A stretch of 61,537 bases of DNA from Gammaproteobacteria bacterium (GTDB lineage Bacteria > Pseudomonadota > Gammaproteobacteria > UBA1113). Numbering within the stretch: the first letter of the stretch is position 1; each line of letters starts with the position of its first letter. A model generated the notes under the pieces. It worked only from the letters and a program-made list of their open reading frames with translations. It did no database searches and was not told the origin of the DNA. The DNA lies in NCBI GenBank assembly GCA_020051015.1, contig JAGVJQ010000024.1:1-61537 (forward strand), in the 5' to 3' direction. Both the position numbers and the translations under genes were made by a program. Positions 1 to 61,537 of this stretch are shown one piece after another.

Positions 1-19
1 ATCCCCGGGTTACAATACT
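1..19. repeat. Partial GTAACCCGGG-type palindromic repeat (truncated by window edge)
   Basis: atccccgggttacaatact is identical over 19 nt to 21706-21724. Confidence 0.7.
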
Positions 20-29
20 CGCAAGCAAA

Positions 30-54
30 ATGGGTGTATGCAGAACGCCCCTAC
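30..54 (-). repeat. Degenerate REP-C (GTAGGGGCG family)
   Basis: atgggtgtatgcagaacgcccctac resembles atgggcgtatgcaatacgcccctac at 18100 and 43226. Confidence 0.7.
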
Positions 55-56
55 AA

Positions 57-2633
57 TTATTTTTTAAACGTTATTTCTTTATCTTTCAATCCCACTTTAA
101 TCACATCTTTCGGGCCAAATTCACCGCGCAATAAGCGTTGTGCCAATGGATTTTCCAGATATTGTTGAATACAACGTTTCAAGGGTCGTGCACCATATAC
201 CGGGTCATAACCCATATTAGCCAAGAAAGTCATGGCATCAGGCGTCACTTCCAACATGATATCTTTATCGCGTAAACGTTTAGCCAAGCGTTGAATTTGA
301 ATATCGGCAATCTTCATGATTTGATCGCGTTGTAAGGGATGGAAGACCACTGTCTCATCAATACGATTGATAAATTCTGGTCTAAAATGTTGTCCAACCA
401 CTTCCATCACCGCATTCTTCATAGCTGTATAATCATTTTTCTCAGCAAACTCTTGGATTAAATGTGAACCCAAATTAGATGTCATGACCACTACCGCATT
501 ACGAAAATCAACAGTACGGCCTTGACCATCTGTTAAACGACCATCATCTAAAACTTGCAATAAAATATTAAATACATCTGGATGCGCCTTTTCGACTTCA
601 TCCAATAAAATGACTGAATAAGGGCGGCGACGCACGGCTTCGGTTAAATAACCACCTTCTTCATAACCAACATACCCAGGAGGTGCTCCTACCAAACGTG
701 AAACAGAATGCTTTTCCATAAATTCTGACATATCGATACGGACCATTGCATCTTCTGTATCAAATAGGAACTCAGCCAATGTTTTACATAATTCAGTTTT
801 ACCAACACCTGTTGGCCCTAAAAATAAAAATGAGCCTATGGGTCGATTAGGATCAGATAATCCAGCACGTGACCTGCGAATAGCGTTAGCAACAGCATTA
901 ATTGCTTCTTCTTGTCCAATGACACGTTTATGCAAAGCATCTTCCATTTGTAATAACTTTTCACGTTCACCTTCCAGCATTTTGGACACGGGAATATGTG
1001 TCCATTTTGAAACTACTTCAGCAATTTCTTCTTCAGTAACTTCATTACGCACCAATTGTGTAGTCTTTTTACCGCCTTCTGCTGCTGCTTGTAATTGGCG
1101 TTCTAGCTCTGGAATTTTGCCATATTGTAACTCTGACATACGGCCTAAATCACCAGCACGTCGTGCCGTCTCCATTTCTTGCCGCGCACGTTCTAATTCT
1201 TCTTGTACATGTTTCGTGCCCTGCAAAATTGCTTTTTCAGCTTTCCACACTTCTTCTAAATCAGAAAATTCTTTTTCTGCACGGCCAATGTCTTCTTCTA
1301 ACATATTCAATCGTTTTTTTGCCGCTTCATCTTTCTCTTTTTTGAGTGCTTCACGTTCAATTTTCAATTGAATAATGCGACGATTTAAATGATCCATTTC
1401 TTCAGGCATAGAATCAATTTCCATGCGAATATTACTTGCAGCCTCATCGATTAAATCAATTGCTTTATCCGGTAAATTACGATCGGTAATGTAACGCACT
1501 GATAATTTTACTGCGGCAATAATGGCTGAATCATTAATCCGAACGCCGTGGTGAATTTCGTAACGTTCTTTAAGACCGCGTAAAATTGCCACGGTATCTT
1601 CACCAGAAGGCTCATTCACTAAAATCTTTTGGAAACGGCGTTCCAAGGCGGCATCTTTTTCAATATATTGGCGATATTCATCTAACGTTGTAGCACCGAT
1701 ACAATGCAATTCACCGCGTGCTAATGCAGGTTTTAACATATTACCTGCATCCATGGCGCCTTCAGCTTTACCCGCACCAACCATGGTATGTAATTCATCG
1801 ATAAACAGAATAATTTGGCCTTCTTGTTTGGCTAAATCATTTAACACGGCTTTCAAGCGTTCTTCAAATTCACCGCGGAATTTAGCACCGGCAATTAAGG
1901 AACCCATATCTAACACTAAGAGACGTTTATTCTTCAGTGTTTCTGGTACTTCGCCATTGACTATGCGTTGTGCTAATCCTTCTACAATCGCTGTTTTACC
2001 AACCCCTGGCTCCCCAATTAGAACTGGATTATTCTTGGTGCGACGTTGCAATACTTGAATAGTGCGGCGAATTTCTGCATCGCGGCCAATCACTGGATCG
2101 AGCTTGCCTTGTTCTGCTCGTTCAGTTAAATCAATGGTATATTTTTTCAATGCTTGGCGATTATCTTCTGCATTAGCATCTTGAACACCTTCGCCACCAC
2201 GTACGGCATCAATTGCTTCCATCAAAGCTTGTTTATTTGCCCCTGCTTTTTTAAGAATATTTTGTAATTCACAATCCGTTTCCATGACGGCTAAGACAAA
2301 TAACTCACTTGATATAAATTGATCATTGCGTTTTTGTGCCAATTTATCTGTCGTATTTAATAATCGATTTAATTCATTAGAAATATGTAATTCACCGGCA
2401 GCTCCGCCACTCACTTTTGGCAATCGATCAAGCGAAGCATTAAGTTGATCATCAAATTGCCTCATATTAACGCCAGCTTTAGTAAGCAAGGGACGAATAC
2501 TGCTACCTTCTTGATCCAATAATGCTTTCATCAGATGTTGTGGTTCGATCACTTGATTATCGCGACCAACCGCTAATGACTGCGCATCCATCAATGCGTT
2601 ATAAAATTTTGTTGTTAATTTATCCATTCGCAT
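57..2633 (-). CDS. clpB: ATP-dependent chaperone ClpB
   Basis: MRMDKLT N-terminus (start placed at 2633); two Walker A motifs GEPGVGKT and GPTGVGKT; M-domain coiled coil; GARPLKR. Confidence 0.98.
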
Positions 2634-2665
2634 AGTACAAACCCCAAATTGTATATACTTAAAGA

Positions 2666-2693
2666 ATAAGGCTTGATTTGATAAGTTCAAGGG
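2666..2693 (-). promoter_or_regulatory. Probable sigma-32 heat-shock promoter of clpB
   Basis: Minus strand reads CCCTTGAA-N14-CCTTAT, close to the sigma-32 consensus CCCTTGAA-N13-15-CCCCAT. Confidence 0.65.
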
Positions 2694-2733
2694 GGCACAA
2701 TGAAATTAGTTGATTTACATCATGGATAAAGTA

Positions 2734-3141
2734 ATGAAAAGACGACTATTTGGATTTACGTTAATTGAATTATTAATTGCCCTCATCATTATTGCTATAC
2801 TGGCGGCAGTTGCTTATCCCTCATACGTTGGTTACATAACTAAAACTCGCCGTAGCGATGGCCAAACGGCATTACTTGATTTAGCTAATCGGATGGAGCG
2901 TTATTTCACTGTCAATAATACTTATGTTGGCGCCACGTTAGCTAATGTTGGCACGACCGCTACCACACCAGGTGGTTATTATACGTTGTCCATTAGTGCC
3001 TCGGGCGCTACGACTTATACGATTCAAGCAGCACCGGCTGGTTCACAAACCAGCGATACGCAATGTGCTACGTTAACATTAAATCAATTAGGTCAAAAAG
3101 GTAAAACAGGGACGGGTACTGTCTCGGATTGTTGGCAATAG
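2734..3141 (+). CDS. pilE: Type IV minor pilin, PilE/ComP-like
   Basis: Prepilin cleavage/methylation motif G-FTLIEL, hydrophobic helix, AYPSY...RRSDG, C-terminal Cys pair; start may be 2722 or 2734. Confidence 0.8.
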   Translation: MKRRLFGFTLIELLIALIIIAILAAVAYPSYVGYITKTRRSDGQTALLDLANRMERYFTVNNTYVGATLANVGTTATTPGGYYTLSISASGATTYTIQAAPAGSQTSDTQCATLTLNQLGQKGKTGTGTVSDCWQ

Positions 3142-3144
3142 ACC

Positions 3145-3579
3145 CTAATTCTTTGAGCAAGGACTATTTGCTGCAGATATTGGTGCCTGAAAAAGACGGC
3201 CATTATGAAATTCAATTAATACTGCTGGCAAATTAGGACCTTTATCATATTGCCAAACTGTAATTTCAAGGGTACGACCTAATGTAGAGGTAGGATTAGT
3301 GCTTGTTGTTGGATTAATAGTGTTTGAGCTGTTATTAATCTTATAGGTCGTATTGGTGTTATAGGTTGTATTAGTAATTTGTGTTAACTGATGGGTGCAG
3401 GTTTCAACAAGACTGGGGGTCCCGCATTGTTGTTGTACTTTATCCATGGTATCACCAACTTGCACAAAGCCACTCGTGGTATTGTGCGAACAATAATAAG
3501 CAAAGACCGGCATATTTAGACAAAGCAATCCCAGCATCAAGCATACTTTTATCAACTGATTACCACGCATCCTGCACAT
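3145..3579 (-). CDS. DUF2845-like secreted protein
   Basis: Signal peptide; C..GFVQVGD....VQQQCGTP and WQYDKGPN...IEFHNG motifs. Confidence 0.6.
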   Translation of the reverse strand: MCRMRGNQLIKVCLMLGLLCLNMPVFAYYCSHNTTSGFVQVGDTMDKVQQQCGTPSLVETCTHQLTQITNTTYNTNTTYKINNSSNTINPTTSTNPTSTLGRTLEITVWQYDKGPNLPAVLIEFHNGRLFQAPISAANSPCSKN

Positions 3580-3593
3580 GCCTCCTAAGATTA

Positions 3594-4028
3594 TTATTCA
3601 GCGATCTCCAGTATCTCCACTTCAAACACCACACTCTGGCCACACAATGGATGATTAAAATCCAGTATTACTTCATCATCATTAAAATCACGAATAATGC
3701 CTAACAAAGGATGGCCATTTAATTGTTCGAATTCAATAATGGTGCCCTTTTCCATTTTAATTTTATTATCAAAACGTTGTCGTGGCATTTTATGGATATT
3801 GGCTGGGTTTGGATAACCAAAGGCATCTTGTGGCGCCAACGTAAAACTTTTTTTATCCCCCGATTTTAAGCCAATTAATTCGTATTCAAATGCTGGCGTT
3901 ACTTCACCACTACCTAAAGTGATCTTAGCAGGCTTATGGGATACACGTGTACTATCAACAACTGAGTCATCGGTTAGTTTCATATTGATATGCAAAATAA
4001 CAGTTGAATTTGAAGTAATTTGTTGCAT
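3594..4028 (-). CDS. fkpB: FKBP-type peptidyl-prolyl isomerase (SlpA/FkpB)
   Basis: DFNHPLCG, AFG.P.P motifs; lies directly after lspA. Confidence 0.9.
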   Translation of the reverse strand: MQQITSNSTVILHINMKLTDDSVVDSTRVSHKPAKITLGSGEVTPAFEYELIGLKSGDKKSFTLAPQDAFGYPNPANIHKMPRQRFDNKIKMEKGTIIEFEQLNGHPLLGIIRDFNDDEVILDFNHPLCGQSVVFEVEILEIAE

Positions 4029-4030
4029 GC

Positions 4031-4522
4031 TTAATCTCGTCTAAATAATAATAAAAAAACTAAAATAGCCGCACCGATGGAAATGGCTGAATCGGCTACA
4101 TTAAAAGTGGCAAAATACCAATTGTTAATATGAAAAGAAATAAAGTCAGTCACATATCCTGACCAGAAACGATCGATTAAATTACTGACGGCACCGCCTA
4201 AAATTAGCGTTAATGCAAATATTAGCCATTTTTTGTATGGTTCTGCCTGCAAAATCCAAATCAGCAAATAACCAATGATTAATATCGCAATAGTAATTAA
4301 TGTCCAACGTGCCCAACCAGGCTGGCTATTCAAAAAACTAAATGCCGCGCCACTGTTAAATGACAATGTAAAGTTTAGCCATGAAAATACTTTGAATGGG
4401 ACAAAAAGCAATAACTTTTTTCGCACCATAAATTTAGTTAGCTGATCCAAAATAATAACGATCACTGAAACAGCTAACCAACGTGTATTTTGCGGGCTCC
4501 AGGTTTTGACATCCATTTCCAT
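4031..4522 (-). CDS. lspA: Lipoprotein signal peptidase II
   Basis: DQLTK, NSGAAFS, GAVSNLIDR, VTDFI, FNVAD motifs. Confidence 0.97.
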   Translation of the reverse strand: MEMDVKTWSPQNTRWLAVSVIVIILDQLTKFMVRKKLLLFVPFKVFSWLNFTLSFNSGAAFSFLNSQPGWARWTLITIAILIIGYLLIWILQAEPYKKWLIFALTLILGGAVSNLIDRFWSGYVTDFISFHINNWYFATFNVADSAISIGAAILVFLLLFRRD

Positions 4523-7350
4523 TATGCAAAATGCCTATGTTCACCTTTCCCATCCACGTTTTCGATACAACGTGAACATAACTCTGGATGCTTCGCATCT
4601 TTGCCAACTGAATCACGACGATGCCAACAACGTGCGCATTTAGTATTAGGTGAAGGAGTAACTTGCACCCATAATCCTGGAACATCCGTTGCTTCAGCAC
4701 CTGCCGGGGCATTATCAGCTAAAATAAGTTCGGCTGATGATGTGATCAAGACAAATCGCAATTCATCCTTTAATTTACTTAACAAATCAATCATGCCACG
4801 ACCACAGTATAATTTCACTTCCGCTTCTAAACCGGAGCCGATTTTTCCAGCATTACGGGCGATTTCTAATTGTTTATTGACGGCATCTCTGATGCAAATA
4901 ATTTCATGCCAAAACGCTTGCCCCATATTTACGGAATCAGGTGCGATAAATAAACCTTCATACCAACTTTCAAAGAAAATACTTTCGCTATGTTGCCCAG
5001 GGAGATAACGCCAAATTTCTTCTGCTGTAAAACTTAATATAGGTGCTAACCAACGAACTAATGCTTGCGCGATATGATACATTGCCGTTTGTGCTGAACG
5101 ACGGGCAATACTGTTATTTTTCGTGGTATATTGTCGATCTTTGATGATATCCAGATAAAAACTACCCATATCAATACTACAGAAATTATGTATTTTTTGG
5201 GTGACTAAATGGAATTGATATTCATCATAGTCATGTCGTATTTCTTGTTGCAAGTGATATGCTTTTTCGACTGCCCAAGCGTCTAAACTTAAAAGTTTCT
5301 CGGCGTCTACTAAATCAGTTGCCGGATTAAAACCCGCTAGATTTGCTAATAAAAAGCGAACGGTGTTACGAATACGACGATATACATCGGAAGTACGTTT
5401 AAAGATTTCATCAGAAACTGTCATTTCACTACGATAGTCAGTTGACGCAACCCACAAGCGTAAAATATCAGCTCCCAATGTTTTCACCACTTTTTCTGGA
5501 GCAATCACATTGCCAAGTGATTTCGACATTTTGCGACCTTGGGCATCTACCGTAAAACCATGTGTTAATACCTGTTTATATGGCGCATGCCCCGTCACCG
5601 CAACGGAAGAAAGTAATGATGTTTGGAACCAGCCACGATATTGATCAGAACCTTCTGAATATAAATCAGCAGGGAACTGTAAATCATGACGTTGCTGTAA
5701 TACACATGCATATGTCGCACCTGAATCAAACCAGACATCTAAGGTATCATTCAATTTATCATAATCAACAGCATCGGATCCCAATACTGTTTTAGGCTCT
5801 AATTGGAACCAAGCTTCAATACCATCTTTCTCAACTAATTGAGCTACTTTTTCCAATACTTCTGTGCTGTTTGGATGTAATTCACCGGTATCTTTCTGAA
5901 TAAAAAATGGAATTGGCACTCCCCAATTACGTTGTCGCGAAATACACCAATCAGGACGTTTTGCCACCATATCATAAATACGTGCTTGACCCCATTCTGG
6001 CATCCACTTGACCTTATTAATTTCTGCCAATGCTTTTTCACGTAAATGTTGTTTCTCCATGCTGACAAACCATTGCGGAGTACCACGGAAAATTAATGGT
6101 TTTTTATGTCGCCAGCAAATAGGATAACTATGAACAAGATGTCCCGCATGTAAAAGATTATTTTGGATTGTTAAAATTTCAATAATGGCGCGGTTAGCAT
6201 CAAATACATACATTCCACCTACGATCGGTGCTTCAGGCTTGAAATGGCCATTAGCCATGACATCATGATCAACAGATAAATGATATTTCAAACCAATTTC
6301 ATAATCTTCTTGACCATGTGCTGGCGCGATGTGGACACATCCAGTACCCGTATCAGTCGTCACATGCATACCTAAAACAATAGGCACACTACGGTGGCAG
6401 AATGGATGTTGTAATTGCAAACCTTCTAATTTATTGCCTTTTACGCGTGCAATTTGCCTGATGTCTGTTGCATTAACACGATTGGTAAATGATTCTTGTA
6501 ATGCTTCGGCAACCAATAGTGTACAAAACCGCTGATCAACATTACATGAAAAAACGACATATTCTAAATCAGGATGCACTGCTACCGCCTGATTGGCAGG
6601 CAAAGTCCAGGGTGTCGTCGTCCAAATCACAACATCCATTTCATGAGCAACATGTGCTTGCGCTAGAATATCACAACGCGATAATAATTCTTTTGGATCT
6701 AAGACTTTGAAAATTACATCAATAGCTGGGGATTCTTTATCAGCGTATTCAACTTCAGCTTCAGCCAATGCTGAACCGCATTCTGTACACCAATGCACAG
6801 GTTTATAACCACGATGCACATGACCATTGGCAAATATCTTGCCTAATGTCCGAATAACATTAGCTTCAAATTTTGGATCCATGGTCAAATAAGGATGTTG
6901 CCAATCTCCAATCACACCTAAGCGTTGAAACGATTCTGATTGAATAGCAACTTGTTCCGTTGCATAAGCGCGACATGCCAAACGAAAATCTTTTGCTGGA
7001 ATATGTAAGCCTGCCTTACCTAATTTTCGTTCTACGTTTAATTCAATAGGTAAACCATGACAATCCCAACCGGGCACATAAGGTGCATCAAAACCGCTTA
7101 AGGTTTTTGACTTGGTAATAATGTCTTTAATAATTTTATCTACCGCATGGCCAAGATGAATATCACCATTTGCATAGGGTGGGCCATCATGTAAAACAAA
7201 TTTAGGCTTGTTTTTGCCTAATTCGCGCAAGCGTTGATATAAGCCCAATTGTTGCCAATAAGCTAACATTTGTGGCTCACGTTCAGCCAAATTTGCTTTC
7301 ATAGGAAAATCGGTTTGTGGCAAATTCAATGTGTCTTTATATTCAGTCAT
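4522..7350 (-). CDS. ileS: Isoleucine-tRNA ligase
   Basis: HDGPPYANG/HLGH, PGWDCHGLP, KMSKS, C-terminal CARC...CSRC zinc finger; start MTEYK at 7350. Confidence 0.98.
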   Translation of the reverse strand: MTEYKDTLNLPQTDFPMKANLAEREPQMLAYWQQLGLYQRLRELGKNKPKFVLHDGPPYANGDIHLGHAVDKIIKDIITKSKTLSGFDAPYVPGWDCHGLPIELNVERKLGKAGLHIPAKDFRLACRAYATEQVAIQSESFQRLGVIGDWQHPYLTMDPKFEANVIRTLGKIFANGHVHRGYKPVHWCTECGSALAEAEVEYADKESPAIDVIFKVLDPKELLSRCDILAQAHVAHEMDVVIWTTTPWTLPANQAVAVHPDLEYVVFSCNVDQRFCTLLVAEALQESFTNRVNATDIRQIARVKGNKLEGLQLQHPFCHRSVPIVLGMHVTTDTGTGCVHIAPAHGQEDYEIGLKYHLSVDHDVMANGHFKPEAPIVGGMYVFDANRAIIEILTIQNNLLHAGHLVHSYPICWRHKKPLIFRGTPQWFVSMEKQHLREKALAEINKVKWMPEWGQARIYDMVAKRPDWCISRQRNWGVPIPFFIQKDTGELHPNSTEVLEKVAQLVEKDGIEAWFQLEPKTVLGSDAVDYDKLNDTLDVWFDSGATYACVLQQRHDLQFPADLYSEGSDQYRGWFQTSLLSSVAVTGHAPYKQVLTHGFTVDAQGRKMSKSLGNVIAPEKVVKTLGADILRLWVASTDYRSEMTVSDEIFKRTSDVYRRIRNTVRFLLANLAGFNPATDLVDAEKLLSLDAWAVEKAYHLQQEIRHDYDEYQFHLVTQKIHNFCSIDMGSFYLDIIKDRQYTTKNNSIARRSAQTAMYHIAQALVRWLAPILSFTAEEIWRYLPGQHSESIFFESWYEGLFIAPDSVNMGQAFWHEIICIRDAVNKQLEIARNAGKIGSGLEAEVKLYCGRGMIDLLSKLKDELRFVLITSSAELILADNAPAGAEATDVPGLWVQVTPSPNTKCARCWHRRDSVGKDAKHPELCSRCIENVDGKGEHRHFA

Positions 7351-8284
7351 GTTTCTTTTCCAGTTCAAAAAATGCCTTGGCTGCAATAACATCTTGCCAA
7401 ATTTGTTGCTTTAACGCATCAATATCAGCAAATCGCTGCTCATCACGAATCTTATATTTAAAAATTACTTTTAACCGCTGACCATACAAGTCACCAGCAA
7501 AATCAAACAAATGTACTTCCAGTTTGCGGCGTAATCCATCAACCGTCGGCCTAACGCCTAAATTGGCGACACCATGGTAATATTGATGGTCTTCTAGCAT
7601 TACGTCAACTGCAAAAACGCCAGATAACACAAGTTTATCATGCTTTAGCAAAATATTAGCCGTAGGAAAGCCTAATAATCGTCCGCGTTGGTCACCGGGT
7701 TTAACGTGGCCACTCAGAGAATAGGGTCGCCCCAGTAATAATGCCGCGTGCTTAAAATCATGGTGGCGCAGTGCCTGTCGTACGCGCGTACTACTCACTC
7801 GTAACTCATCTTGCATTACTGTCGGAAAACTGGCCAATTCAAAATGATGCTCCAACGCAGCTGCTGCTAATAATTCGTGATTACCCTCTCGCTTATAACC
7901 AAAACGAAAATCATCACCAACCAATAAATAGCCGGTTTTTAATCGCTCCAGTAAAATGGTATTAATAAATTCTTTTGCCCGCATACCAACCAGTTTTTGG
8001 TTAAAATAAAGACACACCAGATAATCCAAACCCATCTCGCGCAATAATTGTACTTTTTCATGGAATGGTGTTATTCGTGATGGGGCTTGTTCAGGTTGCA
8101 AAAACTCCAGCGGCTGTGGTTCAAATAATATTAAAACCGATGGCATATGACGTTGTTTAGCAGTTGCTAATAAGGTTTCCACAATACGTTGATGGCCAAG
8201 ATGAATGCCATCAAAATTACCGATAGTTACTGCGGTTGCTTGTGTAAATGTGGGCAGATTATGTAATCCGCGGATTATTTTCAT
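7343..8284 (-). CDS. ribF: Bifunctional riboflavin kinase/FAD synthetase
   Basis: GNFDGIHLGH, VGDDFRFG, VSSTRVR, GFPTAN, GVRPT motifs. Confidence 0.97.
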   Translation of the reverse strand: MKIIRGLHNLPTFTQATAVTIGNFDGIHLGHQRIVETLLATAKQRHMPSVLILFEPQPLEFLQPEQAPSRITPFHEKVQLLREMGLDYLVCLYFNQKLVGMRAKEFINTILLERLKTGYLLVGDDFRFGYKREGNHELLAAAALEHHFELASFPTVMQDELRVSSTRVRQALRHHDFKHAALLLGRPYSLSGHVKPGDQRGRLLGFPTANILLKHDKLVLSGVFAVDVMLEDHQYYHGVANLGVRPTVDGLRRKLEVHLFDFAGDLYGQRLKVIFKYKIRDEQRFADIDALKQQIWQDVIAAKAFFELEKKHD

Positions 8285-8406
8285 TATTTTCGTGCTAAAG
8301 AATGATTAATATGCGGGTATTTTAGCATAATTGCTTTTGGATGGCGAAGGGTTAAGATTTTGCTATGTAGTAAAAAAGTAACTGTCGGATCAAATAATGC
8401 AGAAAT

Positions 8407-8619
8407 GTAGCCCGGGTCAAAGCGTCATAATATGAATGAAATGCTAATAACGTAATAATTCACCATTAGCGATAAAACAACGTTTGACGCGTAACCCGGG
8501 ATCGAGCAGGCCTCGACCATGATTCCCGGGTTTCACGCGTTAACAAACGTTTTTCAATTTCTCTGATTATCAATGCCCTATGATTTTTTCATTCGCAAAA
8601 CGCGCTCACACCGGGCTAC
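8407..8619. repeat. REPIN-like inverted doublet of long-loop GTAGCCCG REPs (copy 1)
   Basis: GTAGCCCGGGTCAAAGCG-~63 nt-CGCGTAACCCGGG, a spacer, then inverted CCCGGGTTTCACGCG-~61 nt-CGCGCTCACACCGGGCTAC. Confidence 0.8.
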
Positions 8620-8629
8620 GTTTGACAAA

Positions 8630-9925
8630 TTATTGTTTTACTTCCGCCCCGGTTTCATGCACAAAAACGCCAAAAATAATCGCTAATGCTAAACAAATCG
8701 GGACAATCGACAATGCAAAACGGTAATCACTATTCGTCAACGCAATGCCACTAAGGTGCAATGCATTTCCCGAATGCCAATCTAATAATCTACCGATGAC
8801 TGGTTGAAACACCATCCCACCTAACATGGTTAAAAAGTTAGTCATGGCAATGGCTGTACCTGCAAATCGGTTAGCCACTGATTCACGACTTACGGCAAAA
8901 GTAATAACTTCTACACTAGCAAATAAACCAAGCAAAAATAGTAAAACACAAATTTGTGTTACTGAAAGATTTGGCACGTAAAACAAAATACATGAAACAA
9001 TTAATGCTAACGCAGCACCCACAATAATAACAATTTTGCGACGTTCAATACGATCTGAAAGCCAACCAAAAGCGATTCCACCTATTGAAAAGCCAACAAA
9101 TAATAATGGATTCACAATTGAAGCATGAATTTCAGGAAAATGCTGTGCTTGTTCTAAGTATGGAATGCCCCATAATTCAGCAAATACGCTAATGGGTAAA
9201 TATAAGAAACAAGCAATAATGCCGGCAAACCATACTTGGCGCGTACGTACCATAAATGCCAAACCTGAAAATAAGTCTCTAAAACTTGTCGATTGATGCA
9301 ACTCATCAGCGGCATTAAGTTGTTGTGCTGGATTTTTATCTTTTATGGAAAACCAGATAATTGCGGCTAAAATCACCCCCAGAATGGCGGTGATAAATAC
9401 TGTTTGATGCCAACCAATAATATTAACCATCGGCGTTAATAAAATATCACCCAACACTGGCCCTAACATACCTAAAGCAGTCACTAAACCACAGACCATC
9501 GCAAAACGACTTGGTGGTAACCAAATGGATGCTAACTTCATTACCCCAACAAAAGCAAAGGCCGATCCAAAGCCAACTAGAAAACGGCCGAATGCGGCAA
9601 TTGAAAATATATTCGCAGCAAATAAACAGGTACCAACGACACAAATCAAACAAGCAAAAGTAATTAATCGGCGTGGACCAAAGCGATCCATGAGCACCCC
9701 AACGGGAATTTGCAGTGGTGTATAAGCGTAATAATAAAACGCAGACAAAAATCCAAACATCATATTGTCAATATTGAAAGTTTGCATTAACTCATGTTGC
9801 ATCACACTGGGTGTAACGCGTAAGAAATATTCATAGCAATAAAATAAAGCGCCAATACCACACATAATCCATGGCAGATATTTGGGGCTAAATATTGATG
9901 ATATTGTCTTTGTTTGTGTATTCAC
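8630..9925 (-). CDS. MFS transporter, Pht-like
   Basis: About 12 TM segments; GVLMDRFGPRR and GWLSDRIERRK motif A; FYCYEYFLRVTPSVM N-terminus. Confidence 0.85.
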   Translation of the reverse strand: MNTQTKTISSIFSPKYLPWIMCGIGALFYCYEYFLRVTPSVMQHELMQTFNIDNMMFGFLSAFYYYAYTPLQIPVGVLMDRFGPRRLITFACLICVVGTCLFAANIFSIAAFGRFLVGFGSAFAFVGVMKLASIWLPPSRFAMVCGLVTALGMLGPVLGDILLTPMVNIIGWHQTVFITAILGVILAAIIWFSIKDKNPAQQLNAADELHQSTSFRDLFSGLAFMVRTRQVWFAGIIACFLYLPISVFAELWGIPYLEQAQHFPEIHASIVNPLLFVGFSIGGIAFGWLSDRIERRKIVIIVGAALALIVSCILFYVPNLSVTQICVLLFLLGLFASVEVITFAVSRESVANRFAGTAIAMTNFLTMLGGMVFQPVIGRLLDWHSGNALHLSGIALTNSDYRFALSIVPICLALAIIFGVFVHETGAEVKQ

Positions 9926-10832
9926 TTTTTATTTCCTTTTTATGCAATGAACTTACAGATGGCGACATCATTCGTCTAGGCCGCAAAACACCATCATCTG
10001 TTAACTCAGCTATACCAATAAATTGCTCATTTTCATCATAAACTCGATAAACAGTAGGAATTCCTTGTTGACCGGGAATTCGCTGTCCTAACATTAATCT
10101 TAATGCCGAATGCAAGTCCAAGTGGAATGATGGGATATGTTGCATCGCATCTGTGATTGGTAATACAACTGGCTGGCATGTGTTTTCTAATACGTCCAAG
10201 CTTTGCATTTGTATTTCATTAAAAGGAGCCACATAGGTTCGTCTTAATGCCTGCATGTAAGCACCGCAGGTTAATGCATTACCAATGTCTTCGACTAATG
10301 AACGAATATAAGTTCCTTTACTACACACGACATCGAGTGTAATGGTATTCTCAGTAAATTCAATTAACTCTAAGCGATGAATCGTTACTAGACGTGCAGT
10401 TCGCTCAATTACATGTCCTTTACGCGCCCAATCATACAAAGGTCTACCTTGATGCTTGATAGCAGAATACATAGAAGGTACTTGTTGAATTTCACCACGA
10501 AAATTAGTTAATACTGATTCAATTAATTCGGTATTTAATGGTGGAACAAGTCGATAACCGCTGATCTCACCTTCTGCATCGCCCGTTGAGGAAACGGCAC
10601 CTAATTTTGCGACGGTGCGATAAGCTTTATCCGCATCAAGTAAGAATTGAGAAAATTTAACTGCTTCGCCTAAACAAATCGGCAACATTCCACTTGCTAA
10701 TGGATCGAGCGTGCCTGTATGTCCAGCTTTTTCAGCTTTAAATAAGCGTTTAACTCGTTGTAATGCGCGGTGGGAAGAAATTCCTGTTGGTTTATCCAAC
10801 AGAAAAATACCGCAAGAATTGTTGGACATCAT
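9888..10832 (-). CDS. truB: tRNA pseudouridine(55) synthase
   Basis: DKPTG, GHTGTLDPLASG, YSAIKHQG, CSKGTYIRSL motifs. Confidence 0.97.
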   Translation of the reverse strand: MMSNNSCGIFLLDKPTGISSHRALQRVKRLFKAEKAGHTGTLDPLASGMLPICLGEAVKFSQFLLDADKAYRTVAKLGAVSSTGDAEGEISGYRLVPPLNTELIESVLTNFRGEIQQVPSMYSAIKHQGRPLYDWARKGHVIERTARLVTIHRLELIEFTENTITLDVVCSKGTYIRSLVEDIGNALTCGAYMQALRRTYVAPFNEIQMQSLDVLENTCQPVVLPITDAMQHIPSFHLDLHSALRLMLGQRIPGQQGIPTVYRVYDENEQFIGIAELTDDGVLRPRRMMSPSVSSLHKKEIKSEYTNKDNIINI

Positions 10833-11188
10833 TCAGGTTTTTCACGTGTTACTTTGTCAATTAACGTAGCGATTCGATTCCCCCGTAATAAAGAATCATC
10901 ATAATAAAATCGCAACACCGGCATCGCACGTAATTCAACACGTTGTGCCAATTGGTAGCGTAAATAACTGGCTGCGTGATTAAGTGCTTCAATTGCTTCA
11001 GGAATTTTTTCATCGGGTTGTAACACACTAACATAAACTTTAGCATGCGCTAAATCACGGCTAACTTTGACATCAGTAACTGAAACCATACCAACACGTG
11101 GATCTTTAATTTCCTGCTGTATTAGTAGTGATAATTCGCGCTTTAGCATGTCACCAATGCGATCTAGTCTAGAAAAATCTTTAGCCAT
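10829..11188 (-). CDS. rbfA: Ribosome-binding factor A
   Basis: IKDPRVG...VSRDL.HAKVY...P.LRFYYD; synteny with infB and truB. Confidence 0.97.
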   Translation of the reverse strand: MAKDFSRLDRIGDMLKRELSLLIQQEIKDPRVGMVSVTDVKVSRDLAHAKVYVSVLQPDEKIPEAIEALNHAASYLRYQLAQRVELRAMPVLRFYYDDSLLRGNRIATLIDKVTREKPE

Positions 11189-11232
11189 TTAATTAATTCC
11201 GATACATTGATTTCAAAAAGCTTCCCTCGCCC

Positions 11233-11295
11233 GACAGCCCCCTATCCCCCACCAGTCCCTCCCCCGCGAAGCGGGGGAGGGACGCACATTATGCA
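11233..11295 (+). repeat. CCCTCYCCC-type palindromic repeat, short-loop form
   Basis: gtccctcccccgc-gaa-gcgggggagggac stem; flanks match 42027-42090. Confidence 0.75.
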
Positions 11296-11312
11296 AGCAT
11301 ACGGAAGAATAT

Positions 11313-13817
11313 TTACAGGGTTTTAGCGACTGCAACCATCTCAAATACTTCAATTTGATCGCCAACTTTAACATCATTGTAGTTTTTCACTGCGATACCG
11401 CATTCAAATCCACTACGTACTTCGCCCACATCTTCTTTAAAGCGACGCAATGATTCTAATTCACCTTCAAAAATAACAACATTATCACGCAATACACGGA
11501 TACGTTTATTACGTTTGATGAATCCTTCAGTTACCATACAACCAGCAACGGCACCGAATTTCGGCGAGCGGAATACATCACGTACTTGCGCCATACCAAT
11601 AATTTGTTCACGCATTTCTGGTGACAACATACCTTGTAACGCTTTTTTCACTTCATCAATGACATCATAAATAATGCTGTAATAATGTAGATCGACGCTT
11701 TCTGTCTCAACTAATCGTCTTGCGGAAGCATCAGCACGTACGTTAAAGCCAATCATAATAGCTTTGGAAGCAATTGCTAGGTTCACATCGGATTCAGTGA
11801 TACCGCCAACACCGCTAGCAATAATTTTTACTTGTACTTCACTCGTCGATAAACGTTGCAACGCATCGTTTAACGCTTCAACTGAACCTTGCACATCAGC
11901 TTTTAATACGATATTTAACGTATTAATCTGACCTTCACTCATACGATTAAAGATATCTTCTAATTTAGTTGCTTGCTGTTTCGCCAGTTTCACATCACGG
12001 AATTTACCTTGACGGAATAACGCAACTTCACGCGCTTTACGTTCATCAGGTACAACGATAACATCGTCCCCTGCTTGTGGCGTACCAGACAAACCTAATA
12101 CTTCAACTGGCATAGATGGGCCCGCTGAATCTACTTGTTTCCCAGTTTCATCCAACATAGCGCGTACACGACCGAATTGAACACCGGTCAAGATAATATC
12201 GCCACGATGTAAGGTACCACGTTGAATTAACAAGGTAGCGACAGGACCGCGGCCTTTGTCTAAACGTGACTCAATAACCATACCATGAGCTGGACCGGTT
12301 GCTGGCGCAGTTAATTCTAATACTTCTGCCTGCAACAAAATTGCTTCTAATAAATTATCAATACCTTCGCCTGATTTAGCCGAAATATTAACAAACATCA
12401 CATCACCACCCCATTCTTCTGGAATAACGTTGTGATTTGATAATTCTGTTTTTACACGTTCTGGATCAGCTTCTGGTTTATCAATTTTATTGACGGCAAC
12501 CACAATAGGTACTTCAGCCGCGCGAGCATGTTGAATTGCTTCTAAGGTTTGAGGCATCACACCATCATCAGCAGCAACAACTAAAACGACGATATCGGTA
12601 CATTTAGCACCACGTGCACGCATTGCGGTAAACGCCTCGTGACCTGGTGTATCAAGAAATGTTATCGAACCACGTTCAGTATCAACGTGATAAGCACCAA
12701 TGTGCTGTGTAATACCGCCAGCCTCCATACTCGTTACACGTGTGCGTCGAATATAATCCAGTAATGATGTTTTACCATGGTCTACGTGACCCATAATGGT
12801 AACCACTGGCGCACGCGTTGTTTCTTCAACTGTACTTGCTGCAGATTGGGCAATATCATCTTCAAGCTGATTTTCTTTTAATAATTTTGCTTTATGCCCC
12901 ATTTCTTCAACAATAATCGCTGCCGTGTCTTGATCAATAACTTGATTGATAGTTGCCATTGCACCTAATTTCATGAGAGAGCGAATCACTTCTGCCGCTT
13001 TCACTGACATACGCGCAGCTAATTCCGCTACAGTAATCGTTTCAGGAATACTGACTTCATGAATAACTGGCGCAGTTGGTTTTGCAAACTCCTGCTTCAA
13101 TGCGGTCACATGTTTATTCTTAGCCACTTTATGACGTGAAACTGAACGATCTTCACGTACTGGTTTTGGACGGCGCTCTGGTGTAATGACACGCGCAATG
13201 TTTTCATCAATTTCTTCTTCATCAAGAACGATGGCACGCTTGACGTCTTTCTTAGGTTTACGAGCTTCGGCTTTACGTAATTCCTCTTTTTCACGCTCAA
13301 GTTCGCGACTGGTTTTTTCTTTAGCTTTAGATGGTTTTGTCTCTGGTTTTGGCGCAACAGGAATTTCTTTTTCGACAACCCGCGCCCGTTCTGTTTCGAT
13401 GCCAGATGTAAGTTCTTCAGATATTGCGGGGCTTATTTCCGCTTCAATTTCATTGATATCTGTCAACACGTCGGTTAGTGATTCTTTATTCGCGTCGTCA
13501 GTTACGGCGCTAGATTCTGTTTCTATCGCATGTTCTTGATCAAGAATTTCTGTTTCTGGGACACCGCTTGTTGTTTCTTGCTCTAAAGTTTCTTCGATTT
13601 GTTCATCTGTTTTTGCTTCAGATTGAACATAATTACGATTCTTTTTGACAACAACTTTTACTGCAGTTTTACGCCCTTCAACTTTGAGTTCAAACTCACT
13701 TTTACGTTTTAACGTCAATTTTTTAGGGGCGCCTGCCGTTGCGCTAGATTTAGTATCAGACGAGCTTTTCAAGTGCAATTGTGACTTGTCATGTTCGCTA
13801 TTTTGTTGGTCGGTCAT
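11313..13817 (-). CDS. infB: Translation initiation factor IF-2
   Basis: [17 protein letters not shown] motifs; start MTDQQ at 13817 is preceded by a GAGAGGGG RBS. Confidence 0.98.
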
Positions 13818-13928
13818 ATGGTTGACTGCCCCTCTCAAGTTAACTAAGTTCATTAAATTTCTTTCGAAATTTTTACTATGGTAATCCATTGCTTGGGAGC
13901 AAAAACCACCAGGTTCTTGCTCCGATGT

Positions 13929-13954
13929 GTCTTAAATTACTAGTAATTTAAGAC
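13929..13954. other. Perfect 26-bp palindrome in the nusA-infB spacer
   Basis: gtcttaaattact|agtaatttaagac. Confidence 0.85.
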
Positions 13955-14010
13955 TTCTATTACTACTTTCAACAACTGTGATAAATCACGTTGTTATAGA
14001 AAATTTTTAT

Positions 14011-15474
14011 TTAATTAAACCAAGGCTCACGTGCTGTCATAATCAGCTTAGCGGCGGTTTCTTTATCCAAACCTTCCACATCCAGTAAATCGTCAACAGC
14101 CTGCTCTGCTAGATCTTCCATGCTAATGATACCATGACTGGCTAATTTCATAGCAAGTTCTGTTGTCATTCCTTCCATATTGAGCAAATCTTCGGCTGGT
14201 TGTGGCTGCGCTGGACTTGGACGTTGCGCTAATACTTCCTGCGCGCGGTTACGCAATTCTTCAGCAAGCTCTTCATCAAATCCTTCGATAGCCAATAATT
14301 CTGAAACAGGTACATACGCAATTTCTTCAATTGATGAAAAACCTTCTTCAATTAAAATATTTGCAAAATCTTCATCAACGCCTAATTCGTTAACAAATAA
14401 ATTCAATAGTGTTTCCGCTTCTTGGGCTGATTTTTCTTGCGCTTCTTCCAGTGACATAACATTCAAATTCCAGCCAGTTAACTCACTGGCCAATTTAACA
14501 TTTTGTCCATTTCGACCAATTGCCTGGGATAAATGTTCTTGCTTAACAGCGATGTCAATTGAATGACTTTCTTCATCAACAACAATGGACTCTACTTCTG
14601 CTGGGGCCATGGAGTTAACGACTAATTGCGCTGGGTTTTCATCCCATAAAATAATATCAATACGTTCGCCACCCAATTCACCAGAAACGGCTTGTACACG
14701 TGAGCCACGCATACCTACACAGGCTCCGATAGGGTCAATACGTCCATCATTGGTTTTCACTGCGATTTTCGCCCGCACACCTGGATCGCGAGCTGAGGCT
14801 TTAACTTGAATAACGTCTTCGCCAATTTCAGGAACTTCCAAACGGAATAATTCAACCAACATATTTTTATCTGTGCGGCTAACAAAAACTTGTGGGCCAC
14901 GTGGCTCGTAGTGTACATCGTATATATAAACTCGAGCACGATCATTGGCTCGATAAATATCAGATGGTAGCATTTGTTCACGATATAAAATTGCTTCCAC
15001 ATTATCGCCAAGATCTAACAAAATCATTTCACGAGTAACTTTCTTTACGACGCCAGTAACAATAGTGCCAACTCGGGTTTTAAATTGATTAACCATTTGA
15101 CGACGTTCAGCATCACGCATTGCTTGCATAATAATGCCTTTAGCAGTTTGTGCATCAATACGGCCAAACTCAATTGCTTCCATTGGTTCTTCGATCGTAT
15201 CTTCAAGCTCTGCATTTGCTTTAATTTTACGAGCATCGCTTAAGCGGATTTGAGCTGCATCAGGTTCTAAATCATCTTCTATAACAGAATAGCATCGAAA
15301 ACTGCTAATTTTGCCGGTATTCTGATTGATTTCAACACGAATAGCGACTTCTTCTTCAAAACGTTTTTTAGTCGCCGCTGCTAAAGCAACTTCTAATGCT
15401 TCAAATACGTTCTGTTGCAAAATACCTTTGGCATTTGCCAGGGATTCGATTAAAGGTAATATGTCTTTACTCAT
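14011..15474 (-). CDS. nusA: Transcription termination factor NusA
   Basis: FGRIDAQTAK, ARDPG.RAKIAV, GACVGMRGSRV, AIGRNGQNV motifs; acidic C-terminal repeats. Confidence 0.98.
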   Translation of the reverse strand: MSKDILPLIESLANAKGILQQNVFEALEVALAAATKKRFEEEVAIRVEINQNTGKISSFRCYSVIEDDLEPDAAQIRLSDARKIKANAELEDTIEEPMEAIEFGRIDAQTAKGIIMQAMRDAERRQMVNQFKTRVGTIVTGVVKKVTREMILLDLGDNVEAILYREQMLPSDIYRANDRARVYIYDVHYEPRGPQVFVSRTDKNMLVELFRLEVPEIGEDVIQVKASARDPGVRAKIAVKTNDGRIDPIGACVGMRGSRVQAVSGELGGERIDIILWDENPAQLVVNSMAPAEVESIVVDEESHSIDIAVKQEHLSQAIGRNGQNVKLASELTGWNLNVMSLEEAQEKSAQEAETLLNLFVNELGVDEDFANILIEEGFSSIEEIAYVPVSELLAIEGFDEELAEELRNRAQEVLAQRPSPAQPQPAEDLLNMEGMTTELAMKLASHGIISMEDLAEQAVDDLLDVEGLDKETAAKLIMTAREPWFN

Positions 15475-15956
15475 GTTTGCCGCCCCACCTTTTTCAATTC
15501 TGGAAATTCTAACTCTACATGCGCTTTATCAATATCATGATAGGGTAATTCCATCACAATATTATCAACTAATAATGTAATACTTTCTGCATCCGCTGCT
15601 TGTAGCACGCCAGTCAAATTACGTCTACCTTCGCGTGGTGCATGTAACTTTAACTTAATTTTCTTGCCGATTACCCGTTGATAGTGCATAGGCTTAAATA
15701 AAGGACGCTCTAAACCTGGAGAGGAAACCTCCAGCGTATAATGTCCTTGTATTGGATCTTCCACATCCAGCAGACTATTCACATGACGTGTTACTTTCGT
15801 ACAATCCTCAACAGTCACACCACCCGGCTTATCGACATAAATTCGCAATAGTGTACCACGTCCATGCTGCATCAGCACACAACCAACAAATTCATAGCCC
15901 ATACCGCTAATTTCAGTATCTAGCAGTGCTTCTAGTTGCGCCTGTTTCGTTGTCAT
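15471..15956 (-). CDS. rimP: Ribosome maturation factor RimP
   Basis: LRIYVD...DC, LDVEDPI...YTLEVSSPGLERPL. Confidence 0.97.
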   Translation of the reverse strand: MTTKQAQLEALLDTEISGMGYEFVGCVLMQHGRGTLLRIYVDKPGGVTVEDCTKVTRHVNSLLDVEDPIQGHYTLEVSSPGLERPLFKPMHYQRVIGKKIKLKLHAPREGRRNLTGVLQAADAESITLLVDNIVMELPYHDIDKAHVELEFPELKKVGRQT

Positions 15957-16005
15957 ACACCCCTCACGGATAATATCATTCCCTCAAAACATGAGTTTTG
16001 AGTAT

Positions 16006-16032
16006 AAAAAATGGGCATATAGCCCATTTTTT
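16006..16032 (-). terminator. Intrinsic terminator-like hairpin 2 downstream of the tRNA
   Basis: aaaaaatgggc-atata-gcccatttttt. Confidence 0.7.
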
Positions 16033-16040
16033 GTCGATAC

Positions 16041-16067
16041 AAAAAACCCCTTGAACAGGGGTTTTTT
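16041..16067 (-). terminator. Intrinsic terminator-like hairpin 1 downstream of the tRNA
   Basis: aaaaaacccc-ttgaaca-ggggtttttt. Confidence 0.75.
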
Positions 16068-16084
16068 CGTATTATTTATAAATT

Positions 16085-16161
<77 letters not shown>

Positions 16162-16174
16162 TCAACAGGCACAT

Positions 16175-16203
16175 AGTATAGGTCATCGCAATGAATAAAG
16201 CAA
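16175..16203 (-). promoter_or_regulatory. Sigma-70 promoter of the tRNA-rimP-nusA-infB operon
   Basis: Minus strand TTGCTT-N17-TATACT, 13 nt before the tRNA. Confidence 0.7.
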
Positions 16204-16447
16204 GTTTGTTTTCATGTATTTATTTTGTAGCAAAGCTGGGGTGACTTTCTTTGGTTGATTAAGCTTGTTACAATTGTTCTTTATAATTTAGTGAAAACCT
16301 GTCTTAAAATTAAACCGCTCCAATAACTAATTAAAGAATATTATTTTTTAAAAATAGGGGCTATTATACCGCATGGCCAGCTATACCCATTGCATCATGT
16401 TTATATTAGAGAATTGAAGAAGCAAGATTTCACAGAGGAAATATATC

Positions 16448-18049
16448 ATGGCAAAAAATGGCAGTTTGAATATTAGTCTCCTTATGCACTTCACAAATTG
16501 TAAAAATTCAAAGCTGCTTGCCCAGCTTAATAGCATTTTAACCGCCCCCTACAACAAAGATAAAATAATTAACGCACAAGACTGGATAATCAAAAACAAG
16601 GATTCTTTGTCATCAATCTTTGAACGAAATCGAACAAACATTACTATCCCAGAAAATAATGCTGATCCGAGTTTCATGACAGAAGTTCCAGGCTTACTCC
16701 AACTTGCCTATAGGGCGCTTGGTAATGATAGTATTGAGCTCTGGGACATTTTCTTTAATCATTATTTTTCGACAGATTCATCGGAACTTATTGAATCAAA
16801 ACAAGTTTTCTGGGATGTTTTAAAAAAATTCATGCATTCTGGCCATCATACTGATGATTTCCTACAACGATTAAACCGCATAAATTTTTTAGAACGTATG
16901 CCTGAGGATGTATTAACTGAACATTGTCTTTATTATCTTAATAATCAAACAAGAGCAGGAATTATTCCTAATATTTATAAAAATGAATCGTTAAAAAAGA
17001 AAATTAAACAATTTATTGAAAAAGATTCCACGGCGAAGGACAAAATGAATAGTCTCCTTCTACCCCCAGTGCACACTGACAAGTCTAAATCTAAATTGAA
17101 CAAGCAAAAAAGGGAATTAATTCAATTCTTCAATCCTGCCGCTCGTTATAGACTAGCTCCAGTTAGACCACCAGCAAAATTAGTGCAAAGAGCAATGAAT
17201 ATACAATTTAGCCAATGGGCACCACCACGTTCCACAGACTCAATAACGATTGACAAATTAATCAATAATGCACCTCCAATAAGTGAACCTTCAACAAGTT
17301 CATCTCGACGCATAGAAAAGCAACCTAAACCAAAGCAACATATCCCATATACAGCAGATTATCCTCGCATTACCCCCACAAAGGCAGCCGCTCTTGCGCG
17401 ACATCCCTCTCAGATGGTTTTTTGGCAATGTTCACCCGATGATGAAACAGTCATACCAGAACCCGTAGACTCACAACCTGAAGTAGCTCTCCATCACGCC
17501 AATAATGATTTGCAAACAACCTCTTTTCCTCAAGAAAATGAAGCAGCTTCAATTGTTCCCCCATCATACCCACACTATCCAGATAACTTCGCGCATTTTC
17601 GAGAACACGTCGCAACAACAAGTTATGCTCAAAGAGCAGTCACTACTGCCGATGATCCTTTTACGATATATCCACTAGGGCTTCCTCATGTTCCTCAACC
17701 AACAACATACCCCCAAGAACAACCTGTCGTAACGACGCCGCATACTCAAGCAATGTACTCATCATCTCACCAGAGTGCTTCATTTTATTCTGCAGCAGCA
17801 CCGATGGAGCCATCAGACCCGGAAGTAAGAATCTCGTTACGCATGTTGCCTTTTTTGGTGACATTATCTGCATATATGCAGCAAATACCGCCAGTCCCTC
17901 AATATGGAGCGCCCCCGCCATCGCAAGGATCTCCTTATAATTATGGAGGTATGTACCACTCATCTCCTGCTATGGATGAAGGACCAAGAGGTAATCATAG
18001 TAAGGGAATGCCACCCCCTCTAAGTGGTTATCGGCCTTTTAGACAATAA
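16448..18049 (+). CDS. Hypothetical protein with Pro/Ser/Gln/Tyr-rich C-terminal half (candidate secreted effector)
   Basis: 533-aa ORF with GAGGA RBS; no recognisable family. Confidence 0.7.
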   Translation: MAKNGSLNISLLMHFTNCKNSKLLAQLNSILTAPYNKDKIINAQDWIIKNKDSLSSIFERNRTNITIPENNADPSFMTEVPGLLQLAYRALGNDSIELWDIFFNHYFSTDSSELIESKQVFWDVLKKFMHSGHHTDDFLQRLNRINFLERMPEDVLTEHCLYYLNNQTRAGIIPNIYKNESLKKKIKQFIEKDSTAKDKMNSLLLPPVHTDKSKSKLNKQKRELIQFFNPAARYRLAPVRPPAKLVQRAMNIQFSQWAPPRSTDSITIDKLINNAPPISEPSTSSSRRIEKQPKPKQHIPYTADYPRITPTKAAALARHPSQMVFWQCSPDDETVIPEPVDSQPEVALHHANNDLQTTSFPQENEAASIVPPSYPHYPDNFAHFREHVATTSYAQRAVTTADDPFTIYPLGLPHVPQPTTYPQEQPVVTTPHTQAMYSSSHQSASFYSAAAPMEPSDPEVRISLRMLPFLVTLSAYMQQIPPVPQYGAPPPSQGSPYNYGGMYHSSPAMDEGPRGNHSKGMPPPLSGYRPFRQ

Positions 18050-18097
18050 GGCATGTTGAAGCAATGGTGCTTATTTTAAATATTTTGCGATGTTGGA

Positions 18098-18131
18098 AGA
18101 TGGGCGTATGCAATACGCCCCTACGAAAGAT
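18098..18131 (-). repeat. REP-C singlet
   Basis: 34 nt identical to 43224-43257. Confidence 0.85.
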
Positions 18132-18179
18132 TGGTGATAAATTAACGTTTGTGGATCACATTTTCCCAACTAACAAATT

Positions 18180-18779
18180 TTAACTCGCACTCACCACAAA
18201 CTGTGTTAATTGCTGTAAAAAGATAGTCGTAGCTTGATTCGCTGCTTGCACGCCACCATAAGGGGTATTACTTGGCGCTGGGACGGTGATAATAAAACGT
18301 TTACCCGCCACAATACGTTGAGTTGCAGTTTGCACTAACCGTGCATCAACAGTTAATTCAATTTGGCTAGGTTTCGTTAAAAAATCCTGCTGCAAAGATA
18401 AAACCGTGGTATCCAATCGCCAATCCGTTGCGCCACTAAACGGCGCACCAGTTACTGCGGCAAAATGGTGACTATCTTGTAATGTCTGCACCATTAATGG
18501 TTGCAACATGGATGCCGGATCATCTACCCATTGGTTTTTGGTAAAATAACCTAATTGATATTGATGTTGAACATAAGCCATTTTTTCTGTGTCATAACCA
18601 GCTGCATTTTGTGGTAACGATACTAGCAATGTTTGAGCAACAGGTTTATTGACTGGTGCAACTACCGGCATGGTTGGCGCAAGCTGATAAGTACTAGGAT
18701 TGGGTAATTTAACGGGTGAGCAACCTGCCATTAACAAAACAGCTGCAGCCAATGTTAAGATTTTTCCTATAATTCTCAT
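18180..18779 (-). CDS. ABC-type transport auxiliary lipoprotein (PqiC-like)
   Basis: Lipobox LMAGC; NQWVDDPASML motif; follows the MCE gene. Confidence 0.85.
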   Translation of the reverse strand: MRIIGKILTLAAAVLLMAGCSPVKLPNPSTYQLAPTMPVVAPVNKPVAQTLLVSLPQNAAGYDTEKMAYVQHQYQLGYFTKNQWVDDPASMLQPLMVQTLQDSHHFAAVTGAPFSGATDWRLDTTVLSLQQDFLTKPSQIELTVDARLVQTATQRIVAGKRFIITVPAPSNTPYGGVQAANQATTIFLQQLTQFVVSAS

Positions 18780-18781
18780 AC

Positions 18782-19684
18782 TTATTCTCCTGGCCCGGCA
18801 GGCGCTGGCACTTTACCACGAATGATCACAGAGGGATCGTCTGACATTTGCTGACTGACACTTTTCACATTACCGATAATATCTTGAATATTTGTCATCG
18901 AGCTAATAATTTGCGGCATCAATTGATTGTTAACTGTTTGCATCGCCGTCGCACCATTACTCAATAGAATATTCGCTTTACTAGCACTGGCCGCTAATTG
19001 ATTTGAGCTTTGCTTGATACTAGTTAAAACTGAAGGTAATTCTTCGCTTGCCGTGGCGGTATTTTTTAGCGTTATTTGTGCATTATCGATGATTTGATCG
19101 AGCTTCACACTATTACGATGTAAATCATCAGAAATCGATGAAAAATTTTGTAAGGTATTTTTTACCGCTTGTGCATTTTCTGGATTTAAAAAATCTTTTA
19201 AACTGCTACTGATATCTCTAATATTCGTTGTAAGATTGTCTAACGCCGAATCCAAACGAAATAACAATGATGGCGCCGAACCAATTTCTGGATATTTCTT
19301 ACCTTTTTTGGCAACCAATAATCCTTGACTGACAACGCCACCTTTTAATTCCAGGTAAGCAATACCGGTCAGTCCTTGCGTTTCAAGAATAGCTTTCGTG
19401 CCATTATAAATAGGGGTTCCATCTTGAATAGAAAGTAATAGTCTTACTTTTTGTGGATCTTTTCTATAAAGATCAATTTCATTGACGTAACCAATTTCTA
19501 CACCGTTATATTTTACCGGCGCTTTAATACTTAATCCTGAAACGGATTCATGCATGTAAACAACATAGGTGTTATAAGATTTACCACTTAATCCAACAGA
19601 CAGCCAAAGGCCACCGATAATTAAAATCACGGTAAAAATAATTACAAATAAACCGACACGTGTATAATGTGCTGTTGTTTCCAT
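18782..19684 (-). CDS. MlaD/MCE family protein
   Basis: N-terminal TM; SVSGL...APVKYNGVEIG.V; QGLTGIAYLEL; helical tail. Confidence 0.9.
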   Translation of the reverse strand: METTAHYTRVGLFVIIFTVILIIGGLWLSVGLSGKSYNTYVVYMHESVSGLSIKAPVKYNGVEIGYVNEIDLYRKDPQKVRLLLSIQDGTPIYNGTKAILETQGLTGIAYLELKGGVVSQGLLVAKKGKKYPEIGSAPSLLFRLDSALDNLTTNIRDISSSLKDFLNPENAQAVKNTLQNFSSISDDLHRNSVKLDQIIDNAQITLKNTATASEELPSVLTSIKQSSNQLAASASKANILLSNGATAMQTVNNQLMPQIISSMTNIQDIIGNVKSVSQQMSDDPSVIIRGKVPAPAGPGE

Positions 19685-19690
19685 AATATC

Positions 19691-20467
19691 CTACGTTCTC
19701 GTTTCACTTTGCATAGCGGCTCGTGCGCGCGGGCTGCTAAAATATTCTTGAATCAATGGCTCTGGGTTTTTCACTAACTCTTTCACCGGTTGGACAGCTA
19801 AAACCTTTTTATTGCCTAAAAAAGCAACTCTATCTGGCACCCGCCATAAGGTATCCATATCGTGGGTAATAATCACCACGGTTAATCCTAAGCTAGCCCT
19901 CAGTTGTATCACGAGTTCATCAAATTCGCTAGCACTTTCCGGATCGAGCCCGGCAGTTGGTTCATCGACAAATAATAACTCTGGGTCCATCGCGATCGAC
20001 CGTGCTACAGCAGCACGTTTAATCATCCCGCCACTCAATTCAGCTGGAAATAAGTGGGCAGAATGTGGTGGTAAATTAGCTAAATTAATTTTTAGCATCC
20101 CTATCGCTTCAATCTCGGCTTGCGATAAATGCGTAAACTCTCGTAATGGAAAACAAACATTTTCCAATACCGTCAGCCCACTAAATAACGCGCCACTTTG
20201 AAACATCACCCCCCAACGCTGCCGCAAAATATTATCATTGGTAGTATGTGTTCCAACAATTTCCTGGCCAAATATTTTAATCGAGCCCGCAAATGGTGGC
20301 TGTAACATGACCATTTCACGCAACAAGGTAGTTTTACCCGAACCACTACCACCAACAATAGCTAAAATTTCACCACGTTTTACTTGCAATGACAAATGTT
20401 CGTGAACAATATTGCTGCCAAATCGCGTACCTAAATCTTGAATATCAATAACAATATCATCGGTCAT
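19691..20467 (-). CDS. MlaF-like ABC transporter ATPase
   Basis: GGSGSGKT, FQSGALF, ELSGGM.KR, DEPTAGLDP motifs. Confidence 0.92.
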   Translation of the reverse strand: MTDDIVIDIQDLGTRFGSNIVHEHLSLQVKRGEILAIVGGSGSGKTTLLREMVMLQPPFAGSIKIFGQEIVGTHTTNDNILRQRWGVMFQSGALFSGLTVLENVCFPLREFTHLSQAEIEAIGMLKINLANLPPHSAHLFPAELSGGMIKRAAVARSIAMDPELLFVDEPTAGLDPESASEFDELVIQLRASLGLTVVIITHDMDTLWRVPDRVAFLGNKKVLAVQPVKELVKNPEPLIQEYFSSPRARAAMQSETRT

Positions 20468-20469
20468 GC

Positions 20470-21591
20470 TTATAACCCCAACTTACTATAAACAATGGAG
20501 AAAAAGGCATCCGTTACGATAATCATAAAAATAGCGTGTACCACGCTGATGGTAGTATGTTTACCTACACTTTCAGCACTATTTGTCACTTGTAAACCTT
20601 GAAAACAACCGATTGACGCAATTAACACGGCAAATACCGGAGTTTTAATCATTCCCAACACTAGCATTTTTAGTTCGATTACTTTCCCAAATCGATCGAG
20701 AAAATCCATGTAGGTAATGCTAAATAATAACTTGGCCATTATCATACCGCCGAAAATTCCAGCACACATGGATAATATGGATAATAACGGTAATGCAATC
20801 ACTAAGCCGGAGATTTTAGGCATCACCAATAACTCTGTTGACGATAAACCCATGGTATTTAACGCGTCTATTTCTTGATTCAGTTTCATGGTACCGATTT
20901 GAGCTGCAAATGATGAGCCTGTTCGGCCGGCTACAATAATAGCTGTTAATAACGGCCCAAATTCACGTAAGATCGAGATACCGAGCAAATCAACGACATA
21001 AATTGTGGCACCATAGGTTTCAAGCTGAACTCCCATTTGATAACACAACACTACCCCAATCAAAAATGATAGCAATGATACAATTCCCATTGCTTGATAA
21101 CCTGTTGCGTCAACACAATGAAAAATAGCGGTCCATCGAATTCGTTTAGGATGCTGAAGCCAAAGCCATGTTGCCTCACTGATCTGCCCTAAAAATGATG
21201 TAAATTGTATGGTTTGGCGTTTTAAATAAAGAGCAGCTGTACCAATATTGGCAAGTCCTGATAATTTTTCAGGTGCCGGCTCAGGAGACAACTCATCCCC
21301 TTTTTCCGCCAATTGCATCAAGCGCGTTTGCTCATCGTTTAAATCAGCAAGCTTACAGGTCACATGGCGTTGTTCAAGCTGTTTTATAAATTGGTGGATT
21401 AAACAAGCACCATTCGTATCTAAGCCTTCTATTTTTTCAAAATTCAGCGTTATGGTTTGATTTGATTGGAAAACTCGCGAGTGACTATCGAGAATATTGG
21501 CCGTCAAAAAGCGGGTACACCACATGCCGGTAAAAACCAATGTGTTATTAGTAAATTGAAAAGATGGGAGCTGAACTTCGCTCAAAGTCAC
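20470..21591 (-). CDS. MlaE family permease with N-terminal STAS-like domain
   Basis: LREFGPLLTAIIVAGRTGS, EIDAL..MG, SVGKHTT.SVV motifs; LDTNGA STAS-like motif. Confidence 0.92.
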   Translation of the reverse strand: MTLSEVQLPSFQFTNNTLVFTGMWCTRFLTANILDSHSRVFQSNQTITLNFEKIEGLDTNGACLIHQFIKQLEQRHVTCKLADLNDEQTRLMQLAEKGDELSPEPAPEKLSGLANIGTAALYLKRQTIQFTSFLGQISEATWLWLQHPKRIRWTAIFHCVDATGYQAMGIVSLLSFLIGVVLCYQMGVQLETYGATIYVVDLLGISILREFGPLLTAIIVAGRTGSSFAAQIGTMKLNQEIDALNTMGLSSTELLVMPKISGLVIALPLLSILSMCAGIFGGMIMAKLLFSITYMDFLDRFGKVIELKMLVLGMIKTPVFAVLIASIGCFQGLQVTNSAESVGKHTTISVVHAIFMIIVTDAFFSIVYSKLGL

Positions 21592-21614
21592 TTACCTTAA
21601 AAATTTTAAGGTAA
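21592..21614. promoter_or_regulatory. 23-bp palindrome abutting the mlaE-like start codon
   Basis: ttaccttaaaa-a-ttttaaggtaa. Confidence 0.45.
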
Positions 21615-21687
21615 AGCTTACCGTGGGTGGAAGTGTAAAGCAAGGGAGGAATTGTCGATACTCAACACGCTTGAGTTTTTGGAGTTA

Positions 21688-21724
21688 TGTAACCCGGGTA
21701 GTAAGATCCCCGGGTTACAATACT
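21688..21724. repeat. GTAACCCGGG hairpin repeat
   Basis: tgtaacccggg-tagtaagatc-cccgggttaca; right half identical to window positions 1-19. Confidence 0.75.
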
Positions 21725-21727
21725 ATA

Positions 21728-22828
21728 TTACCTAACTCGTATAGGGGATGGCGTAGGAAGGGTATTGTTTCCTACTTCCATCTCAAAACCAGGTTGAGGT
21801 TGTTGCTTTTGCAACATATCCTGTGTAATTCCTTGGCCTTTCGCGGCTACCGATAGCAATTTGTCATTGCCAACTTGCATCATGAATTCTGGAATTACGC
21901 CTTGCTTTACTGCGGTATTAATTACTTTATCTTGAGCTGCATCGACAGTATCATCTCCTGGAGCCGCGCCAGTTGCCGTTTTCGTCGGCACAACATAACT
22001 AACAATCTTATCCGCTGGTGTATCAGGCCCAGCAATACCATCCTCTGTAAAGGCAATGGGTTCAAATAGGGTATCTTGATTATCAAGCTTGGTTTGTTTA
22101 TTAGCTAACGTACCACCATCGGCAGGTTGTGATGGATCATAACCTAAATCTCTTAATTCTTTTCTTCTACTCTCCAGTGCTTGAGCATTTTCTTGATACA
22201 ACTTCATATAATCATCAAGGGTATCTAAAAATCGTTGATCTGGTTTTTTAAGACCAAACATTAACCAATAAAAATCAGATAGATTGGAACGCATTCCACG
22301 ATCAATACAGGTGATAATAGCACTATTTATGTCACCTTTAAGCGCCTTATCACGGTCAGTTTTCCGCTCAATATCTTTACGTAACTCATTAACTTCTGTT
22401 TCTGTACCATCCGCTCCGACTGATTGGCGAGGTAATGCATCTAACATTTTCTGACGTGCATTTTTAAGCTCTTCTATTTTGCGATTGGCGTCTCTTTTAA
22501 GGAGATCACCGGTCGCGTTAGGCAGAACTGAATTTTTTTCACGATTTATCTCGAGCTGACTGTCTCTTTTGTAATTATCTTGTATGTCACCAATCACCTT
22601 ATCAAACGCAGTAGCTGTCTTTTCTGGAGTTAATTTGTCAGGATTATTAAGATCTAAGCCTGCACTTATTAAATGTTGCTTTAAATCAGAAGACAAATTT
22701 AAGCTATCAATTGTTTTCTTAATCGCCACATTGTCTTGCTCAGCTGTTGGTTTTGAACCAGCACCTAAATTATCAATTGCTTGCTTAAGCGCTTCTGGGT
22801 TTGGCTGATTTTCATTTGACATAATCAT
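21728..22828 (-). CDS. Hypothetical coiled-coil protein (orphan)
   Basis: 366-aa hydrophilic ORF with AAAGGT RBS; no recognisable family. Confidence 0.7.
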   Translation of the reverse strand: MIMSNENQPNPEALKQAIDNLGAGSKPTAEQDNVAIKKTIDSLNLSSDLKQHLISAGLDLNNPDKLTPEKTATAFDKVIGDIQDNYKRDSQLEINREKNSVLPNATGDLLKRDANRKIEELKNARQKMLDALPRQSVGADGTETEVNELRKDIERKTDRDKALKGDINSAIITCIDRGMRSNLSDFYWLMFGLKKPDQRFLDTLDDYMKLYQENAQALESRRKELRDLGYDPSQPADGGTLANKQTKLDNQDTLFEPIAFTEDGIAGPDTPADKIVSYVVPTKTATGAAPGDDTVDAAQDKVINTAVKQGVIPEFMMQVGNDKLLSVAAKGQGITQDMLQKQQPQPGFEMEVGNNTLPTPSPIRVR

Positions 22829-22892
22829 TTACCTTTCAAAGTTATAACCATTGGTTATACATTTTTACATGCTTTATATTAGCACATAAAAC

Positions 22893-23846
22893 TTAAGCCT
22901 TGCTTAGCTGTAACCAGGCTAGATACTTGGCACAACCTTCTTCTACCGTATTAAATGGGGCCTCATAACCCGCCGCTCGTAAAGCACTGATATCGCCCTC
23001 TGTAAAGCTTTGATAACGTCCTTTTAGGTGCTCAGGAAAAGGGATATAGTGTAGTTTAACATGGGTGTGTATTTTTTGCACAGAATGAGCAATATCATTA
23101 AAACTTTGGCTGCGGCCCGTACCGACATTGAAAATGCCTGATACTTTAGGATGCGCGGCTAACCATAAGTTAACATTTACCACATCTTCAACATAAATAA
23201 AATCACGTCGTTGCTCACCATCACCATAGCCATCACACCCTTCAAATAATTTAATAATACCTTCGTTAACTGCTTGATTATTCAAGTGAAATGCTACGCT
23301 CGCCATGCTACCTTTATGCTGTTCACGCGGACCATAAACATTAAAATAACGCAAGCCAACAATTTGGCTCTTAGCCATCGGTAATATACGACGTACATAT
23401 TGATCAAATACTAATTTGGAGTAGCCATAAACATTCAATGGGCATTCAAATTCAGGTTGTTCTTTAAAAACTCGACCCGCTCCATAAACTGCAGCACTGG
23501 ATGCATAAATAAAGGGAATTCGATGAGCTAGGCAATAATGTAATAAGTGCTTGGAATAAGTGAAGTTATTTTCCATCATGGCTTTACCATTCCAGTCGGT
23601 CGTGGTCGAGTTGGCGCCATCATGAAAAATTACTTCGATTTTTTCAGCAAAACTATCATCCGCTAAGATTTTCTTTAAAAACTCATCTTTATCGTAATAA
23701 TCAGCAATAGTGGCATCAGCCAGATTTTTAAAACGCGTACCATCAGTCATATCGTCAACGACGATAATATCAGTACGCCCTGTTTTATTTAGTTGATGAA
23801 CGATATTACTACCAATAAAACCTGCACCACCTGTTACGATAATCAT
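22893..23846 (-). CDS. hldD: ADP-L-glycero-D-manno-heptose-6-epimerase
   Basis: [44 protein letters not shown] motifs. Confidence 0.96.
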
Positions 23847-25282
23847 TCTTTTACCTCATTAATCTTATTTATAATTGCGGTTGTCGAAATACCTTCTTCA
23901 AATCCTAATATTTTCACTTCGCCACCATTAGCAATGACTTCTTTAGCGCCAGCTATTTGATGTACTTGCCAATCTCCACCCTTTACTAAAACATCTGGCA
24001 ATAACTTTGCAATGATGTTTTGCGGAGTATCTTCACTAAATGGCACGACCCAATCCACCGATCTTAATCCTGCTAATACAGCCATGCGACGGTTAAGATT
24101 ATTCAATGGCCGACTTTCACCTTTCAAACGTTTCACGGAGGCATCATCATTGACTGCAACAATTAATCGATCGCCAAGTTTTTTTGCTTGTTCAAGATAC
24201 ATAACATGGCCCGAATGCAAAATATCAAAACAACCGTTAGTCATGACGATGCGTTCACCTTTAGCTTTAGCATGACGCACTTCATCTACTAGTTTGTCTT
24301 CATCCATCACGCCCGATACACCTTCATGCATTTCATCTAATGCCGTTACTAACTCAGGGACGGTAACCGATGCAGTACCTAATTTCCCGACCACAATGCC
24401 GGCCGCCGTATTTGCTAATGTGACGGCATGCAATAAGGATGCGCCAGCTGCCAGCGATGCAGCAGCGACAGCAATAACCGTATCGCCCGCACCGGTAACA
24501 TCGAAAACTTCACGTGCATTGGCTGCTAAATGAAAGGCTGGTTGATTGCGCTCGATTAATGTCATGCCTTGTGAACCACGAGTCACTAATAACGCTTCAA
24601 AATCATAATCGGTTAATAGTTTTTCACCTTTACTCACAATGGTTTGTTCATCAGGACAAGGGCCAACTACCGCTTCAAACTCTTTTAAATTAGGGGTAAT
24701 CAATGTGGCGCCACGATAGGTATTAAAATCATTGGTTTTAGGATCAACTAATACCGGCAAACCCACTTTTTTTGCAGCATGAATAAGATCTTGTAAATTG
24801 TGGACCCCACCTTTGCCATAATCTGACAATATCAGTGCTTTAGCTTTTTTAAATTCATCAATACAAGCGGTTATTAGTGCGCTTTTATCAACATGATCAA
24901 ATCGTTGCTCAAAATCCAGCCGAATCAGCTGCTGGTTCATGCTTAACACGCGCAACTTAGTAATAGTACTTAAACCAGGAATTTTTAACAGTTCAGACTC
25001 AATCTGATTATGGCTCAGTAAATGCTCTAACGTTTCACCCGCTTCATCTACACCACATAAACCAAATAATTTAACGTTGGTGCCGAGACTATGAATATTA
25101 AGCGCCACGTTGGCTGCGCCACCAAGACGATTATCATGTGACTTGATATGCACAACAGGAACAGGCGCTTCAGGGGAAATACGCTGTGTATCACCTTTCC
25201 AGTATCGATCAAGAATCGTATCACCAAAGACTAATACACGAGCCTTATTAAAATCTGGGATGCTCACTCTACTAATATGCAT
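23843..25282 (-). CDS. hldE: Bifunctional heptose-7-phosphate kinase/heptose-1-phosphate adenylyltransferase
   Basis: [36 protein letters not shown] motifs. Confidence 0.97.
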
Positions 25283-25310
25283 TCTACGTTTTAATCCTTA
25301 TAAATATTAT

Positions 25311-25457
25311 TATCCATCGTACTTGAAAATGTGGCCAGTGGATGGAGCAAAGGGAGGGCTCCCGTCTGCGCGGAGCTTGCAAGCACGGCGGGATACCCGC
25401 AGCTCCGGGGCCCCACTTGCGTTACTCCCAACTTCGCATTTTCATTGGTGATGGATA
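25311..25457. mobile_element. ERIC/RU-like MITE (about 147 bp)
   Basis: Imperfect TIRs tatccatcgtacttgaaaatg / cattttcattggtgatggata with TA ends; GC-rich structured core. Confidence 0.65.
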
Positions 25458-25578
25458 TGGCTATTCTTAGCAGAAGTATATCATGGCCACCGCACATACT
25501 AAACTAACATCAAAATCTTCTTGACAATTAAAAATGCACATGCATAAATTCTTTTCAGGTGTCTCATGAAAAGGATTT

Positions 25579-26145
25579 TTGATGAGGGTATTGGTTTTAT
25601 TACTTTTTTGTTTAATCTTATCAAGCTGCATGAATGCTGCCATGTCCAGCGCTAATGCCCTTTATGATCACCGTAGCGTGCAAAATAATATTCAAAATCA
25701 CTATCAACAAGTTGCCGTTTACAATGCTATTAAGCAAGACCCTAAAATAAAGCAACCGACCGATATTGGTGTTTCCGCCATTAACAATACCATTTTACTC
25801 ACGGGGCAAACACCGGATTTTGCTAGCCGTCAAGAAGCTGGTTTAGATGCCAAAATGACACCAGATGTTACAACAGTATTGAATTTTATAGATATTTCGC
25901 CGCCAGTTAGTGAAGGAACCAAACTAGCTGATTCGTGGATTACAACCAAAATTAAAACAAAATTTGTTACTAGCAATGATGTAAGTCCTGATAGCATAAA
26001 GATTATTACTGATGATGGGGTTGTTTATTTAATGGGCTCCGTCCCGCGACTGGAAGCCAATGCCGCGATTAATATTGCGCGCGATACAGATGGCGTTAAA
26101 AAAGTGGTGACAGTCATCTATTTCCTTGACCCAAGCACGAGCTAG
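25579..26145 (+). CDS. Dual-BON-domain lipoprotein (DolP/YraP-like)
   Basis: Lipobox LSSC; ILLTGQ, DSWITTKIK, GVVYLMG, GVKKVV motifs. Confidence 0.88.
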   Translation: MMRVLVLLLFCLILSSCMNAAMSSANALYDHRSVQNNIQNHYQQVAVYNAIKQDPKIKQPTDIGVSAINNTILLTGQTPDFASRQEAGLDAKMTPDVTTVLNFIDISPPVSEGTKLADSWITTKIKTKFVTSNDVSPDSIKIITDDGVVYLMGSVPRLEANAAINIARDTDGVKKVVTVIYFLDPSTS

Positions 26146-26150
26146 TATAT

Positions 26151-26302
26151 CAGGGCTCCCTCATTAAAAATTTCAAAGCTCGATGCTGCCTGATTTGAAG
26201 GGCGCCTCGGACCATGGATGGTATGGAGAGCGAGGCCATGGATGGCCGTCCCTGAAAAACCAGGCAGCATCGAGCTTTGAAATTTTTAATGAGATGGCCC
26301 TG
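26151..26302. mobile_element. GGA-hairpin MITE (about 152 bp)
   Basis: Perfect 33-bp inverted repeats at 26160-26192 and 26261-26293; core homologous to the carB insert at 46551-46617. Confidence 0.85.
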
Positions 26303-26398
26303 GTTAGTATATCCGTTGCTCTTGAAAAATTTTTGAAATTAAGGTATAACACTCGTCTTAATAAATTGCACATTGTTTGACCTTCTGAAATTTAGGAG

Positions 26399-26593
26399 AT
26401 GTTTCTTATGCGTTACGATGAAGACTTGCTGGTAGTAGAAGATACCCAAGAAGAAGACGTCGACATCAATAGTATTCTGGCCTCTGCTGAAGCCAAAAAG
26501 CAACAAGTAGAGAAACGCCGCCGCATTGAAGATATCCTTTCTGATAAAGAACTCAAGAAAGTTTATGGCGATCCTTTGCTAGAAGATGAATAA
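26399..26593 (+). CDS. Small acidic protein, PA3496-like
   Basis: AGGAG RBS; KRRRIEDIL..KEL motif. Confidence 0.6.
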   Translation: MFLMRYDEDLLVVEDTQEEDVDINSILASAEAKKQQVEKRRRIEDILSDKELKKVYGDPLLEDE

Positions 26594-26740
26594 GTGTCTG
26601 TTCAAGACAGAAATTAGTAATCAGCTTTAGGGGCTGTAAGCCCTATTATCCCTCTTTGTGTGTTAGCAGAACCCGCTTTGCATTGAGGGACTTTCCTTAC
26701 AAAAACCGATTCCAAGACCACTAACACTAAGAGAGTGATA

Positions 26741-28156
26741 ATGACGAATAACAATGCACTTTTTTCTTTCATTAATAACTTGTGGGATACCTCTATTACA
26801 CCAACCCTCGAAAAATTTATTCGCATCCCTAATAAATCTCCAGCCTTCGATGCTAATTGGCAACAAAATGGCTATATGGCACAGGCAGTTGAGTTGGTTA
26901 GTAACTGGTGCTTACAACAATCCGTAGCAGGATTGGAATTAGAGGTTGTGCAATTACCTGGTCGAACACCCTTGATTTACATCGAAATACCTGGGCAAAT
27001 TGACGAAACAATTGTGCTATATGGTCATCTTGATAAACAACCTGAAATGAGTGGATGGCTAGATGGTTTAGCACCATGGGAGCCGGTGATCAAAGGCGAT
27101 AAATTATATGGTCGTGGTGGTGCTGATGACGGTTATGCTGTTTTTGCATCCTTAGCGGCTATTAAAGCGTTACAAACACAAAATATTCCGCATGCTCGTT
27201 GCGTTATTATTATTGAAGCCTGCGAAGAAAGTGGCAGTTATGATTTACCCGCTTATATTGATGCATTGGAATCACGTATTGGCAATCCTAATTTAGTTAT
27301 TTGTCTTGATTCTGGCTGTGGTAATTACGAACAATTATGGAGTACCACATCATTACGTGGCTTAATTGCTGGTGTTTTAAGTGTAGAGTTATTAACAGAA
27401 GGCGTTCATTCAGGAAATGGTAGTGGCATTATTGCCTCAAGTTTTCGTGTTATACGTCAATTATTAAGTCGTGTTGAAGATGAAAATACTGGTGAACTGC
27501 TACTTGAAGAAATGAATGTCAATATCCCGCAGCAACGTCAACAACAAGCAAAGATTGCAGCCGAAGTACTTGGTGCTCATGTCTATGATGGTTTTCCAAC
27601 TCAATCTGGCGTGAAACCTATTTCCAGTAATTTATCAGAGTTAATTTTAAATCGTACTTGGCGCGCCACATTATCAGTGATTGGTGCCGATGGCATTCCT
27701 GACTTAGCTAATGCCGGTAATGTTTTACGCCCTAAAACAGCCGTAAAACTTTCATTACGATTACCACCAAGTTGCGATGCGGAAAAAGCGAGCGCCGCAC
27801 TGAAAAAGGTATTGGAACGAGATCCACCTTATGGCGCAGTAGTCAGTTATACCCCAGAAAAAGCCTCTGATGGATGGGACGCACCTGAATTAGCCCCGTG
27901 GTTAGCTAAAGCAGCGGAAGAAGCATCAAATTTATATTTTGGTAAATCTGCCGTATACATGGGTGAAGGTGGCAGCATTCCGTTTATGGGTATGTTAGGT
28001 AAAAAATTCCCTCGAGCACAATTCATGATTACTGGTGTACTGGGCCCTCATTCCAATGCACATGGCCCTAATGAATTTTTACATTTACCAACCGGTAAGA
28101 AATTAACTGCTTGTATTGCTCATGTTATTACTGAACATGCAAAATGTAGTTTTTGA
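26741..28156 (+). CDS. M20 family metallopeptidase
   Basis: YGHLDKQP, GRGGADDG, CEESGS, NAHGPNE motifs. Confidence 0.93.
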   Translation: MTNNNALFSFINNLWDTSITPTLEKFIRIPNKSPAFDANWQQNGYMAQAVELVSNWCLQQSVAGLELEVVQLPGRTPLIYIEIPGQIDETIVLYGHLDKQPEMSGWLDGLAPWEPVIKGDKLYGRGGADDGYAVFASLAAIKALQTQNIPHARCVIIIEACEESGSYDLPAYIDALESRIGNPNLVICLDSGCGNYEQLWSTTSLRGLIAGVLSVELLTEGVHSGNGSGIIASSFRVIRQLLSRVEDENTGELLLEEMNVNIPQQRQQQAKIAAEVLGAHVYDGFPTQSGVKPISSNLSELILNRTWRATLSVIGADGIPDLANAGNVLRPKTAVKLSLRLPPSCDAEKASAALKKVLERDPPYGAVVSYTPEKASDGWDAPELAPWLAKAAEEASNLYFGKSAVYMGEGGSIPFMGMLGKKFPRAQFMITGVLGPHSNAHGPNEFLHLPTGKKLTACIAHVITEHAKCSF

Positions 28157-28160
28157 AAAT

Positions 28161-28224
28161 GTAGGGTAGGCTAAATATTGTTGCTCTCGAAGAGGTATCG
28201 CATAACAATATGTGTCCACCCTAC
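28161..28224 (+). repeat. REP-B (GTAGGGTGGGC with extended AATATTGTT stem), copy 1
   Basis: gtagggtaggctaaatattgttgctctcgaagaggtatcgcataacaatatgtgtccaccctac; near-identical copies at 33516 and 59865. Confidence 0.88.
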
Positions 28225-29753
28225 ATTTTATTTACTAACTGCGCCAAATCTGCTTGCACGTTGCTAATGACACTGCCCCAATCTCCATTTTTGCGTTGTC
28301 TATATAAGCGTGCTGACGGATACCATGGAGAGTCATCTCGATCACGCATCCAACGCCAATCTGGTAATGTGGCTAACAAAATCCAAACCGGCTTACCCAA
28401 GGCGCCCGCTAAGTGTGCTATGGCAGTATCAACACAAATAATTAAATCCATTTGCATTATCATTGCAGCAGTATGATCGAAATCGCTCATCTTATTAGTT
28501 AAATCTAATAAGTTATCTGCAGAAAATCCGACCATTTCATCATTTTCTTTTTGTAAATTATAAAACTGGATATCCTTATTATTTAAGATTGGCGCAAATT
28601 GCTGCCATGACATAGAACGAGTTGCATCTTTAGCATGATGTTTACTTCCTTTATAAGAAATGCCTACTTTTAGCTTACGCGTCGTATCTGGAATGGTTAA
28701 TGCTACGGTGGGTGAAAGATAAGGCTTTTTAGCAGCCATTAAATCTTTTTCCCTTATTTTTAAAATAAAAGGGAGGCTCATCATTGGTAAGTAATAATCA
28801 TAACCCGGCACATCATCTCGATTAATGCAAAAATCATCGATTACGGAAATTGATTTAAATAAAGGGATTAACTCTTCTCTGGTTTGTAAAATGATTCGAC
28901 AATTATCTTGTTTAATCCGTGGTAAAAATCGAATAAATTGTATTGCATCACCGCGTCCTTGTTCAGCAATCACTAATAAAGTTTTATTCTTTAATTGCTG
29001 TCCTTGCCAACGTGGATAACGATCATCTTGTAACAACATATTATCTCTGACATCCAGATAGGCATTGCTAAAAAAACGCCATTCATATTCTAGCCAACCC
29101 GCCTTAAAATCTCCTTGTGATAATAAACTCAACGCCATATTCCAATGTGCAGAAGGATAGTTTGGCTTATATTCTATAGCTCGACGATAATAAGATGTTG
29201 CCGTTACACTATCACCTTGAGAATAGTAATAAAATCCTAACTCAAAACATAAACTCGCAGCATCTAATTTTGTTTTCAAAAACTCATGATATATTTGCAA
29301 GGCTTGTTTACATGTGGCTCCTTTAACAAAGTCTTTAATACCTACTAAAGAAATTGCACGGTAATTTTCTGCTTGTTGTTGATAAAGCTCCGCTAAACTT
29401 TCTTTGCTTTGAATATCATTTGGTTGTTTATTTAAGAAGTATTGTAAATCTCGAACTGCAAGATTAATCAATTTCATGTTTTTATACGCAATGGCATTAT
29501 TCTTGCGAAAATGGATAGCATTAGGATTTAGTTCAATTGCTTTTTCCAATAAAGGAGCAACCAACTCATATTCTTTGTTTTGATAATAAGCTAAGCCCAA
29601 ATAATGTAAAGCATCTGCATCATGTGGATGCTCAGTAATGATTTCTTGATAACATTGAATTGCCGAAAGCAAATCACCAGTTGCTTGTTTTTTTTGTGCA
29701 TCTTCAAGCCGCATTTTTATCAGATTGAATTGCTTATTTTTCTTATCATCCAT
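28221..29753 (-). CDS. TPR-repeat protein with glycosyltransferase family 9-like C-terminus
   Basis: TPR motifs; GWLEYEWR, AEQGRGDAIQFIRF, DTAIAHLAGALGKP, DWRW...SPWYPS. Confidence 0.88.
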   Translation of the reverse strand: MDDKKNKQFNLIKMRLEDAQKKQATGDLLSAIQCYQEIITEHPHDADALHYLGLAYYQNKEYELVAPLLEKAIELNPNAIHFRKNNAIAYKNMKLINLAVRDLQYFLNKQPNDIQSKESLAELYQQQAENYRAISLVGIKDFVKGATCKQALQIYHEFLKTKLDAASLCFELGFYYYSQGDSVTATSYYRRAIEYKPNYPSAHWNMALSLLSQGDFKAGWLEYEWRFFSNAYLDVRDNMLLQDDRYPRWQGQQLKNKTLLVIAEQGRGDAIQFIRFLPRIKQDNCRIILQTREELIPLFKSISVIDDFCINRDDVPGYDYYLPMMSLPFILKIREKDLMAAKKPYLSPTVALTIPDTTRKLKVGISYKGSKHHAKDATRSMSWQQFAPILNNKDIQFYNLQKENDEMVGFSADNLLDLTNKMSDFDHTAAMIMQMDLIICVDTAIAHLAGALGKPVWILLATLPDWRWMRDRDDSPWYPSARLYRQRKNGDWGSVISNVQADLAQLVNKM

Positions 29754-29775
29754 GATAGTACCTTTTTAAGCACTG

Positions 29776-31047
29776 TTATTTCTCATATTTGTGTACAAAA
29801 AACAGTAAGCATAAACATAATAGCGAAATAATCGGTAATATTGATAAGGCCGCATGATAAGTTTCTATCGAATACCCGCCAGATTGTGTAGTTGATTTCC
29901 AATGATCAAGTAAAATACCTAATAAATCTTGAAAGACTGCACCTAAGATAACAATAATCATATTAGTAAACGCAGCAATAGTTCCATTATATTCCCGTGG
30001 AAATCGTTGTTTGTTGATCGAAAAAGCAATTAACATACTACTCGTGCAAAAACCAAAAGCAAATAACAACATAAACAATAACGGTACAAATTGTACATTA
30101 GCATAAATAATTGTTAGTAAACAAATTAGGGCCCCGAAATTTCCTAATAACATGACTGAGCGTTGTTTGTTAAAGTAAGTAGAAATCCAACCATTAATTG
30201 GACCCCCAAAACCTATTCCGATAAAAATTGCTGAATTGATATTAGCCGCCATTACCGGTGTTAAATTATATTGTTTAGTTAAAAATGGTACAGCCCACAA
30301 TTCACCAAATGCGATAATTGGTACCACCATTAAACCGGCATAAAGTGCTGTTACCCATGATTGTGGTTGTCGCGAAATTGCGATTAATGCTGTTTTTAAT
30401 TGCCCTTCTGGTAAAGTATGTCTTTGCTTTTTCACATGCTGATTTAACAAGCAAACCGGACAATCAAGAATAGTCAGCCAAATTAAAATGCTAATCGCAA
30501 AACCAATTACCGACAAGATAATCATACTATCTTGCCAACCACTTACTTCTACTAATTTTGCTAATGGTGCTTGACCAAATATCGCACCGGCAACACCAAG
30601 TGAATTAGTTAAACCCACCATCAAGGGATAACGTCGATCAGGAAACCAACTTGATGCTAATTTTAATACTCCGATAAAAGCAAATGCTGAACCAAATCCA
30701 ATTAAGATTCGCGCCAAGCCCAATACCCATAACATTTGTGAAACTGCAAATAATAAACTACCTAATGAAATCACTGCGCATGCTAATGATAATAAACGTC
30801 GGGCACCAAATCTATCTAATAATAATCCCACAGGAATTTGTGCTACCGCATATGAATAAAAGTATAAAGATGAAATAAAACTTAAGGTTGCTGCATTCAT
30901 ATTAAACGTTTGCATTAATGGTTCAGCCATAACGGTTGGCGCTACGCGCTGCAAATATTCAATTCCATAAAATAATGATGCGACTAACCACACTACCCAT
31001 GCATAGCCTAAGGTATTTTCTTTAGTAATACTTTCAGATAATTTCAT
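29776..31047 (-). CDS. MFS transporter, Pht-like
   Basis: GLLLDRFGARR motif A; paralogous to 8630-9925 (FY..EY..RV.P.VM, GFGSAFAF.G.KLAS.W). Confidence 0.85.
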   Translation of the reverse strand: MKLSESITKENTLGYAWVVWLVASLFYGIEYLQRVAPTVMAEPLMQTFNMNAATLSFISSLYFYSYAVAQIPVGLLLDRFGARRLLSLACAVISLGSLLFAVSQMLWVLGLARILIGFGSAFAFIGVLKLASSWFPDRRYPLMVGLTNSLGVAGAIFGQAPLAKLVEVSGWQDSMIILSVIGFAISILIWLTILDCPVCLLNQHVKKQRHTLPEGQLKTALIAISRQPQSWVTALYAGLMVVPIIAFGELWAVPFLTKQYNLTPVMAANINSAIFIGIGFGGPINGWISTYFNKQRSVMLLGNFGALICLLTIIYANVQFVPLLFMLLFAFGFCTSSMLIAFSINKQRFPREYNGTIAAFTNMIIVILGAVFQDLLGILLDHWKSTTQSGGYSIETYHAALSILPIISLLCLCLLFFVHKYEK

Positions 31048-31153
31048 GCCACAAACCTCAATCAACTGACCAAAATAAAATTTACCATATCATATTACCC
31101 ACAATACAGAAACTTCGAAAACTCAGGTGTTGTGAGTATAACATAGTCATTTA

Positions 31154-31187
31154 TATACCCATCATACCTCAAGGTGCGATGGGCATA
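31154..31187. repeat. Collapsed ERIC-like element (ends only)
   Basis: tatacccatc-atacctcaaggtgc-gatgggcata; left end matches 50488. Confidence 0.6.
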
Positions 31188-31347
31188 GTAGTTAGGGGAT
31201 TCACCTTTGATAATTCAAGCTGTAATTGGTAGATTTTTTAAATTTGACTTATGTTAATTAAACATTAATCTTTTAATTGCAATGCAAAAGAAATCATTTA
31301 TAATGATTTGATCCTTATTTTCTTCTACTCTTATCAAGGAATGAGAT

Positions 31348-32343
31348 ATGAAACTGAAACACATTGCCCTCGTTTTACCCATGCTGGGATTAAGTGCCGT
31401 CGCTTTCGCAGGCGCTCCAGGCAATAACATGGTTATCCCATCAGGCATTAATTTGATCGCACCAGACAGTACTGGTACCTGGATGTTCGGTATTGAAGCA
31501 TTATATATGCAAAATAATGAAAACTATCAATATGCACCACCCGATGGCATAAGCCCTACTGGTATAGTCCATACTCAATCCGTGGGTAATGATTGGAATT
31601 GGGGGGTAGAAGCTGATATTGGTTATATGTTTGCCGGTAGCAGCCGTGACGTCAATTTATCATATACTCACTTAGGCTTTGAAGATTCAGATTCTGTTAC
31701 CTTGCCAGAAATTCCTCCAATCTTTGGTGTAGGTTCTGCCTCTGGTAAAATCGACCAAGACTTAAATGCTGCTAGCCTAACATTTGGTCAGTTGTTTACC
31801 GTCGGTCAACGTGTCACCTTACATCCATTTGGTGGTGTACAGTTTGCTGATATTGATAGCGACTTCACCTCAACTTTCAGCTTTCCATTCACAATCGGCG
31901 ATACTGACACAACATTGTCATCTACTAGTAAACTTCATAGTGACTTTGTTGGTGCGGGTCCTCGCGCTGGTATTGATGGTGCAGTGCATTTAGGTGGTGG
32001 CTTCTCAGTCGTGGGTACCTTCGCAGGTGCTTTGCTTGTCGGTAATATGGATGCCAAAAATACCGTTACAGCTAGTGTATTAGGCCTCACAGCTCAACAA
32101 GTATTTAACCCTGATAGCTATACAGCGGTAGTTCCTGAGTTAGATGCAAAATTAGGTCTTGATTACTTGTTTGCATTTAACCCAACCGTGTCCATGAATG
32201 CACAAATCGGTTATGAAGCAGTCAATTACTTCAATGCCGTTGTTGCCGATGTAAATGATATACAACAGATCAACAGCATAAATAATACCAATGATTTTAA
32301 TTATCATGGCCCTTATTTCCGCTTGCAATTGAATGTTGCCTAG
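31348..32343 (+). CDS. Lpg1974-family/Legionella MOMP-like outer membrane beta-barrel
   Basis: Signal peptide; FGIEALYM, WNWG...GY, FVGAGPR.G, VPELDAKLG, GYEAVNYFN, GPYFRL motifs. Confidence 0.8.
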   Translation: MKLKHIALVLPMLGLSAVAFAGAPGNNMVIPSGINLIAPDSTGTWMFGIEALYMQNNENYQYAPPDGISPTGIVHTQSVGNDWNWGVEADIGYMFAGSSRDVNLSYTHLGFEDSDSVTLPEIPPIFGVGSASGKIDQDLNAASLTFGQLFTVGQRVTLHPFGGVQFADIDSDFTSTFSFPFTIGDTDTTLSSTSKLHSDFVGAGPRAGIDGAVHLGGGFSVVGTFAGALLVGNMDAKNTVTASVLGLTAQQVFNPDSYTAVVPELDAKLGLDYLFAFNPTVSMNAQIGYEAVNYFNAVVADVNDIQQINSINNTNDFNYHGPYFRLQLNVA

Positions 32344-32364
32344 TTGATTTCTTGCTTAAAAGTG

Positions 32365-32405
32365 AAAACGCCGTCAAACAGAAATGGTTGATGGCGTTTT
32401 TTTTT
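32365..32405 (+). terminator. Intrinsic terminator after the porin gene
   Basis: aaaacgccgtcaa...ttgatggcg followed by T9. Confidence 0.8.
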
Positions 32406-32514
32406 GCCGCTCAATATTAGGAGCTGTTGATAATTCACTAGAGGGAATGCTTGACGAATAGGCGTGCTGCTGCTTTAATTGTCCGGTTAACAATTTGTTA
32501 ACTTATAAATAAGG

Positions 32515-33486
32515 ATGTTTGCAGTGAAAAGCTGGTTTAAAAATAATCTTATCAAACCCGTTACCATAGCTCTTGGTATGGTTGGCTTATTAAGCCTGAA
32601 TGGCTGTTCATTCAACGACCATCCTTATGATCCCAATGATCCACTACAAACAGTAAACCGAGCAACCTTCGCCTTCAACCAACAATTTGATACCTATTTG
32701 TTAAAGCCTACCGCAGTTGCATATAAAACTGTTATTCCAGCACCAGCACGTAAAGGTGTTAACAACTTTTTTATGAACTTGAATGAAATTCCAACCACAG
32801 TCAACTACTTATTGCAGGCTCAGCCTGGTCCAGCTTATGAAAGCTTTTGGCGTTTGTTGATTAATAGTACGATCGGTATTGGTGGTTTGTTTGATGTTGC
32901 ATCACATATGGGCTTGCAAAGAACGTCCAATGACTTTGGTATTACATTAAGTAAATGGGGATTTAGTTCATCACCTTATTTTGTTATTCCTTTCCTTGGT
33001 CCAAGCAATATCCGTGATGGCCTTAGCATGTTACCTGATTATGAATACTTTACAGTTTGGCCATATATGCATGATGTTGCATTACGTAATGTCTTGCTTG
33101 GTCTTGATATGGTACGTATTCGTACAAATCTGCTGGAAAGCGAAGATATTCTCAACGTGGCGGCATTTGATAAATACACACTAACACGTGATGCCTATAT
33201 CCAATATCGTTATCAATTAGTAACTTCGCATGGTGGTAAATACGATCAAGGCGCAACTTATCAGATTAGTAACGCTGAATTAGAAGGCGATCTTGATCTG
33301 GAAATGAATACTAGTGCAACTAGTACTGGTATGGTCACGCCACCCTATAAAGAACCGGATAGTGCAATTCGCTCAAATGCAGTAAATAATGCTGTAAAAC
33401 ATACTGCGGCACATCAATCTACGACAACAAAGGCATCGACCACTAAGACATCAACAACAGCAAAACCTACTGCAACCGCTCAGTAA
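32515..33486 (+). CDS. mlaA: MlaA/VacJ family lipoprotein with Thr/Ala-rich tail
   Basis: Lipobox LNGC; DPLQTVNR, INSTIGIGGLFDVA, DFG.TL, PFLGPS.RD motifs. Confidence 0.9.
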   Translation: MFAVKSWFKNNLIKPVTIALGMVGLLSLNGCSFNDHPYDPNDPLQTVNRATFAFNQQFDTYLLKPTAVAYKTVIPAPARKGVNNFFMNLNEIPTTVNYLLQAQPGPAYESFWRLLINSTIGIGGLFDVASHMGLQRTSNDFGITLSKWGFSSSPYFVIPFLGPSNIRDGLSMLPDYEYFTVWPYMHDVALRNVLLGLDMVRIRTNLLESEDILNVAAFDKYTLTRDAYIQYRYQLVTSHGGKYDQGATYQISNAELEGDLDLEMNTSATSTGMVTPPYKEPDSAIRSNAVNNAVKHTAAHQSTTTKASTTKTSTTAKPTATAQ

Positions 33487-33495
33487 TTATTTATT

Positions 33496-33577
33496 GTAGC
33501 GTGGATTAAAGAACTGTATGGTGGGCTAAATATTGTTGCTCGCGAAGAGGTATCGCATAACAATATATGCCCACCAT
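33496..33577 (+). repeat. REP-A left arm fused to REP-B copy 2
   Basis: gtagcgtggatta (33496) followed by gtatggtgggctaaatattgttg...aacaatatatgcccacc (33516-33575). Confidence 0.8.
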
Positions 33578-33602
33578 TGGTGATGTCGGCTGGATAATGA
33601 GG

Positions 33603-34268
33603 TTATTTCTTTCTAAATAACATATCAAATACGTCATGACCTAATCGTTGACCGCGCATTTCATATTTTGTGATTGGCCTATAATCAGGTCGTTCACTAA
33701 ATTTGGCATCCCCAGCCACATTTTCAAAACTTGGATGCACTGCCATTATTTCAAGAATATGTTCGGCATAAGGAGCCCAATCTGTCGCAACATGAAAAAT
33801 TCCATCTGGCCGTAGTTTTTTAGCAATTAAACTCATAAACTCTGTTTGCACCAAACGACGCTTATGATGTCGTGTTTTAGGCCACGGATCAGGAAAAAAT
33901 AATTGTACCCGCGCTAACGATGCATCAGGAACTGAGTTTTCTAATGCCAATCTTGCATCGCCAATACACACTCTGAAATTAGTAATATTTGCCGCGCCAA
34001 TTTTTGACAATAGCGATCCAACACCAGGTCTATGCACTTCAATACCAATAAAATTTTCTGTAGGATGGTTAGCAACCATTTCAAATAATGAATTGCCCAT
34101 GCCAAATCCAATTTCTAAAATGGTTGGTGCATCACGACCAAAAATAGATTTAAAATCCCAAGGCTGATCAATAGATAATCCTAACTTAGGTAAATATTCT
34201 TCTAATGCTCGTTGTTGTGCATCTGTCATTCGACCCTCACGGATGACATAACTTTTTATTGTTCGCAA
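33603..34268 (-). CDS. trmB: tRNA (guanine-N7)-methyltransferase
   Basis: LEIGFGMG, GIEVHRPG, FFPDPWPK.RHHKRR, ATDW, TKYE motifs. Confidence 0.97.
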   Translation of the reverse strand: MRTIKSYVIREGRMTDAQQRALEEYLPKLGLSIDQPWDFKSIFGRDAPTILEIGFGMGNSLFEMVANHPTENFIGIEVHRPGVGSLLSKIGAANITNFRVCIGDARLALENSVPDASLARVQLFFPDPWPKTRHHKRRLVQTEFMSLIAKKLRPDGIFHVATDWAPYAEHILEIMAVHPSFENVAGDAKFSERPDYRPITKYEMRGQRLGHDVFDMLFRKK

Positions 34269-34300
34269 TTTCTTTCCTATTGTTTTTCATAAATCATTTT

Positions 34301-34357
34301 GTAGGATGGATTAGCGCGGCGGTGGATTACGGGCCTTGCGGCCCTAATCCACCCTAC
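34301..34357. repeat. REP-A (GTAGGGTGGATTAG) partial doublet
   Basis: gtaggatggattag...ggtggattacgggcc-ttgc-ggccctaatccaccctac. Confidence 0.8.
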
Positions 34358-36342
34358 ATTTTTTCACGTAGCGTCGCTTGACGATAAATCCAAACTAATA
34401 AACCAATAAACGCAACCAAACCTAAAACCACTGGAACATCTACATGGGCTGGCGAAATAATTGATAATCCTTCAGGATTTTCCATAATCGCGAATGGAAT
34501 TGCCAACAACACATCCATAAGCGCTGCGCCAGTTACTAAACCACATGCAATTAAATTACCTTGTTGATTATCCTGCTTTGGATTACGACGTGCTGCAATT
34601 TTTTGTATCATACTGCCAATAAAAATAGGCGTGGAGGTTGTTAGCGGCAAATACATTCCCGTTGCAATACCTAAAATTGAAAAGCGAATACCGCGCGGTC
34701 TAAGTATACGATGCAGAATAATAAGCACGATACCAATTCCAACACCTAAGCTGATCATATTCCAAGGCATACTCTCGTTAAAGACGCCCTGAGTTACCGC
34801 AGCCATCATGGCTGCCGGCGGCGCCGGTAATGCATCCGCTATATTCATACCTGGTCGTGGCAATACATCACCAATACCATAAACATTCAATAGCAATTGC
34901 ATAATAGGTGGAATAATTGCTGCTGCAATGACAACACCAAATAACAACATGACTTGCTGCTTCCACGGTGTGGCGCCAACTAATTGTCCAACCTTCAGAT
35001 CTTGAATATTGTCATTAGCAATACAAGCTGCACTGGTAATCACTGCGCCAATTAAAATAGCGATAGCCGCAGCATGCATCTGCGTATTGCCGCCCAATTC
35101 ATGATGTCCGGTAGTAATGCATAAAACAATACGTAATGACAATGCCGCTAAAAATAGTGCCGCAATAATAATTGCAGAACCAGGGCTTGCAGTAACACCA
35201 ACCATACCAGAAAAATAACCGCAAATGGCAGAAAAGATAAATCCCGCTACCAATACATAAATTAAGCCACCCCACAATAAACTGGTTTGCAATATTTTAT
35301 TAATCGGCATTGCGGGGAAAGGAAATGAATAAGAAAAAATATAATATAAAGCTAATAAACATAATAACAAACCTAAACACACATAATGTAATGGAATATC
35401 CATTTCTGTTCGTAAATAATTATTACGTTCGGAGTTAACTGATGTTTTCAGCGCAAGTGCTGCATCAAGTAAACTAGCAATGAATGGTTTCAATAATGTG
35501 CTTAATGTCCAAATACCTGCTGTTAACATTGCGCCAATACCAACATAGCGAATTTTGCTACCCCATAATGATATTGCTGCAGTTGTGGCATTAGTGGTAA
35601 GTGTAGGATGTGAAAACCAACCTAATACGGGAATGAGAATTCCCCATGACACAATCGCACCAATCAATAAACTGATACCCAGTTCGAAACCTACTAAGTA
35701 ACCAACCCCCAGCATAGTGGCCGAAAACCCGACACCAAATCCCCATATGGTTTTTCCTGCACTAAACCAACCCTGTATAGTACTAGTAAATATTTTTATT
35801 CCCGTTTGCGCAAACTCCATCCCAGCACCCAATATTGCGCCCATTACCATAGGTCTTAAGTGAAATGATTTTTGGGTACCTGCAATCAATACTTCAGCAA
35901 TGGCTTTACCCTCAGGAAATTTTAAGTTTGGATCATTCACTAAAATATGGCGCAAGGGAATAGAAAACATCACCCCTAAAACCCCACCCGCCAATGCAAT
36001 GGCTACATTTTGCCAATAATTAAAACTGGTCCAATAATGAATTAAAATCAGTGCGGGTACGGTATATACAATTCCTCCGGCAACAGCTTCGCCAGCAGAG
36101 GCCGCCGTTTGAATCAAATTATTTTCCAAGATATTCGATTGTTTAAACCACCGTAAAATACTCATTGACAATATGGCAGCAGGAATAGAGGCTGATGTTA
36201 ACATTCCAACCTTAAGCGCCAAGTATGCGTTAGAGGCAGCCAAGATTAAGGTCAAAAAAATTGAGATGACAACGACCTTTAACGTTATCTCTGGTAAGGT
36301 AGTTGTTGGGGCAATAAAACTATTACTCATTGTGCTTTTCAC
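34354..36342 (-). CDS. OPT family oligopeptide transporter
   Basis: NAYLALKVG, ENNLIQT.ASAG, FPEG.A.AEVL, QDLKVG.LVGATP motifs. Confidence 0.92.
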   Translation of the reverse strand: MKSTMSNSFIAPTTTLPEITLKVVVISIFLTLILAASNAYLALKVGMLTSASIPAAILSMSILRWFKQSNILENNLIQTAASAGEAVAGGIVYTVPALILIHYWTSFNYWQNVAIALAGGVLGVMFSIPLRHILVNDPNLKFPEGKAIAEVLIAGTQKSFHLRPMVMGAILGAGMEFAQTGIKIFTSTIQGWFSAGKTIWGFGVGFSATMLGVGYLVGFELGISLLIGAIVSWGILIPVLGWFSHPTLTTNATTAAISLWGSKIRYVGIGAMLTAGIWTLSTLLKPFIASLLDAALALKTSVNSERNNYLRTEMDIPLHYVCLGLLLCLLALYYIFSYSFPFPAMPINKILQTSLLWGGLIYVLVAGFIFSAICGYFSGMVGVTASPGSAIIIAALFLAALSLRIVLCITTGHHELGGNTQMHAAAIAILIGAVITSAACIANDNIQDLKVGQLVGATPWKQQVMLLFGVVIAAAIIPPIMQLLLNVYGIGDVLPRPGMNIADALPAPPAAMMAAVTQGVFNESMPWNMISLGVGIGIVLIILHRILRPRGIRFSILGIATGMYLPLTTSTPIFIGSMIQKIAARRNPKQDNQQGNLIACGLVTGAALMDVLLAIPFAIMENPEGLSIISPAHVDVPVVLGLVAFIGLLVWIYRQATLREKM

Positions 36343-36430
36343 ATGTTAGTAAATTGTCGTTATAATATAGAGGCTAATATACCATGTCACGGGTAATGTG
36401 CACATTAATTTTACGATTAAAGGATAAATC

Positions 36431-38437
36431 ATGCTGAGAGTGTTCAAAATTTGTCTATTAACAGTCGGAGTTTTGGTAGTTGTAGCCATAGCAGGTGCTA
36501 TCACCCTAGTAACCTTGGTTAATCCAAATCGATACAAAGGTCAAATTACCCAGCAAATTTATAAAGCTACTGGCCGCCAAGCCACTATCGGCAATATCAG
36601 TTGGTCCGTATTTCCATGGATTAAATTACAAATTAATGATGTAACATTGAACAATCCAGCCGGTTTCCCCAGCTCACCATTTGTTTCTGTGGGGCATGCA
36701 GCAGTTAGTGCCAATGTTATGGCTTTACTGAAACGTGAACTCATCATAGATAGTATTGCGGTTAATGATATGCAGGTTAATTTAATTCGTACATTGAATA
36801 ACAGTAATAACTGGACCATGCAATCGACCACGGATACCGCAACGACATCTTCATCTAAAGCAACAACGAGCACAAATAAAGGAACGATTAAAACATTTAA
36901 CATTAATGCCATCGCTATTTCTAATGCTACGGTTAATTGGCAAGATGCAACTAAAAATCAAAATATTTCCTTTAAAATTAACTCATTGAACACTAAAAAC
37001 ATTAACTTCAATGGCAATACTTTTACTCTAAACTCAAGTTTTACTTATCAAACTGCCAAAATACCTCAGCCCGTTAATATCAAGTTAAGCGCCGATATTA
37101 ACGCTAATAAAAATACTCAACAATACAATATTGATGATCTAGAACTAAACGTAAACCAATTTGAAGTCACTGGTAAAGCAAATATAAGTCAATTACCATC
37201 ACCAACTCTCAATGCAAGTTTGTCAATTCCAACAGCAAATATAGCTACATTGTTGAATGAGTTAGGATATCCAATTAATTTTCAAAACAAATCTGCCCTA
37301 ACCAATGTCGGTGGTGACATTACATTAGTTGTTAAGAAGAATAGTGCACAAATTAATAACTTAACACTTGGGATTGATGGCGCTAAAATAAATGGCCAAG
37401 TAAACTTAACTCAGCTCAAACCATTGAGCGGTAATTTCACTCTAGCAGTTGATAAGTTTAATCTTGATCAGTATCAAACAGTAACGACCACTCCCGAAAA
37501 TAATACACCATCAACAACAGTTGCTAGTAATATGCCAGCGACTGTACCCGCTCAGACTAGCAATCAAAGCACCCTACCATCTTGTTTACAAACAGCCAAT
37601 ATTACTGGGAAATTAACGGTTGGGTCATTGCAAGTTAATAAAATGCAATTGCAACAAGTGAATGTACCCATAGCGATAAAAAATAGTGAATTTATTGCAT
37701 CGCCTATCACTGCGCAATTTTACCAAGGAACGTTACAGGCTGATGCAAAAGCAAATTACTCAACGGCAGTGCCAAGTTATTTCCTATCTGCTGCATTAAA
37801 CAATGTTAATATGAATGCCTTATTACAACAGGCTGCCGATTTTAATAAATTAAATGGTACCGGCCAAATTAATTTTTTAGTGAATACCAGTGGAAATGAC
37901 AAAAATAGTATTTTAGAAGCCTTAAATGGAAATGGTAAAATTGAATTAACGAATGGTAGCTATGTAGGTATTGATATCATGAATATCATCAACTCAGCCG
38001 CCAGTTTGTTCTTTAAGCAAGAGCCAGTTACCGCGACTGGCCCTGCACAAACTAACTTTACCGCCGTTAAAGCAACATTCCAGATCAACAATGGTTTAAT
38101 TGCTAATAATGATTTATTACTGTCTTCACCGGTAATGAATGTAACAGGTAATGGGACGGTTAGTTTAGTCACGCAAGCAATCGATTATAATCTATCGGTT
38201 ACGCCAATTGGTAATGTCATTCCACAATTGGCTAATCTACAAAAAGCAATTGGTGGTAATATTCCTGTCAAAGTAAAAGGAAGCATTAGCAATCCTAAAG
38301 TAACACCTGACATGGAAAAAATTTCTATGGCGGCCACCAAGCAAACTATCAACAAAAATTTAAATGATATTAGTAAAGGTGTAGATGACTTTAGCAAAGG
38401 CGTGGCAAAAACATTGAACCAAATGTTTGGGAATTAA
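36431..38437 (+). CDS. asmA: AsmA family protein
   Basis: N-terminal anchor, NPN.YK..I....TGR, beta-rich body, NNDL...SP C-terminal motif; upstream of mutY. Confidence 0.85.
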   Translation: MLRVFKICLLTVGVLVVVAIAGAITLVTLVNPNRYKGQITQQIYKATGRQATIGNISWSVFPWIKLQINDVTLNNPAGFPSSPFVSVGHAAVSANVMALLKRELIIDSIAVNDMQVNLIRTLNNSNNWTMQSTTDTATTSSSKATTSTNKGTIKTFNINAIAISNATVNWQDATKNQNISFKINSLNTKNINFNGNTFTLNSSFTYQTAKIPQPVNIKLSADINANKNTQQYNIDDLELNVNQFEVTGKANISQLPSPTLNASLSIPTANIATLLNELGYPINFQNKSALTNVGGDITLVVKKNSAQINNLTLGIDGAKINGQVNLTQLKPLSGNFTLAVDKFNLDQYQTVTTTPENNTPSTTVASNMPATVPAQTSNQSTLPSCLQTANITGKLTVGSLQVNKMQLQQVNVPIAIKNSEFIASPITAQFYQGTLQADAKANYSTAVPSYFLSAALNNVNMNALLQQAADFNKLNGTGQINFLVNTSGNDKNSILEALNGNGKIELTNGSYVGIDIMNIINSAASLFFKQEPVTATGPAQTNFTAVKATFQINNGLIANNDLLLSSPVMNVTGNGTVSLVTQAIDYNLSVTPIGNVIPQLANLQKAIGGNIPVKVKGSISNPKVTPDMEKISMAATKQTINKNLNDISKGVDDFSKGVAKTLNQMFGN

Positions 38438-38456
38438 ACGTGATTTTTAAATAATT

Positions 38457-39542
38457 ATGAGAAAAAATAAAGAGCCTCAACTCACCGCTATTCAATTTCA
38501 AAAAGCGGTACTTACTTGGTTTAAGAAAAATGGGCGTAAGAATTTACCGTGGCAATTAGCCATTACGCCCTATCGCGTATGGGTTTCAGAAATCATGCTG
38601 CAACAAACTCAAGTCACTACCGTGATTCCCTACTTTGAACGTTTCATGAACGAATTTCCTACTATTGAAAAATTAGCATCTGCTGATGCTGATCATGTTA
38701 TGCATTTATGGACTGGTTTGGGATATTATTCACGCGCACGTAATTTACATAAAACTGCAAAAATAATTACTACTGATTTGCAAGGACAATTCCCCAATAC
38801 ACTTGAAGCATTAAGTGCTTTACCTGGAATTGGTCGCTCGACTGCAGCAGCCATTATTTCCATTGCATTTAATAAACGTGCCACCATTTTAGATGGCAAT
38901 GTTAAACGTGTGTTAAGTCGCTATATTGGAATTGACCAATGGCCTGGTAATAAAGCTATAGAACAACAATTATGGAAAGTTGCTGAATTTTATACCCCCC
39001 AAAAACAATGCCGTGAATACACTCAAGTTATGATGGATTTGGGAGCAACTCTTTGCACACGAACTAAGCCCGCTTGCCATGAGTGTCCATTGCAAGCTTC
39101 TTGTGTTGCCTTTGCATCGGGTGAGCCAGAAAAATTCCCTGGAAAAAAAGCCACTAAAGCGTTGCCCATTAAAAAAGGGTTCATGCTGGTTTTATATAAA
39201 TCTGATGGTACTATTTTATTAGAACAACGCCCCCCGGTTGGTTTATGGGGTGGCTTGTGGTGTTTGCCCGAGTATTCTGCCGAATTCGAGAATATTAATG
39301 AGTGGTGTAAAAAACAATATGGTTTAGAAATTGGTAAATTAAATGCTGGCATCGGTTTTCGCCATACTTTCAGTCACTTTCATTATGATATTTCACCACT
39401 CCATGCTTTAGTTAAAAAAGATGTTTTACGGATCAGTGAGCAAAAAACATTTCTCTGGTACGACTTAGATAATCCAGCAAAAATTGGTTTAGCAAAACCA
39501 ATTCAATCGATTTTGTCAGAAATAAAAATGAATGCTGCTTAA
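38457..39542 (+). CDS. mutY: A/G-specific adenine glycosylase
   Basis: WVSEIMLQQTQV, GLGYYSRARN, LPGIGRSTA, DGNVKRV motifs; 4Fe-4S cysteine motif. Confidence 0.97.
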   Translation: MRKNKEPQLTAIQFQKAVLTWFKKNGRKNLPWQLAITPYRVWVSEIMLQQTQVTTVIPYFERFMNEFPTIEKLASADADHVMHLWTGLGYYSRARNLHKTAKIITTDLQGQFPNTLEALSALPGIGRSTAAAIISIAFNKRATILDGNVKRVLSRYIGIDQWPGNKAIEQQLWKVAEFYTPQKQCREYTQVMMDLGATLCTRTKPACHECPLQASCVAFASGEPEKFPGKKATKALPIKKGFMLVLYKSDGTILLEQRPPVGLWGGLWCLPEYSAEFENINEWCKKQYGLEIGKLNAGIGFRHTFSHFHYDISPLHALVKKDVLRISEQKTFLWYDLDNPAKIGLAKPIQSILSEIKMNAA

Positions 39543-39544
39543 GA

Positions 39545-40108
39545 ATGAAAAATAATCTTCTTAATAAATTAAAAACGACTAACATTATACAGCAAACAAA
39601 TATTCCTTCTGCTGCAAAAATGGCAGCGATTATTGCGCCTATTGTTAATAAGCAAAATGAATCATTCATTTATCTTATACAACGGCCAGAACATCTTTAT
39701 GAGCATGGTGGAGAAATTGGTTTTCCTGGGGGAAAAATAGAAGAACATGATGCAACCCCATTAATCGCCGCGAAAAGAGAGTTTGAAGAAGAGTTAGGGG
39801 TATCGGCACAACTATTAGATATCATCAACGAGTTACCGATCCATTGCACTTTAAGCGGGCGTTATTGTATTTATCCATTTATTGCTTTATTACCAATAAC
39901 ACATCAATTACATCCTAATCAAAATGAAGTTGAAACTATCATTAGTTTACCGCTCCAATTTATCTTGAATGATAATAATTGGGGAAAAGAAACTATTAGT
40001 CGCCATGATAAGCAACTGACATTTGATGTGCTTTATTATGATAAATTTCGCATATGGGGTGTTTCTGCGAGAATTCTACTCACGATTAAACATTTATTAT
40101 CGGCTTGA
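39545..40108 (+). CDS. Nudix hydrolase, CoA pyrophosphatase (NudL-like)
   Basis: HGGEIGFPGGK...AAKREFEEELG Nudix box; IWGVSA motif. Confidence 0.85.
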   Translation: MKNNLLNKLKTTNIIQQTNIPSAAKMAAIIAPIVNKQNESFIYLIQRPEHLYEHGGEIGFPGGKIEEHDATPLIAAKREFEEELGVSAQLLDIINELPIHCTLSGRYCIYPFIALLPITHQLHPNQNEVETIISLPLQFILNDNNWGKETISRHDKQLTFDVLYYDKFRIWGVSARILLTIKHLLSA

Positions 40109-40394
40109 AATCAGCACAAAACATTGTTGGTTTAAACTCCGTAATATGATAATCAGCAAACTCATTTTTGAAAAAATTATCTTCTTTAAGAATATCATTC
40201 AATGTTGCTAAATTTTTTACCCGCGCAATAATGACACCACCCGTACGTGGCTCTTTTCGACCTGAAACAATAAAGCTGCCGTTATCATAATATTTCTTCA
40301 AAAATTCTTTATGCGTCTCAATATGTTTATCAATTAAGTCTAATGGAACAGTGTAAGTAATCGATATAATATAGAGTGAGGGGTTTGCGTTCAT
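40086..40394 (-). CDS. YciI family protein
   Basis: H..FL...Y..G.F..SGR..PRTGG.I; D.F motif. Confidence 0.8.
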   Translation of the reverse strand: MNANPSLYIISITYTVPLDLIDKHIETHKEFLKKYYDNGSFIVSGRKEPRTGGVIIARVKNLATLNDILKEDNFFKNEFADYHITEFKPTMFCADFKPIINV

Positions 40395-40420
40395 AAAATA
40401 AATCCTTATTTTTTACAATT

Positions 40421-41281
40421 CTATTGTCCAATGAAGTTAATAATATCATTCTTTAACCCCGCTGTTGCCAAAAGCAATTGATTATCTTCTTGACCAAAGC
40501 CTGAAAGGTAATTTTTTCGTTCAATAATAATGGGGCCAGCAAAATTATGCTGATATAGATAAGATAACAACTTTTGATAATAAAAACCTGACTTTATATT
40601 GCGCTCGCTAGGCAAAGTATTTGCTATATAGACTTTGCCTAGATACGGCAACAGACTCCCAAGAATATTATGGCACCATTCTTCACTATCATAAACCGTT
40701 TTATATTGTGAAATATTTAATGCCAATTCAAAGTTAAATTCTTTGCATATTGACATCAAATCTGCCATATCAAATCCAACATGGTAATTAGTTTGTATTG
40801 GAATATATTCCAATAATATTTTAATATTTAATTTATCTGCATAAAAAGCCACTTTTTCTAATGCATGTCGAAGATTTTTTAACCTTACATTTTGATCAAG
40901 TTTTTTATTCATATGATGTAGATAATAAGTAACATTGTTACAGCCAAGATCAACAGCTAACTCGATTGATTCCATCATGCGCCATAAAGCTTCTTGTCTT
41001 ATAACAGGATTAATTGCTGACAAATCTGTTTCACTACCTACATAAGGCGCATGTAAACAAAAATTTAACCCTTTCCTATTTTTTAATCGCAATAATTTTT
41101 TTATTTCTTCCACGAATGCGTATTTATCAGATTCAAAAAAATGGCGAATTTGATTTTCAAGCTCAATTTCAATGATATTAAAATGCTGGCTTAAGTGATT
41201 TACTGCATCCAGCAGATTAATGGAATAGTGACAAATATTCGTCGAAACGCCAATTTGTCCTACAACTACAGACGCGCTCAT
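40421..41281 (-). CDS. Xylose-isomerase-like/AP-endonuclease-2 TIM barrel protein, apparently degenerate
   Basis: LHAPY...DLSA.NP.IR...SIELA..LG; LLE; Y...F.GPIIIE; AAGGAAG RBS. Confidence 0.7.
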   Translation of the reverse strand: MSASVVVGQIGVSTNICHYSINLLDAVNHLSQHFNIIEIELENQIRHFFESDKYAFVEEIKKLLRLKNRKGLNFCLHAPYVGSETDLSAINPVIRQEALWRMMESIELAVDLGCNNVTYYLHHMNKKLDQNVRLKNLRHALEKVAFYADKLNIKILLEYIPIQTNYHVGFDMADLMSICKEFNFELALNISQYKTVYDSEEWCHNILGSLLPYLGKVYIANTLPSERNIKSGFYYQKLLSYLYQHNFAGPIIIERKNYLSGFGQEDNQLLLATAGLKNDIINFIGQ

Positions 41282-41315
41282 ACCGCTTCCTTGCCAATTA
41301 AATTTTTTATTGAAT

Positions 41316-41340
41316 GTAGGACGTGAGTGATCACGCCCTA
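41316..41340 (+). repeat. Short GTAG hairpin (REP-like)
   Basis: gtaggacgtga-gtga-tcacgcccta. Confidence 0.45.
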
Positions 41341-41377
41341 ATGATCTCGATGCGTTGAAGCCATTGAGAAATTACAT

Positions 41378-41602
41378 TGGATCTCTTTCGAAACTCTACT
41401 TCTATGGGTCAAATACTGCGTTGCTTCGGTGCTCGACAAAACGACAGGAGGTTGTTTTGCACGCAACGTAGTTGCGCCCGAAGGGCGAAGACCAGGGATG
41501 GCCTGAGTGTATTCCTCACAGACGGCCATGTATGCTCCAGTTCTTCGCTCCGATGCGCCTTGTATTTGACCCATATAAGCGAGTTTCGAAAAATGAGGTC
41601 CA
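41378..41602 (-). mobile_element. RPE-1-like palindromic element with about 75-nt internal insert
   Basis: TIRs tttcgaaactc..tatgggtcaaatac / gtatttgacccata..gagtttcgaaa; translation FSKLAY...ERRTGAY..V.E...STEAT resembles the RPE-1 peptide. Confidence 0.78.
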
Positions 41603-41867
41603 TTACTTCGGCTTGAGTTGGACAGAAAAATCATGAGCTGATAAAATGCGTCTGCTAATGATGTCCTGTCATTAGTCCTCGTAATCGGCAGTTAGGTATG
41701 CGGCCCCTGCCGATTACACCAAAGTATTTATAATGTTTACCTTAATTATCTATTCGTCAATCATTTTTTAACTCTTTTTTTTATATAAATAGATTTTATT
41801 TTTTTATTTTCATATTTAAGCTCTATTTGAAAATGCATGCAAGCGTAAATGTGTTTTCAAAAAAGTT

Positions 41868-41940
41868 CCCCGCAGCTACACGTGCATAATTGCCGCATCA
41901 CATTTGTAGAAGCTGTGTGGGAGAGGGTTGGGGAGAGGGG
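41868..41940 (-). repeat. CCCTCTCCC repeat, long-loop form
   Basis: Reverse complement aligns with 45171-45243 along its length. Confidence 0.85.
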
Positions 41941-42026
41941 CATCTCGCAGATTCGCACCAATTTAGATTAATTCACTTCTCCGTCTGGTATTGTGGGGCA
42001 CTTCATTTCATGCTAAAAACAAGCCT

Positions 42027-42090
42027 GACAGCCCCCCTCTCCCCCAACCCCTCCCCCGCACTTCGTGGGGGGAGGGGAGCAGATTGTGCA
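42027..42090 (+). repeat. CCCTCTCCC repeat, short-loop form
   Basis: gacagcccccctctcccccaacccctcccccgcacttcgtggggggaggggagcagattgtgca; similar to 11233. Confidence 0.8.
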
Positions 42091-42148
42091 TAATGCACGT
42101 TCAGTGCTTCGTACAAAAATTGACGAGGATTAGTCCATATGCAATATG

Positions 42149-42178
42149 GCCCTGCGCCTTCGCGAGGGCAGGCTCTAC
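42149..42178 (-). repeat. GTAG REP-like hairpin
   Basis: Minus strand GTAGAGCCT-GCCCTCGCGAAGGCGCAGGGC. Confidence 0.45.
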
Positions 42179-42201
42179 ATTAGATCAGTGATGCGTTGAA
42201 G

Positions 42202-42822
42202 TTAACTCTTTCGATACCAAACAATTTCATGCACATTTTGCATGTCATTGCTGTTGAGAGGGGTTGCGCGATCAAGAGGATGAATGGTTAATTCATCATG
42301 ATATTTTACTGTTCCAAAGCCTTTGGCCCCGGTATGAGTAATATAAAAAACAATATGATTTTGCCAATAATGTAATTGATCCGTTGGAATTTCTTTGAAG
42401 CCAAGAAAATCGCCTTTGTGCGCTAATGGTTTATAACAATCATCATTCACATTGACAATATTGATCCCTGGAAAGGCTGCCTTAATCGCATAAACTTCAT
42501 TTACTAATGGATTATCAGCCCCGCCTTCCCTGACAGCCATACAAGAAGAGTCTTTCGATTCAGCATTGGCTTCAAATAATGAGATAGGAGAGATACCTTT
42601 ACCGTACATCATCCAGTCGAAGGTACATGCAAAACCAATTTTAGTCAGCTCACTGATAATTTTTTTGACTGCTTTTTCGCCAAAATGCTTTTGGCCATTT
42701 TCCCAGCTACGGATCGTGAAAGGGCTAGAGGCAATGACTTTAGAAAATTCTTCACGAGTCATTCCCAAATATAATCGAATTTTTTTCAGTCGCTTCGCCT
42801 GTTCACTCACTAAGTCTGACAT
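42202..42822 (-). CDS. XRE-family HTH regulator with degenerate S24-like C-terminus
   Basis: RLKKIR...GMTREEFS......TIRSWENG; WMMYGKG; VNDDCYKP....GD. Confidence 0.8.
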   Translation of the reverse strand: MSDLVSEQAKRLKKIRLYLGMTREEFSKVIASSPFTIRSWENGQKHFGEKAVKKIISELTKIGFACTFDWMMYGKGISPISLFEANAESKDSSCMAVREGGADNPLVNEVYAIKAAFPGINIVNVNDDCYKPLAHKGDFLGFKEIPTDQLHYWQNHIVFYITHTGAKGFGTVKYHDELTIHPLDRATPLNSNDMQNVHEIVWYRKS

Positions 42823-42931
42823 ATTTTATTTCCGTGCTGGCACATTATGCGAAATTTTAACATCAAACAGGTGAAATCCAAAATATTGCGCGCTGGCATC
42901 ACGGGCCTAGCTTTTTACTGGTTGGTATTGC

Positions 42932-42959
42932 TTGACAATAAGGGCAAATATTATACAAT
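42932..42959 (+). promoter_or_regulatory. Putative sigma-70 promoter divergent from the XRE gene
   Basis: TTGACA-N16-TACAAT. Confidence 0.5.
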
Positions 42960-43106
42960 TCGAGGCTTGATTTTTTATCCCTCTTATAAACAAAAATGTG
43001 GGTTTTCAGGTAGGTCGTCATAATATTCGTTTTTTATCGACGGTGAGATTGTTTGTGTCCATTTTTAGCGATGCGCTATCATCAAATCTCATCGTGATAT
43101 ACTACC

Positions 43107-43258
43107 GATCTTTCGTAGGGGCGTATTGCATACGCCCATTTACCAGACATTAGAAATCTTTCATCTTGTATGATATTTCCAATATCACTATGCTAATGTA
43201 TTAGCTAGATTGGTGATTGGGCGAGATGGGCGTATGCAATACGCCCCTACGAAAGATC
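43107..43258. repeat. REPIN of two inverted REP-C units
   Basis: Perfect 33-bp inverted repeats gatctttcgtaggggcgtattgcatacgcccat around an 86-nt spacer. Confidence 0.9.
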
Positions 43259-43345
43259 TATCTAACCTGAATGATGAAAGAAGGGTTCAAATTCGAATAT
43301 TGAGGCAATATCTATACTTTAGTTATTGTCCGCAGGAGCAAACCT

Positions 43346-43651
43346 ATGACTTGGTATTTGGCCGCCACCAAAAATGAATTCAAAACCGATCATTTTAAAA
43401 CTGTTTTTATCGATGATATAAAAATTTTAATTATTCATCTTAACGGTCGCTTTTATGCCATTCAAGATTTATGTACCCATGATGGTGGCGATTTAGCTGG
43501 CGGTGAAATTGAAGATGATGAAATCATTTGCCCACGCCATGGTGCACGTTTTTGTATCATGACTGGCGAAGTACGCACCCCACCTGCCTATGAGGATATT
43601 GAGACATTTCCAGTAAAATTGGATGGCGATGACATTTGGCTTGATGTGTAA
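43346..43651 (+). CDS. Rieske 2Fe-2S ferredoxin
   Basis: CTH...CPRHGARF Rieske ligands; AGGAG RBS. Confidence 0.92.
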   Translation: MTWYLAATKNEFKTDHFKTVFIDDIKILIIHLNGRFYAIQDLCTHDGGDLAGGEIEDDEIICPRHGARFCIMTGEVRTPPAYEDIETFPVKLDGDDIWLDV

Positions 43652-43652
43652 A

Positions 43653-45017
43653 TCAAACCATCCATTCGCGCAAAGTAGTCACCGCTTCAGACAAGCTACT
43701 CACCCCCGCAACTTGCAATCCATCTTGTAATTGTTTGGGTAAATTACCCTTTGGCACAATCGCACGTTTAAATCCATGCTTAGCTGCTTCGCGTAAACGT
43801 TCTTGTCCACTTTGTACAGGACGAATTTCGCCCGCCAATCCAACTTCACCAAATACCACTAAATCATTTGGTAAGGGTTTATTACGCAAGCTGGAATACA
43901 CTGCAAATAATAAGGCTAAATCCGCTGCTGTTTCTGATAATCGTACACCACCCACAACATTAATAAAGACGTCTTGATTGAAAGTGGCGACTTGCCCATG
44001 GCGATGTAAAACCGCAAGCAAAATTGCTAATCGATTTTGTTCCATTCCCGCCGTTACTCGACGTGGATTGGGTGCATGTGAATCGTCAACTAAGGCTTGT
44101 ACTTCTACTAGTAACGGTCGACTGCCTTCCCATGTTACCATGACAACACTTCCAGAAACGGGTTGATCATAACGCGATAAAAATAATGCGGAAGGATTTG
44201 TCACTAAACGTAATCCTTTTTCAGTCATCGCAAATACGCCTAACTCATTGACAGCACCAAAACGATTTTTAATCGCTCGTACTACACGAAAACGACTGTC
44301 TTTTTCACCTTCAAAATATAAAACCGCATCTACCATGTGTTCTAACACACGAGGTCCGGCAAGACTTCCGTCTTTGGTAACATGTCCAACCAGAAAAATC
44401 GCCGTGTGACTTTGTTTAGCAAAACGAACTAATTGCGCGGCACTTTCACGTACTTGCCCAACACTACCTGGGGCTGATTGCATCATTTCGGTATAAATAG
44501 TTTGAATAGAGTCAATGACCATAATTTGGGGTTTTTCTTGCTGGGCAATTGCCAAAATTTGTTCGACCTGTGTTTCTGCTAGCAATTTTAAATTATCTTC
44601 GGGTAATCCAAGTCGTTTTGCGCGCATAGTGACTTGTTGTAATGACTCTTCACCAGTGACATAAAGTGATGGATATTTTGCACTCATATGCGCAAGTGTT
44701 TGTAGTAATAATGTTGATTTACCAATGCCAGGATCACCACCTAATAATACGACGGAACCCGCAACCAAACCACCGCCCAAAACACGATCTAGTTCTGTTA
44801 ATTCTGTCGCCATGCGTGATTGCTCTTTTAATTCAACTTCGGTCATTGGCGTTACTTTGCCATTTACCGCAGCCGCATAACCTGATTGTGCTTTTTTGAT
44901 ATTCATCGCTTGTTCTTCTTGTAGTGTATTCCATCCACCACAATCCATACATTGACCTACCCATTTTGGAAAATTTGCTCCGCAGGCCTGACAGCGAAAA
45001 ATTGTTTTGATTTTCAA
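43653..45017 (-). CDS. radA: DNA repair protein RadA/Sms
   Basis: C4 zinc finger, GDPGIGKS, KNRFG, Lon-like C-terminus; TTG start at 45017 inferred. Confidence 0.97.
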   Translation of the reverse strand: MKIKTIFRCQACGANFPKWVGQCMDCGGWNTLQEEQAMNIKKAQSGYAAAVNGKVTPMTEVELKEQSRMATELTELDRVLGGGLVAGSVVLLGGDPGIGKSTLLLQTLAHMSAKYPSLYVTGEESLQQVTMRAKRLGLPEDNLKLLAETQVEQILAIAQQEKPQIMVIDSIQTIYTEMMQSAPGSVGQVRESAAQLVRFAKQSHTAIFLVGHVTKDGSLAGPRVLEHMVDAVLYFEGEKDSRFRVVRAIKNRFGAVNELGVFAMTEKGLRLVTNPSALFLSRYDQPVSGSVVMVTWEGSRPLLVEVQALVDDSHAPNPRRVTAGMEQNRLAILLAVLHRHGQVATFNQDVFINVVGGVRLSETAADLALLFAVYSSLRNKPLPNDLVVFGEVGLAGEIRPVQSGQERLREAAKHGFKRAIVPKGNLPKQLQDGLQVAGVSSLSEAVTTLREWMV

Positions 45018-45170
45018 GTTAGTTTCGACCTTTTTATTTGATAAAGATTTATTTAGATAAATGAAAAATACCACTATTTAGGGTTTTAGCAAAATATTAG
45101 AAATATGGTGTATGGTAAGGCCGGCCTTGTGCCCATACACGCCAAGCTAAGACCTGCTAATCTTAAATAA

Positions 45171-45251
45171 CCCCTCTCCCCAACCCTCTCCCGCACAGCT
45201 TCAACAGCAATGATACGGCAATGATGAGCGTGTAGCTGCGGGGCGAGGGAG
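45171..45251 (+). repeat. CCCTCTCCC repeat, long-loop form
   Basis: cccctctccccaaccctctcccgcacagct...agctgcggggcgagggag. Confidence 0.85.
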
Positions 45252-45340
45252 CTTTTCGTGCAACCTTTAAACTCTTCTCACTTAGCTTGATGCATATGGG
45301 TCTTGTGTCTACCCTGGCGACTTTGAAAAGGCGAAAAAAC

Positions 45341-45380
45341 AAAAAAGGGATTAAAACCTAAAAGTCTTAATCCCTTTTTT
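45341..45380 (-). terminator. Intrinsic (bidirectional) terminator
   Basis: aaaaaagggattaa...ttaatccctttttt. Confidence 0.8.
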
Positions 45381-45397
45381 ATACATTTAACTTGATA

Positions 45398-45859
45398 TTA
45401 TGAACTTACAACATGCCATTGGCCAGTTGAATCACGGCAAGCGGTACTATACACCTGTTGCGTTTGGCCACCAACCAAAGCAGAAGCAGTGAAATCACGG
45501 CAAGGTTCGCCGGTTGGGCTAGTGAATGTTCGAGTCGGTGTAACAGTATAGGTCGTATTAGAACTTGGGTTAGTCCAGGTTAACGGTTGATTGGTCTTGC
45601 TGGATTCTAACGCTTGATTGACTCTTGTATTGTCGCTGTCATCCATTGACTTACCAACGTCACCACCTAGCGAACCACTCATCATCACGCCAGTATTGCT
45701 GTTTACCGTGGTTGGAACATTATTGACGGTGTTAACTGTCGTTCCACTCGCACTCATAGTATCCACTGGAGCAGGAGAGTTATTGCTCATTAACGTTGAA
45801 CATCCAGCCACTGACAAAGACATTAATGCAGTTAACGAAAGCGCCCTAACTATCTTCAT
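45398..45859 (-). CDS. RT0821/Lpp0805-family (17-kDa antigen-like) lipoprotein
   Basis: Lipobox VAGC; GKSMD..D, W.NP, PCRDF...ACR...G.W motifs. Confidence 0.8.
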   Translation of the reverse strand: MKIVRALSLTALMSLSVAGCSTLMSNNSPAPVDTMSASGTTVNTVNNVPTTVNSNTGVMMSGSLGGDVGKSMDDSDNTRVNQALESSKTNQPLTWTNPSSNTTYTVTPTRTFTSPTGEPCRDFTASALVGGQTQQVYSTACRDSTGQWHVVSS

Positions 45860-45957
45860 GATATTTCCCCATTTGCTATACATTAGACATTTTTACCAAA
45901 CTTAGTTTACTTTAGCATAGTTCATTTTGATAAGAAATGTTGGTATTTTTCATACAA

Positions 45958-48900
45958 TTAAGATTGTAATGGTGTATAAGAATAATCCTGTCCACTTTCT
46001 AAAGCTTGAATAATTGCCGTTGCTTCCGCTAATGTCGTAGCGCAGCAAATACGATGCTGTAATGCGGCACGACGCACAGAAGCAGAGTTGGCAATGGCGT
46101 GGCGTTCACTGGCAGTATTAATAATAAAAGTTACTGCTTGATTTTTGATCAAGTCAATAACATTAGGACGCCCCTCATGAACTTTACTGATTGCTGCACC
46201 ATGGATACCAGCAGCCTTTAATGTTTGTAACGTACCGTAAGTGGCTTCGATGGTAAAACCAAGCGTCATTAAGCGTTGCGCTAATTTTACTAGTGCAAAT
46301 TTATCTTCATCACGCACACTCAATACCGCTTTGCCACGCTTGGGTAATTGTAAACCAGCCGCAATCATCGCCTTGCCATAAGCTTGACCAAAATTCTTTG
46401 CGCGCCCCATGACTTCACCTGTTGATTTCATTTCTGGGCCGGGAATAGGATCGACGCCTGGAAATTTTATAAAAGGAAATACAGGGACTTTGACAGCAAA
46501 ACCTGTTGTTTCAAATTTAAAAAATGAAGTTTGTCCATCGACGGTGATATTTTGAAGGGCGTCTCGACCAGGGATGGTACGAAGAGCCGAGTACATGGAT
46601 GTACGTCCCTGAGAAACATCACCGTCGATGGACAATACATTTTTTAACTTCTGCCCCAACATCACTTGCACCGCTAATTTAATAATCGGCACGCTGATCG
46701 CTTTCGCCACAAATGGCATCGTACGTGAAGCACGTGGATTGACTTCCAATACATAAATCTGGTTATTTTGAATGGCAAATTGCACATTCATCAATCCAAT
46801 AACGCCCATGCTTAATGCTAATTTTGTTGTTTGACGACACAATTCATCTTGCACATCTTGCGACAAACTAAATGGTGGTAAACTGCATGATGAATCACCC
46901 GAATGCACACCAGCTTGTTCGATATGTTCCATAACGCCAGTAATTAATACCGTTTTCCCATCACAAATTGCATCAACATCGACTTCAATCGCATTATCAA
47001 GGAATTGATCGACTAATACCGGCGTATCCGCAGCAGCGCCCAATGCTCGCACTAAATAATGTTCGAGTGCTTCAGGATCATGAACGATTTCCATCGCCTG
47101 ACCACCAAGAACAAAAGATGGCCTTACTAACAATGGATAAATTAATTTATTTGCCGCGTGTATACCTTCTTCAAGGTTAGTAATTGCGACACAAGCAGGT
47201 TGTTGTAAATTTAGCTGATTAATTAAATTTGAAAACTGTGCTCTATCTTCAGCAAGATCAATCACTGAAGATGGCGTACCTAATAATTTAAACCCGGCAT
47301 GCTCAATGGCATGTGCCAGTTTTAATGGAGTTTGCCCGCCTAATTGTACAATGACGCCATCTGGTTTTTCTAATTCCAAAATGGCTAATACATGTTCTTC
47401 TGATAGTGGTTCAAAGTATAAACGATCAGCAGTATCATAATCTGTCGATACAGTCTCAGGATTACAGTTAATCATTATCGCTTGATAACCAGCTTGTTTT
47501 AATGCATATGCCGCATGCACGCAACAATAATCAAATTCAATGCCTTGGCCAATACGATTGGGACCGCTACCAATAATCACAACTTTAGGCACATTCTCAA
47601 CACGAGCTTCACAAGAATCCTGATAAGTAGAATACATATAAGCGGTAGAGGCAGAGAATTCTCCGGCACAACTATCAACACGTTGAAAAACAGGTTTCAC
47701 ACCTAATGCCATACGTTGTTCACGCACTTGGGTTTCAGTTACGTCTAACAATTGAGATAAGCGTTTATCAGTAAATCCTTGCCGTTTTAGCTTTTTCCAT
47801 TGATCAACATCTAATTGTTGTAATTTTGAAAATTTAATCGCTTTTGCCGCTGCAGCTGACATAAATAATTTTGAGCCCACTGAAATTAATTCTGCCCCTT
47901 GCTGCAAAAACCAAGGATCAATACCTGTCAGTTGATACACCTCTGCTACTGTTAATCCCAAACGAAAGGCATCAGCAAAATAAAGTAATCGCTCAGGACC
48001 CGGATTATGTAATGCTGCTCTCACTTGCTCTAGTGCATCCGGTTGCGATAAACAAACACGTGACTCAAAACCGCATAAACCTGTTTCTAAGCTGATAATT
48101 GCCTTTTGAAAGGCTTGCTGGAAATTTTGACCGAGTGCCATCACTTCACCAACTGATTTCATTTGTGTTGTCAATGTTGTGTCAGCTTGTGGGAATTTTT
48201 CAAAATGAAACCGCGGTAACTTTACTACCACGTAATCAATCGATGGTTCAAATGACATTGGAATAACGCCATTAGTCATATCATTTCGAATTTCATCTAA
48301 CGTATATCCAACAGCTAATTTAGCAGCTACTTTTGCAATAGGAAAACCCGTTGCTTTTGAGGCTAAAGCTGATGAACGCGAAACACGTGGATTCATTTCA
48401 ATGACTAACATGCGACCTGTTTTTGGCTCCACCGCAAATTGCACATTAGAACCACCCGTTTCTACACCAATTTCGCGTAAGATCGCAATCGACGCGGCGC
48501 GCATGGCTTGATATTCTTTATCTGTCAATGTCTGAGCAGGCGCCACTGTAATTGAATCGCCGGTATGAATACCCACTGGATCCATATTTTCAATTGAGCA
48601 AACAATAATGCAATTATCATTTTTATCACGTACGACTTCTAATTCAAACTCTTTCCAACCTAAGATTGACTCTTCAATTAATAACTCGTGATTGGCGGAC
48701 AACTCAAAACCACGTTCACAAATTGATTGGAATTCTTCGAGATGATAAGCAATGCCACCACCGCTACCGCCTAAGGTATAAGAAGGACGAATGACGACTG
48801 GAAAGCCAAATTCCATTTGTGCTGTTAATGCATCGGTCATTGAATAAACTGCTTTTGACCGCGCAACTTCTAAACCAATTTTTTGCATAGCTAAGCGAAA

Positions 48901-49293
48901 TAAAGCACGATCCTCCGCTTTTTCAATCGCCTCTTGTGATGCACCAATTAATTCCACGTGAAAATCAGCAAGTACACCTTGTTGCGCTAATGCTAACGCA
49001 CAATTTAATGCGGTTTGTCCACCCATGGTTGGCAATAATGCATCTGGTTTTTCTTGTTCAATAATACGCGCAACGACTTCAGGCGTAATAGGCTCAATAT
49101 ATGTTGCATCGGCTAATTCTGGATCGGTCATAATCGTGGCTGGATTGGAGTTTACCAAAATCACTCGATAGCCTTCTTCTTTTAATGCTTTGCATGCTTG
49201 TACGCCGGAATAATCAAATTCACACGCTTGCCCAATGATAATTGGCCCCGCACCGAGAATTAAAATGGATTGAATGTCAGTTCGTTTTGGCAT
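45958..49293 (-). CDS. carB: Carbamoyl-phosphate synthase large subunit (with in-frame MITE insert)
   Basis: [17 protein letters not shown], two ATP-grasp domains, [12 protein letters not shown] domain. Confidence 0.98.
46531..46635. mobile_element. In-frame palindromic MITE inside carB
   Basis: Perfect 18-bp IRs ttgtccatcgacggtgat/atcaccgtcgatggacaa; 105 bp = 35 codons; core matches 26194-26260. Confidence 0.88.
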
Positions 49294-49302
49294 GAAATAA
49301 CC

Positions 49303-50430
49303 TTAAACAGCTTCTAAAAATTCGTCAAAAATATTATTCGCATCTAATGGACCAGGACTGGCTTCTGGATGGCCTTGCACACTCATGACGGGTTTATTAG
49401 TATGACGAAAACCTTGTACCGTATCATCAAATAATGATCGATGGGTTATTTGTAATTCAGGTGGCAATGTTGTTTCATCGACCGCAAAATTATGATTTTG
49501 ACTCGTAACTTGCACGCGACCATTTCGTAAGTCTTTAACGGGATGATTAATACCGTGATGACCAAACTTCATTTTAAATGTTTGTGCCCCAAGTGCTAAT
49601 GCTAACAATTGATGGCCGAGACAAATACCCAATATCGGCAATTCAGCCGATAGTAATTGCCGAATTTCTTCAATAATTTGACCACATGCATCAGGATCCC
49701 CAGGGCCATTAGATAAGACTACTGCATCAGGTTTTAGCGCCAAAACCTCTTTGCTCGGTGTTAATGCAGGCACAACCGTCACTCGACATCCGCGATCAAC
49801 TAATTGCCGTAAAATGGCATATTTTACGCCAAAATCGTAGACCACAAGATGCTTCTGGTTAGCTTGAGACTTCGGTATTTCTTTTGCATGTTGTCGTATT
49901 AACATTGAGCTTCCTTCAGTCCACTCATAAATTTTTCGTGTACTTACTTCAGCTGTTAAATCACGACCTAACATTAATGGTACTTCTTGCGCAAGATTAA
50001 TGGCCATTGTTGCATTAGGATCTTTAGCCATAATACAGGCCATTTGCGAACCACGTTCACGCAAATAAATTGTCAATTGCCGTGTATCAATCCCGGCAAT
50101 ACCCACTAATTTTTGCTCAATTAACCAATCAGAAAACGATTGTTCTGAGCGCCAATTACTGGCTATGGAGGAACACTCACGCACAATGACCCCTGTCGCC
50201 CAGGCTCGATGCGACTCTCGATCTGCGTGATTGACACCGACGTTACCAATGTGCGGCGCAGTAAACATCACCATTTGCCCAGCATAAGAGGGATCAGTTA
50301 ACACTTCTTGATAGCCGCTCATGGCTGTATTAAATACCACTTCACCCGTAGTAATTCCATGAAAACCAATAGCCTCACCCCAAAACAGGGTACCATCGGC
50401 AAAAGCTAATAAAGCAGGCACAGCTGACAC
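49303..50430 (-). CDS. carA: Carbamoyl-phosphate synthase small subunit
   Basis: GEVVFNT, LSNGPGDP, GICLGHQ, TSQNH, QGHPEASPGP motifs. Confidence 0.97.
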   Translation of the reverse strand: MSAVPALLAFADGTLFWGEAIGFHGITTGEVVFNTAMSGYQEVLTDPSYAGQMVMFTAPHIGNVGVNHADRESHRAWATGVIVRECSSIASNWRSEQSFSDWLIEQKLVGIAGIDTRQLTIYLRERGSQMACIMAKDPNATMAINLAQEVPLMLGRDLTAEVSTRKIYEWTEGSSMLIRQHAKEIPKSQANQKHLVVYDFGVKYAILRQLVDRGCRVTVVPALTPSKEVLALKPDAVVLSNGPGDPDACGQIIEEIRQLLSAELPILGICLGHQLLALALGAQTFKMKFGHHGINHPVKDLRNGRVQVTSQNHNFAVDETTLPPELQITHRSLFDDTVQGFRHTNKPVMSVQGHPEASPGPLDANNIFDEFLEAV

Positions 50431-50487
50431 ATTGACTCCAGTAAAGACAAGAAAGTGCGGCTATTGTAGCGCGAAGTGGGGGGAAAA

Positions 50488-61537: not shown

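Follow-up and report, generated by a model that had tools for sequence, protein, structure and literature searches.

The carB gene of this gammaproteobacterium very probably carries, in a loop of variable length, a tolerated and translated insertion of a divergent mobile element of the TwoAYGGAY type, comparable to the Rickettsia palindromic elements (RPE). The gene lies in a stretch of 61,537 nucleotides, called the window here. The coordinates of the features discussed are listed in Table 1.

Table 1. Features of the carB insert, of its host gene and of a full-length intergenic copy (window coordinates)
Feature	Position	Strand	Basis
carB, carbamoyl-phosphate synthetase large subunit, 1111 aa, single open frame	45958-49293	minus	ORF translation, phmmer
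Insert bounded by inverted repeats, 105 bp, 35 codons (CarB residues 887-921)	46531-46635	plus	
Basal stem, left arm, 18 nt, perfectly complementary to right arm	46531-46548	plus	
Basal stem, right arm, 18 nt	46618-46635	plus	
Conserved core, three-way junction, homologous to intergenic copies	46551-46612	plus	blastn and covariance-model alignment
Hairpin 1, loop AGGGAU (variant of AUGGAU, found also in 5 intergenic copies)	46567-46578	plus	
Hairpin 2, GUAC stem, loop AUGGAU	46591-46604	plus	
Full match to covariance model R1 (carB copy excluded from build)	46525-46641	plus, antisense to carB	
Outer 10-bp inverted repeat, left half, within SFFK codons	46517-46526		
Outer 10-bp inverted repeat, right half	46638-46647		
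Zone with 18 of the 20 listed differences between window and X2	46531-46644		
Full-length intergenic copy, 153 nt	26152-26304	plus	R1 127.3 bits; RF01731 35.3 bits, E 4.4e-4
9-bp target duplication TAGTATATC, left copy, of the intergenic element	26143-26151	plus	
9-bp target duplication TAGTATATC, right copy, of the intergenic element	26305-26313	plus	

The CarB protein of the window matches its E. coli counterpart (1bxr_A) with 1415 bits in phmmer, and the E. coli protein (1073 aa) aligns to residues 1-884 and 932-1099, leaving a loop unaligned. Between the VMLG and AVK motifs (G to A) this loop has 52 residues, against 17 in E. coli (G871 to S889). The same interval measures 17-19 residues in 27 of 29 relatives (17 in seventeen, 18 in nine and 19 in one), and 28 and 38 residues in the other two, G001 and G008. 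Among the best 80 metagenomic carB relatives, the stretch around the loop, which has 121 aa in the window, has 86 aa in 79 and 90 aa in one; the window gene is therefore 35 aa longer. These 35 codons are the 105-bp insert, and deleting it brings the loop back to its usual length. The insert contains no stop, the carB frame runs on beyond it, and the host protein is conserved on both sides. A scan of positions 46200-46900 also returned one weak terminator-like site (46276-46298).

The insert belongs to a repeat family of which the 2.52-Mb assembly contains 16 full copies and some fragments. Fifteen copies are intergenic and only the carB copy lies inside a gene. A covariance model (R1) built from the 15 intergenic copies, with the carB copy left out, gave the carB segment 80.6 bits (E 6.6e-17 in the genome search, 1.5e-18 in a second computation), so that it is a true member of the family. 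By blastn, its core (46551-46612) and that of the intergenic copy (26194-26258) share 84% identity over 63 nt. The folded stems of the copies span 88-166 nt, with arms of 20-46 nt, and only short chance frames cross them. RNAalifold and pair counts on the 15 intergenic copies gave a fold of five helices with 96.5% of cells paired. In shuffles the figure is 84.1%, and 0 of 500 came up to the observed level; slid controls gave 37-46%. Both sides were altered in 19 of 42 pairs. The loop of hairpin 1 is AUGGAU in eight of these copies, AGGGAU in five and another sequence in two, and that of hairpin 2 is AUGGAU in 12 of the 15. The carB copy fits the same fold model; the stem of its hairpin 2 is GUAC where the family has GGCC, both sides being different and the pairing retained.

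Mobility of the family is evident from its target duplications. Exact, symmetric direct repeats of 9-10 bp flank four of the 16 copies, against 80 of 20000 random sites with at least 9 bp (binomial P 4.5e-7), and seven of the 16 have such repeats of at least 7 bp. About 150 nt lie between the duplications of the copies that have them. The family thus behaves like a miniature inverted-repeat transposable element (MITE). A transposase-bearing parent with matching ends was not found in the assembly (88.7% complete), where blastn with the outer arms matched only the copies. The distribution is patchy: only two of 61 related genomes have the family, and G001, of the same genus, does not. In a search of one genome per species (185,579 species), the core pattern was matched at 10 loci in three other uncultured gammaproteobacterial MAGs, none of them inside a long frame. 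At these loci, one frame of 243 aa and another of 122 aa merely touch an element end. The preliminary description of the locus had reported the interval of 52 residues against about 17 in E. coli, had traced the excess to a 105-bp palindromic segment with perfect 18-bp inverted repeats in an otherwise intact enzyme gene, and had proposed that the core is homologous to an intergenic MITE at 26151; all of this is borne out by the present data.

The extent of the carB copy is less sharply defined. Its perfect arms (46531-46548 and 46618-46635) can be lengthened to 29 nt at 86%. Its orientation is antisense to the gene, and it is an outlier of the family, with a core identity of 81-85% to 13 of the 15 others and 74-76% to two, and target duplications are absent from it. 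For these reasons its borders can be placed only between 105 and about 117 bp, and the absence of a duplication means that both the borders and the mode of arrival are deduced from its family relatives. The outer 10-bp repeat given in the preliminary description is present (the pair 46517-46526/46638-46647 was scored as 13 nt at 92%), but it is probably not the border of the element. Its left half encodes SFFK residues that occur in similar form in relatives without the element, and its right half is altered at two of 10 places in a second strain, with no matching change in the left half. Insertion of the whole 131 bp, including this repeat, was considered and is unlikely, since 131 cannot be divided by three, the residues encoded by the left half are shared with relatives, and the right half shows decay in the second strain (X2) without a counterpart on the left.

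The segment was absent from all 29 relatives and from all of the best 80 metagenomic carB relatives, so that the broad sharing by orthologues which the preliminary description had named as an objection was not seen. Among 5.8 billion proteins, only the protein of the window carries it. The consensus antisense translation of the family, searched against the same 5.8 billion proteins (75-2000 aa), returned four candidates and no significant match, which is weak evidence. An nhmmer profile of full-length copies, run on 30 carB loci, recovered only the gene of the window and left the loop of G001 blank. Extra residues do occur at the same site of CarB in G001 (+11), P0002 (+9) and G008 (+21), with no trace of the element, and a palindrome check of the longer loops of G008 and G001 gave only weak repeats of 10-18 nt. 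Because G001 and P0002 are the two nearest relatives and their loops are already 9-11 residues longer than usual, the net gain relative to them is 24-26 residues and not 35. The insertion may alternatively be older, and have been partly lost later in the G001 and P0002 lineages.

The element is present in two strains. A contig from one run (X1) is identical to the window over 46387-46806, and a contig from another study and another habitat (X2) covers 46458-46944 with 21 substitutions and no gaps. The element differs from X2 at 18 of 114 nt and the flanks at 2-3 of 373 nt, a divergence about 20-fold faster, which exceeds simple neutral drift and for whose rate our preferred explanation does not account. 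In the peptide, 10 of the 38 residues 884-921 are changed at equal length and without a stop, while 0 of 141 flanking residues are changed (two synonymous and no replacement changes in 141 codons). Pairing of the arms is retained: in X2, 17 of the 18 basal-stem pairs are standard on the plus strand and 13 of 18 on the mRNA strand, a strand signal that comes from four pairs in one low-depth contig (depth 4). At least 17 pairs survived ten random substitutions in 0.1% of trials. Both partners are changed in the pairs 46533/46633 and 46534/46632 and also in 46543/46623, which becomes a wobble pair; single changes at 46541, 46547 and 46628 produce G-U pairs on the plus strand, and an A>G change at 46549 creates a new pair with 46617. 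The plus strand has a predicted fold energy of -59.6 kcal/mol in the window and -54.4 kcal/mol in X2; for the mRNA strand the values are -58.8 and -35.0 kcal/mol. Both signature hairpins are hit in X2, at 46576, which disrupts the pair that closes hairpin 1, and at 46595, which alters the first loop base of hairpin 2. Joints in X1 that skip 330-534 nt were rejected as empty sites, their sides being at most 35 nt long at a likeness threshold of 85%; numerous short fragments of conserved carB from other organisms accompany them as well.

These stem changes could mean that the carB copy still functions as a TwoAYGGAY-type RNA, or as a strand-specific DNA hairpin, on the plus strand and antisense to carB, the stretch then serving two purposes, for example as a CsrA-binding RNA or as a cis-antisense regulator of carB. 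The better pairing of the plus strand, its two-sided, wobble and G-U-compatible changes together with the new pair, and its small loss of fold energy beside the large one of the mRNA strand all point in this direction. The assembly contains a gene for CsrA, and AYGGAY loops have been proposed as Csr/Rsm sites (10.64898/2026.09.22.753630). However, both hairpins are damaged in X2, and no promoter-like site was found on either strand of 46200-46900, where shuffles average 1.5. The family alignment does not reveal the working strand, since G-U (12 cells) barely exceeds A-C (9 cells), and the signal in X2 is confined to the few pairs noted above. Quasi-palindrome template switching can also restore pairing. 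On balance we regard a working RNA or hairpin as distinctly unlikely. Dual use of the carB copy, with codons of a drifting loop on one strand and a maintained TwoAYGGAY-type hairpin on the other, is likewise judged unlikely; if true, it would mean that selection, or a dedicated DNA or RNA process, acts on the fold of a mobile element inside an essential gene, and it would offer a natural handle on what TwoAYGGAY elements do.

It is also conceivable that CarB has lost its function through the insert, or is gradually losing it; the gene would then be a young pseudogene, or encode an enzyme whose allosteric coupling is impaired, and merely be free of stops so far. The allosteric domain follows the insert at a distance of about 10-50 residues, the pLDDT of the insert in the AF2 model is low (49-54, against 81-89 beside it), and host-associated Legionellales often lose biosynthetic genes. 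Such a course is highly improbable in view of the 1111 open codons and the strong match to E. coli CarB, and because carA lies directly upstream in the same orientation, no second carB was found in the assembly, the flanks of X2 have no replacement changes and 18 substitutions have altered neither the length nor the frame of the insert. The AF2 model of residues 568-1111 retains the CPS fold (TM 0.84 to 1bxr_A), and the enzyme is presumably active, with the insert probably exposed at its surface. An assembly artefact, or a chimeric contig joining carB to the repeat, is hardly credible. The repeat does break assemblies at other copies (at the ends of contigs C4 and C62, and in the related assembly G004 at the ends of contigs C1 and C2), but contigs of two runs from two studies, X1 and X2, bridge the insert without a gap and with carB on both sides, which answers the concern about an artefact voiced in the preliminary description. 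Collapse onto another copy is excluded, because no other copy has arms resembling those of the carB copy.

Comparison with known systems places the family as a divergent TwoAYGGAY-type element below the Rfam cut-off. RF01731 was the Rfam family with the highest bit score for the intergenic copy of Table 1. Three of the 14 other full copies searched reached 31-36 bits (35.8, 35.2 and 31.3), the remaining 11 and the C79 fragment gave no match at E <=0.1, and the carB copy gave 25.6 bits (E 0.071, plus strand); no copy reached the gathering cut-off of 43 bits, the best having 35.8. As described in the available text, the TwoAYGGAY RNA motif (RF01731; Weinberg et al. 2010, PMC2864571) shares with the family a basal stem, a junction and two successive hairpins with AUGGAU loops, as well as its occurrence in multiple copies, a very uneven copy number among relatives and a home in the Gammaproteobacteria. 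A mobile-element-like spread of the motif is suspected, and 1,693 of 16,086 Pseudomonas hits fall within annotated CDS (10.64898/2026.09.22.753630). Relative to the accessible descriptions of TwoAYGGAY, the family lacks the extended Pseudomonas-type architecture, the arrays of 5-6-mer repeats and the doublets, and its copies bear target duplications and outer terminal repeats that are conserved; the portion of that study available to us does not discuss TwoAYGGAY copies translated in frame within a named enzyme.

In-frame insertion of a palindrome is a rare but already known kind of event. The RPEs, as presented in the accessible part of PMC10969869, are palindromes of about 100-150 bp that lie in frame in unrelated metabolic genes and, like the carB copy, lengthen the host protein by a peptide but leave it otherwise intact. 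They are set apart by description as an unrelated sequence family of another bacterial order; nearly half of them lie in genes, compared with one of 16 copies here, and their peptide frame is conserved, whereas the carB insert has a fast-changing peptide. QMITE2 of Coxiella burnetii (Wachter et al. 2018, PMC5896051) resembles the family in its Legionellales-related host and its very stable hairpin. In the available text of that paper, QMITE2 measures 150-190 bp and has unique direct repeats of 7-11 nt; terminal repeats and duplications occur in full-size copies and neither occurs in small ones, and some copies overlap gene ends or sit in frame within ORFs. Compared by description, QMITE2 has a GTAG REP and serves as a target of IS1111, and the family has a junction with two AUGGAU hairpins. 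The in-frame cases described there concern hypothetical ORFs and a C-terminal extension of enhC, unlike the position of the carB copy in the middle of a core enzyme.

The explanation we prefer, a tolerated insertion, may be outlined as follows. A short, non-autonomous element, in which a basal stem of variable but paired sequence encloses a conserved junction and two hairpins with AUGGAU loops, would have landed in carB in antisense orientation and in a stop-free phase, within the codons of a loop that lies between the final strands of the carbamoyl-phosphate domain. It would be transcribed and translated within CarB and lengthen the protein by about 35 residues (887-921); these would form a poorly ordered excursion, which the enzyme may tolerate because the length of this loop varies in this bacterial family. 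Selection would hold the frame open and the flanks constant while the inserted peptide drifts, and the complementarity of the arms may be kept by a palindrome process at the DNA level or by residual selection on the fold.

In-frame palindromic mobile DNA in housekeeping genes is well documented mainly in Rickettsia, and the carB case provides a clean example from another lineage, in an enzyme of well-known structure. Two natural alleles reveal which parts are constrained (frame, flanks and stem pairing) and which are not (the peptide). The practical value is modest. Residues 875-888 of CarB, in E. coli numbering, are flagged as an insertion-tolerant loop, and some caution is advisable in annotation, as TwoAYGGAY-type motifs can occur inside real genes. 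Finally, the family ties a TwoAYGGAY-type fold to transposon hallmarks, namely duplications of 9-10 bp, conserved outer repeats and a patchy distribution, and these hallmarks support the view of TwoAYGGAY as a mobile element, as far as it is set out in the available part of 10.64898/2026.09.22.753630.

The palindromic MITE-like segment in carB is a real insertion, made in frame in an intact metabolic enzyme, as the preliminary description had read it. The 1111-codon frame is open, 141 residues flanking the insert are unchanged in a second strain, and the 105-bp segment does lie between perfect 18-bp inverted repeats (table). Logan contigs from four sequencing runs were compared with 46200-47000. 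A 420-nt contig of run X1, which may be the source sample of the assembly, matches 46387-46806 without difference, and a 487-nt contig of run X2 (another study, another habitat; the second strain) aligns to 46458-46944 without gaps and differs by 21 substitutions. Both span the insert ungapped, which rules out an assembly artefact.

Coordinates of carAB, of the repeats in the carB insert and of the direct repeats around family copies
Feature	Location	Strand	Remarks
carA	49303-50430 (window)	minus	
carB	45958-49293 (window)	minus	single open frame, 1111 codons
Inner inverted repeats	46531-46548 + 46618-46635		perfect 18 nt, enclosing 105 bp
Outer inverted repeat	46517-46526 + 46638-46647		10 nt
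Direct repeat	26143-26151 + 26305-26313 (window)		TAGTATATC
Direct repeat	contig C36		ATATTCTAC
Direct repeat	contig C4		CAATCATGT
Direct repeat	contig C7		TAAAAATTAG

Escherichia coli CarB (1bxr_A, 1073 aa) could be aligned with CarB residues 1-884 and 932-1099, but not with the intervening stretch. The interval from the G of VMLG to the A of AVK comprises 52 residues, against 17 in E. coli by alignment coordinates, in agreement with the earlier count. In 29 relatives of the same family and class this interval measures 17 (17 genomes), 18 (9), 19 (1), 28 (the same-genus genome G001) or 38 residues (G008). The loop region, 121 aa in this gene, measures 86 aa in 79 of the 80 best metagenomic carB relatives and 90 aa in the other, and the 35-aa excess is absent from all. 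Judged from these loop lengths, the excess over the usual loop is exactly 35 residues. The two nearest relatives, G001 and P0002, have loops that exceed the usual length by 9-11 residues, so that the net gain over them comes to only 24-26 residues. The same loop is independently extended in the carB genes of G008 (L003, +21), G001 (L002, +11) and P0002 (+9), with no detectable element and no strong palindrome. Loop length varies across this bacterial family. The element profile found no match in the long loops of G001 and P0002, which might still be element remnants.

A covariance model (R1) was built from an alignment (A4) of 15 full intergenic copies, the carB copy being excluded. With R1, the carB copy scores 80.6 bits (E 6.6e-17 in the genome, 1.5e-18 in the window) over 46525-46641 of the plus strand. 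The segment is thus a true family member, placed antisense to carB; the homology of its core to the intergenic element at 26151, proposed before, is upheld. Of the 15 intergenic copies in this genome, 13 share 81-85% core identity with the carB copy and the two on contigs C12 and C7 share 74-76%, whereas the reference core is about 90% or more identical to most of the 15. The carB copy is also 82% identical to copies of another MAG. Copies in the MAGs SW_25 and BWOrg have the same one-base deletion, and those in a third MAG (clean355) have its GUAC/GUAC stem in hairpin 2. No target duplication was found at the carB copy, and its arms match those of no other copy; therefore, it either predates the recent burst or belongs to a sub-lineage since lost, and where it ends is uncertain. 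An outer 10-bp repeat does exist, but three points argue against it as the border: the 131 bp it delimits are indivisible by three, the product of its left half (SFFK) is similar in the element-free G001 and P0002, and its right half is altered at two places in X2 without a matching change in the left.

Using the intergenic core (26194-26258), blastn detected 17 places (one truncated) in the assembly of 2.52 Mb and 150 contigs, and an additional right-half fragment is present on C97; an R1 scan of the genome gave no further copies. Sixteen places are intergenic, the carB copy alone lying inside a long frame. Copy numbers are lower bounds because the repeat fragments assemblies. Contigs end inside copies both here (the ends of C4 and C62, which bear the same copy) and in G004, from another genus of the family (C1:29521-29594 and C2:1-88). 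The truncated copies, with the 5' half of the core (C79:32960-32995) or the right arm and core end (C97:24655-24710), show that the family decays as well as spreads. A short-armed copy (L044, C12:30757-30872) overlaps the last 6 nt of a 571-aa frame (29047-30762) and therefore supplies its last codons and stop. The full-length intergenic copy with a 9-bp duplication begins within a few bases of the stop of frame 25579-26145 (window 26145-26152), and so would lie in its 3' untranslated region if co-transcribed. In L031 (C53) and L038 (C16) the left arm, but not the right, has 12 additional nt that break the symmetry of the outer stem.

The proposed MITE nature holds for the family, which is mobile, judging from its duplications and patchy distribution. 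Four copies lie between exact 9-10-bp direct repeats placed symmetrically, 40-57 nt from the core on each side; such pairs occur at 80 of 20000 random genome sites (P 4.5e-7 for 4 of 16 copies). Repeats of at least 7 bp flank 7 of 16 copies at a tolerance of 10 nt, the null being 717 of 20000 random sites at a narrower 6 nt. Among 61 related genomes, R1 matched only G004 (5 hits) besides this one, and had no match in G001 (96% complete). A core pattern scan of 185,579 species (one genome each) yielded 10 loci in three other uncultured gammaproteobacterial MAGs, none inside a long frame. No parent element sharing the family's ends was found in the assembly searched by blastn. QMITE2 of Coxiella burnetii, as described in sections of PMC5896051, is similar in size, duplications and split into full and short copies, and some of its copies likewise supply gene-end codons and a stop, as L044 does.

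In the A4 consensus fold, a 23-bp basal stem leads through a tandem G-A/A-G step and a short stem to a junction that bears two hairpins with AUGGAU loops. Standard pairs fill 96.5% of cells (shuffles: 84.1%), two-sided changes affect 19 of 42 pairs, and 0 of 500 shuffles reached any of five pairing measures; partners slid by 1-3 columns paired in only 37-46%. Most two-sided changes belong to the basal stem, where 16 of 23 pairs have them, and the core is nearly invariant. Along the inner 20 bp of this stem (columns 7-26 with 93-112) copies differ at most positions, always with co-variation; a few stem columns are invariant (A16, T17, T20). Within sub-groups the 60-nt core and outer terminal repeats are nearly constant, and the arms have conserved outer 20-25 nt and a variable inner stem. 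The recently spread copies combine a fixed core with a hypervariable paired stem.

Ranked by bits, TwoAYGGAY (RF01731; 35.3 bits, E 4.4e-4, plus strand) was the top Rfam family for the intergenic copy. It scores 31-36 bits in 3 of 14 other full copies and 25.6 bits (E 0.071) in the carB copy, and none attains the 43-bit cut-off. With the defining architecture present (one basal stem and two successive hairpins with AYGGAY loops, according to parts of preprint 10.64898/2026.09.22.753630) and scores below the cut-off, we call the family a divergent TwoAYGGAY-type element and not a certified member. Read in the antisense phase that carB uses, 12 of the 15 intergenic cores are open, and therefore stop-free insertion needed no special adaptation.

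Most listed X2 differences (18 of 20) fall within 46531-46644, that is 114 of 487 nt (P 5e-10). Applied to the window, they give 10 replacements among residues 884-921, versus 0 replacements and 2 synonymous changes in the 141 flanking residues, and the insert keeps its length without a stop. Therefore, frame and flanks are constrained and the inserted peptide is not. The element diverges by about 16%, against 2-3 changes in 373 nt of flanks. This exceeds the expectation from silent sites of the flanks, and the main explanation, a tolerated insertion, leaves it unaccounted for. Ten differences fall on 36 arm positions, yet of the 18 stem pairs 17 remain standard on the plus strand versus 13 on the mRNA strand; random substitutions kept at least 17 in 0.1% of trials. 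Two-sided changes converted two pairs to other Watson-Crick pairs and one to a wobble pair. Single changes gave plus-strand G-U three times, and one change created an additional pair. The predicted fold energy goes from -59.6 to -54.4 kcal/mol on the plus strand and from -58.8 to -35.0 on the mRNA strand, a small loss against a large one. This gives the only hint of a role for the fold on the antisense strand. However, X2 has damage in both signature hairpins (46576, 46595), the surroundings of the insert contain no promoter-like site, the family alignment carries no strand signal (12 G-U versus 9 A-C cells), and the evidence is a single X2 contig of depth 4.

Tolerated insertion is also consistent with the protein model. 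Residues 568-1111 were modelled by AlphaFold2 with an alignment of 30 relatives (A5); the mean pLDDT is 80.8, and superposition of the model on E. coli CPS gives TM 0.84. The insert (model residues 320-354) has pLDDT 49-54 versus 81-89 in its flanks, which fits a flexible excursion. The suggestion of insert-like peptides in further proteins gained no example: a collection of 5.8 billion protein sequences contained no other carrier of the carB insert and none of the family consensus translation (weak evidence).

Palindromic repeats inserted in frame in metabolic genes are the hallmark of the Rickettsia palindromic elements in the sections of review PMC10969869 that treat them, and QMITEs sporadically insert in frame according to passages of PMC5896051; the carB insert resembles both. 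Parts of preprint 10.64898/2026.09.22.753630 place 1,693 of 16,086 Pseudomonas TwoAYGGAY matches within annotated CDS and suspect mobile-element-like spread; these parts do not treat in-frame cases or target duplications, on which its supplements may bear. A full-text search for 'TwoAYGGAY' returned no title or abstract on coding insertions among the matches listed. In-frame palindrome capture is thus an already known kind of event, to which carB of this uncultured bacterium adds an instance. Its added interest lies in the identity of the element and in a comparison of two alleles that separates constraint on frame and stem from freedom of the peptide.
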